The notes beneath the pieces are model-generated. The model worked only from the letters and a program-made list of their open reading frames with translations, was not told where the DNA came from and searched no databases. A stretch of 63,963 nucleotides of DNA, the filler included, from Dugesia japonica (Eukaryota), in NCBI GenBank assembly GCA_001938525.1. It is 6 parts of 6 records of this genome, joined end to end, with 100 filler letters (N's around TTAATTAATTAA, not from the genome) between each part and the next. Parts side by side here need not be neighbours in the genome. Positions count along the whole stretch, not along the records: positions 55,143 to 63,963 come from MQRL01481665.1; 5 more parts are not named here. One strand, 5' to 3'. The translations under genes were made by a program, and so were the position numbers. Positions 1 through 63,963 of the stretch are shown here, in pieces; within the stretch, counting starts at the first letter, position 1; the number at the start of each line of letters is the position of its first letter.

Positions 1-559
1 TATATAGACATAAAATATTCAATGTAGGTGTTCCAATTTACTATATACATGATTTAGCGAGAACCAACGTAGCAGAAAAAATGTCATATGCACTATCACT
101 CGCGCGAAAATGTGTATGATTCACTTTCATTAAATAAATTGATTATTTAAGCAATTCATTAAAAACCAAGTAATTAATTCGATGAAGGTTAGTCAGGGTG
201 CAGCATGTAATTTCGTTAGTGTGTGAAACTCAGTATGACACATTGTGGGATAAGTGCACAGTCTCATACGCACAGTCCCTCGACCGGGAACTCATATTGA
301 AGAATAAGTTGCTGTAATTAATTAAATTAGTTATTTCAAAGGTTCTATTAATCAATTTAAAAATTAGGTAAAAATTAAAACAAAAATATAAATTTAAAAA
401 TTGCGCCAAACTTAAAATCAATATTGAATAGGTCAGCATGTCAAAAGATTTGATCCGATCAAAAATCACTGATCAATAAATTCACGAAAACCTATAAAAG
501 AATTCAAGAACAGTGTTATGTTTTTTCACGAGTTGGGGAGGAGAAAAGGAGGTATTATA

Positions 560-1260
560 GTACGATACTGTTTACTTACTTAAATCATACTGCAATTAAC
601 TGCGTTGTTTATGATCGCATTGTAGTGGCAGTTAATAAGATGATTTCTCTGGCTTTACCAGACAAAATACTGCACGATTTTGAGAGTGCTGCAATAAGCG
701 CCTTTAGAGCAGCTTTTTCAAATGCAAATGTTATGTGCCGCTATTTTTATCTTACTCAAAGCGGAAAGTAAATCAATTTGGCATGAAAGTCAATTATGAA
801 AGCGACAACTGTTTACTGAAATCCTTTCACTGCTTATCTACTTTGGCTATAGTTCCTTCAGCAGATGTTATTAATGCTATTTTATATTCGTTGAAAACAT
901 CCCAGAGCTTCTGTCCTATTATGAAAGTATTGAATATTACAGTCCAGTGCTCTTTTCAACAGAAAGCTGGAATCACTGCTTTATCTACTGCTTCTGAAGG
1001 AATAGCAAGAACAAGGAACTCCACAGAAGTTGACATTATGGATTTCAGATAGTTTTTCAATGCCACCATTTTACATTATGGACTTTTATAAACGGAATCG
1101 CACAGGATATGCAAATTCAACGAACAGCATTTCTACAAGGTATATCTGGCCTCAACCAACTGTATCCAAAAGATACAAGTGAATCAAACAGCAAGTAAAA
1201 AATACAGTTGATAGATATTCGTCGATTTCTATTTTACTTATCCTTGAACTGATGTCGTAT
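560..1260 (+). mobile_element. Decayed MULE/Mutator transposase fragment
   Basis: Frameshifted translation PDKILHDFESAAISAFRAAFSNANV..CRYFYLTQ..STLAIVPSADVINA..IARTRNSTEV..HHFTLWTF fits the MULE motifs DFE.AA..AF...FP, GC.FHL.Q and RTNN..E. Repeated GTGATTAAATGTC-like units at 1360-1490 resemble a MULE terminal repeat. Confidence 0.75.
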
Positions 1261-1489
1261 AATTAATAAATTTATATTATGAAATGTATTGTATTTTATT
1301 TTATTAAAGTCATTTTATTTTATTGTACTATTAATAAATATAAATTAAATATATCATGTCGCGTGATTAAATGTTGCAATGTTTAAATTTCGATGATAAA
1401 GTGCCGAGTGATTAATTGTCGAGTGATTAAATGTCAGTGATTAGATGTAGAATGATTAACTGTCAGTGATTGAGTCTCAATTGATTAAC

Positions 1490-3060
1490 TTCTTGCTGTT
1501 ATGATCTCTTTTAGGCTCGGTAGGTTGATCATTCTCTTCAGTTCTGATGTTTCTTGCCTGTTTCTTCTTGTTGTTCGAGACATTTCCTACGACATCTGTT
1601 AAGGAAGACTTCTAATATTCTTTCGTCATCCGCTGTGGTCACCCATGTTTCGGCATCATATGTTAATTTTGGTATAATGAAACTTTTAATTATATTGGCT
1701 ATTGTGTTGTTTCTTACATAGTTCTTTTTCAGGAATGACCTTATCATGTTGAGTTTCTTTTAACCTTTCTCTCTGTATTGATGTTACCTTTGCTGCTTAT
1801 TATTTGACCTAGACATCTGAATTCATCTACCAATTATCTATCTCGTTTTTTGTATTTTAACTTTTTCAGCTACTTTAGGTCTTCCATTCAGTCAAAGAAC
1901 TTTTGTCTTTGCTATGCTTATCTTAATTCCCATGGTTATCATGCTTTGATTCAGCTTCTCGAGGTTTTGTTCAAGCCTTTGATTGTTGTATCGACAAGGT
2001 ATAGATCCTCTGCATATGCGCCATAAGTTATGTTAAAATTGCTTTCCTCTATTTTCCATTTTAATCCAGTTGTTGGATTTGCTGATTTAATGGCGTGATT
2101 GAACACAATATTGAATAGTGTCGGTACTAATATGCAACCTTGCCGTACTCTTCTTTCCATATTGAATATGATGCTTCCAATTTTTTCTTCGATTCCGTTA
2201 TGAAATTCTCTAATTATTCTTTCTACTTATGGTAAGACTTCCATGTTCTTTAGAGTTTTCCACATTGTTTATCTTGGTACGCTATCGAAGGCTTTTTTGA
2301 AGTCGATAAATGTAGTGATTAGTTGATAGTTTTGTATCTTGCTGCTTTTTTTAATTGGTTTAGTATGTATTTACTCTGTATTGTCGATCTGCCAGTTCTG
2401 AATCCAAACTGATGATCTGGTAATGTTTCTCACTGCACCCCTGTAGCCTTGTGTTGATTATTTTTTTTTCCAAACCAGATATCTTCTAAATATTTTTTCA
2501 TTCTTGTTATCAATGTTCTCTTTGCAAGCCTCTATCACCTGGTGCTTTGATTTTCTTGAGCTTGTTGATTGTTTGAAGATTTCTTTCTACGTTGGTGGAT
2601 TATTGTTCTTATTACTTTGCTGTTCCTTGCTTTCTCTTTTACATTCTTTTTCTTTTGTCTCTTGTTCTTGTCTTTTAAATATATTTGTAATCTGCTAGTT
2701 TTTCATTTGATATTAGTTGTAGTGTTTTTCGATACTTAGTTTGTTTTGAGTTATCTCCAACTCTTATGTTATCGTCTATGATCTCATCACCCCTCTTTGT
2801 CTCATTCATTTTTTAACATGTTCTACTTCAGTCCAAGGTAAATTTCCTTTTTCTTCAATATTGTGCATATGTATCTCAGTCATCATTAATATATCTAGAT
2901 TGTTGTGTGTTAGTTCTCTTTCTATCTGGAACTTCTTATCGTCTGAATTCATATATCTCACATTCCACAAACCGATTTTCGTTTCATTGATCATCTTTCC
3001 CATATTCCACATCTCAGAAATCTCACTCATGGTTGGGTTTGGTGATATTTTGTCATCAAT
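1490..3060 (-). mobile_element. Decayed, internally deleted RTE-like non-LTR retrotransposon (APE endonuclease + RT)
   Basis: APE start KIGLWNVRYM..LDILMMTE (2806-3030); RT motifs FIDFKKAFDSVPR, VRQGCILVPTLFN and YAEDL (variant of YADD); C-terminal LTYDAETW. Confidence 0.85.
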
Positions 3061-3179
3061 ATTGTTGCTGGAATTTGTTCTCCTGTTAGAAAAAAGTATT
3101 GATTTGTTCGATTCTTTGGTTGTTGTTGCTTTCTACTATACGATGTTCGGATTGCAGGCTCTTAACATCGGGTTTGCCG

Positions 3180-3960
3180 AGATTTGCTACGCATAATGGT
3201 TTTCACCATTAATTTCCCCGTCTCTACACAAGTATTAAAAACTACGGTATACTCCGGCATGATTTCCTTCCATGTATCCAGTAACTTATTTTTCACTATT
3301 AACCCTAATAATTTCAACAGTTTAATGTTATTAACCTCAAGGAAAAAACTATCTGTATTGCTAGCTATTATATTTATCTTCAATTTTCCTTCTTTGCGGT
3401 ATTTTTCAAGCTCTATGTATTAGAGTTGGTACATTCTTAATTTCAATAAACCAAGTACCGTCTGTCTAATGTAACTGAGTAGATCCAAACATATCCCCTC
3501 CTTGTTGAATTGAACAGCTATTACATCATTGTCTATTTTAGTTGTCCTTTTAAACCCTGGTTTTAATGTATAGGCTATCAGATTTTGGCTGAATTACGGA
3601 TCCTAAGGTTAATTCTGTACTTTAAATTTCCCAGGCTTTGTCCATAAAAGATTACATTAAACAAATATTTAACAGTTTGTAGTAGGTCTTCGCCAATTTG
3701 ATTTTACCGTGTGATCTTAGCTCTGTGTTTATATCTATATATTGTTTAAAGATATTATCCTGACTGCATATCAGATCTCTCTATATTTTTGTAATTTTAA
3801 CTCCTAATTCCAAGTACATTTACAGTAGCCTTCAGTGCACTGCAATAATTCTCCTTGGATAAGTGTATCAACAATAATTTTTCACTTTACTATTCTGATG
3901 CTACCGGACGCTCATTCAAATAATCATGGAAGTCATTAAAAATTACAAAAATTACAATAG
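3180..3960 (-). mobile_element. Polinton-type protein-primed DNA polymerase B fragment (pseudogene)
   Basis: DFHDYLNERPVASE, NVIFYGQSLGNLKYRINLR (N..YGK..EN...R motif), LSYIRQTVLGLLKLRMYQL and INIIASNTDSFF..LLDT. Homologous to the fragments at 38.3 kb and 57.0 kb. Confidence 0.8.
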
Positions 3961-4019
3961 ATAGTTCTATTTTCTATTTCTATTATTTTACTTATTACTA
4001 CAACTTATTGGCAATGAAT

Positions 4020-4200
4020 GAAAATGTGCAGAAAAAACTTCAAAATGGGTTAAGGATATCGAGGAGTGAACTATCGTTAACGATTTCAATTTGTTGAATA
4101 TCTTTGATCTACTATTGTGAATGAAGCAGGAATTCTTTAGTAAGATTTTAAAAAGATTTAGATCACAACAAAGGAAGCCAAAAGAGGATTCATAGACACA
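4020..4200 (+). mobile_element. Gypsy gag fragment
   Basis: KWVKDIEE*TIVNDFNLLNIFDLLL..EAGIL is similar to the gag at 10380-10980. Confidence 0.5.
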
Positions 4201-7200
4201 TTTATAATAAAAAATCGTTTTGTCAGTAATTCTTTGGAAAGATTATAAAATGGTGAAATTTCCTCATCTTCTCTCGTTTGGATTCTAGGAGTGGAAACGA
4301 AACCATAATAGGCCGCAGGTCTATTGAACGTCACTTGAATATCATTTTATTTTATTAACGTTTTTTGATTAAAATAATTTCAATATTTGTGTTGGGCTGA
4401 AACAGGCCTGTTTGAAATATGGCATAAATCAGATTTAATCATAAGAATTATGGAATACAGAAACCAGTGATCATTACATAGAAATTATAATAAANNNNNN
4501 NNNNNNNNNNNNNNNNNNNNNNNNNNNNNNNNNNNNNNNNNNNNNNNNNNNNNNNNNNNNNNNNNNNNNNNNNNNNNNNNNNNNNNNNNNNNNNNNNNNN
4601 NNNNNNNNNNNNNNNNNNNNNNNNNNNNNNNNNNNNNNNNNNNNNNNNNNNNNNNNNNNNNNNNNNNNNNNNNNNNNNNNNNNNNNNNNNNNNNNNNNNN
4701 NNNNNNNNNNNNNNNNNNNNNNNNNNNNNNNNNNNNNNNNNNNNNNNNNTCGAAAGAAACAATAATTAAAGAATTAAAGTACGAAGGCTCAAATAATAAA
4801 TTCCGTAATAAAAGAAAATCATTTTATAAATTATGGCTCACGAAATAAAAAGCAAATTAAAAATGAAACGTATGAATAATGCCATGAAATGATAAAGGAG
4901 AAATAACGAACAAAAATGAAATTAGAGTGTGTTATATATTATTATTTATAATTATATTTATGTTATAGAAGTATAAATATATAAAAAAGATAGTTTAAAT
5001 ATAATAAAATAAGTAGTTCGTAAAGTAAGATTAAAACAAAAGCAATTTATAGTAAAAATTTTTATTAAAATCGAACGAGTTATATTATTATAATAAAAGT
5101 ATTTGAATAATTAGAAATAATAATATTATTATTNNNNNNNNNNNNNNNNNNNNNNNNNNNNNNNNNNNNNNNNNNNNNNNNNNTTATTTTAGTTAAATAT
5201 TATTAATTCAGAAGAAGAAAACGGAGTTAAGAAATTAAACTTATATTTAATAAAAGAGAATAGAAAGTAAATTATTATTTCAGAGGTATATCGAATTAAT
5301 TGTATTTATTCGCGTAGAAATTCTTATTTGTATTATATCAGCAAACTATCTAAAATTATTATTATTGTAAGATAAATATTATTAAAATTATTATTATTGN
5401 NNNNNNNNNNNNNNNNNNNNNNNNNNNNNNNNNNNNNNNNNNNNNNAGTTGTATGAGAAGAAAGACAAGAAAAAGTTATTTAAGAATTAAAAAATTATAT
5501 TAAATTATTTATATTTATTCATGGTAATATCTATATTAAAATATTAAAGACAAGAAATAAAAATTAATTTTATTACGTTTAAATATTACTAATGTTAAAA
5601 ATTTATTCGTGCCGGTCCGATGATCATGGATTTCATCGGCACCGTTGCACGTTGGAACAGAGCCGTTTTCAATAATTTCAATGTATCGGGTGAGCACCGT
5701 GCATTCTGAAAATAATCTGTGTCGGGTGAGCGCCGCACAGAAGACAACAATAAATAATGATGCCGAGTGAGCACCGGTCTTCATATGCAGCAAAAAATAT
5801 TACGAAAAAATATACACGTCCGAATTTGGACATATTAGAAGAATCTGCGAGTGAGCACCGAACGATTCAATGATTTTTCCAATAATTTGTAGAACTGCCT
5901 ACTGCAACTGTCAAAATTAATATGACAGTGCAGTATAAAAGAAAACATCTCATCCAGCAAATTAACAGTAATTTTTAACATTTGATATTTTAAAAATAAT
6001 TTTTTAACATTTGATATTAAGACATTATTTTTTAACATTTGATATTTTGACATTATTGCTCATTTGTCAATTTTACTAAACAGTTATATTTCTCTTAAAA
6101 AGAACTCAGTTCGATCATCAACAGACAAAGTAAATTTGAATTATATTTATTAGATAAAATCGGAAGACTGGGGTGGTGTTCATCGTTGACTGGCAACGAT
6201 GGACATCAATGCTCAGAGATCCGCGCTTTGATTGATATCACTTAGTTTTATTACAGATGATTATTAGTAGAATGACTTTTTGATGTTTAATTGAACTGGC
6301 TGATGGATCAATAGTTATTCGGAGGAGGATGGATCTCTCAGTTTATATATGATTATGAATGTGTACATGAAGATGAAGTAACGAAGATCTATAAAAAGAG
6401 AATATGATTGGATGATCAACATGAATTTAGTTGGAGAATCCAACCTCATCCGCCTTGACTATTGATCGTGAATTGGTCCAGAGTAAATTTTGAATTGATA
6501 TTACTAACATTACGTTATAATAAATTGAAATTATTACGAGATTAGATTTGTATTAGAAATTGTTAATATTTTGATAAACGATAAAATAGTTAATGCTCAT
6601 ATCTGATTTGTATTATAAATTATTAATATTTTGTTAAAAAGACAAAGAATTAATGCTAATATCTAGAATTCTCAAATCGCTGACGACGACAGTAGCCAAT
6701 GAATTGCTAAAGCCAGGAGAGTGTTCCTTCGAATCAAATATCCTGAACAATATGCCGAATTTGTGGGAATCAATTAACGAGTATGGAACCGACCATGATC
6801 TATGGTGGGTCACTCAGGATCGCCTCTGAAAGAAGGATCAGGAGCTGTTAACTTTAAGAGCAAGGTTGAATCGGCAGGAGACTCTACAACAGAAAGCCGC
6901 AATGTTGGAGGAATTGGATAAAAGAGTGGAACAACAGGAGCAGCGCTACAACAATCAGTTAGCGGAGATCTTAAGCAGGAACGAACAACGGGAGAAGGAA
7001 TTGATATCTTTGTTAATCAGATCGACCAAAATGCACCAATATCAGCAGTGAGCAATCCAAAGTTCGCGTGCTACTCAGCTGGAAATGGAAGAATTCAACA
7101 AGATGTCGGATCGGTTGAACATANNNNNNNNNNNNNNNNNNNNNNNNNNNNNNNNNNNNNNNNNNNNNNNNNNGCAATCCAAAGTTCGCGTGCTACTCAG

Positions 7201-8799
7201 CTGGAAATGGAAGAATTCAACAAGATGTCGGATCGGTTGAACATAAATGTCAAAGAGATGTTACGACAGACACTAATACCAGTCAATGGAACTATTGAAA
7301 ATCAGGAAACTTTATTGTGATTAATGATTCATGTGTTAACAGCAATACAGTTTTTAATTCTAGTATTTTCATGTCTTGATTATATTTAATGATAATGTGT
7401 TAAAATGAATCAATGGAGTAAGAGAAGTTAAAAGAGAAATTCGTTAAAATTTTTGTGAATTCCGATTTTAAATGTTAATGATATATAATTTGCTGAATGA
7501 TTTTATATCTGATGAAATAATTGTAGAATTAATATTGATTAATGAAGTCTAATAAATCAAAACGAGAGCCGGATAGAAATGAAAATCTAAGACGGGATAC
7601 AGCATAGTCCCGCTGAATCCGGGAACAGGAGGATCGTGTTACTAGAGAGAGTAACACAAGTTTCTGTGGTTGCTAGGTATCATCCTCCAGACAGAAAGAT
7701 ATGTGGAAGAGAAAGTAAATACAGTGAATCTATTAGAAATAAAGATAAAAAGAAACCAGATATTAAAAATAACATCAAAAAGCCTAGCAACCCAATATTT
7801 GTGATTAATGATTATTAATGACATATGGAAAATTGAACCGCGATTACTGAGGATTAAAATAAACAATTATGTGTGGCCCTATTCAGACTCTAATGTATTT
7901 TATTACATCAAATAGTCTGAGATGCAATTGTTGTTAAATGCATGTGAGAAACCGATAGAGGAGCAAAGAGCTAAATTGATGGCGGAGCTAAAGACAGTTA
8001 AGTTGGAATTAGCCGTGAAAGAGAGCCGAATCCAAGTAATGGAGAAACAGAGGGGAGAATGTGTGAAGTTTTAGGAGACAATAATGAAAGGAACGTCCGC
8101 AAGGACAGAATGCTGAAACTCCGATTCGACACTCTTGTGAGCATGAAAAGATGAGATTGTGCAGTGAAAAGACGAATTAAAGATACTCAAGGAGTTAATG
8201 GGCCTGAGTAGTATCATTAAGCAAATCAGAGTTAACAAATACTAACTTTAAACTTGAATTTGTGTTTTATTTTCCCTTTTAACGTAAATTGTGATATTTA
8301 TATCACAGTTAACATGTTGTCATAAATAATAATTTATGCACCTAGAAAAAAACTTTTAAATTACTAATTTATGTTCGTATAACTTATTATTAAATCAGTT
8401 ATTAAATAATTTCACGAATAATTCATGCAATAATTTAAAGAACAAACAAAATAAAGAGCAGGTTTCAAAAAGGACGTGATGTTATTACAAAAGAGATGGA
8501 AAGATGATTACAGAGTAAGATGGTGCGATTGAAGCAAATACATACTAAATCAGAAACTCAGCGCCTCCTGTAAAAAGAGTGTGATTTGGTGCTGTTAAAA
8601 TGGTCGAGCTCATTTAGCCATACGCGAAAAGAGGCCGCAAATTTTGCTACAAGGACATCTAAGAATGGTAGTTAAACTTAGTCTAATTTGATAGTCTTAA
8701 CAAATTAGATAATAGTCTTCGAGCTAATTGATATAATCAAAAAATGATTAATAATAATATAAGGAGTACTTTACACAAACTGTGCTCAATATCAAATAA

Positions 8800-9420
8800 T
8801 GATCAAGAAAAAAACATTAAAAACATTGAAGAAAAAGAAGAAAGAAAACTATAAAATTACCATTCTCGGAAAGATCTAAATCATTAAAATGCTCTCTCAT
8901 AAAATATTTTGATGATATTAAACTTACATTCATTTTCACTTCAAAGAAAAGCTCAAGTTATTTAAGTAACAACTCTACTACATCAAAAGCTTTACTCGCT
9001 AAATTAGTTTATCAATTGAATTGTAACAGGTGTGATGCCACGTACATTGGAGACAAAACGTCATCTTCGTAAAAGTGTTAGCGAGCATATGCAATTGAGT
9101 AGGAAAAGTTCGGTTTTAGATCATGCCTGTTGCTGCAAAAATAGAAAAGGCAAAATAAGCATTGATAAGTTTATAGTTTTGAACATCGATTTTGGTGACT
9201 ATTTTGAAAGAATTGCGTGTGAGGGTTGCAAAATCCGATTCTTAATACTCAAATTGACACACATTGACTTTTAATTTTATTTTAATTTAATTTTATTGGA
9301 TTGATTACGCAACACGTTTTATTGGCCAATATATAAACAATTTCCTTCTTATTTTACCGCGGTAACTGATGATGGCAATAGATTTGTCGCAAATATGTCT
9401 TACGAATAAATATTTTAAAA
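8800..9420 (+). mobile_element. Penelope-like element 3' part (GIY-YIG endonuclease)
   Basis: LVYQLNCNRCDATYIG(E)TKRHLRKSVSEH, followed by a degenerate hammerhead motif at 9362-9403. Confidence 0.85.
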
Positions 9421-9475
9421 ATTGCGTTTTTTTATTTTATTTAGATCAAAGCAATTTGTTCAATATGTTTTTGAA

Positions 9476-9575
9476 NNNNNNNNNNNNNNNNNNNNNNNNN
9501 NNNNNNNNNNNNNNNNNNNTTAATTAATTAANNNNNNNNNNNNNNNNNNNNNNNNNNNNNNNNNNNNNNNNNNNN
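9476..9575. other. Artificial contig linker N44-TTAATTAATTAA-N44 (also at 23490-23589, 33344-33443, 44456-44555, 55043-55142)
   Basis: The same 12-mer, with stops in all six frames, is centred in a 100-nt N block five times. Confidence 0.97.
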
Positions 9576-9754
9576 CAGAAGAACGTTACAATTTTTGAAA
9601 TTGAAAGTCAATTTTTATATTCAAGATATTTTTAAAAGTATTAATTTTAAAAAGTAGCTAAAGCTTGACGTAAATCAATTACAATTTAATCAAATTGCAA
9701 TCATGTTTAAATTCTTTCAATATTATTCATAAATATTTATTAAAAAATACCCAT

Positions 9755-10040
9755 GTGACCAAAAATATTACTACACGAAAGGATTTGACATATCGACAGA
9801 AATTTAAAATTTTAAATAAGATTGACATGGAGTAAGCTACAAAACATTTTGCAGGGAGTATGGTGTCTCTAAAAGCACGATTTATAATAGTCAAAAGAAC
9901 AAAGAAACTTTAAAGAATTTGAAGTGGGATATTCACTGTGTTAACAATCGAAAAAGAGACATTTCTTCCGTATATTCTAAAGTTGAAGATTTGGTATTGC
10001 TATTTTTCGTCAATGCAGAACTAAAAACATTCCATTGTAA
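9755..10040 (+). mobile_element. pogo/Tigger (CENP-B HTH) transposase N-terminal fragment
   Basis: RKDLTYRQKFKILNKID..SYKTFCREYGVSKSTIYN..RKR....YSKVEDLVLLFF. Confidence 0.75.
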
Positions 10041-10349
10041 AAAATATTTGTGTTTTTAAAATCTTTATAGACATGTATTTTTGAAACGAAATTATTTTTA
10101 AAAGATACAATGATATATTTGTATGTATAAACATCCAAAGAATAATCCCTTAAATTTTTTACCCATGTTTAACTAACACCATGTATATTCTATTAAAGTG
10201 TTTATATAAATTTATCTTTTAATGAAGTATGTTTATGTTTTAATGATTTGAGTTACAATACTTTGTTATAATATTATTAGAAATGGCTGTAATTTTGATT
10301 TTTAATAAATATATTGTATTTAAATTAAATCTGATTGTGAAAGTAGTTT

Positions 10350-10980
10350 AACTCGCGACCACGCCGAAAATAATAATGCAGTGACACGCTAATAACAACG
10401 AAAATTAATTTTAGAAGCCTTACCTAAGAAGGCTCAGGAGCTTATCAATTTTAATATAAGAAAATATGATGGCAAAGATGCTTCAAAAGCTACAGCATGG
10501 CTGAAAGAAATCGAAGAATGGCTCATTTTGAATGATTTAAACTTAATGGGAATTTTTAATCTCTTGTTATCATAAGAAGCCGGAGTTTTATAGAAAAGTT
10601 TTAAGTTGGACGGAATAACGAAAGAAGATGCAAAAAATCTATTATGGAAATGATAATGGGGCTTGCAACAGTTAAACGAGAATCAGAAGAGAGATTTGCA
10701 ATGTTTGATGTACGAGTAACAAATTTAGTTAATTGTGTATTGAATTCAGTGTTAAGTCATGACGAAGTAGTAATTGATTAGCTGCCAATGAAAGCCAGGA
10801 ATCAAAATTTACGAGAGACGTTTACAATACCAAATATTAAAGTTGCTGAGATGAGATCTCTGGCAAAAATATATGAAGATAAAAAACATTTCCAACGCGT
10901 TACTGGAAATGAAGATATTTATGTAATACATAGAAAGAGTTATTCAAATGTATTAAAAGGAGACCGTGGATGTTTGGTTT
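10350..10980 (+). mobile_element. Gypsy gag fragment preceded by a PBS-like motif
   Basis: TCGCGACCACG at about 10354 resembles a TGGCGACCACG PBS; followed by IRKYDGKDASKATAWLKEIEEW. Confidence 0.55.
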
Positions 10981-11039
10981 TGGAATTGATTTTGAAATTC
11001 ATGGAGTGAAAGTTATTTCTTTATTCGTAAATGATTTTT

Positions 11040-11499
11040 GTATTGGACCATTTTCTCATCACCAGAGACAATAATAAACGATTTTTGTAGTGTTGAATAA
11101 GCAACGTCATATGTAGATTATCGTTGCGTTTTTTTTAATTTAGTCAATAGATGACGCACATATTGCCCTTTAAGGCTTTTTCTGTCAGTTTATTTTTGAT
11201 GGTCACAGGTTGTTGATCTAAGTACTTGTAAGTTTTCTTCAATCTCATCCAGGAAAATCCGAGGATCTTACTCTATTAAATCGCGAAGAACTTGATTGTC
11301 TATGATCTTCTTGGCTCATTCTCGATTTCAAAGTTTCACAATCTAAACGTTGTAAACCATCTTTTTACCTTTTTTCATCCAAAGCTGCTTTGTAAACTCC
11401 ATTAATGTTGCGCGTGACCTCTACTGCTGATTTATTTTTCTTAAATTTGTACAGCTTGCAAATGTACAAATATGGCACTGATGGTTCAAAAATTGCCAT
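11040..11499 (-). mobile_element. mariner transposase N-terminal remnant
   Basis: LYKFKKNKSAVEVTRNINGVY..VKRWFTTFR..FEIENEPR...IVSGDEK matches the mariner HTH and first catalytic TGDEKW motif. Confidence 0.75.
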
Positions 11500-11589
11500 A
11501 TTTTAATGGATAAAAATATTTTATTATCTAGCATTTATAAATTATTGTTAAATTTTTAAAATTTAATTGAATTTTTAGTAATCCTTATG

Positions 11590-11850
11590 GAAACGGAATA
11601 AGCAATTTGAAGAATTCTTTCAACGTTTCAGAAAGAGTGAGTATAAGAAAAAACAAATAAACCGCTGATGAATTAAGAATTTTGCTTATTGACATGGTTA
11701 GCAAATGTCAACGGTTCGTAGATATGGCAAGGATTCTTAAAATCAACTAAAAAACTGCATCAAGCATTATGAGCACTTATAGTTCGGAAAGAACCAAGAA
11801 ACTCAAGAAAACAAATGTTAATATCAAGAAAATAAGCTATGGTATTATCT
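11590..11850 (+). mobile_element. Possible Tc1/IS630-type HTH remnant
   Basis: ADELRILLIDMVSKCQRFVDMARILKIN*KTASSI looks like an HTH; no catalytic motif seen. Confidence 0.35.
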
Positions 11851-12436
11851 NNNNNNNNNNNNNNNNNNNNNNNNNNNNNNNNNNNNNNNNNNNNNNNNNA
11901 TAGGAAAGATGTAAATTGAGAAATTTGTTACGAGTGTAAGCATCGGAGCAATCCAAAATCTATTGTATGGAGTTGTTATTTTGAAGAGTCAATGGTCAAC
12001 AAAAACATCATCTTAGACACCAATATGCATCAAACTTCCTTAAAAACCTTTTTAAAAAGAATTAATAAAGATTGGCATTTCTAAAATGACTCCTGAAGAC
12101 GCTAATAGTTGGTTAATCATTTTTCTTGTAGTTTAACACGTGTTTTTATTTGCATTTTGTAATTTTTTTACTTTCACTTTAGATATGTTAAAAATTTTAT
12201 ATGCATATCTGAAATGATTTATAAATGCTATATTTGAATTTCGCAAAAATAAATAATATGATTTACTTTATTATAACCAATTGTAATAAATAGGATAAAT
12301 TTTATAAAGATCAAATTATCATTGATGATTAAATAAATTATTGTAATTCGATTTTTAATTTTGATTTATTAAGCAAATATGGTATATAAAAAATCATAAT
12401 TTTAATACGGCGCAGAAACTCTTTCCTCAACCTTAA

Positions 12437-12688
12437 CCCTACAGTGCATGGTGATTCATATATGCATCACCATCTGTTTTTTACACCTCGCTTTGTATTT
12501 AAAGCATTTTGGTGTCGTAAATGCATGACAGTGCAAATATGAATCATCCAGCAACATAATGGTATATTATAGACAACATATAACCTAAACATTCTCCCAG
12601 AATTTGTCATTTCGTCGAACTTGTGGCGGGTAGCCGGTGGCGGACGTTATATATTTTTTTAAAAACAAAAAAATCATGCACTGCAGGG
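12437..12688. mobile_element. piggyBac-type MITE (252 bp)
   Basis: TTAA|CCCTACAGTGCATG ... CATGCACTGCAGGG|TTAA: TTAA TSD and TIRs matching at 13 of 14 positions. Confidence 0.9.
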
Positions 12689-13207
12689 TTAATATATTTA
12701 TCCAATGCTATTTAATTCAAAAAAAATAAATAAACCATGTTGAAATAAATTGTTTTAATTATATTTAGATAATATTCTACAATTTTTTCGTTTATTTTCT
12801 GATTTATTTCATAAAGAAGACAGTTATTCTACACTAGTAGAAATCGACAGAAAATTTTAACTATAAAAAATATATTGTTTAAAAATATAGAAATTTCTAT
12901 AAAAGAATAGGGATATATAAAATCCAAACAGCTATCTAAATCATTAATTCAATTATCGTACATTATTTTTCAAAAATCGAAAATCATTATTTTTCTCATT
13001 TGTCATTTGTTTATCAATGTAATGAAAATTTATGAAATAAATAATCTAGTTTTTAATAAAAAAAACTAATAAAATAATAAAAATCTTTTTTAAAAAAATA
13101 TGAAAAAATACATTTTAGATAAAAGAAACAATAAAATAAAATTGCCATATTACAAATAATATTTTTCTAAAATGCCTAATGAAATCTCTAGAAATACGCA
13201 GTTATAT

Positions 13208-13420
13208 TAATTTCTTTTAATATAAAAGCTTTGGTCAAAATTTCGGGTTTTTTTATTGATTTTGGATAACAATTCGATATTTCGACCTTGTCTTCGTCGG
13301 GAATTGAAAGGAAAAAAGTCAATTCCTGACGAAGACAATGTCGAAATATTAAATTGTTATCCAATATCAATAAAAAAAACCAAAAATTTTGATCAAAGCT
13401 TTTATATTAAATGAATTCTA
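13208..13420. repeat. Inverted pair of Penelope pseudo-LTR fragments, each with a minimal hammerhead ribozyme motif
   Basis: Palindrome of about 210 bp. Hammerhead motifs at 13270-13306 (-, core mutated to CCGACGA) and 13320-13356 (+, CTGACGA-agacaatgtc-GAAA). Confidence 0.75.
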
Positions 13421-14559
13421 TAAAANNNNNNNNNNNNNNNNNNNNNNNNNNNNNNNNNNNNNNNNNNNNNNNNNNNNNTATAATAATTTGTTAAATATTT
13501 ATCATTCTTATAATAATTTTATAAAAATCTTTATTGAAAACTTTTAATTTTAATTAAATATTTTAAATTTTATAATATTTTAAATTTACAATACAATTTA
13601 AAAAATATTAACGATAATTTTTTTTAAAAAAATTAATGAAACTATGTTTAAATTGAAAAATTAAGCAGGCGTTAATTTCCCTTATAATTAGAACTTGTGT
13701 TGAAAAAATGAATAAATAATATAAGAAATTGAATTAAATTTCAAAGTTAAAAAATTACTATTTTCATTTTTCAAAGAAGGAATATATTCATTTAAACACT
13801 ATTAATTAGTGCAACCTTTTTGAAAAAAGGATTAAATGTATTATCAAAAAAACCCATGAACTACATATATATATATATAAACAGTCACCTAGAAGTATCA
13901 ATTACTCTGATTTATTGCAATGAAGAAATTATAGGTAATAAAATGAGTAAATTATTACATTCATATTTCGCATGCTCAGTATGAGTCTTTCAGCTATATT
14001 TTACTTTAGAAAGAGTTAATGCGGCTTCCATTTAACAAATGGCTTAAACATAAGTTGAGAGATACATCACTTCAAAAAGATTTCAAATCTGTACTTGATT
14101 GTTGGAAATGAATCGCGAAAACAAATTACTCCGGAAGATGACGAAACGTGGATATATAAGGAGAACGGTATCAATAATTGGCGTAAGTTATGGCTTGGGG
14201 TTGTTGACGAACCATTTACTGAGAAACGAAAGAATTTTCAGACTAAACACATTTTCTAACAGTATTTTGTGGCTATAAAAGAATAGTAATTATGAATATC
14301 TTTCCTTGTCAAGATAATTGCAGCAAGTTAATACTTTTTCTGTTCAATAATTTTTAATATCCTGTCTTCGGAGAAAAAAGACGGCAGATAACAATTTTCT
14401 GTATTTATCTTCATATGAAAACTGTAAGAAATAGTTCCGACCATAGTAGATTTTTAAATTTTTAAAATAAATATTTAAAATAGTATATTTTATAAATATG
14501 TATAATTAAAATCATTTGATTTATATTTTCTTTTTGAGCATTATAATTAATTTGTTAAA

Positions 14560-14630
14560 TGGGTTTATTGGGTTTATTGGGTTTAATAGGTTTATTTGGC
14601 TAATTCAGTTTAATAGGTTTATTGGGTTTT
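14560..14630. repeat. Degenerate 9-bp tandem repeat (TGGGTTTAT)n
   Basis: tgggtttattgggtttattgggtttaataggtttat... Confidence 0.8.
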
Positions 14631-14787
14631 GTGTATTTTACATGTCTATTGAATTTTATATTAACAAATGAAATTAAAACAAATAGTTCTGACTTTAGAT
14701 AACGTGAATAATAATATCGGTTGGTGCTAGCCCGCCAATTTTCATGGATACAAAATTTGGTTCATGATGAGCTCCATCAAATATACG

Positions 14788-17700
14788 AGTAAAAAGACTT
14801 GCCATTAATATTAAGTATTTATTTAAGAATATATATTTTGTATTATTCAAACAAAATTGATTATTTAAATAATTGCTATTTTCTAACTTCCATCTCCATA
14901 GAAATTGAAACTCGTTTTAACCATTCAACTCATCTTGACTTTGGTTTATCTGGAAAATTCAGTAAGACTTGATGGGGACTTTAAAAACTTAATAATCTTA
15001 TACGGCCTATCATATCTGTCTCCTTTTTTATGAATATTATGAGGTTCCTTTTTTACAAGAACATTTTCACCAATTGCAAATTGTCTGTGACCTCTTGTAN
15101 NNNNNNNNNNNNNNNNNNNNNNNNNNNNNNNNNNNNNNNNNNNNNNNNNTTACAAGAACATTTTCACCAATTGCAAATTGTCTGTGACCTCTTGTATCTG
15201 ATTCGTACTTTCTCATTTCTTCCGCAACTCGTTTTAGTTCTACTTTTGTTTCATTGATCACTTGTTCATGATTAGAGGGCTCATTTCTCGAAAACCCATG
15301 TAACAACACTTTTCGCCCATATAGAACTTAAAATGTAGATCTTTTAATAGCGCTTTAATATATTGTATTAATTGAAAATTTAATCTTGGGAATGTATTTA
15401 TCCCAAGTAAATCTATTCTTATCACTATTCATTGAAGTGACTTACATATCTCTGACTGTTCTAATTGCTCGCTATGTTAGACCGTTGACTTGATGTTGGT
15501 AAGGTGATGTGAATTTCTATGTAATTCCAAATCTTACAGACATTTCGCTCCTTTTGCTACCTTCAAAAACTCTACCCCGATAAGATCATAAGATTGATTT
15601 TGGTTTTCCAAATCGGTAAATCCATNNNNNNNNNNNNNNNNNNNNNNNNNNNNNNNNNNNNNNNNNNNNNNNNNNNNNNNNNNNNNNNNNNNNNNNNNNN
15701 NNNNNNNNNNNCAAGTACTTTTGATAAGACTTATACTCAGAAAAGTAGGCCACATCTATTACAATTTGTTCCGATTGTCCAAATTTCTCTCTTGGTAATA
15801 ATAGTTCTTTTGTTCGACCAGTGTAGACCTTTCTTTTAGCACATATTTCACATTTTTGAATTTCATGTTCTATTTTTCTACTCATATCAAGCCAGAAATA
15901 TATCTCTTGAATATATTCCACTATTTGCTTGCTTCCCAAATGATATAGTTCTTTTGCAAGTATTTAACTAATTTTGGTGAGTGATTTTCTGGTATAACGA
16001 TTAGTTTCTTCTCTTGTTCATCTTTAATCACAATATTCCCACATAATTTGAATTTATCTAAACTTTTAAAATATCTGCTTTACTTCACGTCCATAGTAAC
16101 ATTATTATCCAAGCCTTGTAACCATCGTGATATTGATNNNNNNNNNNNNNNNNNNNNNNNCAACTCTTCAATATTTTCGTCATAAAATACATTTTCGTTT
16201 AAACTGTTTAAAAATCGAATTTTCGATTTAGTCCGTTTACAATCATGGTGTTTAGTTAAGCATTGAGTACACAGCGTTTCATTTATTCTGGAAAGCTTTT
16301 CAGCATTACTGTGATCCATTCTTTTTCGATATTCTAAATCAAAATTAAATCCAGAAAGATTATCAAACCAAGCCTGAAAAAGGACTAATTGGTTTATTTG
16401 TTTTTTTCATATATGGTCAGTTCTTATTTTAAACTTTTGCCCAATCAAATAATGCTTAAAATGCATAAAAAAATTCACGAATAACCAAAAGTTCTTTTCT
16501 GGTTACACAATAACCTTTCTTATGAGAATTTAAAACTCTCGACGCAAAACCTATAACTTTTTCCTCACTTTTGTTATCGTTTTGGCTTGGAACAGCTCAA
16601 TAGCTCCAAAACTTGCATCAGTGTCCAAGAATCATTTTTTTGATGGATCAGTAAATGCTAATATTGGTACTGTAGTTAATTCATNCTTTAGCTTTTGGAA
16701 ACTACTTTCAGTCTCTTTGGATTACTCGATCAATTTTTCATTTCCTGATATCATTGCATACAGTGGTGAAGTAATAGTTGCATAATCTTTGATAAATCGA
16801 CGATAATGATTAGTTAGTCCCAAAAATGATCTTAATTTCGTAACAGAACCTGAGATTGGTGCTTCTGTAATTTTTTAATTTTATCATCATTTGTTTGAAT
16901 TCCTTTTTGACTAATTGTGTGTTTATGTCAGGTACAGTAAATAAAAATTTTTCAGTTATTTCATTTAACCGTCAAAAATTCAAACACATCTGGATAGAAT
17001 CATCTTTCTTTGGTACTATCACTAAAGGAAAATTTCATAGGCTTTTACATGATCGTATAATTTTCGATTCTAACAAATCTTCAATTAATTTATCAACTTT
17101 ATCTTTTAAATGCATTGGTTGTCTTCTTGGATTTTGAGAAATCGGAGATTCTTTAGTGTTAACATGATGCTTAATCAATGTAGTGATTCCGAAATCAAAT
17201 TTGGATGCCAAAAAAATCGATCCATATTTTTTAATTAGGTTTTCAATAAACGGATTTTTGTCAGCAACATACTTTAATGCCGTTTTAACCCGATCACAAT
17301 CGTATATGTTGTATTTACATCAGAAGAATCAATCAATTTTACGTCTGCCAAGAATACTCCACATAATTTCATCATATCGATTCCACCAATAAAATCAGAA
17401 GAAATACTTTTAACAACCAAAATTTCTTTCATCAAAGGTTTATTTTTCCATACAATTTGTATAAATATCTTACCAAAACATGATTCATGCTTTGAAGAAA
17501 AAACACCTGACAATCTAACTTCTGACTTTATTATACTAGGTGCACCAATTTGGATCCAATTTCTTCACTCATCACTGTTATGGATGCTCCAGAATCGCAC
17601 AATATTTCAATATCACAGCTATTACAATTCATAATACTCCATTGCCGTCCAAACTTCTGAAACATTCTAAATTCTCTGTCATTCGTCTCATCTTCTTCTT

Positions 17701-18953
17701 TTCTATTTCTATTATTAATAGAATTTATTGACTCAACTCCATCGACGAGATGGCTACTGGAAGTTGGTAGGAGTTTTTTCCATTTCGCTTTCATCAATAT
17801 CATGGATTTTATCTAAATTATTCATCTCGTTTGCAATTTGCTCTTCGTCATGAATACATGATATTCTTCCATTTTGATGACCGTTGGTAACCAAATAACC
17901 NCAAATTAACATTTATTCTTAATTGGNCATTCATTTCTTCTATGGATCATATTATCACAACAAAAGCATGCACTTTGTTGTATTATTTCATCACGTGGAG
18001 GTGCTATCCCCCTATACTGATTGTAGAATTTCATTGCAATCATCTTCATCGACTTTTGTGGTCTAATAGCTTGATGGGAAAATTTTCATTATTACTCGGT
18101 TGTGAAAATTTTTTATCTCGATCCTTATATGCAGCAGATTTTTCAGATTGATTTCTATTTTCTGAAGATGTAAAATTTACTGAATTCCTTTCGTGCTCAA
18201 AATGTTTGAACGTTTGTTATAATACCGAGGTTTACTAATTACTTGCGAATATGTTGGTTTCATGACATGTACTTCTCGATGCGGAACCAATTTTTCTAAA
18301 TTCATTGCATATTCTCTTCTTCTTTAGTCAGACATTGATGGNTCTAAGGCAAGGAATTTGCGTAGTTTCTCACTCTGTAATCCTTGCAGAATAAATGCTC
18401 TTGCAATTTTTTCACTTGTTAATTTCTCTTGAAACACATCTGTAACCATTTTTTTAATTCTCAAAATTTCCGTACTTCTCGCCTGTTTTCTGTTTTATTG
18501 AAGACAATTCTGTTACTTTATCATAAATTGATTTTGTATTTGTAAAGGTTTCCATAAACCATTTTTCGGCCTCCTCATTAGTAACAGAATCATTTGAACA
18601 GATAAATTCTTCTCATAACTGTTTCGCATCATCTCTTAAAAGCATATCTAATGCAAAAGCAAATTCCATTTGATAGAATGCCGCAAAAGTCTTCGTTAAG
18701 TGCATGCAATCTNCAGCATCTTGACTAAGACCATCAAACAAACTTGGTTTCGGAATCAACATTTCTTGGGTTTTTTTAAGTAAATTAGAAAAGATCTTTT
18801 GCCTTTCTTTGCGTTTAGCTCTTGCTAACGTATTAATTTTGGAGTGGTGGCCAGTAAAAAGACTTGCCATTAATATTAAGTATTTATTTAAGAATAATTA
18901 TTTTGTATTATTCAAACAAAATTGATTGTTTAAATAATCATTATTTTCTAACT
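14788..18953 (-). mobile_element. Ty3/Gypsy LTR retrotransposon with both ends intact, 101-bp LTRs and decayed ORFs
   Basis: LTRs at 14788-14888 and 18853-18953 with AGT...ACT ends; 5-bp TSD ATACG on both sides. PBS-like TGGCCACCAC and PPT GGAGATGGA. gag, protease ILCDSGASITV, RT start (core deleted), RNase H and integrase (CEIC, IDVA) all present. Confidence 0.93.
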
Positions 18954-19399
18954 ATACGTTTCAAGTAATTATTTATTCTTAATTTCGGTCAAAATAACAA
19001 CATACCATATGCTTTTTATCCAAAAGTGGAGCAAACAATGAAGAGATATTAAATTCCTTATTTGCAAGATTCAACAAAACATTATCAATAAAGAAAAATA
19101 CCTTCATTAATTCATTAGAAATTCTTGAAGGTACCTATGATGATGGTATGCAAATAAAGATATATGGTTATTGATAATGGAAATCCAAGGATACAAGAAA
19201 TCCAAAGACAAAATTGCTACATTACATTATACAATCATAAACTTCATACACTCATAAACCACATATACTCATAAACCCCATACACTCCTGTTGCGTTACA
19301 AATATAATTTGTTTTAATTAACTATTTGTGATATAAAATAATCTTTTGAAATTCAAACTTTGCTGATTATCTTAATGTCATTNTGCTGTGAAATAACAA

Positions 19400-19960
19400 C
19401 CTAAAATGTTTTTGCGGCTTTAGAAAGAGAATTGCTCAGCAAATTGGATAGTCCTGAAATACTGATCACAAATCAAGGGAAGCAATTTATCTCATCAGCA
19501 TTTCAAGAAATGTGTAATAAAAGTAGTATCGATCACAGGACTTGGACAGCATATCGTCCACAATGTAATGGAAAAGTTGATCGATTTCACAGATCCCTGA
19601 AAAACGCACTCAGAGCGCACTGCATTAATGCCAAGAAAACTTNNNNNNNNNNNNNNNNNNNNNNNNNNNNNNNNNNNNNNNNNNNNNNNNNNNNNNNNNN
19701 NNNNNNNNNNNNNNNNNNNNNNNNNNNNNNNNNNNNNCTGAAAATTAGCATTAATTTTGACGAACTATCACCAGAAGAAGTAGAAAAAGAAATAAATAAA
19801 ATAAATAAATAAAATAAATATTGTTATTAATAAAAATTAACGATAATCAACATCGACCGAAACGCAAGACTTTCCTTTCTAATGAATTATACGACTGCAA
19901 ACAAGTGTAGTTAAGAAATGAAAACCCATATGAAGGGTCATTCAAAGTAATCGACCAAAG
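19400..19960 (+). mobile_element. Gypsy integrase fragment
   Basis: PEILITNQGKQFISSAF..TAYRPQCNGKVDRFHRSLK..PYEGSFKV. Confidence 0.85.
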
Positions 19961-20479
19961 TGCAAATATGCAAATTCAGCAGCAGATTCTATAAAAATAA
20001 AGTTCGTAAGGAAGCTAAATTTATTAACGATGCTATCAATGAAACTTACAAAAGTATCATTATTGATCATGTTCCAATTCTTCTCAAAAACCAAGAGTCA
20101 ATGCTTGCAAACACCAAACTAACGGTAATAATTGTAGTCCACTTGTTTGTGGATATATCATAAGTTTTGCTAATGGACTCTCTATTTAAAATATTTACAT
20201 CAATAAAATCAGAGAATGGATCCTTATCAATTATCCAGAACGTGGTTACAACTTACAACAGAATTGTTTGTGTCATGCTTTCTCATATTTTCTCTGGGAA
20301 ATTAAGTTTGGTAATTTTAGGTGATGTTTTTTCTTGATCGGTAAAAACTTCACTATCTAATGATGTAGGTTTCGATACGATTAGAGAAGGAAAATGTTTT
20401 GAAAATTGTCAAAAATTCGGGTTTATCCAATTTTCCTCAGTTTCAGACATGATTTTTCGATTTGTAACTAGGTCAGTCA

Positions 20480-21503
20480 TGATCAGCATAAATGTCTTTA
20501 TTTAATAGACTGCTTGATGATCAAATTTGAGAATAAAAAAATTCCGAAATGATCTTGAAGTCATTCTGAGTCGATTGATGTAAAAAAGTTTTTCAAAATG
20601 TTTCGAAATTTTGGATTCCCATAAAAATTTGATTTAAAAAATTTAAAATTTCATGTTATTTAAACACCGTGGGCTGTTTACTCGAATTTCTGTTAAAAAT
20701 CCAATAAAAAAATTTGAAAACTTAAAAACTTAAACAAATTCGACTTTTCCATGAATTTCCGTAAAAAATTCAACTCAAACTGACCAGACCGATGAAATTA
20801 CTACCCAAATTTACCTAAAGCTGATTCTTGTGAGTAATTAATTGACTAAGACTGTCCAAAACTGTCCACTGTGAGTAAAACTTTGAGAACAACGATTTAA
20901 ATTGGATCAGCTCGAAGAAAAATTCAACCAAAATTGTACAAAATAGATCACTGTGGACAATTAACTGATCACTGTGAGCAAATATTTAACCAGTGAGCAA
21001 ATAATTGACAGAGATTCGATCTCCCAAGGAAATTATTGACTAAGATTACCCAAAACTGTTCATGCCTAGGAAACATTCAACCAAAAAACAACCAAACAAT
21101 CCAAAAATATTTGACCGAAAACGAAGAAAATTTTAACAAANNNNNNNNNNNNNNNNNNNNNNNNNNNNNNNNNNNNNNNNNNNNNNNNNNNNNNNNNNNN
21201 NNNNNNNNNNNNNNNNNNNNNNNNNNNNNNNNNNNNNNNNNNNNNNNNNNNNNNNNNNNNNNNNNNNNNNNNNNNNNNNNNNNNNNNNNNNNNNNNNNNN
21301 NNNNNNNNNNNNNNNNNNNNNNNNNNNGTCCCAAAATCCGACCAATTAAATAAAAAAAATTCGATACCACTTAAAAATATTACGTAAAAATATACAAAAA
21401 ATATTTTCTCAACTGAATACACAGGAAAAATTAGCTCAAATTACATCACTAATCTTGAGGGAAGGGATTAAGCTTTTGGNTAGTCCGCCACTATCTATCT
21501 ACT
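20480..21503. repeat. Degenerate tandem-repeat arm ending in a candidate Polinton terminus
   Basis: Repeated CACTGTGAGCAAATAATTGAC-like units. Ends in CGCCACTATCTATCTACT, whose reverse complement AGTAGATAGATAGTGGCG shares TAGATAGTGGCG with 59454-59465. Confidence 0.4.
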
Positions 21504-22139
21504 TAGATTCAAGTTTGAAATAAAGTTTTTAAATAAAGTATGAAGTATTTAAATATTTTGCCGAAATTAATGAAGTTTGTATAATATGAAATTAATAAAT
21601 TTTTACTTCATTTTTTATGTCTTCCCACTCTTTTATTGTTTTAAAAACATCTTCTACTTTTTCTAATTTTCCTGATTTGATCTAATGTTTTATCTTGCTG
21701 TTATTGCAAATGTAAGAGTAATTCATAGATAATGCATATCTCGGAGAATTTTTTAATTTAATTTGGTATATAATATATTGTATTATATTAATATTATTGT
21801 ATTATATTAATATTATTGTATTATATTTATATTAAAATATATTGGAAATTTTTAAAATAGAAGACATTTTATGTCGAAAGTTTTTTAAAAATTTTATTTG
21901 GTTTAAATAATTGTTANNNNNNNNNNNNNNNNNNNNNNNNNNNNNNNNNNNNNNNNNNNNNNNNNNNNNNNNNNNNNNNNNNNNNNNNNNNNNNNNNNNN
22001 NNNNNNNNNNAAAATATTGAAAATTATAAAATAATTTTGAAAGATTATTGAAATGTATATTATTAGAAAATATTTTGTGTTTAAAAAGAAAATAGATATT
22101 TTTAAGTATAAATTTTATATTCTCAGATATAAATTATTT

Positions 22140-22230
22140 CATTAAAATAAAAGCTTCGATCAAAATTTGTTTTTTGGTTTTTGATAATAATTCTATATTT
22201 TGACTTTGTCTTTGTCAGTAATTGACTTTC
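22140..22230 (-). repeat. Degenerate Penelope pseudo-LTR/hammerhead copy
   Basis: AAAGCTTCGATCAAAATT...TTTTGACTTTGTCTTTGTCAGTAATTGAC is homologous to about 32555-32640. Confidence 0.65.
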
Positions 22231-22479
22231 ATTATCATTTGTTTAAATACGATGTATTATTCTTACATTTTTTTAACTTTAATAAAACAATCGTGATAGT
22301 GAATAAAAATTATGGATAATTGTGAAGTTCTCAATTTAAATAATAGCAACAATTCATTATTTCCTCTATTGTTAAATCCTCTTTGTTCCATTTGTGAGCC
22401 AATAACTTTTTTACCGTTTCTTCTATTTTCTTCCTGTGAGGTTCAAATAATGATTATATATTTTTAAATCACGAATTTT

Positions 22480-23489
22480 AATTTAAATGTCATCACAATA
22501 TGTGCTCGATCTGACGAGACCAAAATCAGTTAATTTCCGGTTGCTGTAAATTAAGAGATTTTGGTAAGACAATGATTTATTTCGATCTATGTCGTTTAAG
22601 TTCACTATGAACTCTATAATTTTAGATAATATAGTTAATNAGCAAATAAATTCGAAGACAAACACAATAAGACTCAACAGTTTATTTTCAAAGACAAAAA
22701 CAAATGATCACGAGAAAACATAAAAACGCAGTTTAATGTCTCAATGCAGATTGTTGAAGTTATTGATTGGTTTTGCTAGAGATCTGAATTTCTGACTGCA
22801 CTTTGAGAAAATCCAGCTCAACCTCTTCATTAGAGAAAGTATCGACATAGGTCAGTAGATGCGCTTTGATTTCTTCGTTTTCCAGTGCCAAAGAGTTGTT
22901 GATTTCTAGGAGCTCAGAGAAGCTTGGATGAAGATCAGCTGCTTTGTTGGTGTTGTGGATCCTCCAAGTGTCTGAGCACTATTGAATGTTGGAGGAAATG
23001 CATTTGACTTTGATGAGGTTCTGCCTCTTTTGCTAACGTTGAGACTGCGAAGGATGTGATCATTTTTAGGACGCCAGCTTCCCAGACAACCCACCACGAA
23101 TGTTGATAATGTGATTTTCCAAGAAGGGAGTTGTTTCTGGAGTTCCTCTTGGAGAGCAGAGTATTTCAAAATATTGGCCGTGTTGGCAGTTTCCATAGAG
23201 CTTTTAAGGTCGTATGGAGTTTTGATATCAATCAGATGGATTTCTTTCTTTGATTTTATTTCCACCTGAAGGTCAACTCGGAGGAGAGTAGAGGATCGGT
23301 TACATTTCTTGTCCTTCAAGATCAGACGTTCTGGATGTTCAGCCTGAAGATGGGAAAACAGGATCTCGACGATTACTTTGTGTTGATTACGGACCATTGA
23401 GCGATTTGCAAGACAGTGGCAGAAAACGTGCCACTGAGTTTCAATTTTAGAATTGCATTTTCTACACATTTGATTTTGATTTCTGAATT
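22480..23489 (-). mobile_element. RLE-type (NeSL/R5/R2-group) non-LTR retrotransposon 3' end
   Basis: CCHC finger CRKC..ETQWHVFCHC, then restriction-like endonuclease RVD..IDIK..KY..L and VVGCLGSW; truncated by the contig end. Confidence 0.9.
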
Positions 23490-23934
23490 NNNNNNNNNNN
23501 NNNNNNNNNNNNNNNNNNNNNNNNNNNNNNNNNTTAATTAATTAANNNNNNNNNNNNNNNNNNNNNNNNNNNNNNNNNNNNNNNNNNNNAACATTGCGAG
23601 TAAATTGCATCATTTAGTAACCGTTCTAGAATTTCAACACAAAAATGATTACATTTTCTGTTTTTATTAATTTATTGAAAGTTTTGAAATTTTCATTAAA
23701 ATTTCTATAAATATCATCAGTGAAGTTGACCATTTTTGTACACTTTTCTTAGCTATTTTCTTAATTATTTTGATTGAGTCTTTCAAATGTTTTATAGTCT
23801 TTAATAAATTATCAATAAAATAAATATCAATATGCAGTTTTGAGGTTTTCCTAATTTAATGTTTTGAGCATCATGTTGAAACAAACAAACATAACCACTG
23901 GGTTTTTAATATATCAATTATTATTATTATTATT

Positions 23935-24170
23935 TAAAATAAAAGCTTCCATCATAATTTGTCTTTTTGAGTTTAATTCAATATTTCGACTTTGTTTTCA
24001 TAAGGAATTGATTTTCTCAATTCCTGACGAAGTTAAAGTCGAAATGTTGAATTAAACTCAAAAACCGAAAAAACAAATTTTGATCGAAGCTTTTATTTTA
24101 AATCAATTCTATAAAACGATCAATGGTTACGTCCAAAAATTATTCTCGCCATAATTGCAATTACAAAATT
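23935..24170. repeat. Second inverted pair of Penelope pseudo-LTR/hammerhead fragments
   Basis: Hammerhead-like motifs at 23975-24010 (-) and 24018-24053 (+, AATTC CTGACGA agttaaagtc GAAA tgtt GAATT). Confidence 0.7.
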
Positions 24171-24243
24171 ATTGTTATTATTATTAATATTATTAAATAA
24201 ATTTCAATTCTAATTGACAGTGCAAAATAATTTATTCAACAAC

Positions 24244-24752
24244 CTTTAATGTAGCTCCAAGTGTTATACCATAAGCTATTCCTATACCAAATCCGGCGAG
24301 TAAACCAAATGATAAAATAACAACCCATAAATACGACTTAAGAGTTGCATACATTAATAGAACATTCAAACTGAAAATTGATACAAAAATTTACAATGAA
24401 TGGAAATAAAACTTTTGCCTCATAAACCACCCTCCTAAAATTGCTGTTAACGAAGAGCCAATTTTCATTTCAATAAATCCTCCAAGTGAAATCGTTGCTC
24501 CAATTCCTAATAAAATTGTTCCAAATAACCAGGAAATATTTTCTAAAGTGCCCTCAGATTGTGAATGACTATTATTTCTCATGTATTCAAAGATCATTCT
24601 TTTAACACCTCCTTTACGTTGTTATCCAGTTAATGAAATAAATTTTTTAATGACAAGTTTATCATACCTGCTGTAAAAAAACCACCAAGAGTTATATTAA
24701 TTATGAATGCTCCAAATATTATAAAATATGGTTGTAATTTGAAATTATACAT
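24244..24752 (-). CDS. Host MFS transporter (oxalate:formate antiporter/MCT-like), first three coding exons: 24752-24668, about 24611-24419, 24370-24244
   Basis: Spliced MYNFKLQPYFIIFGAFIINITLGGFFTAG..EYMR..ISWLFGTILLGIGATISLGGFIEMKIGSSLTAILGGWFMSLNVLL..SFGLLAGFGIGIAYGITLGATLK. MFS motif A-like G.I..KIG.. and GxGxGxAY present; introns are about 50 nt. Confidence 0.85.
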
Positions 24753-24925
24753 TTCTCACAATTTATTAAATTTTTGATTTGTAAAGAATCATATAAATTA
24801 AAATTAATTCCTTAATTTAAGTGAATATCACCCGTATTAAAGATTTTTTTGATCAATTAAAACAAATTTGAAAATTCTAATAGATTATAATAGGTTAATA
24901 GATTATAGTTATTTTTCTTACTTTT

Positions 24926-24926
<1 letters not shown>

Positions 24927-24989
<63 letters not shown>
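24927..24989. repeat. (TAA)n microsatellite; (TTA)n also at 44556-44584 and 44981-45040
   Basis: Direct reading of the sequence. Confidence 0.95.
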
Positions 24990-25899
24990 NNNNNNNNNNN
25001 NNNNNNNNNNNNNNNNNNNNNNNNNNNNNNNNNNNNNNNNNNNNNNNNNNNNNNNNNNNNNNNNNNNNNNNNNNNNNNNNNNNNNNNNNNNNCCGAATAT
25101 CTCTAGCATGATCACCATATTAATTGAAGCAACGTTATTATGAGGCTTTTCAATAGTAACTTTTTTAATTAAAACAACTTGATTCCTTCAACATCTTCAA
25201 AACTATCAATGAACATCACATATTACTGTCATGATGTCTTACTTATATTATGTCTTATAATTCTAAAAATTTAATTAATGATTGCCTAAAATGACAAAAG
25301 GTTTTGATTGCTCAAATAATAATTTCAAATATACATTTATTCTTTTCTGGATTTTCATTATGGCTGTTAATAAGTCTTCTAGCAATTACAGTAGCTAATA
25401 ATATTTAAACAAACTATACTTTAATTAAATTTCATTTTAAATAACGAGTTTCAGTTAATTATTTCATTTGAAAATAAAAAATAAAATATTAAATACAGAA
25501 ACCAATTAACAAAAAATTAGATTTATAAAGAAATTCAAATATTAAAGAATATTTGAAAGACTAAATTTAATGTTAAATTATAATATTATTTTTTTAAAAA
25601 TTTAAAAAAATAAAATTAATTAAAAAAATTAAATGTTTTATAATATTACACAATAATAAAAAAATTAAATAACAAAAAATGATAAAAGAAATAATTAATT
25701 GTAAGTATTAACAATAATCAGCTTATCCAGCAAATGGAAATGGTGATTTTTAAATTTCCGAACAGTTGGTTGATTTTCCAATTCATTTTGTTGTTCATAG
25801 TTCATTGTGAAAATGTAAAATAATAAAATAAATTTATACATAATATTCTTTAATAATTAATTTGATTTATTTAAACAATGTATGTATATATTTTGCAAT

Positions 25900-26319
25900 T
25901 TATTTGATTATTTCATGATAATCCAATGACTTTAGTCCGAGAATAACAACTTTTCCACTTGCAAAAACATTGACACATAATGGCTTGTATTTGTTGACTT
26001 GTAATGCAGGAAATAATTCTTATTCGAACCAACAATCTAATACACTGTTCAGCTTAAATAAATGCACTCCTAGTACAAGATCACATGTGACAGTAATTGA
26101 TTGGAAACCATCTATTTGGATATTGACATTTTTGCAAGTGATTTGTTTATCCGAGATTGGTTTTTTGGATCCCATGATGCGACATTTTCCCGATTCAAAA
26201 ACAATTACTGAATAATCTTTAATTTTCACTACACATTGTCTGGATTTTTTCCAGGTATTAAATTGAAGATCTGAAGGTGAATCAATTAGATGAGCTCTGT
26301 AATTATTATTAGATAACAT
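25900..26319 (-). pseudogene. Compact TBP-like protein encoded in the Polinton (about 140 codons, one internal stop)
   Basis: MLSNNNYRAHL..YSVIVFESGKCRIMGSKK..FQSITVTCDL..CWFE*ELFPALQVNKYKPLCVNVFASGKVVILGLKS, compared with TBP LIFSSGKMVCTGAK and YEPELFPGL..KP..LLIFVSGKVVLTGAK. Intronless. Confidence 0.85.
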
Positions 26320-26383
26320 TGTTTGATGAATGATCAATAATCATGTGCTTATATACTCTTTTTGTATAAACAAAATAATTTCT

Positions 26384-27816
26384 ATGGTTTCTGTAAAGTT
26401 TTACTACAAAACAACGCGGTTTTTCAAATAGTTGGTCCTAGTGGAAGCGGCAAAACATTATTTTTTTGCAAGTTACTACAAAGCAAATTGTTTCGAACAA
26501 AATTTCAAACATATTTATTGGCATCAAGGTGGTAGAAGTGAAGCTGCTTGACTAATGGTAAATTTGGCAAGTTTAGAAATATTTCGATAATTGATGGATT
26601 CAATGAGGAGTAACAATAACTGCTTGTCATGGTAATGTAACTGTCATCTTCATCACTAAAAATATTTTCCATCAAGACGGTATGCATCGTACATGTAATT
26701 TTAATTTCCATTATTTGGTTTTATTCGAAAATCGGCGAGATCAAACTGTGGTTGATTATGTTTCTCNTCAAGCATTTCCTCGCAATGAAGAATTTTTATC
26801 AGATGCACTTATTATTACAAAACTACATGGATATTTATTTATTGATTTTGTTGAGGTTTGAATAGTTAAACAAATAAGCAAGCAGTATATACAAGCAAGC
26901 AATGCATACAATACATAATAAACACAGCAGAACAAATTTTCAAATCAATATCGATCGCAAAAACCCTCAAATCAATATCGATCGCAAAATCCTTGAATCA
27001 ATATCGATCCCTGAAAATCAATCAAATTCAAGTGTGTGGACACTATATTTTTTAAGACATTATGTTTGGTGATGTTATATGTTATTTTATTATATATTAT
27101 TTTTATTAATTTAATCCAATGCTGACAGTAAATTATGACATTATATTTTATTTGGATTGGAATTCGATGAAAATTTCGAAAATTTATTAGTTTATGTTAT
27201 TGTATTTGATAACAATAATAATCATGAATATAATTGATGTTTATTCATGTAAATAATTTTAGAAAATTGAATATAATTTATGTTTAACAATAATAATCAT
27301 GTAAATATGTTTGGAAAATGTTTATAAAATAATTGTAAAATTAATGTTAGACACTAGGTCAATGCATGAAGACCTAGTGTGAGTTTTACTATAAATACTG
27401 ATGTATATCAGTTCAGTCTCAGACAAAATTTAATTTAGAGAACNNNNCTCTTTGATTGGCTTCTCTACTTTAAAATTAAACTGAGCGCTATAAGCTGTAG
27501 TATCCTAATTTTGGTGTAAAATAATTATTATAGAAGTACGTATTGAGTTTTATTTGAATAAGGAAATTTACATATATCAGTTATTTATATTTTTGCTTAA
27601 ACAATATTAGTATATAATAGTTGTATTTATATACATACAAAGGGAAAATCAAATCCCCTAAAATCATCATTGGAAATTATATCTTATAGTTTGAAAAGAA
27701 AATTCGAACCACAAAATCTTTTGTTGAGTTAAATACCCAACAATTTTACGCAACAATGTCCTAATGATGAACGAGTAAAAACCGATATATTCAATTCGGA
27801 AGGAATAACGGTTTAA
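26384..27816 (+). pseudogene. Polinton A32/FtsK-like packaging ATPase, interrupted by a solo LTR
   Basis: FQIVGPSGSGKT (Walker A) and HGNVTVIFITKNIFHQ..RTCNFNFHYLVLFENRRD..HGYLFIDF|TQQCPNDERVKTDIF. The frame rejoins once 26849-27746 is removed. Confidence 0.9.
26849..27742. mobile_element. Solo LTR (894 bp)
   Basis: TGTTGAGGT...ACCCAACA ends with a 4-bp TSD ATTT (26845-26848 and 27743-27746). Confidence 0.85.
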
Positions 27817-28069
27817 AACTCATGGGTATAAAGAAAACTAGTACTTAATAAAAAAGAAAACAAAAAATAAATAAATTTTAAAAGGTTTTCATCAAACAAA
27901 AGAGTTGTGGTGCTGGTAATTTGAAACTATTTTCTCGAAGTATTCCATACTTTAAGGCATTTTCAAGAGCTCCATCTAATTCTCGATGGCAAATTAGGCA
28001 CTCAATGCTGGTATTTGTAATGAACGATTTCATTCTTGTTTTGCAACAAATGTTTTTGAGCCGAGCCAA

Positions 28070-28361
28070 TGTTAATCAAAAAAATGGAAAATATTGATTG
28101 AATAAGTATCAATAAGCTCTTGTAGATATGGCAAAAGCAATGAACCTGGGAGCAAAGAAACGAATACTTGAAAGGCATTTTCTTATACAACGTAAAAACA
28201 AGAACAAAGACAAAAAACAAGTTTTTTATGGTAAAAGTGGGAATGGATTTGTTCGAGCTGCAGTTTTACCAATTATACGTTTGTTGGGTAAAGCAACTTC
28301 AACCAGTGCAGTTGGGGCTGCTAAAGAATATGCTACAAAGAAAATTATTGGTTCTGCATAA
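28070..28361 (+). pseudogene. Small basic Polinton core-like protein
   Basis: Basic ORF with KSGNGF followed by an amphipathic segment VLPIIRLLG; lies between the ATPase and the integrase. Confidence 0.5.
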
Positions 28362-28395
28362 AAAATTTAAATTCTTATTGATATTGCAATATAAA

Positions 28396-29456
28396 TGAGT
28401 GTTGCACCTTCTTCTTATATTCCAAACATTTCATTAAATATTCGTTGATGTGTTTTGCGCGATCAAGTTGATGGAACAACTATGATACAATTTAAAGGAT
28501 CCGATTGGATATACCTGTATTTCAAAGCTTGCAAATGCTGCAAGTGTTTCGGTAAAAGAGACGTAAAAATAGTTAGGTAACCAATTATTATATAGTTTGA
28601 ATAGACTAATGCGAAAACGATTTCCAACACATAAATCTATTATTGCTGGTGTTAATAGACTATGACAAATGAATTAGGTGGAAAAGATTCCATATGCAAG
28701 AATAAATAATGATTATAGATATATTTTTACATGTGTTGCTGTATTTGACCAAGTAGCACTTGCAGTTCCAGTAAAACGGAAATCTGGAAAAGATATTCTT
28801 TTGGTTTTGACGGTAATGTTTAAAGATATTCACAAGAAAGCTATTTAAACCAATTTGGTTAAAGAGTTTTACAATACTCAGGTCAAATCATTACTGAAAC
28901 AATATGGAATACTGCACTATTCAATATTTTCTCAGTACAAGGCTAGTACAGTATTGTTGAGCGATTTCATCGAACAAGGTAACAAAAATGGATAAATGCT
29001 TTTCCAAAAATGATTTATGCATACAATCATTCTGAACACAGATGTATTGGAGGACAAAAACCAGTTGATGTTACAGATGATGATGATTATACACAGTATT
29101 TTATCAATAAAAAGCCAAAACCCAAATATAAAATTGGACAACATGTACGGATTTCTCGAATTGGTACTCGGCCATTCATTGAAAACGTTGATAATAATTG
29201 GAGTGATGAAGCTTTTCAAATCTCAAAAATCAACACGAGACAGACCCAACTCATATATGTAATACATGAACAAGATGGTAATATTATTCAAGGCAAATTT
29301 TATGATCAGGAATTGCAAGTATCACCTGAAAAACCAAGTATATATCGAATCAAATCAATTCTCAAAACCAAAGGTCCAGAGCAATTTAAACAATATCTAA
29401 TTGAATGGCATGGCTTTTCAAAGCCTACGTGGACTCAACTATCTCAAATCCAATAA
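28396..29456 (+). pseudogene. Polinton retroviral-like integrase with C-terminal chromodomain
   Basis: NNDYRYIFTCV..AVPVKRKSG..KEFYN..YAYNHSEHRCIG..YKIGQHVRISR..NWSDEAF..GKFYDQELQ..QYLIEWHGF. Confidence 0.92.
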
Positions 29457-30776
29457 TGAATTTCTATATGGATTTGCCAAGCTATAGTTGCCCAAGAACT
29501 TGAACTGATAATAATGCGAGCAAATATTTGGTCGACTATAAGAATACTATCAATTTAAAAGATGACCATTGGGAAGTTGCCATGACGGAATTTGTTTTCA
29601 ATAATTGTTCACAGACTATACTGAAAGGTTCAAATATTGAACATAAAATACAAAAAGTGATGGAAATTGAAGATAAATTTCAATTAAGAGTTGTAAATGG
29701 TAGTCTTCAACTTAATAATACCGTCCCTATCAATACCATCCCTAAATATAACTGGTTTTTTATTTTCCAATGAAAAGAAAGTAGTATTGAAAACAGATTG
29801 TCAAGAAGAAATGGAGTTTAAATCGTTATCAGATGCAGAAAACTTTAGATTCAAATTAATAAATACCAAAAATAAGAAGCCATTAGTTTCAGTTAGTGAA
29901 TCTGATTAGCAGTTGATTCTGGAAAATATACCATCAATATCTTAAAAATTAAAGTTTAATACTATTGATGAAAGAAAGGCTAAAATAAAAGAAATTGAAG
30001 AAAATGTAAATGTTGAGATTAAAAATTGAAAACCTGTTGTTTCTGGATTGAAAATTTAAAAGAATTGCGAATTAATGGTGAAAAGAAAATAATTATCAAA
30101 TCTGATTGCAATATGAGATTAGAGTTTAATTAATTGTTTGATGATCGGTTACTGGGGTTTAACTCACAAAAGATGAAAAACAATCCGATGTATTCATTTA
30201 TCGAATCAGATACTCAAATATTGGATATTGTTAAATTAAAATTTACTGAAATCAAAACCGAAATGAATTATTTTGAATTTGAAAGTGATTTATTGGTTAC
30301 GGATAATCTGGTTACATCATTTATAAAATTATGACATAAAATATTTAAAGAATTTGTGATAGAATCAAAATGTGAACTGGTCATTTGATGAGAGTCTTTT
30401 GCTAGTACTCGGTCTTGGTTCTGCAAAATTCTACAAGTCTACATAACAAGTAAAGGGTTTGCATAAACCGTTATTACATGGTAGTATCCGACAAATATAT
30501 ATTTAATCATCAATAATCGATCCCATTCTGATTGGTGATATACGCGTGCTACTTTTAAGGAGTTTATGGGTTGATAGTAAAAAGCATTTATTTGGCAATG
30601 TTGTACATGTAAGACTTAAAAATTTAATGTATTTACCTGTATCATCATCTTCCATCAACAAAATTAAAGTAAACATACGTGATAATGCAAAAAGATTGAT
30701 TGTATTCCCATATGGATCAAAAACAAGTTTAACTCTACATTTTCGACAATTTTATTACAATTTGATTTATTACTGA
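29456..30776 (+). pseudogene. Polinton minor capsid (penton) protein
   Basis: N-terminal FYMDLPS..NNASKY..L...WEVAMTEF; C-terminal SIIDPILIGDIRVLLLR..YLPV..I.VNIRD..TLHFR. Confidence 0.85.
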
Positions 30777-30777
30777 A

Positions 30778-31118
30778 ATGGTTGATCGAGCTATTATCAC
30801 AATGTATAATTGTCCATAAATGGGTGGAGACTTGCCATATTTTACCTGTAGTCAACAACAACAAGGCGGTGGAAATTGACTGCATAGAATTGGACGTTTT
30901 GCAATTCCAACTTTGCAGAAATTCAGACTTCCAATAGCAAAGTTAGTAGGGCAAGCAGCACTAAAACCTTCGATGATATTATAAACCAGAAGTAGTCATT
31001 TAAAGAATCAATCAAAAACCAAGCGATGAATATGTTGCCAGATGTGAAGAAAAATGCACTTAGTGCATTAAAGAAAGTTGTTGATGGACAGCATGAAAGC
31101 TCTACATTTGAAAAATAA
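30778..31118 (+). pseudogene. Polinton core-like protein with glycine motifs
   Basis: MGGDLPYF..QQGGG..IGRFAIP..TFEK*. The same TIFEK* ending precedes the MCP at 59.3 kb. Confidence 0.7.
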
Positions 31119-31786
31119 CCCAAAAGATTCTATAACTGGGTATGCTGGACAAGTAATTGAATTCAATATTATTGGTTCAGATAATGATTACTTGGATTCG
31201 AATAATACGTTGCTCATTATTAAAATGAAGACTGTGAAACATGATGGGGACGGATTTTGCATCAACTGATACTACCGACATGGTTCTTTCCAATTATTTG
31301 CTTCACTCTCTATTCAAAGAAGCATCATTAACACTAAATAATATAAAGGTTAAAGACACAAATGATGCGTATATGCAAAAGGCGGTAATTTTGGAATGGA
31401 TACAAAAACACTTTTCTTAAAGCCATTGGTTTTCATAAAAAAGAAGACAAAAGAAAAGGTTTTATTAAAAGATCTGCAAACCTAACGCTTTCTGGTGCAC
31501 TTAATGTGGATTTCTTTGATAAACCAAAGTATCTATTGCCGGGAGTCAATATTAAAATTAAATTGACGAGAAATGTGAGTTTGATAATTCACAAATATAC
31601 TTAAGACGTTAAAGAAACAGTTAAGATGAATTCACAACCGTATATTATAGAGGCAAAATTGATAATGGGATGTGCTTTTGCTGATCATTTGGTTATGATT
31701 GAACATCATCAAGGATTGGAACATTGAAATACAATCTACTCTTTCCAGAAAACAAAAATCGTACATTTTCCAATTCCAAAAAACTC
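31119..31786 (+). pseudogene. Polinton major capsid protein, partial (both ends deleted)
   Basis: PKDSI..VIEFNIIGSDNDYLD..T, NYLLHSLFK and GALNVDFFDKPKYLLPGVNIKIKLTRN. Confidence 0.88.
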
Positions 31787-31985
31787 ACATGTTGAGCATT
31801 GAATTGCTATTCATGTCAAACCGAAAATTATTCGTGTATTTGATCTAATGAGTATGTTTTATTCATCATTGCCGGTAACAGAATTGTAGCGTATGCAACA
31901 GCCTGTTGAATACAATCAAATCATGTATCAGAATTCATTGAAATTTTTATGTGGACAATATTGTATCGAATGGCTGAAAACCTAG
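31787..31985 (+). pseudogene. Adenain-like cysteine protease, C-terminal part
   Basis: EH(W>*)IAI...RVFD...YQ...CGQYCI contains the His, Asp, Gln and Cys motifs. Confidence 0.82.
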
Positions 31986-32479
31986 TATAAACAATGTTAA
32001 TGTGATTATCAAAAATATTTAAAATTTCTGTGTTTTAATTGATTATGAAGCCTTTCAGGATAAAATGGTTACTATTTAATCAAATATTTATGTATAATGG
32101 ATGTGGATAATATTCTTCAATAACCGTTTTATTACATGTTTGCCATGACGGAATCAATGGGTAGTTTATCAAAATCTGCTCAGACTGGTGGATTGATAGA
32201 GATTGTAAATTTGATCCAATTCGAATTTCTAATGATGCTTTGTTTTATGTGAATGATCACGTGATTGGAAAGAAAATCAATACTCTCAAAATAATTTTCC
32301 TGAGTCTTCGAATTGTCAATTATAACTTAAATGAACAATTATGTATAATAGATAATATTTCCTGTCCATATTATAATAATGAGGATTATTGTGCATTATA
32401 AAGATCAATACGCCATGGTTCTAATTTTTAATACAAAAATAATGTGAAATTTTTCATGTTAATTAAAACAAAAAAATTA

Positions 32480-33230
32480 TTTTACAATTGCAATTATTGC
32501 GAGAATAATTGTTGGACATAACCATTGATCGTTTTATAGAATTCATTTGATGTAAAAGCTTTGATCAAAATTCAGGTTTTAATTATTGATGTTGGATAAC
32601 AATTCGATATTTCGACTTTGTCTTCGTCAGGAATTGACTTTTTTAATTTATTCAATATTTATGTTTATAATAGTAATAATTTTTGAAATAATTTATTTTT
32701 ATTAAATTTTAATTGGATAATTTTAATTTTTATTTTATATTTAATTATTTAATTTAATTATTGTAAATTATATTTATTTTAGGACTGCTTTCCTTGATTA
32801 TTATTTCTTCATGTTTTTTTCTATGTAGTGGAGAAATGTAGCCTGTTCCTAGTGTTTTCCATGTAATGGGATGTTGTTCTGGTGAAATATTATGTTTGTG
32901 TTGAAAGTGTTTGAATACTTCACTTTCTTTTTGTTTGAAATGCTCCTTAACTCTTGTTCGTACGGTTCTGCATGTTTCACCTATATATGTTTCTTGAAAA
33001 ATTGTGCATGTTATTTTATAAGTGACATTTTTCTTATTGCATATATTTCTACCATCGCAAATGTATTTGGGCCCACAAAAAGTTTATCTTGGTTTCTGTA
33101 ATTGGATGCCCAAAGGTGCTTGCGTTTTGAAAATAATTCTTGTATTGTGTTTGAGTTTTACATTTTTTATTATATTCTGCATGATTTGACTACATTTCTC
33201 ATTATTAAACGGTAATTTAATAAAGTAGAT
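32480..33230 (-). mobile_element. Penelope-like element 3' part: GIY-YIG endonuclease plus pseudo-LTR
   Basis: KNVTYKITCTIFQETYIGETCRTVRTRVKEH..EEIIIK...PKIN, followed by the hammerhead-bearing repeat. Confidence 0.9.
32600..32636 (-). ncRNA. Minimal type I hammerhead ribozyme (intact core)
   Basis: CAATTC-CTGACGA-A-GAC-AAA-GTC-GAAA-TA-TC-GAATTG: stem I CAATTC/GAATTG, stem II GAC/GTC, palindromic ATAT in place of stem III, AUC cleavage triplet. Confidence 0.75.
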
Positions 33231-36200
33231 GGATAGTGGGAGTAAAGAACAGCACACATTCAGTAGAACACCCCCCCCGCCCCCTATACGTAATCGGATT
33301 ATGACATAACTGTTTTTAAATTTTTCTAATGTAAATAGGCGGCNNNNNNNNNNNNNNNNNNNNNNNNNNNNNNNNNNNNNNNNNNNNTTAATTAATTAAN
33401 NNNNNNNNNNNNNNNNNNNNNNNNNNNNNNNNNNNNNNNNNNNAATAATAATAATAATATATAAAGACAATATACAATTACAGGAATTATTGCGGGAATA
33501 ATTTTGGTACTTCGTGAGTGATCGCAATTTGGAAGTTTCAATAAATTGAAAAGTTTTGATCAAAATATTTTTTTTAATATTTTTTATTATTATTTATATT
33601 CTTTAAATTGTTAGTATTTCAAATTTTTGATAACTATTTTCTTAAGGAATTAATTTTTTGATTTATTCAAGATTTATTTATTGTAATGGAACAACTTTTG
33701 GATTTTATTTTATTTTATTGAATTTTAATTGGTTATTTCATTTAATTGATTTTAAGTTTGTCTTAAAAGTTTATCTTTATAGTTTTTCTTTAATTAGTAA
33801 TTAATATAACTTTAAAAATCAATACCAAATTTGAAACTATATTGATTTTCAAAATATAAATTATAACTTATAAACTTTAAACTACTATTACAATTTTCAT
33901 AAGCTTAATGGAACTACACATATTAATACGCCACGATTAACATAGCAATTTTCAGACTGAAAACCCCATTGCTTGGCACCATAGATTGGATGTCGCAGGG
34001 AAATCAGCTTACAGGACTTTCACAGCTCGAACTAACCAATTATTGCATCTATTATGTATCTTTTAACTAATTATGCGTATCCTTTTGATGATCTAATGAT
34101 GAAACCTATTCAAAGGCAGATAATTCTAAGAGGATTTGAAAGAACCTAACTGTAAACACTAGAATACGCGAACAATTAAATACGATGTGGTGTACTCATT
34201 TTTGCACTGAAAATACAAAAGGTTATCTCTAATCAAACACCAGCCAGGCTCAGTCGACATTGTTCACTTTATGAGTACTAACGATGTCTAGTTCTGCTTA
34301 ACCTCCAAGATCTGGTGTACCCTACATAGTATGATAATTAATCAATTTAAATAATTTTTTTTGGTTCAAAATTTTATTATCAAAATAAATATAATGAACA
34401 AATCCAACAAAAATAATTAATTCATATTATCCTACCAAAAATTTCAATAACTACACTTTTAATCGTATTGTTCGCCTAAACATTTCATCCAAACAAATTG
34501 CATAACACTAAACAAATTACATTTCCAAAATTATAAATGTCCAAACGATACACACATACATAATAAGTTAGGAAAATTTTTTCGACCAATGAAATTATCA
34601 ACCACTTTGGCAATAGAAACTATTTACACCCGGTGGGATGAGGGGTGATCTGGCACTGCTCTACTTTTGCGGTGAGAAGGAAGCATTTTCGATAGTAATC
34701 CCCTAGGAAACATATAGATAGTTTTTTAATCACAGTCGAATTGTGATGATCAAATTTAATTTAGTAATTTAGTTTTACATTATTTTACAAATATTTTCGA
34801 AATTCNNNNNNNNNNNNNNNNNNNNNNNNNNNNNNNNNNNNNNNNNNNNNNNNNNNNNNNNNNNNNNNNNNNNNNNNNNNNNNNNNNNNGAATTTCTTGT
34901 GTTTTGAATATTAAAACGATGTTATATAAAATAAATAATTCACCTACACGCCAAATTATTTATAGGAGTCAGAAATCTTTGTTAGAAAACTTACATCCCA
35001 CTAGGAATCTAACATAATGATATCAATAGTCATAGCCATACAACAATTTTCAGCCAGTTTAATTAAAAACCGAAATTCTAAATTCTTGCGTGAATATCCT
35101 ATCAATCAAAGGCAAAATATTTTTCTCTACTGAAATGTGACGACCAGTCAAAAGGAAAAGTTTTCATATCACCAAAATTAACGTATCACTTTTCCGGAGG
35201 GGGAACGGAGATGAGAGTGATCCGGTTTTATAATATATTACTACTTACTAGTTATTTCATTGTTTACCATTAGCTGAAGGATAACAACAACAGTATATTA
35301 TTTTATATCTGTGTAAATAATGTTTTATTACTTTTTTTCCTACTTCATAAAGTAATAAATTATTTATTTCATTAAATTGCTAATGATTTGATCAGTGAAC
35401 ATATTTACTTTAGATTTTCATGAAATTCTTCTTGAAAATTTCCAGTCCAAGAGAATATAAATGATCATGTCAAATTGTCAGTTCTATATTAATCATTCTA
35501 CAATAGACTCCTCAAAGTCTACCATAAATAATCTGGATTAGTGTCAGTCTTGATGCAGATAGGAAAATTTTTATTTTTCTGTCGATATTGATTAATAAGT
35601 TATTTATAATATAATATTATATTATAAATTGATATTATAATATTTTTATAATATTTTTATTTATAATATTTTTAATAATAATAGTAATAACAATAATTAA
35701 TATTATTATTTATTTTATATTGATGATTAATTAAAACAAATATAAATTTAGTATAATATATCAAAATATTATGAAAAAATTTAATTTTGTCTACACTGGA
35801 AGCATTTCATTCAAGTGTGTACTAAATTGTTACTCTATATGGTATAAGATCTTATCGTAGCTCTCAATAATGTTAAATAATTTCTAGATGACACTTATCC
35901 TGTACGCATAACGCAATTATTAGAGATGGTAAATCCACTTGAACTGTTCAATTCTCTTGATACAATATAATTTAATGAAATTCGGGACAAAGTCATCATT
36001 TAATGGCTGATTTACTGTTGATAAAATGTATCAACAATCCGATTAAGATATTTATATCTTCATTTAGTTAACGTATCAACTTCGAGTAATTGAAAATCAT
36101 CCGTTTTTTAGCATTCAGCCTTCAATTTTGCTTCATCGTGTGTGGGTGAATAATATTTTCAGTATTTGTTACTTAGCTCAGTTTACTGGGTTGCTTTAAA

Positions 36201-36499
36201 GATGAGAAAATGTTTTATTCATGATTTTTGTTTATCTGTAAATGCAGTCACTCATGCGTGATACGAAATATGTAACTAGCAATGCCCGTATCAATCAGTT
36301 TAATTATGATAATATGTCATCAATAATTATCGTGGACAATAAACATAATTGTTGTTCAATTAATGATGCTTTTAAGTCAAGCTTGGACTTTCGTTTTAGA
36401 AAAGGTGATATGTTTTGTTGAGTTCAAATTTGGTCAAATCTTTTAGATTAATAATTGAAAGTATCTTTACTCAATTCTGCTTCTTTTGTCACATAAAGT

Positions 36500-37530
36500 A
36501 GCAATTATCAGTTCTCTATTGTTTTTCATAATATGATACTTACTAAATTGGTTAATAAGACTATTCTTGTGGGCCATCGCTTCTTCCTTCTATGATCGAA
36601 TTTAATAATTTTGTTTTGTCTTTTATTTTTTAACCTCTTGGTGAGTCGTCTAGCACTGAACATAAATAGCGTATTTATTTCCTTTATTTTATTACTATGA
36701 TCCAGGTTTGAAATTGTTATGTTATTGATTTTCTCGTTGTTATCATACACGTGATTACCTTATGAGCTGTTCTGAGTATTAATCTCCTTCCTTATAGATA
36801 GAGCTTAGAATACATGCGTTGCATGTGATACATTACCCTTTTTGTGCTTCATCATCGAGTAAGATTCATACGCAGTTACTCTCTTATTTTTTTAAATCTC
36901 TTTTTGACGGTACTTATAGGTATTTGTATACAAGGTCTTTTCTTAAATTCGGAAAACATAAGAACGCTACCTTCAATGGATCTTTTGTAGCAATTGCAGA
37001 TGCCTAAACAACGTCGAAGGTTCTTTACACAATCTGGCTTTCCAAATTTGTGTTTTTCCTTATCTTTACTTTTTGTTAGATTAAATTCAAAGAACCCTTG
37101 CAATTCCACTCATCCAATGAAATCTGGAGTCATTTTCTCAATCACTGTGAATATAACTTCCTTAGAATTATTTCCGATCGTTACTATCTCGTCGTAGACT
37201 TGTCTGCTCGTTGTAATTTATCGTCAATCCACATTAAAACAGTTTATACTCATGACAACGTTGTCTAAAAATATTTGAACTTCTCCTCATTAATTATTAC
37301 TATCACACTCAGCCTTCCTATTAGCTTGTTACACGAAATTTAAAATTTTCAACTTCCATTCCTTTAGAAACCTATAACATTTCTCGCCTATGTTTCTCAT
37401 ATTGTCGTAGGTTCTCGTCCCATTTTGACAGTAAATGGTTCTGGTGATTGTATAAGTGGAATCCTTGCAGAAATAAATGTATTTAAAGTCCTTAAAATGT
37501 GTTGTTTTGTAGACTTTTTGTTTCAAGATT
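36500..37530 (-). mobile_element. Heavily deleted Gypsy gag-pol remnant
   Basis: KEVIFTVIEKMTPDFIG (end of protease), KPDCVKNLRRCLGICNCYKR (RT-RH connection) and RNase H-like fragments. Confidence 0.65.
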
Positions 37531-38329
37531 TAATATAAGGTGATATGTATTTCATGAAGTTTATTATTTATCTGCAGAGGCAGAGATAGAAAATTATGAC
37601 AAGTTATAGTTACGTAGTGTCAATGAATTAATTAAACCAATTGATGGTAGAAGAGTAAATTAAATTAGATTTCGGATTTTCTATTCGTAATAAAGTAACC
37701 ATGTAAAGAGAACATCTTAAGCGAATTAACCTCTATAAAATCACTAATCAGTAATGTAACAACCAATTTTAATTAAATGTTATATTAAATTAATCGTTTC
37801 CTTAACTATAACTTATTGTTAAATAGTTTAGTTTCTATTAAACCCGAGGAACCTATGTTTAGAAGAAATGTAATGAATTTTCATACTAAATGAAAAGACA
37901 AAAAACAAGCTTTGAAAGTAGAGGTGTTGCGCTTGAAAGCTTCGCTCAATAATTCTGAAACGAGACGTCTCCAACATAAGGAGCGGGAGCTGACATTTCA
38001 ATCGGCCAATCGTCTGAAAGCTGAACTTATCAAATGATCAGTGAACTTTGCGACTCTCCGTACCCTCTGAAAGGCATTTCAGAAGGAGAAAGAAGGTACG
38101 GCAAATACTAAGAGAGATACTGTAGATTTTTACGAATTATGGAATAAATAAAATTGGGTGCTAACACTTTAATTTTATCACTAATTTGGTAATGCGAAGC
38201 CAATAACAAATGATTTGGATAAATCAAGTAGTTCTATGGTTATCAAAATAAATGACTCAGTTTAACGAGTGTTGTTCAATAACATCGACAGAATAAAATG
38301 CGATATCGCAAAGTTTCGCTGAACCGGGA

Positions 38330-38970
38330 AAAGAGGCAGGACACAAAGGTGTCATAAATACTTGAAGATTCTATGTTGCTTTTAGACGGATAGTACTATT
38401 AAAAATTAAGTGAATGAAAGAAAGAATGAAATTATGTGAAGAAGAACATTAAACCTTAAGTCTAGAATCTCAAAATATGTATCATATATAGTGACAGGAG
38501 ATACTGACAGGTTTTTCTAGGACGTGAAAGATATTAGATTTGAGAGATTGTTAGAATTGATGGTTCAGGACGAGTTGTTAGACACTTCAAATTATAGTGT
38601 AGAACAGTCGCTTTATAACAACAAGCTTAACTCAGTGGTAGGTAAATTCAAAGACGAAAACAATGAAAAGAAATACAAGGAATTAGTTTTTCTGAGACCG
38701 AGATTTTCTAGTCTTTTTAACGAAAAAAACAGCATGAAGACTTAGATTTTACATTAAAAGATACTGACTTAACACATCACTTGTATTTATCTTGTTACAA
38801 CATTAATAAAAACGGTATCAGTAAATCGATTTAGAATAGGTACAAGAAACCATTAATTTTACAGCTTTATGAAAACAAAAATAACATTGACCAACAACTA
38901 TGTCAAGTGAATTAGGATTAATAAAAATAATACCGTTTCATACAGACATCATAATTTGACCTGCCATAAA
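38330..38970 (+). mobile_element. Polinton pPolB C-terminal fragment
   Basis: IVTGDTDRFF..LLDTSNY..VGKFKDENN..ELVFLRPR. Confidence 0.85.
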
Positions 38971-39949
38971 TAGGATTTAGATTTTATCAATATAATGTAC
39001 AGGAAATAAATTAATTTGAACTTATTAGAAATTTGTTTTATTATTAGTAATCAAATGAAGAAACCAATCAAACAACTTGTAATCGAACTGACTTTTATTA
39101 AACTGACTTTATCGACTGTTTGTCACTTTATGTAATAAAGTTTTCCAATGTGATTAGTGTTTTTCATTTTAATTATTTTACGGTTAACATTGACGCAGCG
39201 ATCAATATTACCAGACAGCAACTAATATTAATGGATCAGAGAACATCTAATGTCAGTAGCATTAAAGAATTTGTTCAGGGATCATCTAATATTGGGTGCA
39301 GCCAAGATTGTGAATCCATAGACATCTCAAAGTTTGAACCTTGTTACTAATATTGTTTCCAACGAACATATTATAGTATTAACACTGAAACATTGAATAT
39401 TTAAGCCGCTCAAAAAATTTTAATGTAAATATTGTCCGGAGAGCATTAATATTTTATGTTAATATTGCCCAGGGAGCATCTAATGTTAATTTTTATTTTG
39501 CCCACGTGCAACTAATTTTGATATTTTCTAGAGAAAAAATTCTCACAACTACTTAAAAATGTTACTTAATTTAACCAAAATGACATAAAAAATCTTTTAA
39601 TTTGAATATAAAAATTAATTTCAATCATTTTAAACAAAAGTTATAAANNNNNNNNNNNNNNNNNNNNNNNNNNNNNNNNNNNNNNNNNNNNNNNNNNNNN
39701 NNNNNNNNNNNNNNNNNNNNNNNNNNNNNNNNNNNNNNNNNNNNNNNNNNNNNNAAAAAAGTCATAAAAACTTTGTCAATTAAAACAAAAATTGCTATTA
39801 TACAATCATTATGTGTTTTTTACATAACCATGACGAAATAATTATGTAATCTACACACGCATAAAATTTCGACCAATCGAATTATAAATCACAAATTTTT
39901 TCTACCCCGGTTGGAGGGTTGTTTAGTGCGCTCCTATTTACCTACTAGT

Positions 39950-41050
39950 CCTTGATTTTCTTGCGTAGTTTTCTATAAACTTCCTGTAGTAATTACAAAT
40001 TGATAAAAAAAACTTCGCAACTTCTTCACGCAGTAAAGTTTGTCAAATGTTCTAATTGCTACTGTTTTAGACAAATCAATTCTATCACCATCCCTGCTAA
40101 TTACAGGAACAAGAAATTTGATTTTGCTTTGAAAAAACTGACACTTTTCTGGATTAATTCTAAAACCAGCCTTCATTTTTTCGGTCAATACNNNNNNNNN
40201 NNNNNNNNNNNNNNNNNNNNNNNNNNNNNNNNNNNNNNNNNNNNNNNNNNNNNNNNNNNNGGCTACTTTAATTCCACCTACCATCTTAATAATCATCTTC
40301 TGAAATTTTCCCGGTGCCGCTACGATCCCAAAAGGCATTCTATTAAAACAATATTGTCCATGTTTCATTGAAAATTTCGTTTTTTCTTGAGATTCTTCTT
40401 TGAATTTTAACTGATAGTATGTATTTCCCAAAACTATTGAACTGAAATATTTTGTTCTATTTAATTTGTCAAGCATTTCGTCAATGTTAGGTATCGAAAA
40501 GGCTTGTCTTTTCGTTACTGCATTCAATTGTCTGAAATCAAACATAGTTATTTTAAATTTTATTAGATATGTGCGTCAGATATATGTCATTTTTGTATTT
40601 TCAATTATGTTCAATAACCATTCATAGTCTTTATTCTTCAGATTACTTAAATCTCTTATCAATCACTACCCCTTCTTAAATTTCTTATATATTCTGTCTT
40701 TATTTGTAAACAATCTTATAACTATATCTTTTACATTTTTTAAAATAAACTTGAATCTTCTCATTTCCACGCCTGTAGTTAATAAAATTTTGAAAGTCTT
40801 TGATAACCTCATTTTCTTTCTCAAACGCTAAATGTAAAGCCTGAAAATCTTCAATTTATTTCAACTTCTTGGCATATTCTTCCAAAAACTCATCATCTAA
40901 CAAACAAGAGACTCTTGTTGTTTTATCTGGATAATTTTATTAGCCTCAAAATATTATTCACAACGGTTTATGAATTTCCCAATGTAGAATCATGTGTGAA
41001 GTATTGATGATTAAATCTTATGATACAAAATTTATTGTTCAAACTGGTGT
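39950..41050 (-). mobile_element. Gypsy gag and RT fragments
   Basis: IGKFINRCE*YFEANK; DFRQLNAVTKRQAFSIPNIDEML..FNRMPFG..NPEKCQF. Confidence 0.88.
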
Positions 41051-42339
41051 TTCTTAGTCTTTATTGAATGTCTTCAATTAGTTGGAAGTTTATTGATAAT
41101 GTTGCATAATCGATGGCATAATGCGGAACTTCAGTATATATATATATATATATATATACTCTATTATTAGTTTTAAACAGTGTCTGAAGATGGAAGATAT
41201 ACTGTTCAAACTTATTGTGCTAAATAAATATTTAACTAAATAGCCTGTTGAGTTATTTATGAAAAGATTGCCATTATTGTTTAATTTTTTGGATAATAAT
41301 AATCATTAATGCATTTTACATTCTCGGGAATGACATATTTATAACCTTGGCAGTGATGAGCTGTATTGATCTCTGTCTGATTGTCTTATCCGTTATTGAC
41401 TGGGAACTCTTTTCAACATCTAAATATTTCAAAATTGTTATTTATTATCCCACATTATTTACTTACTAATATAAGTAATTTATTTAAAATTTTACTATTC
41501 AATGAAATTGTGTTGTAATTTGTTGATAAAATGGTTGACAAATAAACAATCAAATGTATATTTTAAATGAAATCTGAAACTGCAAATTTATTTATAATTA
41601 ATAAACATTTTTCTTTTTTATAAAAGGCAGTACATATTTTCTGTTGTTAATGTTATCTATAGAGAGAAACAAATAAAACATTTGTTTATTTTATGGTGTT
41701 TAATAAAGATTCTTCATATTATAGTCGTAAAAATTTTATTAATTCTTGAATTCTAGCAGTATATATCGGAATTATTCATCAAACTTGGATCCGGATTCTT
41801 AGATATGTTCATGTCTATTGGACGTAGTACTTAGCGTTCTCCATTGACACCAAATAATGTTTACTGTTGTGTTCAACGGTGAATTTATTTGCCTTCTGTG
41901 TCAATTGGTAATTTATAGTATTTAGATATTTCAATACCGACCAAATTTTCAAAACTGATATTTAAAATCACGAAACAAAAGACTACACTTCAGAAATATT
42001 AAAAAAACAATCTTATCTGCCCCAGGTTCGAATCCCGAAAATAGAAAAACATTTAATCAAGAAATATAAGATATTGCCTATACGCGACATACACCCTCAT
42101 GAAATTTCATGCGGGGATAGAAAAGACAATCTGAAACACAATCTTCCGATTTAGCACAAGAACTGAGACTTGTAAAGATTCAACCATTCCCTTGTCAGTT
42201 CCTTCCTATATTGTTCTAACATGTTTCTGTAAAGCTTTATCATTTTTTGTTGACGAACGTATGAATAACTTCACAACTTTTCTTATTTTTTTAATCAATG
42301 AACCTATTGAGTTGTGGAATANGTTATGTATTATTTTCA

Positions 42340-43400
42340 TCAAAAGTAGAAGTTTTTATATAGAAATCTTTATTTTATTCAAAAAAGTATTGACCACTGT
42401 TGTTTATTACCTGCTGCCAGCATTGTGGTAAGCTCAAAGAATTATCCAAATACTCCTTAACATCATCCATTAAATGAAATAGTTGTGTGTTCAGATTATT
42501 TTGAAGCGATTGCAATAGATAGAAATCCAAAGGTGCTAGATATGGCGAGTACGATGGGTGCTGCATTGCTTCACAACCGAGATCCTTTAGTTTGCGTTTG
42601 GTTGCCGGTTTTGTCTTAGTGTTATCCAGGTGAAATACCACATTCTTTTTGTTCGCAAATTCTAGAAGTTTCCTCAACATTGCCTACAATTCATCAATTT
42701 TTCTAGTTGATCACAGTACCTATCTGTATAGTCTGATCAGTTAGAAGCAGCTAGTAATAAATAATCCTTTTCCAATCCCACAAAATGCATAACATCATCT
42801 TCTTGGAATGCAAATCTAGTTTTGCCGTTGTTTGCGATGATACAACTGAATCACATCATGACCGCCAACGCTAAATGTTGTTGTAGACAATCTATTTTCC
42901 GTCTCCGGTTATCATCGGCTTCACAAATGAGTCCAATGAATTCAATTTTAAGAAAGAATCACAAACTGCAATCCAATCAGAAATGTTCTTTTCGGACAAT
43001 TCATTCGGGACGCAAATATCCATCTTTTTTTGTCATCCCAAGATTTGCGTTTTCCAACTATGGAATGTTCAATATCTAAGCTCCGTGCTATTTTTCGTGT
43101 TGAGATATGTCGGTATGCTTTGATTGCGGCCAAGATTTTGTCGTCATCAGTGGTGACAGAGCGACCTTTTGGGCACTATCATGTGGACTGAAATCCTCAG
43201 AACGGAAACTTGCAAACCATCTCTGGCTGGTAAGAGAGTTTATGGCTGAGTCATACACTGAATATTTTATATCGCGCTTCTGCCGCATTTATCTTTATTT
43301 TGTATTAAAAAAATAAGACATGCCTAAAATGCTGCTTTAAATCTTCAGTTTGATTTGCTATGTTCATTCTGAAATTACGAATATTATAAAACATTTTATT
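42340..43400 (-). mobile_element. Decayed near-full-length mariner transposase
   Basis: QRWFASFRSEDFS..D, MLCILWDWKRIIYY, FHLDNTK and HPSYSPYLAPLDFYLLQSLQN. Confidence 0.9.
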
Positions 43401-43489
43401 ATACAATTAAATTATCGACAAACATATCCGGATATTATTTATAAGATTTGGGATTAATAATAATTTCAATGAAATTTGTATTTGAATTT

Positions 43490-44400
43490 AATAATTGAAA
43501 ATAATGCAGATCTTATTCCACAATATCTNNNNNNNNNNNNNNNAACAGTCAAGTGCATTGTTTTCTTGGATTACTGTTAAACTATTATCATCAAGATCAA
43601 TATTGTTATCATTATTTGTATTCCGGTTATCATCTTTGTTAGAACGCTCTGCATCAAATTTATCGGTGAGGTTTGGTTCACTTTTATTTTCTAAATTTTG
43701 ATGTATCATATTTCTATAAAGAATCTTTATGACAGCCTTATTGACTTCCTCGAACTAAACAAAGTTTCTTTACTGGCACAAATCAATTTGCTAACTTTTG
43801 TCAGGATAGAGTCATCCTCTTTTGTAATGCACGCAATGTGTTTATTTAATGGAAGTTGGAATAATTTATGCTTTATCTTAAACGAGAGCAACGTACTTTT
43901 ATGTAGGCTATGATTATTACACATTAACAAATTCAAGGTTCTAGATTTTTTTGCAGTCAGCATGAACATTTATATTTAATAACATCGGATTTTGACCGAT
44001 GTCCATTCATCAAATATCAGCCTATAGTTTTGTCCTAAAAGAATGTAAGATAGTAACTCTTCAATTATATGTGCACAAATTTATTCAATGTACTGCATAA
44101 CTAATTGTTTTAAAGATTACAGTGTTTTGTATATTTCCATGGAAATACTCTCAGGCAGCTAAATCTGATATCCATGGAAGAGCAAAAGATGTTAAACGAC
44201 AAATCGAGCTAAACCTTCAGACAAAGAATTATCCATTTTAATGACGAAAAGTGTTGTTATTTTACCGCTAGAAACTTTTTTAACTTTAGAAGTTGATAGT
44301 TTTGGATCAATTGCATTCCATTTTTAAATTAGTTTGGAGTGTCTTTAGGTGGAAATTCAAACCGCGTGTATTACTTTCTTGCGATTTTATGACTTTGTTA
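43490..44400 (-). mobile_element. Decayed hAT transposase fragment
   Basis: YRLIFDEWTSVK..LNINVH and DDSILTKVSKLI (DGASVM-type motif). Confidence 0.65.
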
Positions 44401-44980
44401 TATTTCCTGTCTTTTAAATGTGCCCTTTTTTTAAGAAGAAAGAAGAAACATACCGNNNNNNNNNNNNNNNNNNNNNNNNNNNNNNNNNNNNNNNNNNNNT
44501 TAATTAATTAANNNNNNNNNNNNNNNNNNNNNNNNNNNNNNNNNNNNNNNNNNNNTTATTATTATTATTATTATTATTATTATTGTGAGTGGTTTAGAAG
44601 CGAGTAGAAATTTTAATGCTTTGATTGGAAACTGTTTTTTTAAAATCTTTTTAAAAAAAATTAAAAATCACAAATTAATTAAAAAGTTAAAATAATTATT
44701 TTGAATGGAAATTTGAATTAAAATTTGCAACTGAATTTTTTTTTAAAAATCTTCAAATAATTTTTGAATGAATCTAAAATTTTAAATCTATTAGAAAATA
44801 GTTTTCAATCAGAGCATGATGTTTTAATTGGTTTGATTAAACAAATAATGATGTTATAATTTTATTTTGAAATANNNNNNNNNNNNNNNNNNNNNNNNNN
44901 NNNNNNNNNNNNNNNNNNNNNNNNNNNNNNNNNNNNNNNNNNNNNNNNNNNNNNNNNNNNNNNNNNNNNNNNNNNNNNNN

Positions 44981-45042
<62 letters not shown>

Positions 45043-45131
45043 ATTTTTAAATTATTATTGGCACAAATGGGTGGTATGGATTTTATAAATTCTACTATGA
45101 AGAATTCAATTATTAAATGATTTTATTTCAG

Positions 45132-48100
45132 TCAAAGTGCGATCGCTTATCTTTGTGGCCATTTACACACTTTATTAAAGACTGTTTATAAAATGTATAC
45201 AATCCAAGCCGAAGGTTTTCTAGAGCTTGAATTGGCTGATTGGAGAGACAGTAGATTGTGAGTACCAAATAAATTTTGACTATTTGTTGATTTTAATAAA
45301 GTTTTCGAGTTGGTGTGATTGACCATGACATATTTTCATTTGTCGATTCTCAAATTGATGATTGGCCTATTATTGTGGTTACAAATCCAAAGGATTCTAG
45401 TTTTCTAATGCCTCATAAAGAAGCCTCTTCAAAAATTTTAACATCGACTCATATTAGGTAACACCTCAAATAATTCTGTTTATCTTTTTAAATTAACTCT
45501 AGAATATTTGTGTGGTCATTCTCTGATGATATTACTGTTAAAATACATATTGATGATAAATTTATTGGAATAGCTCATCGTGTGAAACCAAATTATCCAC
45601 TTCATGTTTTGAAATGGAATTCCTTAAGGTTTTCAAATTCCACTCATCTATTACGTGTTGATGTTCAAGTAAATTCTTATTATTTCTTATTTACAGCAGA
45701 TTTTGTGAAAATATTGTATAGGAAAATATTAAAAAACAATATATTTATTTTTAAAATTTTTTTAAAAATATTTTTATTGAAGTTTGCAAAAATTTAAAAT
45801 CGAAGAAAAATTAATTGAGAAAAATATTAACCAATAAAAATTGATTAAAATAATTTTCACTGAGAAAAATATTTCTTTTTAGATTGTTTATTGTATAGAA
45901 TTATCATTGGNNNNNNNNNNNNNNNNNNNNNNNNNNNNNNNNNNNNNNNNNNNNNNNNNNNNNNNNNNNNNNNNNNNNNNNNNNNNNNNNNNNNNNNNNN
46001 NNNNNNNNNNNNNNNNNNNNNNNNNNNNNNNNNNNNNNNNNNNNNNNNNNNNNNNNNNNNNNNNNNNNNNNNNNNNNNNNNNNNNNNNNNNNNNNNNNNN
46101 NNNNNNGATGTTTATTTTAAAAATGTAGAGAACTTAGTGAAAAGACTATTTTCAAATAGAGAAAAAAATTACTGCAAAAGTGTTGGTATTTTGTGGAGAA
46201 AATAAAAAAAATTAAACAAGTTACTTGATAGAAACTAGAAAATATATAATAGATTAAAAAAACAATGACGTTAGTAGATGAAATAGAACAAAAAGAGATC
46301 AAGTTATTGCAGTTAGAAGTTACGCCAGAGTAGAAAGTTGATATCATCAAAGCCTGGTAAACCATACAGTGAGTAGAGAGGTAAATCAAAGGAAAGAAAA
46401 ACTAAAGATCAAATGCTGACTATGTAGTTAGGCTGGTCATACCAAAGGAAATTGTCTAACAAATGGAATACTAGATTGCTAGACTTTTCAAAAAGGGACA
46501 TATTGGTGGAGTTTGTTCAGAGAAGAAGCTGATAAAATGTTTTGTCTGTGGAAACTGACAACAATGAATAATTATTTAATTAATTATTTTAAATTATACA
46601 CANNNNNNNNNNNNNNNNNNNNATTTCCCACTGACAGTTATCAAGGAATTACTACAGATCTCATTACGAGTTCAACATAGAAATATCGAACAATACAATT
46701 ACTATCTAATCAATTCTTTTCTAACTCAAACTAATTTTTTTAACTCCCTGCAATTTGCTTAAAAACGTTTTTAATGTAAATAATTCTTTTTCCAAAAAGT
46801 AATATGATCTATAAACAAACAATCTTTATCGCTGTTTAAAACTCAAAATTAAATTACGAATAACTGCACAATTATAATCAAAAGTATTTAGAATGCTATT
46901 ATAATTATATTTGTAAGAATAATTCTTATATGATACATATATGATAGAGTTTTATAATTTAATTTAAATAATTTGGTATATATTTTATTGTATTATATTA
47001 AAATTATTTTTTAAAATATTTTCAAAAAAATTATTTAGATTATTTTAAAGGGAAAAAGATTTTTAGAGATTTTTGAAATAGAAGACATTTTTTCGAATGT
47101 TTTTTGAAAATGTAATTTAATTTAAATAATTGCTATATATTATATTATATTAAAAAGTATTTGAAATGAAAATATTTTTCAAATTATAGTAGGAATATTT
47201 TTTTTTTGAAATATTTATAGAAAATATATAACGATTTTTTAAATATTAAAATATTTTTTTAAAAATTATTTTGAAAAATTATAATATTATTTTAAAGGAT
47301 TATTGAAATGTATATTCCTAGAAAATATCGGATGTGTATTTTTATTTAAAAAATCGATATTTTTAAATAAAATTTAATATTCTCTGATATGGATTATTTG
47401 TTTAAATCTGATAGATCAGTGTTTCTCAATCTTTTTTCTAAGCTTTCAAAATTATAATAATTCCCCCGCATAACAAAATTTTTTAATTTTTCAATAAGTA
47501 TCTTAAATGATGGACTTCAGGTAGAAATNNNNNNNNNNNNNNNNNNNNNNNNNNNNNNNNNNNNNNNNNNNNNNNNNNNNNNNNNNNNNNNNNNNNNNNN
47601 NNNNNNNNNNNNNNNNNNNNNNNNNNNNNNNNNNNNNNNNNNNNNNNNNNNNNNNNNNNNNNNNNNNNNNNNNNNNNNNNNNNNNNNNNNNNNNNNNNNN
47701 NNNNNNNNNNNNNNNNNNNNNNNNNNNNNTTAAATTTGCAATCTCTAAAAATTTATTTTTCAATTGCCCCCCGGAAATATCTAATTACCCCCATGTGGGA
47801 CGTACGCCCCACGTTGGGAAACACTGTGATAGATTGTTCTTACATCTTTTTAACTTTAAAAAATTGTGATGTCGAATAAAAATTATGGATAATTGTGAAA
47901 TTCTCAATTTAACTAATAATATTAATATTGTATTTATTTTAATTGATTTAGGAGAGTAGCGGGTATTTGAAATCAGTTTCTCATAATTTTAATATCAAAG
48001 GGAAGCCTGAATGGAATTTTCGAAAATGGCCCAGCATTATTTTGATGAATGATCAAAATTTGAATGTAAATATTTTAATTATATTAATTTATTTCAGTTA

Positions 48101-51100
48101 TCCAATGAAACACAAAATATTTTATTTTTATTGATTTTAAAATAAAATTGCAGTTAAATTCATAAATTTACGGAATTTGGAGGAATTTTCAGATCACTTT
48201 TAATAAGTGATATTTATTCTACAAATTTCAATAATCTAACATAAATTTTATGAAAACTTTAAACAAATAAAAATTTTATAAAATAACGATATTTATTAAA
48301 ATCAATATCGACGGAATAACTGAAATATCATTAAAATACAACTTATAAAGTCAAAACTGATTATATAACTCCAATTATGCAGTCTCAATAAATAATTAAG
48401 AAAATAACGTTAAGATCGATGTGGAATCCGTCAACTGAACATTAATTTTAGGATTTCATGCCCTTGTCATAAAGTTTCACACATTACTCTCCCCAATAGT
48501 TATTGAATTTACTGCACAAAATTCTAAAATCATAAGACCTTATAGAATTTATACATTTTCTTCGATGCTCAACAATATTACTATTTCCACTATTTCGACT
48601 ATGCTCGTGAACTCTGGTGCAGAGACGATTGAAAATCTCTCCAATGTATGTGGTCCTACACCCATTAAATTTAAATTGATAACCCAGATCAGAATACAAG
48701 TCTAAAGGGGTTATAAATTCATTATTGAACATATTTGCAACTTTATCGGATTGAGACAAATTTTAGATTTAAAATATCATTAAGAGCATTTTCAGTGGAA
48801 ATTAAAATTTGTTTTAAAGCCTTCAGAATAAGATATAACAATTTTAGGGTTGCATGTAATGAACGATATTGCTTATGTGAGTCCCTAGTTCGAGTTAGTT
48901 TTCATTTGTTAAATTAATAGTTTGTTTTATGGAATTATTTACCAAAAAAACAGTTCAATAGATTATTTTTGATAATTTTTTTTTTATTTCCTAAAAAGTA
49001 TCGAGAATAATATCTTCATATAGAGCAAAATGTAAAACAATATAGAATAGAAATACTGAAACAAAATAGTATAAAACATTATAGGAACCGTTATTTAATT
49101 AGTCCAATTACTTCCAAATAGCTACTTGGTTATCGCTATATTTTTACGTTTAGGTTTTTTGGTCTAGTTTCATCTGCTGAGTTATGTTTCCTCAACCACC
49201 TTTTAACATAAGCAGTAGGATTCACAATTTTCAGAGGACGACCAATTAAATTACAAGTGATCAAAGTGATACTCTTTTCACTGTTAAACTGGATATTAAA
49301 TCAGTAATTATGATATTCATCAATGAATACCCACATTTTACCTAAGCACTGCTAATGACAATCGTATTGATCAGTGTTTCTCAACCAAAAACGCACCGTG
49401 GACCAGTAAACTGTAAAACATTTCTAACGCGGACCACTAATTGAGAAACATTACCCTATGACAGTGTTTCTTAACCAAAAACAAATCACTGATCAGTAGA
49501 TAGTAAAACTTTTTAACGTGGAGTATTAATGATGGTTATAACTACTAGTGTTATTCTAAATTTTAGCTACAAATACGTTATTTGCAAAAACGAATTTTAC
49601 ATGTATCACTGGATAAGGAAGGGAACTTTTTTCTCAGGCGAAGAATTTGATAATTTGAAGAAGCATCTAGCATTATAATTTACAATTTAGTAATCATTTT
49701 TTGGATAATAAAATTTGTTTTAGCAACAGATACGGAAGACTTTGTTTGTGATACTAAATATATTAATTTTATTTGTAAAAAATATTTAATGATCCCTGGG
49801 CGGCCCACTAGTATTTTATTTACGGGCCGGATAAAGGCTGCGGCGCACAGGTCGGGCACCACTGGTATTGATGATATTTTTTGCTTTTTGAAAATTCTTT
49901 GGAACTACTCCGATTTCAATTATATTATTACTTATTTTTGTGAATAATCACGAAAATCATTTCTATTGATGTCAAATTGAAAATATTTCGAAATTCATTG
50001 AATTTCTCTTCGGTAAAAATACATGAAATTATAAAATCATCAATTTTCAACTGTTCTGCTCAATCAAATTTGCCAATTCATAAATTTTGAAATTATAATT
50101 TTTTTACCGATATTTGAGTAATCCATCAATCTTAATTTTTATATTTTCATTATGCTGTCAATAAGAAAATCTCTTTGAAGGCTTCCATAAATTCTGTTTT
50201 CAACTTACATAATTTTTTAAATACTTCAGACTTTATAACTTCATCCATTTTTTTTCCTTAATTTCCCCGACGATCCTTTAGAAATTGAAAAACTTTAAGT
50301 GGTCTTCGAATCAATTCTTCTCCTCTAGCAATATTTATATTTCTAGCTTGAAGCGCAGTTGTCAATAAAGAGTATTCCAGTATGGTGTCAATCATAAAAG
50401 CTAAATCTTCTAGAAAGAACTTGTTTTGAAGTCTTATTGCCATTCCATAATTTTTTTTGTTAGGGTTCGAAGAAAAGAGCGTATATAANNNNNNNNNNNN
50501 NNNNNNNNNNNNNNNNNNNNNNNNNNNNNNNNNNNNNNNNNNNNTTGATCTTAATACTTACCAAATTTTAATCACATCAAAATATAGATCCTGGGACATA
50601 TCGTTCAGTTCCTTTTGGTTTTTATATATTATTTTATCCATGAAAATTTTGAAATGATTCACTTGCTTAGAATCGCTAAAAACAAGTTGTAGACGGTAAC
50701 TATGATAATGCCAAATAATAGTATTTGGAAAACTTCCTTTACTCGTGCACTAACTCGAGATTTACAACCAAACAGGACACTAGCACAATCAGAACAGAAT
50801 CCTACCAAAGCCAGTCTCAAATAATTCATTTAAAATCCAACAGCAAGTAGCACGTCTAACAAAGTTTGAAATATGATATTGACATCTTGTGTACCAAGTT
50901 CGTAATATCTTCAAAAAATACTAAAGATATTTCAGAAGGTTCTGCTGTGGAGGATTTCACTTTTATGAAAACTTTGAGAATTGATTTATTAGAAACTGCG
51001 GAAGCTTCGTCAATAATACAAATTTCTCTTAATAATTGAACTGAAAATTTTTTTTTTATTTCTTTCGCGATATGCTGTGCTCTTTTACTTACACTATGTC

Positions 51101-51907
51101 GAGAATGCAATCCAATTCACATATTCAAACCGATTTTTACTTGAAGCTCTATTTCGCATTCAATTTCTAAAAACTGGGGGTGAAAATTTTTTATGTGAAA
51201 TGTCTGGGTACCCTTTGAAGTATAAAAATGAAATTATGGATAATTCGTATTAAAGTAACCATTTAGTAGTTATTTTAAAAATCTACACTTTTAATTAGAA
51301 AAATAAATACCAATGTAAATCACAGTGTTTTATTTTATTTTAACAAAAAATATAAATAAAAATAATCAAGATTGCTAATCAAGAAAAGTAGAAATGCAAA
51401 TATCAGTTTTTAATTCAAATATCTTTTCTAAAATTCTTTGTTATAAATAAATAATTTCTTTTGAAATTTTTTAAAATTCTTGTTTTGAAACAAAATATTT
51501 ATTTAAGATATTATTTTAAATTAATAAAATAGTTATTTTAATTAGGCATTTTATGATAAAAATAAAATTTTTCACTTTTTCACAGAAATTTTTACATTTA
51601 AATAAAATTTCTTTCGAATAAAAGTACAAATGAAATATAAATACAAAGTAATTTGAAAGTATTTTATTTCCGTTTACTATCCCGTTCGCGTGAAACTGCG
51701 AGCTTGTCGGAAAGCATCAGTGATGTTAAGGATTAAATTTCTCTTTATAATTTTGATTTTATTTATGTTATTATAGAATTATTTAAAATTCCAATAATGT
51801 TTCATTGATTAATTTTATGACACAGTTGAGAATATTCTTTTACACTCTCTGGTCTTCCATGGTTCTATTCCTGATCATCTTCAAGTATTTTAGTTGGAGA
51901 GAATCAA
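45132..51907 (+). CDS. TMEM62: Host TMEM62-like protein (metallophosphoesterase + Ig-like + TM); internal exons 45132-45257, 45302-45457, 45503-45668, 47952-48065, 51826-51907
   Basis: GT-AG exons in compatible phases give AIAYLCGHLHTL..LELELADWRDSRFFRVGVIDHDIFSFVD..WPIIVVTNPK..STHIRIFVWS..LKWN..THLLRVDVQESSG..KSVSHNF..LRIFFYTLW, matching the recalled TMEM62 motifs CGHLH, ELELGDW, DHD, TNPK and STHIR. Confidence 0.9.
46107..46560 (+). mobile_element. Gypsy gag remnant (intronic)
   Basis: VENLVKRLFSN..IKKTMTLVDEIE is homologous to the gag at 52.7 kb and 58.7 kb. Confidence 0.6.
47417..47826. mobile_element. hAT-type MITE
   Basis: CAGTGTTTCTCAA...TTGGGAAACACTG with an 8-bp TSD TGATAGAT. Confidence 0.92.
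48330..48950 (-). mobile_element. Penelope-like GIY-YIG remnant
   Basis: GYQFKFNGCRTTYIGEIFNRLCTRVHEH. Confidence 0.8.
49372..49864. mobile_element. hAT-type MITE
   Basis: CAGTGTTTCTCAACC...GTCGGGCACCACTG with an 8-bp TSD GTATTGAT; the 5' end is duplicated internally at about 49462. Confidence 0.88.
50050..51180 (-). mobile_element. Decayed hAT (ZNF862-like) transposase
   Basis: IIDEASAVSNK, GFCSDCASVLFG and WHYHSYRLQL (C..HRL.L motif). Confidence 0.8.
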
Positions 51908-52339
51908 GTAAGTTTATATTTTTAAGTCTTGCAATTATATTCATTAAATCATCCATATTATTTTACGTTAAAATTTAATAAATTTATATTTCTAATTAGA
52001 AATTTTTATTAAAATTAAGCATGATTTTTGCTACTTTCACTTCATAACATAATGAGTTATAATTGTTTTTGATTAAATTATTCACTTGTTATAATATTGA
52101 TAAACCTAGTGCTCATATGAACATCCATAAAATCAATACTAACTTTTTCAGTCGAAATTTAAAAATTCAATTCACAGTTCAAATCAAATTTCAAATCACG
52201 AAATATTTTTTATAATGCCTACCTTTAATTATAAATTTCATTACTTATATATTGAAACTGTAAATATTTATAAATTTACCAACATTATCAGAATTCAATT
52301 TATGTTATTTGTATAAAGTTATCTTTTTATTTTGTGAAT

Positions 52340-54420
52340 AAATTATGCCTGAAATTAGTATCGCTTTTATTAAAAACAAATTGTATTCGGATAATTTTCC
52401 TAACATAGTTGCAACAGTAAACTGAATATTTATCGCGGAGATGACCTCGAGAGGTTCATCAAATGGTGTGAATTGTATTTTGATGAACAGGCATCACGCA
52501 GATTAGTTTTATGTATGGTGACTGAGGATCTCTTTTAAATGTATGCCAAGATTTTAAAAAAAGGTCAAAAGGTTTCAAGCTCGTTTGTATATGGCCTTCG
52601 ACAATAAGCAAGATGTAATTGAAAATTGTCAGAGTTAGAACTTACAGGCGAAATGACGAAAGTTGTGAGACATATTTAAGATTTAAAAGATTTAGTTGAG
52701 AATTTTTTCTCAAATAAAAAGCTTACGGGAGAAAAAGTGGCAATTAAAACGTCGGATTTCTGTATAGAAAATAAAAAAGTAAAAGAATACGTAAATCTAC
52801 GTAAACTTAATACCATAAAATATATAAAGAAGACTATAATATTGATGGATAAGATTGAGGAACACAGAGAATTAATCAATGTAATTAGGAGTTATACAAA
52901 CGTAATATAGTATGGAAGGCAAATTTTCAGAAATAAAAATATGAAGAGATATAAGACAAAACTTGAAAATGAAATTTCTAGAAGGTTGGCTGTGCCATAA
53001 ATTCAGTCATGTTTGGAGAAATTGTCCGAATAAGAAGTGGTAGAATGCTCTACTTGTCATAAAAGGGATATTTAAGTCGAGTTTGTCCAAATAAAAAACC
53101 AACAGAATCATTTGGTTGTGAAAAATTAGGCCACATTAGAAGGTTATTTCAAAAATTGATACGTAAACGATGTGGAAATAGTGGTCATCGGACAAAAGAT
53201 TGCTACACCAATGTGAAAATGAAAAGAATAACTGAGAAATTTTTGACAGCTGGGGGTCCAGGAAACCGATGTAACTGAATACATGTGATTGCAGATGAAG
53301 AAATTAGTACAAACTATGGATATAAGGAAGTAGGTGAAAATTATTTCAGGAATTAGTAGGAGTTATTCATTGATAAACAAATTAATTTAATATTCTCAAA
53401 AGTTTCGAAAATTTGTATGATATCGGAAAAGTTATGGAGAAAGAATACAGATTCTTAAAGAATGAAAAGCTTGAAGATGACAGAAAAATAGAATGGATTG
53501 GAACAATTGAAGCAGTACAGAAAACGAATATTATGTACCATAAATTGCAAAGAGACGTAGGGAATAAAGTTGAATGTCTTTTAGATGTTGAGTCCGAATT
53601 AACGCTGAGTTTCAGTTGTTTTAATAAATTAAGTTAACTACGCCTGGAAATGAGCGATGAAAGATTGTGTTGTGAAAAAGATAGCACACTTGAAATTATT
53701 TTAAAAGTTAGAACATGATTGACAATTGATGACATCTGAAGTGGTTACTTTTTTATTAAAGAAAACTTTTGGATACCAGCCTCTACGAAAATTGGACAGT
53801 GGAACTGATGAAAAAGTTGGAAATGACATTTGTAATCATGAAGGAGAATGATGTTGACATATTGATAAAAATAGCGATTGACAATAGCTATAAATTCTGT
53901 TAAGGTTAAAGTCGATCAAAGGTTAATGAAAATAATTGGAAATAAAGCAAATGTTTCATAGCAGATAAATGGGATGTAGAACGCACATATGATAAAACAC
54001 AAAATAATCACAATTGGTGAACCAATTTANNNNNNNNNNNNNNNNNNNNNNNNNNNNNNNNNNNNNNNNNNNNNNNNNNNNGTTCAAAATCTGTATGATG
54101 ATATTTTTTCAAAATACTCCAAGAAATACTCCACTGATTTGTGTTTGAAAAAAGAAAAAATAGAGAAGGATATACCTGGATTTCAGTAAATTTAATGTAG
54201 TAACGAAAAGACAATATTTTCCAATCCCAAATGTTGATACAATGCTGGACAAATTGTATGGGACAAAATATTTCAGTTCAATAAATTTGGAAATACATAC
54301 TATCAAAAAGAACTTGAAGAGGAATCTCAAAAAAAAACACGGCGTTTTCGACTTAGTACGGGCAATACGATTTTAATAAAATGTCATGTGACATCGTGGC
54401 GGCTTCGCGTACATAGCACG
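52340..54420 (+). mobile_element. Decayed Gypsy gag-protease-RT
   Basis: IFYRGDDLERFIKWCELYF, several CCHC knuckles, CLLDVESELTLS and FPIPNVDTMLDKLYGTKYFSSINL. Confidence 0.85.
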
Positions 54421-56989
54421 AGTTTATGATAATTAATTACAATTAAAATATAATTTCATAAATTGTGTTTATAGATGGGTGAAAATTTTCCAAACACAAA
54501 TCGTATTCGCCATTGCATGCTGAGTTTAAACACTAATCATATTCCACCGTTTTGATAAAAAATATCAACGATGAAGTTCTTGATGTCCGCAATTGTCTAA
54601 ATGGTTTGATAGGTTTCGTACTGGTAATCTTTGTATAACAAGATGAAAGGGCATCGAGAATCTGTGGTGGCTAATGATGTGTTGAATGTCATTATCAAAA
54701 GAGACCATAAACAAACAGAATAATTTTCTGGAATTATCAAAGAGCAATTCATTTTGAATTCCTGTAAATAAATTTAGAGATCTACCATAAAATTCTTGAT
54801 CGTTAGAGAGTTTCACTAATTGCTAAAAGGAATCCTTTGATTAATAGAAGCATCAAGATAAATAAGCACAAATAAATAAGCATCACGACGAGGCTAGGGC
54901 ACATACTGCAAAAGTGACCCAGTAAAAACTCAAAGCCTTTCAGTGAAAAGTAATACCTCAGTCTCTATATAGTTTAGAAATAGCACCATAGTATTACTAT
55001 TTGTTCAATTTTCTGCAAAACATAATGGTTCACATAATGACGNNNNNNNNNNNNNNNNNNNNNNNNNNNNNNNNNNNNNNNNNNNNTTAATTAATTAANN
55101 NNNNNNNNNNNNNNNNNNNNNNNNNNNNNNNNNNNNNNNNNNCTTGGCATCATCGATTATACACAGTGCGGTGTAATACCCGATACATAGATTTTGTTAT
55201 ATTTGTTCAAATTGTGGCCCATTTGAACTTGCATGGCGTCAGTGAAATTTAGAATCATTGAACCGGAACGAATAATTTTAAAAAATTAATAATATTTATT
55301 AGAGTAAATAATAATTTTGAAAATCTTGCTTTGACAATATAAATAAAGACATTTACATGAATAATTATAAATAATTTAATATGTTTTCAGAATCTTGATT
55401 TAACTTTTTATTATCTTTCTTCTCATATAACTCTGATCTATTAATTCGAATTTTTTCTATATAAATAATAATATTTATACCACAATAATAAAATTAATAA
55501 TATTTATAGTAAGATAATAATATTACATTCTATTTATTTTAATACGTTTCTATAATAGTATGATTTTTCTAATTACGATAAATATTAACATTTTTAATTT
55601 ATAATAATAATGATTTATTTCATATTTCTTTTCTAGTAATTCTTCTCACTTTTATTGAAATTATTTTTAATATAATATTTTTTGTTTTAATTCTACTTCA
55701 TTATTTTATTATATTTTGATCATTAATCCATTATATTTCTATTTCTATATCATTCATATAAATTATAAATAAAAATATATATCCTTGTTCAACTTCTTTG
55801 ATTACTTTCCATTTATTATTTCGCAGTATCATTTATTCGATTATTTATTTAAGCTTTCTTTTTATTTAATGATTCTCATTAGGTTTCTGATCTTTACCAT
55901 TGTGGTTTTGAGCTTTTTAAAATTTTGATTGTTATTTTTTTGAGCATTATTATTTATTCATTTTCCTCGTTTAGTATTTATTTTAGTGATCGATTTTCCT
56001 TGAATTTATTTAATTCTTTTATAATTCTTATTTTCCTTCTTATTAAACTTTTGCTTTGGCGCTTTAGCCTCTTTTATTATCCATAATTCGGAATGTTTTA
56101 TTTGATTCCTTGTCTTTACTGATCATTATTTCTTACTCATTATTTTATTTAATTATTGTTTTATTCTAATAATTAATTATTATAGCACCGTTGTTCTAAT
56201 TACTAATTCATTTTTGCCTATGAGAATCTTGTTTTATTCGGAATTTTTACTTCTTTGTAAAATATGTTTGATTTCTTTAATCACTATTCATTTTCTAGTT
56301 TCAGTTTCAATTTGTTGATTTATTTAATAACATTTATTTTATTATCTACTAATTAATTCATCAATAGTTTAGTAATGTTTATCTTTATTCTGAAGCATTT
56401 CTTTTCGATTTTGATTATAACATCATTTTTAATGCATTTCTGAGTTCTTTATATCTAATTATTTTCTCAGTTTACTCAAATTTGTCTCTTTTCGTTAACT
56501 GGGCAATTTCAGACCAACAATTTTTTAACAGAATATATATATATATATATATATATATTTAATTAATCAACACACAATTTTAAATTTAAAATTAAAATTA
56601 AAATTAAATCAAATCATCTAAATATAAATAAATGACAAAATATAGTGGTGGTTTTTGTATATGAGATCAGGTGAGTTTTTTAAAATATTTAATTATTTTA
56701 TTTTTTAATGCTTTAAGAGAATATATCTGTTAAAATTAAAAATATATTTTAAAATTTTAAATATTTCAAATTGCACTTAAAATTTCTTATTAGTTAATTA
56801 AATGTATTTTACATATTTAAATTCGATATATTTAATATTAATTTTAATATTACAAATTATTAAAATGCAATTAATTAATAATAAAACTGTATATAAAAGG
56901 TAATTCTGTATATCCGAATTTTCCGGTTTTTAAATATTATTATTAATTTTTTATTTATTTAATATTTTAAGAGAATTTATATTTCACAA

Positions 56990-57620
56990 AAATTATTAAA
57001 TAATGCTTTGTATGGAAAATCTGCCGAGAACTTGAAAAAACGTTATACAATACTGAAAGGAAATTTGTAACTTATACTAGTAAAGTTACATTCGAGAAGA
57101 CAATGAAATTAGTAGAAGGGCTCAAAGCTGTTTTACTTGAGAAAGATTGTATAGTTTTGGATAGACTGAGTTACATAGGTCAGGTTGTGTTAGATTTGAG
57201 TAAATTAAGGATGTATAGATTACAGTATGAAGAGTTGGAAGAATATTCCCAGCGATCTCAATGCAAAATCGATATTGTTGCTGGTGTAACAGATAGTTTT
57301 TTTATGTCATGTTCTAGAGTAGACAAAATTAAACTCTTGACTCAAATGAAAATTGATGGTCTGCTGGATACAAGTAATTATCCAAAAGATCATCCTCTCT
57401 ACTTCTGTGATGTAGCCAATAAGATCGGACTGTTCAAAAATGAAGGTCAAGGTGAAGATTATGCTGAATGAATATTCTCTCGACCAATGTGTTACAGGTT
57501 AAAAAAGAAAAATTACACAACATCAATGAAGGCCAAAGGAATCAGTTTGAAGCAAACTGATATTTAGCATGAAAATTATATAAATGTATATTTTGTAAAT
57601 GAAAAAGAAGCATTTAAAGT
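56990..57620 (+). mobile_element. Polinton pPolB C-terminal fragment
   Basis: LNNALYGKSAENLKKR, YIGQVVLDLSKLRMY, IVAGVTDSFF, LDTSNYPKDHPLY..IGLFKNE and KAKGI. Confidence 0.92.
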
Positions 57621-59100
57621 TAACCTTTTGCATAAGGTGATATCCAAAAATCTTCTGCATATCTATTCCTCCTATCAGATCTGATGTTACTCTTTCAGCA
57701 ACTAAGAAAGTAATCTCTTTGCAAATTTCATCAATTATCACTCCGGTTCTAACTTTCCTAACAATTTCAAGTGTACTATTATTTGCACAATGTAATCTTT
57801 TATCACTCATTTCTAAATGCATTTTTCGTAATTTATTAAAACAATTCAAACTCAACGTTAATTCGAGCCCCTGTATCTAATAAACATTCTACTTTATTTC
57901 CTTGAATTGATACCGTAACACTTGGTCTGCCTTGCAATTTATGGTAAGAAATATTTGTTTTCTGTTCTGCTTCAACTGTTCCAACCGATTCAACCTTTCT
58001 TTCATCCGCAAACTTTTCCCCCTGTATACTTTTTTTGTAACTTTTCCTATATCATCCTACTTTTCGACCCCTTGAAGATAATTACTAACTTCATTTAACA
58101 ATGGATGCTCCAACCAACTCCTCTACTGGTGGAGCCCTGCCTTTTAGATACTGCCTTTTGGAATCACTTTCATATGCTTCCTCATATTCATCGTTTGTAC
58201 CGACATCTTCATCTTCAATTGCATGTACTCGATTATATCTGTTTTTTGATCTTTCTGCAGTCATAAATTTCTCACTTGTTCCTTTTGCTTTCACGTTTGT
58301 GTAGCACTCTTCTGCACTATGTCACCATTACCAGATCGTTTAAACCTCACTTCTTGACATAACCTTCTAATATGGCCAACCTTTCTATGGCCAAAACATT
58401 TTGTTGGTTTTTTATTTGGAAAATCTCAAGTTATATGTCCTGCTTTATGACAATTCTAACACTCTATCACATTTTTTGTTGAACAACTTGCTTTATTATG
58501 ACCAATCTTATGACATAACCAACATTCGATATTTTGTTTTTCCTTTCTTTGATCCACAAGTCTATTCACTGTATGATTTGCAGGTTTCTGATAATTTTGA
58601 CGTGTAACTCTCGCGTAACTTCTAACCGCATCAACTTGATCTCTGTTTTTCTCTACTTGATCTACTAACATTAATGTTTCTTCAATTTCTTCTATATTCT
58701 CTCTTTTTCGCAAAATTACTTCTTCTTCAACTTTTTTGTTATCTGAACAATATACTACATCTTTGCAACCATTTTTTCGTCAGTAAAATCTTTATTTGTA
58801 AATAATCCTTTTACTAAATCTTTTAGATTTCTTCCAACAAATCTTCACCTAACAAACAAGAGGCTAATCTCTCCTGTTGTTTCACATGAGTGATGTTTTT
58901 AGCTTCAAAATACAATTCACATCTTTTGATAAATTTCTCAATATCATCTCCTCTGCAGAATATCTTTGGTGATAACCTCTCAGTAATAGAATCGGTATTT
59001 ACCGGTGCCACCTTGTTAGGTAAATCTTCAATTGTTAATTCATTTTGCAAATTAGAATTCATATTGTTAGAAATTTTTTATTTTACAACTATACCTTATA
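57621..59100 (-). mobile_element. Gypsy gag-protease fragment
   Basis: IFCRGDDIEKFIKRCELYF, tandem zinc knuckles (CWLCHKIGHNKASC etc.) and protease CLLDTG..SDLIGGID. Confidence 0.88.
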
Positions 59101-59184
59101 AGAGAAATGATTATTGAATAGTATTTAAAAAATCTTTATCCAGAATTAACTCAATTTCTATTGTCTCAAAATTATTAAATAATA

Positions 59185-59425
59185 ATTATTTCCTCATAAA
59201 CTCTACTTTGATTTGTTTTTCAGAAATTGAATTCATAGGAAAGACATCTTCGAAACTACCACTTTTAATTACAGCTTGTAGAGATGGTCGATCAAAAATA
59301 CATAATTCAGTTTTCCCGCAAATCATTTTTCAAATATTGTTCCATGACCTCGCATTCGTTTGTTTATACGTGATTCTTGAGGTTTGTTTCGTTTTCTATG
59401 AGTTTGTGGTGTTTTGACTTGAATT
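59185..59425 (-). pseudogene. Polinton core-protein C-terminus plus major capsid N-terminus (ATG at 59326)
   Basis: ..RINKRMRGHGTIFEK* overlaps MICGKTELCIFDRPSLQAVIKSGSFEDVFPMNSISEKQIKVEF (C.KSEL.LF..P..Q motif). Confidence 0.8.
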
Positions 59426-59450
59426 TATAGCATATTAATATGTTTGCACT

Positions 59451-62400
59451 AGGTAGATAGTGGCGCCATGGCACACATTTTTTAAAGCACAATTTGGGGA
59501 GGAAACTGCTTACGATTGTGCTATAATTTTTTAGGTAGTTTTTTCTAAGATTTTTGGGATCAAAAATGTTTTATCGGATCAGTTTTTATGATCCTGTGAG
59601 TGTGTATTTTCGATTTTTACAATTTGCGTGTGTTTGGGTTGCTAAGAAGGTTAATTTAAAGTAGATCAAGTTGAGTTTGTGTGTGGGTGTATATGTGTGT
59701 GACAGTAATAATTTTTTGAAATTATATTTTGGTTAAAAATGCTGTATTTTGCTTAAAATGATGAATTAAAAGTAATGATATTTTTGTAAAAATGATGTAT
59801 TTTTGAGTATTTTTGGAAATTTTGAGTGTGAAGGGTTGTTTTTCATATTTTTTGAAGGAAGAAGATTGGAGTCTTGATATTTTTGGAGAGAAAATGTTTT
59901 GGGGGAAATATAAAAGAAATATTTTTTGGCGGGAAATTTAAAAATTTATTTATTTAAATTATCTTTTGAGAAGACTTTATATTTATGTATGAGATGGAAC
60001 AGTCTTGATATTTTGCAAGGGATGAGGGGAGTCTCTATATTTTGCATGTTATGGCAGTCTTGATATAATTACAAGATATCGGACAGTCTTGATATTTTGT
60101 AAGATATTATTACAAGATATCGGGCAGTCTTGATAGTATTACAAGATATCGGACAGTCTTGATATTATTACAAGATATCGGACAGTCTTGATATTATTAC
60201 AAGATATCGGNNNNNNNNNNNNNNNNNNNNNNNNNNNNNNNNNNNNNNNNNNNNNNNNNNNNNNNNNNNNNNNNNNNNNNNNNNNNNNNNNNNNNNNNNN
60301 NNNNNNNNNNNNNNNNNNNNNNNNNNNCAGTCTTGATATTATTACAAGATATCGGACAGTCTTGATATTATTACAAGATATCGGGCAGTCTTGATATTAT
60401 TACAAGATATCGGGCAGTCTTGATATTATTACAAGAAAAGGCTCTATATTTAGCATAGGATGGGGCAGTCTAAAATGCCCAGGCATGTGATTTTCAGTGT
60501 ATGTGTGTTACAGCTGTGTTGCATTTGAGTTGCATACCTATTGCATTCATTAAAAATTTCTTTAAAAAATCAAAAAAAATTCACAGGCATGTGATTTTCA
60601 GTAAATGTGTTGCAGCTGTGTTGCATCTGAGTTGCTTGCCTATTGCATTTTTAAAAAAAAATACAAAATAGCGGCAATGTTGAGTTTAAAAAATTTCTTT
60701 TTGGTGAGAAATTTAAAAAATATTATTAAAAATTCTCAGGCGCGTGATTTTCGGTATATGTGTGTTGCATCTGAGTTGCATCTGAGTTGCATACCTATNG
60801 CATTTATTAAAAATTTATTTTAAAAAAATTAATAAAAATTCGAAGGCACGTGTTGCTATATTGCATTCATATTGCATCCCTTTTGCACTCATTATTTAAA
60901 AACATTGGGTAGTCTTTATATTTTGTAATTTACGGGGCCGTCTGATATTATTACAAGATATTCGACCGTCTTTATAAGTTCCGGGCAGTCTAAAATTTAA
61001 TAAACATGATAAAATATATCTATCAAAAAAATTCTTTGTGATATTTATATGATAAAATATATCTATCAAAAAACTTTAAAGAGAGGAGTCTTTTGGATTT
61101 TTACATGATAAAACATTCAAATGAAAACCTTTCTTTATAAGATGATAAAAACAGATTTTTTTGCAAAGAAAACATATTAACTAGGTAATTTTCTATAAAA
61201 AACATATTAGCGATGCAAATTTTAATAGAAATTCTCATTAGCGATGCTATTTTTAATACGAAATCTCATTAGCGATGTAATTTGTAATAATAAATCTCAT
61301 TACCAATGCAATGTTTAATATAATATCATAAGCAATGAAATTTTTAAAAGAAAATCTCATTAGCGATGTTATTTGTAATAAAAAACATATTAGTCATTTA
61401 ATTTTTCTATAAAAAAAACATATTAGCTGAGAATATTTCTTTACAAAATGATAAAAACAAAGAACTTTATTCATAAAATCATAAATTCATGAAACCTATC
61501 CATATATAACTAATGTGACTATCTAAAATCTTATTTATATTATTTACATAGCAACCATGTATTATAGGGTTTATGAATATATTATTTACATAGTTACCTT
61601 GTATTATTTACAAAGCAACCATGAAATATAAGGCTTATGAGAGTATTATTTGCTTAGTTATCATGTAATATTTACATAAAAACCGTTTAATTTATGGCTT
61701 TTGTGTGTATTATTTACATAGTAACCGTGTATTATTGGGTTTATGAGTGTGGGAGATTTTTTTATAAATAACTTAAAATTACTGTATAAATACCTTGCAA
61801 GTAAGTATTTCTTATGAGTGTATAGGGTTTATGAGTCTATTATTTACACAGAAACCGTGTATTATAAAGATTATAAGGATTATGAGTGTATTATCTTTAC
61901 AGATATTCTGTATTATAGGGTTTATGAGTGTATTATTTGTATAGCAAACATGAAATATAATTTTTATGAAATATAAGACTTATGAGGAAATTATTTACAT
62001 AGTAAACGTGTAATATAAGGCTTATGAAGGTACTTTTTACATAGTAACCATGTAATATAGGGTTTATGAGTGAAATNTTTGTATATTTGCATTGTATTAT
62101 TTACTTAACAACCGTGTAGTGTATGTTCTATGAGTTTATAGAGTTTATTAGTGTAGAAACAATTTTATATACAACTGAAAATTACTGTATTATAAGAAAA
62201 TTACATTATAAGTAAATATTTGTATGTATGTATAGGGTTTTTTGAGAGAAAAGGATTTTTTTAGTGTGGATCGTTTTCGTATATAACTTTAAATTTCTGT
62301 AGAAGTACTTTATAAGTAAATATCTTTTATGAAAAGATATATGTAAATATATTGATGAGTGAATGGAGATTTTGAGTGCATAGGGCTTATGAGTGTGGGA

Positions 62401-62700
62401 CATTTTCATATATAACTGAAATTACTATATAAATACCTTATAGTAAATAGTTTAATAACTGTATTATTTACATAGCAACCGTGTAATATAATGCTTATGA
62501 AGGTATTTTTACATAGTAACCATGTAATATAGGATTTATGACTATAATATTTGTATATTTACATTGTATTATTTACTTAGCAACTATGTAATATAGGTTT
62601 TATGAGTGCATTATTTACACAACAACCATGTATTATTTTCATATAAACTGTGTAATATAAGTCTTATGAGAGTAATCTTTACATAAAATAATTTGATTAT
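59451..62700. repeat. Composite tandem-repeat region (candidate Polinton terminal arm)
   Basis: 29-bp CAGTCTTGATATTATTACAAGATATCGG(A/G) array (60050-60440); TGTGTTGCATCTGAGTTGCAT blocks (60480-60880); about 32-bp AAATCTCATTAGCGATG units (61170-61430); about 42-bp TATTATTTACATAGTAACCATGTATTATAGGGTTTATGAGTG units (61540-62680). Confidence 0.85.
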
Positions 62701-62821
62701 CATTTCTTTATCTTGGTATTTTTAAATTTATTAATAATTTATTACATTTTATATATTTGTTTTAACGATTCAATTAAATTAAATTCATCAAAACCCCAAT
62801 GTTCCTCTTAATTCATTAATT

Positions 62822-63066
62822 ATGATTACAAATATTAATAACAGAGGTGAAGTGTCGCTAACTAACAAAGAAAATGAGCTTTCCTATAGGCAAACCATGT
62901 AAATTTAAAGTCAAAAGTGACAAATATATAATTATATTCTTCAGATGAGGAAAATATAGAATAATGAGTTGTAAGAAACCATTAAAACGGCATGATTTGA
63001 ACCCCCCTATGATATAAAAAATTTTCAATTACAATCACTAATAATTTGTAACAAATTTGGGAGTTT
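62822..63066 (+). pseudogene. Second, diverged TBP-like gene (N-terminal half, two frameshifts, one stop)
   Basis: MITNINNRGEV..MSFPIGKPCKFKVKSDKYIILFFR*GKYRIMSCKKPL..YDIKNFQLQSLII aligns with 26319-26080 (MLSNNNYRAHL..YSVIVFESGKCRIMGSKKPI..IDGFQSITV). Confidence 0.75.
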
Positions 63067-63330
63067 CAATAAATATGTATAAATTCCATCGGTGATTTTA
63101 CTAAATCTCTTTGTATTTTTTCAGAAGTAGTTGGGTTTTCAATTTTATTCAAATCATGAATTAAGTTGACATCAGCTAAATGTCTATCTCTTAAATCTTC
63201 TGATTTATAAGATAAATAATATTTCAAAGCTGCTTCATCAACTCTATTAATTGGTTTTTCTACAGGTTTTGGATTATTATTTTCATCTAGTCTTAAATCT
63301 AATCTTGTTCCTGGTCCTGAGTAGTAAAAA
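63066..63330 (-). pseudogene. Parvovirus VP1-type phospholipase A2 domain (adintovirus-type PLA2)
   Basis: YYSGPGTRL..PINRVDEAALK(HD>YY)LSY...RHLAD: the Ca-binding YxGPG loop is retained and the catalytic HD is mutated. Confidence 0.88.
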
Positions 63331-63489
63331 GGGAGGAGTCTAGGACAGAGGGCGAGTGTTGCCATGGCAATCAGTAGAGTAGGTCAAGGTCATGAGAAAG
63401 TAGGTCAAGATCGTTGTTATGTACTTTGAAAGTAGGTCAAGGTTATTGGTAACTATAGTAACGAGCTATTTATTTTTATTTAGATTTAT

Positions 63490-63963
63490 TTTAAAGTTAA
63501 TTATGCACACTGCTGTGCAGTTACCGCTTTGTGTCGACATGTTGCCGACGGCGTCACTGGATTGTTTAAGAGCAAGGTTTCAACAAGAATGAAAGAGAAG
63601 GAGACACAAAAAGAACCAAAAAATAAATTACAATATTTAAAAAAATTATCACAGAAATTTGTCTCATTGTCAGAGGGAAATATACTCCTCAGCCATTGCG
63701 TCCCAATCGATGCTGACTTCTTCTTCTGATAGGGTAGAATGAATGATTGGGAATTGAGCCAGAAGTTCTTCATTTTCTTTGACTGCTATCTCGTGTAGAT
63801 CCAGCAGCTCTGAGTAACTGGGATGTCTATCGACTGCTGTGCAGGTGTTGTGAGTTCTCCAAGTGTTCTGGCTCCAATTGATATTCGATGAGATGCACTT
63901 AAATTTGAGGCTAGTGATTGATTTATCTGGAATGCCGATTGTTTTTAGAATTTGGTTGTTTTC
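63490..63963 (-). mobile_element. RLE-type non-LTR retrotransposon C-terminus and 3' UTR, related to 22480-23489
   Basis: NNQILKTIGI..KFKCISSNINWSQNTWRTHNT..DRHPSYSELL, compared with NDHILRSLNV..KVKCISSNIQ*CSDTWRIHNT..DLHPSFSELL. Confidence 0.85.

What the first reader, a model, noticed from the sequence alone, without database searches (positions are those of the whole stretch)
25900..26319. Polinton/adintovirus-like element encoding its own minimal TATA-binding protein
Seen: an intronless reading frame of about 140 codons with both TBP repeats (IVFESGKCRIMG; FE*ELFPAL..KP..NVFASGKVVILG), head-to-head with the packaging ATPase of a Polinton. The ORF track shows only half of it because of one stop. 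Known: TBP is encoded by many giant nucleocytoviruses but is not among the usual Polinton genes (pPolB, INT, ATPase, PRO, MCP, mCP). By manual alignment, three of the four DNA-intercalating Phe positions and the acidic second-repeat stirrup (E-x-E-L-F, which contacts TFIIB) are kept. The first Phe is lost, and the basic helix H2 region is shortened and contains proline. Inference: an element-encoded TBP that could recruit host Pol II machinery to element promoters, or act as a TBP mimic or competitor. I am not aware of a description of this, but cannot search the literature.
Basis: partly seen in the sequence, partly recalled or inferred. Interest (0 to 1): 0.93.

Follow-up and report, generated by a model that had tools for sequence, protein, structure and literature searches.

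The report
Decayed Polinton gene for a minimal TBP
The window holds a dead copy of a short TATA-binding-protein gene that turns out to be a standard gene of one lineage of Polinton (Maverick) virus-like elements, whose other genes nearly all carry the same TATA-like box just upstream, so these elements probably bring their own promoter-recognition factor.

Summary
On the minus strand, 25867-26319 is a TBP-like reading frame, head-to-head with a packaging ATPase. This copy is a pseudogene with two in-frame stops and no frameshift, and every other gene of the element here is broken too.

A natural intact relative (P0001; 64% and 84% identical to the two pieces) passes Pfam TBP (56.9 bits). Its AlphaFold model (pLDDT 90) matches only TBPs in the PDB. 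The first repeat lacks both helices, and three of the four intercalating Phe positions are invariant.

The family is large: at least 302 clusters, almost all from metagenomes. In 10 of 10 longer contigs examined, 3 of them sampled through the capsid gene rather than through TBP, the gene sits in the same module. That module has an A32-type ATPase, an rve/chromo integrase, a double-jelly-roll capsid protein and an adenain-like protease. Three of the contigs also show pPolB.

New here: TATAAAC lies about 33-38 nt upstream of most genes of these elements, on the sense strand. Enrichment is 27- to 80-fold in hold-out loci.

The likely role is element-specific promoter recognition; this is inferred, not shown. 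Precedent is a bare "TBP" gene label in Starrett et al. 2021. The host is unknown.

The parts
25867..26319 (-). TBP-like pseudogene with two TBP repeats, the first one shortened. It has two in-frame stops and no frameshift, and about 98% of a relative's length can be aligned.
25707..25796 (-). Fragment of the gene that follows the TBP gene in L001. The function is unknown and the match is weak.
   Evidence: (E 4e-4)
26320..26394 (.). Divergent intergenic region with two TATA-like boxes back to back. One is a TATA-type box on the minus strand 36 nt before the TBP start codon. The other is TATAAAC on the plus strand at 26365-26371, before the ATPase.
26395..27813 (+). Packaging ATPase pseudogene (A32/FtsK-HerA type). 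It has at least 2 stops and at least 1 frameshift. The start codon seen in L001 is not kept. About 0.8 kb of extra AT-rich, partly tandem-repeat DNA lies inside it.
   Evidence: Pox_A32 reaches 30.8 bits in relative L005
27930..28304 (+). Small conserved gene (homologue of the 101-aa gene of L002). It has 2 stops and about 90 nt of extra length.
28471..29432 (+). Integrase pseudogene (rve core plus chromodomain in relatives). It has 8 stops and at least 1 frameshift.
   Evidence: PF00665 and PF00385 are on record for the relatives
29456..30752 (+). Conserved gene of 346-413 aa with unknown function. It has at least 2 stops and at least 1 frameshift, and only about half can be aligned.
30778..30954 (+). 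Fragment of a conserved gene of about 105 aa. It has 2 stops and about half is present.
31117..31790 (+). Major capsid protein pseudogene (double jelly roll in relatives). It has at least 2 stops and at least 2 frameshifts, and the C-terminal half is missing.
   Evidence: fold of the relative P0280
31794..31979 (+). Fragment of an adenain-like protease gene. It has 2 stops and is partial.
   Evidence: Peptidase_C5 reaches 31.7 bits in L005
32073..32413 (+). Fragment of a conserved gene of 152-174 aa with unknown function. It has 1 stop and at least 1 frameshift.
30980..30986 (+). TATAAAC box in the sense direction, just upstream of the capsid-gene homology.
31986..31992 (+). TATAAAC box in the sense direction, just upstream of the homology to the 152-174-aa gene.
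24017..24185 (.). Left arm of an inverted repeat of about 170 nt (88% match with 32465-32637). It is either a terminal repeat of the element or one of two copies of a small foldback element. This is undecided.
32465..32637 (.). Right arm of the same inverted repeat.

Best explanation
The feature is a decayed copy of a gene that belongs to the standard gene set of one lineage of Polinton/Maverick elements. The gene encodes a minimal TBP of about 145-165 aa. Its second repeat is complete. Its first repeat keeps the beta-strands of the saddle but has lost both helices and one of the four DNA-kinking Phe residues.

In intact elements the protein most likely binds the lineage's own TATA-like box. 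That box is TATAAAC, usually preceded by T and followed by A, and it sits about 33-38 nt before the start codon of most element genes. Through its conserved second-repeat stirrup the protein would then bring in the host's TFIIB and RNA polymerase II. Element genes would thus be transcribed from their own class of promoters, with little dependence on the host's TFIID and on regulators that grip the TBP helices.

Shown here: homology, fold, conservation under purifying selection, constant linkage to the Polinton module, and the promoter-box enrichment. Inferred: DNA binding, box specificity, TFIIB contact, and independence from host regulators. In this window the gene and the whole element are dead.
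For: Identity and fold:
- Pfam TBP for P0001 at 56.9 bits.
- All PDB sequence hits are TBPs.
- AlphaFold model with pLDDT 90.1 and pTM 0.81.
- The 44 best Foldseek PDB hits are all TBPs, aligned over both halves, with TM about 0.65. NCLDV TBPs lead the hits in BFVD.

Conservation:
- 109 representatives at E<=1e-10 and 302 clusters found with the profile.
- Phe 45/45 at three positions, and Glu-x-Glu-(Leu/Ile)-Phe-Pro at 42-45 of 45.
- dN/dS 0.13-0.25.

Linkage:
- All ten longer loci, L002-L011, carry the gene beside ATPase, integrase, capsid gene and protease.
- L009-L011 were sampled through the capsid gene, not through TBP.
- PF03175 pPolB is present in L007, L008 and L009.
- The capsid model matches double-jelly-roll capsid proteins.

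Promoter box:
- In L002-L006 there are 33 TATAAAC hits in 6,384 nt of sense-strand upstream windows, against 14 in the other 92,566 nt (odds 34, p 7e-29).
- Hold-out loci give odds of 27 (L007/L008) and 60-80 (L009, L010, L011, each p<=4e-6).
- Sense to antisense is 45:4, and 24 of 45 boxes lie inside the preceding gene's coding part.
- In the window, three plus-strand boxes stand at the expected places.
Against: - No binding, transcription-start or expression data exist.
- The TATAAAC box could simply be read by the host's own TBP.
- The first repeat is strongly reduced and one Phe is missing, so productive DNA bending is not assured.
- The TBP genes' own upstream boxes are mostly other TATA variants. 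This fits a cascade but proves nothing.
- Six box hits at about -98 lie in chromodomain-coding sequence and may reflect coding constraint.
- Gene starts are those of automatic gene callers.
- Several loci come from the same samples: L002, L007, L008 and L009 share one, and L006 and L011 share another.
- Hosts are unknown.
Confidence: 0.6

Rival explanations
1. The protein is a TBP-fold decoy or competitor. It occupies TATA boxes or ties up TFIIB, TFIIA or other TBP partners without starting transcription. That would damp host or rival-virus genes rather than drive the element's own.
For: The first repeat has lost both helices and one Phe, while the TFIIB-facing stirrup is kept. Herpesvirus TBP mimics appear among the weaker fold hits.
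Against: It does not explain a sense-oriented box at a fixed distance before most element genes. The three retained Phe and the saddle strands are invariant, as expected for real DNA binding.
Confidence: 0.15
2. The elements live like virophages. On this reading the TATAAAC box is a promoter read by the transcription machinery of a co-infecting giant virus, and the small TBP works with that machinery rather than with host Pol II.
For: Giant viruses encode TBP homologues, which are the best viral fold matches. Virophages and Polinton-like viruses are known to share promoter motifs with their giant viruses (established knowledge; see also PMC11464507, listed).
Against: The elements carry an integrase with a chromodomain and sit as several diverged and decayed copies in AT-rich eukaryotic DNA. 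The stirrup has the cellular TBP pattern. No giant-virus genes were seen nearby.
Confidence: 0.1
3. The protein is a DNA-bending accessory factor for replication, integration or packaging. For example it might act at the element's ends and have no role in transcription.
For: The gene lies next to the packaging ATPase in several loci and near one end of the gene module.
Against: The position varies. In L003, L004, L006 and L010 it lies after the protease. The conserved stirrup and the promoter-like placement of the box point to transcription.
Confidence: 0.1
4. It is a processed pseudogene of the host's own TBP or TRF, or a chance frame, that merely lies beside a Polinton.
For: This copy is broken, and its pieces fall below Pfam's cut-off when taken alone.
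Against: The same short architecture is linked to the Polinton module in L001 and in all ten longer loci. Identity to cellular TBPs is only 20-26%, against 64-84% to P0001. dN/dS is well below 1.
Confidence: 0.02

Closest known systems
Cellular TATA-binding protein and TBP-related factors (Pfam PF00352)
   Same: Two tandem TBP repeats form a saddle. The second repeat is complete, with the acidic stirrup and both Phe. The best PDB matches are archaeal and eukaryotic TBPs.
   Different: It is about 150 aa, against a core of about 180 aa. The first repeat lacks helices H1 and H2 in the model and lacks one Phe. In the second repeat a Ser is invariant where the TBPs aligned have Asn. Identity is only 20-26%. 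It is encoded by a mobile virus-like element.
TBP homologues of giant viruses (Nucleocytoviricota)
   Same: Both are virus-encoded TBP-fold proteins presumed to serve virus-specific promoters. They are the top matches in the viral structure library.
   Different: The giant-virus proteins are longer (190-500 aa) and act with a virus-encoded RNA polymerase. The Polinton loci seen here encode no polymerase subunits, so a host polymerase must be used.
'TBP' genes labelled in MELD (midsize eukaryotic linear dsDNA) viruses with adintovirus-like PolB (Starrett et al. 2021, PMC8502044, Fig. 5 legend; bioRxiv 10.1101/697771)
   Same: These are Polinton-like genomes carrying a gene 'similar to TATA binding proteins'. 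TRAF-like genes are labelled in the same figures, and MATH/TRAF genes adjoin the TBP gene in L002 and L009.
   Different: The paper gives only a legend label, with no sequence analysis, structure, family survey or promoter motif. I could not tell whether it is the same lineage, because the figures and supplements are not held.
Herpesvirus TBP mimics (KSHV ORF24 / UL87 family)
   Same: Both are viral proteins with a TBP-like domain that direct host Pol II to a non-canonical TATA-type box on viral late genes (PMC12529657, listed). They give weak fold matches.
   Different: The herpesvirus proteins are large multidomain proteins with no detectable sequence homology. Here the protein is a bare, clearly homologous TBP core.

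Membership tests
TBP family (PF00352) | Significant match to the TBP repeat profile, twice in tandem | tested here: met
   P0001 scores 56.9 bits against a cut-off of 22.9, with 2 stretches. The window's two pieces score 13.4 and 20.8 bits alone but are 64% and 84% identical to P0001.
TBP family (PF00352) | Saddle fold built from both repeats | tested here: met
   Model with pLDDT 90.1. The 44 best PDB fold hits are all TBPs, with 171-196 aligned columns and TM 0.57-0.69.
TBP family (PF00352) | Each repeat has the full S1-H1-S2-S3-S4-S5-H2 layout | tested here: not met
   In the model, helices appear only in the second repeat (110-116 and 159-172). The first repeat has strands only.
TBP family (PF00352) | Four Phe that kink the TATA box (two per repeat; established knowledge) | tested here: not met
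   Three positions are Phe in 45/45 members. The position matching the first Phe is never Phe.
TBP family (PF00352) | Acidic C-terminal stirrup that contacts TFIIB (established knowledge) | tested here: met
   Glu 43/45, Pro 40/45, Glu 44/45, Leu/Ile 44/45, Phe 45/45 and Pro 42/45. These align to the same stretch of PDB TBPs.
TBP family (PF00352) | Binds and bends TATA DNA and nucleates a pre-initiation complex | not testable with these tools
   No complex prediction or assay was available.
TBP family (PF00352) | Open reading frame in this window | tested here: not met
   There are two in-frame stops.
Polinton / Maverick | Protein-primed family B DNA polymerase | tested here: inconclusive
   PF03175 is on record in relatives L007, L008 and L009. 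None was found in the window piece. The large minus-strand genes of L005 and L011 gave only an endonuclease VII match, and that of L010 has no Pfam family on record.
Polinton / Maverick | Retrovirus-like (rve) integrase | tested here: met
   Window 28471-29432 is homologous to the rve plus chromo genes of relatives (E down to 2e-56). Here it is broken.
Polinton / Maverick | Double-jelly-roll major capsid protein | tested here: met
   The model of relative P0280 (pLDDT 88.6) matches iridovirus, PBCV-1, Sputnik and mavirus capsid proteins, with E down to 7e-17. The window has a fragment at 31117-31790.
Polinton / Maverick | A32/FtsK-type packaging ATPase and adenain-like protease | tested here: met
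   In L005, Pox_A32 scores 30.8 bits and Peptidase_C5 scores 31.7 bits, both above cut-off. The window has broken homologues.
Polinton / Maverick | Terminal inverted repeats with a 6-bp target duplication | tested here: inconclusive
   A 170-nt inverted repeat at 24017-24185 and 32465-32637 could be the termini or two copies of a foldback element. No clear duplication was seen.
Adintovirus (animal-tropic) | Animal host and adintovirus-type PolB and virion genes | not tested
The host of the window and of all the loci is unknown.

The most novel reading that the evidence does not exclude
One lineage of Polintons carries a self-contained promoter system. A stripped-down TBP has shed the surfaces used by host regulators. 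It is specific for the lineage's TATAAAC box, whose odd 3' half would face the altered first repeat. The TBP gene itself would be switched on from an ordinary host-type TATA promoter and would then turn on the rest of the element. That would be the first described transcription programme of a Polinton.
Probability: 0.4. Interest if true: 0.8.

Novelty: new variant of a known kind. Interest (0 to 1): 0.68.

Why it matters
How Polintons/Mavericks get their genes transcribed is essentially unknown. A conserved element-encoded TBP together with a box shared across the lineage gives a concrete model that can be tested on existing transcript data. It extends virus-encoded TBPs from giant viruses and mirusvirus-like elements down to 15-20 kb elements that must use a host polymerase. 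The protein is also the smallest two-repeat TBP I am aware of (from my own knowledge, not checked here). It acts as a natural deletion experiment, showing which parts of the TBP saddle can be dispensed with. The box itself is a handy marker for annotating genes and strands in this lineage.

Tried and rejected
- **Alternative genetic code.** A ciliate-type code would remove the stops, but this was rejected. All three stop codons occur in frame (16 TAA, 5 TAG, 13 TGA), they align to many different residues, and no coherent long frames appear under table 6.
- **Pfam on window pieces.** Only weak TBP and A32 hits and a GIY-YIG hit came back. The integrase and capsid pieces were silent. Their identity came from tblastn with genes of intact relatives.
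- **The 1396-aa minus-strand gene of L005.** Pfam, PHROGs and PDB sequence searches gave only an endonuclease VII-like stretch. A polymerase assignment for that gene is therefore left open.
- **Capsid protein by sequence.** The PDB profile search and Pfam found nothing. Only the fold search settled it.
- **TATAAAC as a poly(A) signal for the preceding gene.** This is unlikely. 24 of 45 boxes lie before that gene's stop codon, and boxes also occur in divergent intergenic regions (window 26365).
- **Host identification.** Rfam and tRNA scans found nothing. Full-text searches for the sample and assembly accessions found nothing.
- **Inverted repeat.** Whether it is a terminal repeat or a foldback element could not be decided.
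- **Mending the gene.** The finding's proposal to mend the gene before searching was not carried out. A natural intact relative was used instead.

Full report
**What is in the window**

The piece 23590-33343 is very AT-rich (14-35% GC) and has three runs of N, which I left alone. It starts at the ATG at 26319.

Measured against intact relatives, the gene ends at 25867, not 25900. It therefore carries two in-frame stops and no frameshift. Alone they give the TBP profile PF00352 at 13.4 and 20.8 bits, just under the 22.9-bit cut-off, and both match the same part of the model.

**An intact natural relative**

The longer piece found one close protein among 5.8 billion. This is P0001 (174 aa), from a 942-bp contig of a public sequencing run.

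- The two pieces are 64% and 84% identical to it.
- At the DNA level the contig (L001) aligns with the window through the gene, through the short intergenic region, and into the start of a P-loop ATPase on the other strand. The head-to-head arrangement is therefore real and shared.
- dN/dS between the window copy and L001, computed for each piece on its own, is 0.25 and 0.13. Most of the divergence thus built up while the gene was under purifying selection.

**It is a TBP**

- P0001 passes Pfam TBP with 56.9 bits and two stretches.
- Its PDB sequence matches at E below 1e-6 are all TBPs, archaeal ones first.
- A profile of 45 family members gives E 8e-22 to 1e-14 against PDB TBPs. In each case the family's second half aligns to a whole TBP repeat.
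- An AlphaFold model of P0001 built with that alignment is confident (pLDDT 90.1, pTM 0.81).
- Its 44 best PDB fold matches are all TBPs, aligned over both halves, with TM about 0.65.
- In the viral structure library the best matches are giant-virus TBPs. Herpesvirus TBP mimics appear further down.
- In the model the second repeat has the usual strands and two helices. The first repeat has the strands only, so both helices are gone.

Column counts over the 45 members (P0001 numbering) are as follows:

| Position | Residue | Members |
|---|---|---|
| 64, 127, 143 | Phe | 45/45 each |
| 123 | Glu | 43/45 |
| 124 | Pro | 40/45 |
| 125 | Glu | 44/45 |
| 126 | Leu or Ile | 44/45 |
| 128 | Pro | 42/45 |

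The position that matches the first Phe of a normal TBP is never Phe. That these are the DNA-kinking residues and the TFIIB-contacting stirrup is established knowledge of TBP structures. I did not test it here.

**A large family, always in the same company**

An exhaustive HMMER search with P0001 found 709 representatives at E<=1e-3 and 109 at E<=1e-10. Many are 140-180 aa and match end to end. The family profile found 302 clusters at E<=1e-10. Nearly all come from metagenomes and run assemblies, and JGI names them "TATA-box binding protein".

I looked up ten longer contigs.

- Seven were reached through the TBP gene: L002-L008.
- Three were reached through the capsid gene instead: L009-L011. 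This sampling is not biased towards TBP.
- All ten carry a TBP gene, which in L009 is a short broken piece.
- In all ten it sits beside the same module: an A32-type ATPase, a small gene, an rve integrase (often with a chromodomain), a gene of 350-440 aa, a gene of about 105 aa, a gene of about 410 aa, an adenain-like protease, and a gene of about 160 aa.
- L007, L008 and L009 also show PF03175, the protein-primed DNA polymerase, on the opposite strand.
- In L005 the ATPase and the protease pass Pfam's own cut-offs.
- Sequence searches were silent on the gene of about 410 aa. A model of P0280 (pLDDT 88.6) matches double-jelly-roll capsid proteins of iridovirus, PBCV-1, Sputnik and mavirus, with E down to 7e-17.

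This is therefore a true Polinton/Maverick lineage, and TBP is one of its regular genes. The gene's place varies. It lies before the ATPase in L002, L005, L007-L009 and L011, and after the protease in L003, L004, L006 and L010. It is inverted against the ATPase only in the window and L001.

**State of the window's element**

Genes of the relatives map onto the window in the same order, from 25707 to 32413. All of them are broken. The counts below are minimum values.

| Gene | In-frame stops | Frameshifts | Other damage |
|---|---|---|---|
| TBP | 2 | 0 | none |
| ATPase | at least 2 | at least 1 | about 0.8 kb of extra DNA inside; the start codon seen in L001 is not kept |
| small gene | 2 | 0 | about 90 nt extra |
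| integrase | 8 | at least 1 | none |
| 346-413-aa gene | at least 2 | at least 1 | only about half can be aligned |
| ~105-aa gene | 2 | 0 | about half present |
| capsid gene | at least 2 | at least 2 | C-terminal half missing |
| protease | 2 | 0 | partial |
| 152-174-aa gene | 1 | at least 1 | none |

No polymerase gene was found in the piece. The stops are a mix of TAA, TAG and TGA aligned to many different residues, so this is decay and not a different genetic code. The TBP gene is the best-kept gene of a dead element.

**A shared promoter box (not in the finding)**

The 70 nt before each gene of the intact relatives showed the same short box again and again.

- In L002-L006, TATAAAC occurs 33 times in the 6,384 nt of sense-strand windows from -100 to -11. 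It occurs 14 times in the remaining 92,566 nt of both strands (odds 34, p 7e-29).
- The box was seen on those loci, so I tested it on loci fetched later. L007/L008 give odds 27 (p 2e-10). L009, L010 and L011 give odds 80, 60 and 79 (p 4e-6 to 2e-10).
- The usual distance from the first base of the box to the start codon is 33-38 nt.
- Sense to antisense is 45:4. Of the 45 sense boxes, 24 lie inside the coding part of the preceding gene. That argues for a promoter and against a poly(A) signal.
- Around the six-base core, T precedes it in 45 of 70 sites and A follows it in 55 of 70.
- Generic TATA patterns are much less enriched (odds 2.6).
- In the window, TATAAAC is no commoner than chance overall (5 found, 3.8 expected). 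However, the three plus-strand copies stand just before the ATPase, capsid and 152-aa-gene homologies.
- The 75-nt region between the TBP and ATPase genes holds that box on one strand. On the other strand a different TATA-type box lies 36 nt before the TBP start codon.
- The TBP genes' own upstream boxes are mostly other TATA variants. In L002 and L008 they come with a CCAAT-like element. I note this only as a hint of a two-step programme.

**How it most likely works**

- Shown: a conserved, selected, TBP-fold protein is tied to a Polinton lineage whose genes share a TATA-like box at promoter distance.
- Inferred: the protein binds that box and recruits host TFIIB and Pol II through its conserved stirrup.
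- From established TBP structures, the first repeat lies over the 3' half of the TATA box. Here the box departs from the usual pattern in its 3' half (a C at the seventh place), and the protein departs in its first repeat. This correlation is suggestive only.
- Losing the first-repeat helices would remove surfaces that host regulators of TBP are known to use. This too is inference.
- The rival readings (decoy, partner of a giant virus's machinery, non-transcriptional DNA bender, host pseudogene) are weighed in their own sections.

**Literature**

Full-text searches for Polinton or Maverick together with TATA or TBP terms gave one relevant precedent. Starrett et al. [quoted passage not shown] TRAF labels appear in the same figures. 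There is no further analysis, and the figures and supplements are not held. Another paper mentions TBP genes in mirusvirus-like elements, not in Polintons. Only open-access literature was searched.

- The host of the window and of every locus is unknown, so the "adintovirus" label is untested.
- Several loci share a sample.
- Gene starts are those of automatic callers.
- No complex prediction was possible.
- I fetched eleven loci of unknown host by exact protein look-up. From them I read only gene tables, translations and upstream stretches, and I built nothing.

Noticed in passing
window 32757-33083 (-): An open frame of 109 aa has a GIY-YIG nuclease domain (PF01541, E 1e-5, above the cut-off), preceded by a Cys-rich stretch. 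It may be the endonuclease end of a Penelope-like retroelement lying just outside the Polinton remnant.
   Followed up: partly
window 24106-24852 (-): Three short frames have hydrophobic, transmembrane-like stretches. They have no match in any relative of the element and no Pfam hit. They may be exons of a host membrane-protein gene, in which case the inverted repeat would not mark the element's end.
   Followed up: partly
window 23932-24103: A near-perfect palindrome of about 170 nt overlaps the outer part of the left inverted-repeat arm. It looks like a foldback or MITE-like unit.
   Followed up: partly
window 24927-24989 and 24990-25092: A run of 21 ATA repeats abuts a 103-N assembly gap. 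The gap was left untouched.
   Followed up: no
window 26860-27600: About 0.8 kb of extra AT-rich DNA lies inside the ATPase pseudogene. It includes a 26-27-nt tandem repeat at 26940-27019 and four N. Its origin is unknown.
   Followed up: no
L002 854-1858 and 5476-6447; L009 3952-4941: MATH/TRAF-domain genes lie directly upstream of the TBP gene in two diverged elements, so they may belong to the element. TRAF-like genes are also labelled in the figures of Starrett et al. 2021.
   Followed up: no
L007 6320-6742; L011 1649-2092: Accessory genes differ between elements. L007 has a RING-finger gene between the TBP and ATPase genes, and L011 has a dUTPase gene.
   Followed up: no
L005 7378-11568 (-); L011 9926-13786 (-): Very large minus-strand genes (1396 and 1286 aa) sit where others have pPolB. 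Their only detected domain is an endonuclease VII-like stretch. They may be a polymerase with an inserted nuclease.
   Followed up: partly
L002 about 11520, L004 about 3640, L006 about 4140, L007 about 8905, L008 about 9665: A TATAAAC or ATAAAC box sits about 98 nt before the gene that follows the integrase. It lies inside the chromodomain-coding sequence, at the same place in several loci. It is either a dual-use sequence or a coding coincidence.
   Followed up: no
L002 7330-7400; L008 5680-5747: The TBP genes of these two elements have a CCAAT-like element (in reverse orientation) and a TATA variant upstream, instead of TATAAAC. This is a possible sign that the TBP gene is read by host factors first.
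   Followed up: no
window, all element genes: Many of the in-frame stops align to Arg, Trp and Gln codons of relatives. That is the pattern expected from C-to-T and G-to-A changes, as in methylated or otherwise silenced repeats.
   Followed up: no

Follow-up and report, generated by a model that had tools for sequence, protein, structure and literature searches.

A decayed TBP-like gene in Dugesia japonica

The stretch of Dugesia japonica DNA analysed here (63,963 nt, hereafter the window) is composed of six contigs separated by N-TTAATTAATTAA-N. On contig 6, the + strand carries the 5′ remnant of a gene for a shortened TBP-like protein, which we term mini-TBP. This remnant (copy 2) extends from an ATG at 62822 to approximately 63087-63090 and corresponds to family positions 1 to about 90 of 151. 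Three frameshifts (near 62858-62864, 62997-63007 and 63041-63050) divide it into four pieces in two frames, the last of which runs from 63051 to about 63090, and there is one in-frame TGA at 62946-62948. The reading breaks off at about family position 88-92, so that nothing beyond the first repeat and the beginning of the second is left. The C-terminal 60 or so codons are gone from the window, and + strand frames 3′ of 63086 score below 0 bits.

The family HMM was built from 69 natural homologues (alignment A1 less the other copy present in the window). When used to search the whole window, it matches the main frame of copy 2 with an iE of 3e-12 and a score of 45.1 bits, compared with a maximum of 10.5 bits for 300 shuffles in six frames. 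With X placed at the breaks, the score rises to 61.4 bits over family positions 2-87 of 151. The stretch is also matched by 77 of 99 homologues (tblastn, E ≤ 10), the best being P0018 (E 1.8e-21), to which copy 2 is 67% identical over 87 columns; its single-frame pieces yield no Pfam matches. Copy 2 is a decayed, 3′-truncated pseudogene of a TBP-like family of about 150 amino acids.

The original prediction had read 62822-63330 as a TBP-like gene missing from the ORF track. Its quoted peptide pieces lie on the + strand where it placed them (one residue given as Leu is Ile), no + strand ORF of at least 80 amino acids spans the region, and the stretch matches the mini-TBP family far above chance. 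The prediction counted two frameshifts where there are three plus the TGA, overlooked the fourth piece, and took in 63087-63330, which is instead a PLA2 remnant.

Two copies from different element lineages

The second mini-TBP gene in the window (copy 1; 25870-26319, - strand) is a full-length pseudogene with two in-frame stops and a Pfam TBP score of 43.3 bits (cut-off 22.9). It lies on contig 3, as the separators confirm, and is oriented divergently to the ATPase gene of a decayed Polinton whose ATPase, integrase, penton-like, capsid and protease remnants occupy 26398-31991. This ATPase gene is interrupted near its 3′ end by about 0.9 kb of unrelated DNA (26855-27742). A scan of the six contigs of the window with the family HMM returned these two copies only. 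A candidate third copy at 42973-43158 was rejected, as it was a weak match to one partial query and was missed by the family HMM.

Both copies match the TBP family, and their proteins are only 26% identical to each other, with copy 1 ranking 127th of 228 matches. Their DNAs are as different as had been claimed, the best blastn match between them having an E of 0.17. In trees, copy 2 and P0018 form a sister pair (support 99/96), copy 1 clusters with P0003 and P0004 (100/96), and a joint clade of the two copies is rejected (p-AU 4e-49 in a 30-row subset). As judged from these trees, copies 1 and 2 are fossils of different element lineages, which bears out the earlier view of copy 2 as an independent second copy. 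The derived features thought to link the two copies are family-wide; for example, the Ser of the second repeat occurs in 66 of 69 homologues. Profile significance and tree placement both put copy 2 inside the Polinton mini-TBP family.

Transposon debris around copy 2

From left to right, contig 6 carries a polymerase stub (+), a Gypsy-like fragment, a capsid stub (-), tandem repeats and the TBP stub (+), followed by a PLA2 stub (-), GC-richer foreign DNA and the end of a non-LTR ORF. The contig is a heap of nested transposon debris. The polymerase stub (56990-57618, +) comes from a Polinton DNA polymerase gene like those of the family loci L005 and L018 (48-56% identity, E ~1e-50), and none of the polymerases of loci L057, L058 and L059 matches it at 1e-4. 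An AT-rich stretch bounded by GT...AG just upstream (56670-56970) suggests a spliceosomal intron. Between the polymerase and capsid stubs sits a decayed Gypsy-like gag/protease fragment (57650-59100, -), recognized from blastn matches to other copies in the window and from translated motifs that we take to be zinc-knuckle and protease-like. The capsid stub (59195-59389, -; HMM iE 1.1e-11) comprises the 5′ end of a Polinton major capsid gene, starting at 59326, and the end of the gene upstream of it. It is 41-55% identical to the capsids of mini-TBP elements, has a blastn match to L005, and carries TATAAACA about 36-40 nt ahead of its ATG. Elsewhere in the window, on other contigs, there are further pieces of this polymerase type and one integrase-like piece (3219-3946, -; 38488-38961, +; 19405-19629, +).

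The capsid and TBP stubs are separated by a block of tandem repeats with 29, 102, 31 and 42/64 bp units (59972-62714). The repeats that the original prediction described as an arm are real, and the role of an arm is putative. Contig 6 contains no inverted copy of the array, and neither the remaining contigs of the window nor 60 related loci match it. The 42/64-bp repeats (61480-62700) hold five of the six motifs in the window that resemble what we take to be RFX half-sites, and two palindromes that we presume to be X-box-like lie with three AGGTCA repeats just right of the PLA2 stub (63358-63462).

ATPase, integrase, penton-like and protease genes gave no match at iE < 0.05 in contig 6, and the only core Polinton genes there are the polymerase and capsid stubs, 3.4-6 kb from copy 2. 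Because these stubs are nearest to L005/L018, a Polinton origin of copy 2 is likely, with the intact gene order gone; this probable link draws on the distant stubs and on the nesting of copy 2 among linked loci, and not on its own subclade, no member of which comes with a known gene context.

The junction with PLA2

The parvovirus-type PLA2 remnant (63087-63329, -) covers profile positions 32-115 of 130, is cut at both ends and lacks the near-invariant catalytic pair. Its PF08398 match (E 3.9e-4) falls under the curated cut-off, and it has 48 homologues (best E 1.4e-27). The TBP and PLA2 homologies stop within a few codons of each other, tail to tail, at about 63087. On the PLA2 side, 23 of the 48 homologue alignments end at 63099 and the profile match ends at 63081. 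An apparent overlap of the coding frames at 63012-63092 was discarded, as it came from a single BLAST extension; with composition adjustment turned off, the match to PLA2 stops at 63099. At its other end, PLA2 has lost its 5′ part to foreign DNA (63330-63963, -), which is marked by a step to higher GC content and by short repeats. At about 63700-63963 (-) this DNA carries the C-terminal part of a non-LTR retrotransposon-like ORF, which shares 49% identity (E 1.2e-19) with a copy at ~22.8-23.0 kb.

An AGTAGT sequence at 63320-63325, where the PLA2 5′ end breaks off, overlaps PLA2-homologous codons. AGTAGT is a common end motif of Mavericks (PMC8097293), and the sequence at 63320 is possibly the end of a nested Maverick. 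Polinton/Maverick elements are marked by terminal inverted repeats, by ends with (AGT)2 or (AG)3 and by a 6-bp target duplication. Contig 6 has no arm-like inverted repeat, and the window ends 640 nt past AGTAGT.

The original prediction had taken PLA2 as a convergent neighbour of the TBP gene. The two are indeed adjacent; however, both genes are cut, and their convergent order occurs in none of 56 family loci, many of which are short. PLA2 is present in one of the 56, L055, where the TBP gene beside it is of a longer form and has the same orientation, and PLA2 lies beside a helix-less mini-TBP in none of 55. We consider that the TBP-PLA2 join is probably secondary and arose by later deletion or recombination; a misassembly may also lie behind the junction at about 63087. 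An alternative, which bears on the junction only, is that TBP and PLA2 were convergent neighbours from the outset, at the arm of a separate type of Polinton, and that a small deletion across their 3′ ends has shortened both. One deletion between convergent genes would yield such a tail-to-tail join, the L055 element holds PLA2 and a TBP-family gene together, and L006, L018 and L035 have tandem repeats on the upstream side of their TBP genes. In addition to the counts above, this alternative is made unlikely by the replacement of the PLA2 5′ end, likewise, by foreign DNA, and by PMC8502044, which gives PLA2X as typical for virion modules of the Alpha kind, whereas the polymerases of mini-TBP elements are Beta-like.

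The mini-TBP family is conserved and predicted to lack first-lobe helices

When copy 1, with X at both stops, was used as the query, 99 relatives were found among 110 candidates. A search with the profile yields 63 clusters (50% identity) at E ≤ 1e-30; larger counts take in cellular TBPs. Two further members, from L018 and L057, exceed the Pfam TBP cut-off of 22.9 bits with 63.1 and 40.6 bits respectively. No locus was confirmed when IMG/VR was scanned with the alignments of TBP, capsid, ATPase and PLA2, and a TBP scan of prokaryote genomes gave none.

Among 37 intact genes, the median dN/dS is 0.27 and the maximum 0.45 (111 non-independent pairs, pS 0.03-0.7). By this measure the family is under purifying selection. 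The proposal that the gene is old and has been maintained in the lineage holds because of such family-wide evidence beyond the locus, namely selection, trees and Polinton linkage, and not because the two copies have different neighbours, which was the argument first offered.

An AlphaFold2 model of the family, computed from alignment A1 with copy 1 (X at stops) and the 69 homologues, has a pLDDT of 95.4. In this model residues 1-80 are helix-free and the second lobe is complete; alignment with human TBP over 147 residues gives Z 13.1 and an rmsd of 2.8 Å. The prediction for mini-TBP is thus a TBP saddle with neither helix in its first lobe. Three Phe residues of the intercalating type are present in 69 of 69 homologues, and the stirrup Glu residues in 64 and 69 of 69. 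The DNA face is changed throughout the family, with Asn to Ser in the second repeat (66/69) and Leu to Asn (69/69). A branch with 100/99 support, based on five outgroup rows, splits the family from cellular TBPs.

Association of the family with Polintons

A metagenome scan provided 56 family loci, whose neighbouring genes were identified with HMMs built from these loci themselves. A core Polinton gene is present in 27, only shared accessory genes in 24 and neither in five, each of which is shorter than 1.6 kb; among loci of at least 4 kb, 9 of 11 carry a core gene. Among the neighbouring genes are those for an A32-type ATPase, an rve integrase, a C5 protease, a DNA polymerase and a double jelly-roll capsid protein whose model (pLDDT 65) matches the fold of the PBCV-1 capsid with an E of 1.1e-14. 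All five are found in L057, all except the protease in L018, and all except a called protease ORF in L005. A polymerase ORF is present in only 3 of the 56 loci. On this gene content, the mini-TBP family is Polinton-borne. The polymerases of mini-TBP elements have no PF03175 match, which makes them Beta-like by the definition in PMC8502044.

The position of the TBP gene tracks the TBP tree, in which the group with TBP after C3 represents one change (support 86). TBP distances correlate with those of the ATPase (Mantel rho 0.63, p 0.003, n = 13), C3 (rho 0.45) and C1 (rho 0.57). A comparison of the TBP and capsid trees had been suggested as a check, and distances show no tracking for the capsid (rho -0.03, n = 8) or the integrase (0.13, n = 7), results that are negative or underpowered.

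Four further loci (L057-L060) were fetched by ATPase alone. L057 encodes an intact mini-TBP (10246-10695; E 1.8e-51) and L059 a full-length TBP, and TBP is absent from L058 and L060 within their lengths of 7.9 and 3.0 kb. All four lie in bacterial metagenome bins and are probably stray contigs of eukaryotic viruses that contaminate these bins. Some loci carry AT-rich GT...AG stretches before the C1 gene (L002, L013, L018, L021, L024 and L035), which suggest spliceosomal introns, and others carry a gene for an LRR protein with a hydrophobic N-terminus after TBP and C11 (L023:1918-3327, L025, L033, L039 and L046).

A conserved box upstream of virion genes

We counted motifs within 120 nt upstream of gene starts after de-duplicating these regions at 80% identity. 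ATAAACA occurs ahead of the ATPase (11/12), capsid (7/7), pX-like (6/6), penton-like (6/7) and integrase (6/7) genes, where 0.2-0.5 occurrences are expected for each late gene class. It also precedes the starts of C4 (6/9) and C3 (5/9) and is found at none of five protease starts, of which three have TATAAAC. By comparison, ATAAACA precedes only 1 of 37 TBP genes, and when 37 late regions are pooled, a single one has ATAAAC on the reverse strand. The distance to the ATG is 28-41 nt for most sites, and the motif is about ninefold enriched near starts (29/3611 versus 60/66544). Since it is found in intergenic DNA and, within upstream genes, in two frames, the constraint acts on DNA. The motif also precedes the ATPase gene beside copy 1 and the capsid stub of contig 6, and the late box lies ahead of the LRR protein gene in 5 of 5 cases. 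Upstream of TBP genes, TATA (21/37, 12.4 expected) and CCAAT (13/37, 6.4 expected) are modestly enriched.

The motif was chosen after inspection of upstream regions in loci related by descent, and only L057-L059 were held out. In these loci ATAAAC precedes 7 of 7 late genes in L057, which encodes a mini-TBP, 1 of 7 in L059, which encodes a full-length TBP, and 0 of 5 in L058. Motif and mini-TBP are confounded with lineage, because the sample includes no TBP-less Polinton of the same lineage.

A possible late-gene transcription factor

The presence of the motif ahead of virion and packaging genes, compared with only 1 of 37 TBP genes, suggests that mini-TBP is likely to be a late-gene factor. 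We favour a model, to which we give somewhat better than even credence, in which copy 2 is a dead mini-TBP, intact mini-TBPs bind the TATAAACA box of their own element and bring host RNA polymerase II to the genes for capsid and packaging, and PLA2 was joined later. The TBP gene itself would be expressed early, from an ordinary CCAAT/TATA promoter. In TBP, it is the first lobe that touches the 3′ half of the box. TFIIA, TAF1, Mot1 and Brf1 bind through the helices of this lobe, and TFIIB binds the stirrup of the second. The C of TATAAACA presumably lies in the 3′ half of the box, on the first-lobe side, and mini-TBP may read this variant box with the odd C in the half that faces its rebuilt first lobe. 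The acidic second-lobe stirrup may have been kept for TFIIB, and loss of the helices gripped by the other partners could have made mini-TBP a private late factor. By analogy, such a scheme of an early factor and a late box fits that of beta- and gamma-herpesviruses.

Alternatively, host factors could read the late box, either host TBP or a Forkhead protein (ATAAACA is a Forkhead-type site too). Mini-TBP would then serve as a decoy, either sequestering TFIIB or obstructing host TATA boxes. The lineage confounding noted above leaves room for this explanation, and the pattern of conservation, with the TFIIB-side stirrup invariant and the other partner surfaces gone, would suit a decoy. Moreover, a crystal structure exists of cellular TBP on a C(-25) TATA variant (PDB 1qn3, by its title), so host TBP may manage a box of the TATAAACA type. 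We nevertheless regard host factors as a rather unlikely answer: the residues of the DNA face are conserved yet altered family-wide, which fits a new specificity, and the motif is absent before most late genes where TBP is full-length (L059).

Mini-TBP might instead have a non-transcriptional role and bind the DNA of the element to replicate it, to package it or to protect its ends. Rolling-circle initiators have the same fold (Z 5.7), and the TBP gene is often near the ATPase gene or a contig end. This role is improbable for a family that joins TBPs by sequence and fold and keeps the stirrup, and for a motif located mostly 28-41 nt before start codons. Finally, that copy 2 is a pseudogene of a host TBP paralogue or a chance match in AT-rich DNA is scarcely credible, even though its single-frame pieces lack Pfam matches and some sources label family members plainly as TBP, since the shuffle control refutes chance, and the identity to P0018 and the branch that parts the family from cellular TBPs (five outgroup rows only) stand against a host origin.

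If mini-TBP is indeed a selected, dedicated transcription factor with a matching late box, it would be direct evidence of timed expression of virion genes. A viral life cycle of present-day animal Polintons is putative, and virions are unobserved for vertebrate Mavericks (PMC8097293). A natural TBP without first-lobe helices, if confirmed, would show which surfaces are dispensable for transcription start. The copy 2 locus itself is a fossil only, attesting to a second sublineage in the same genome and not to a new gene arrangement.

Comparison with known TBP systems

Giant viruses (Nucleocytoviricota) have TBP homologues that share the fold of mini-TBP (BFVD matches with E 2e-6 to 1e-3) at 9-18% identity. 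Giant viruses supply their own RNA polymerase, and none was seen in the family loci. Canonical TBP (PF00352; PDB 7egb_P, 1ytb and 1cdw) has in common with mini-TBP the two-lobed saddle (Z 12-13), the three Phe residues of the intercalating type, the acidic stirrup, and a second repeat that passes the Pfam cut-off in copy 1 and in intact mini-TBPs. Mini-TBP differs in its length (about 150 versus 180 amino acids), its changed DNA face, its mobile-element origin and its predicted lack of helices in the first lobe, where canonical TBP has two convex-face helices per repeat.

The vTBPs of beta- and gamma-herpesviruses (EBV BcRF1, KSHV ORF24 and HCMV UL87) pair with TATT late boxes (PMC4893493). 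The likeness to Polintons, a viral TBP mimic and a non-canonical box before structural genes, may be analogy only. As described there, herpesvirus vTBPs are large and part of a six-member viral complex, whereas mini-TBP consists of the shortened core alone and its box is TATAAACA; the match of the mini-TBP model to BcRF1 is weak (Foldseek E 0.02, rank 34).

A Polinton-related element with a TBP-like gene is already on record, in that the legend of Fig. 5 in Starrett et al. (2021; PMC8502044, preprint 10.1101/697771) applies the label 'TBP' to MELD viruses with adintovirus-like PolB. The legend states neither family, structure, promoter nor function, and its section covers non-animal datasets. 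Beyond this label we found no account of the family or the box in the openly accessible text that the literature search covered. Text searches returned no mention of TATA or TBP in the searchable portions of PMC11161782, PMC10748475, PMC8097293, PMC11131425 and 10.64898/2026.06.19.733378. The PLA2 remnant of contig 6 shares the parvovirus-type PF08398 domain with adintovirus PLA2X and differs from it in having both ends cut, the catalytic pair missing and the C-terminus, where PLA2X has its pX-like domain, cut off. Its closest relatives (P0237, P0239 and P0242) extend only a few residues beyond the matched region, and a pX-like tail is not visible in them.

Long forms and the history of TBP in Polintons

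The helix-bearing long forms constitute one clade (97/87), which includes L051, where the neighbouring gene is a Polinton-type ATPase. In an alignment of 149 columns, with a small outgroup and an unfixed root, the mini and long forms together are split by a 100/99 branch from three cellular TBPs, P0233 and the L059 protein. Mini forms are monophyletic in only 22% of bootstrap trees. The long, viral-type clade (L051:1-537, L055:747-1235, P0167, P0175, P0181 and others) appears from sequence to keep the first-lobe helices, and its members share derived motifs.

The TBP of L059 (11568-12122, -) is a two-repeat protein of 185 amino acids that scores 124.7 bits with Pfam and lies on the cellular side of the tree; a protein search gives no other relative. 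The polymerase of L059 has a PF03175 match and is hence of the Alpha type, and most late genes of this element lack the TATAAACA box. The occurrence of this TBP in an element with a PF03175 polymerase suggests a second TBP capture. As a tentative broader scenario, which we hold somewhat short of an even prospect, Beta-type Polintons would run a two-step programme in the style of herpesviruses, in which a TBP stripped of helices acts early and turns on virion genes through a private TATAAACA box; TBP would have been trimmed stepwise within Polintons, which have both a helix-bearing long clade beside PLA2 (L051/L055) and the mini form; and TBP would have entered Polintons a second time in an Alpha-type lineage (L059), where it is full-length and the TATA boxes are ordinary. 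In L055, the long TBP gene lies between the PLA2 gene and the ATPase gene, and the latter has an ATAAAC box.
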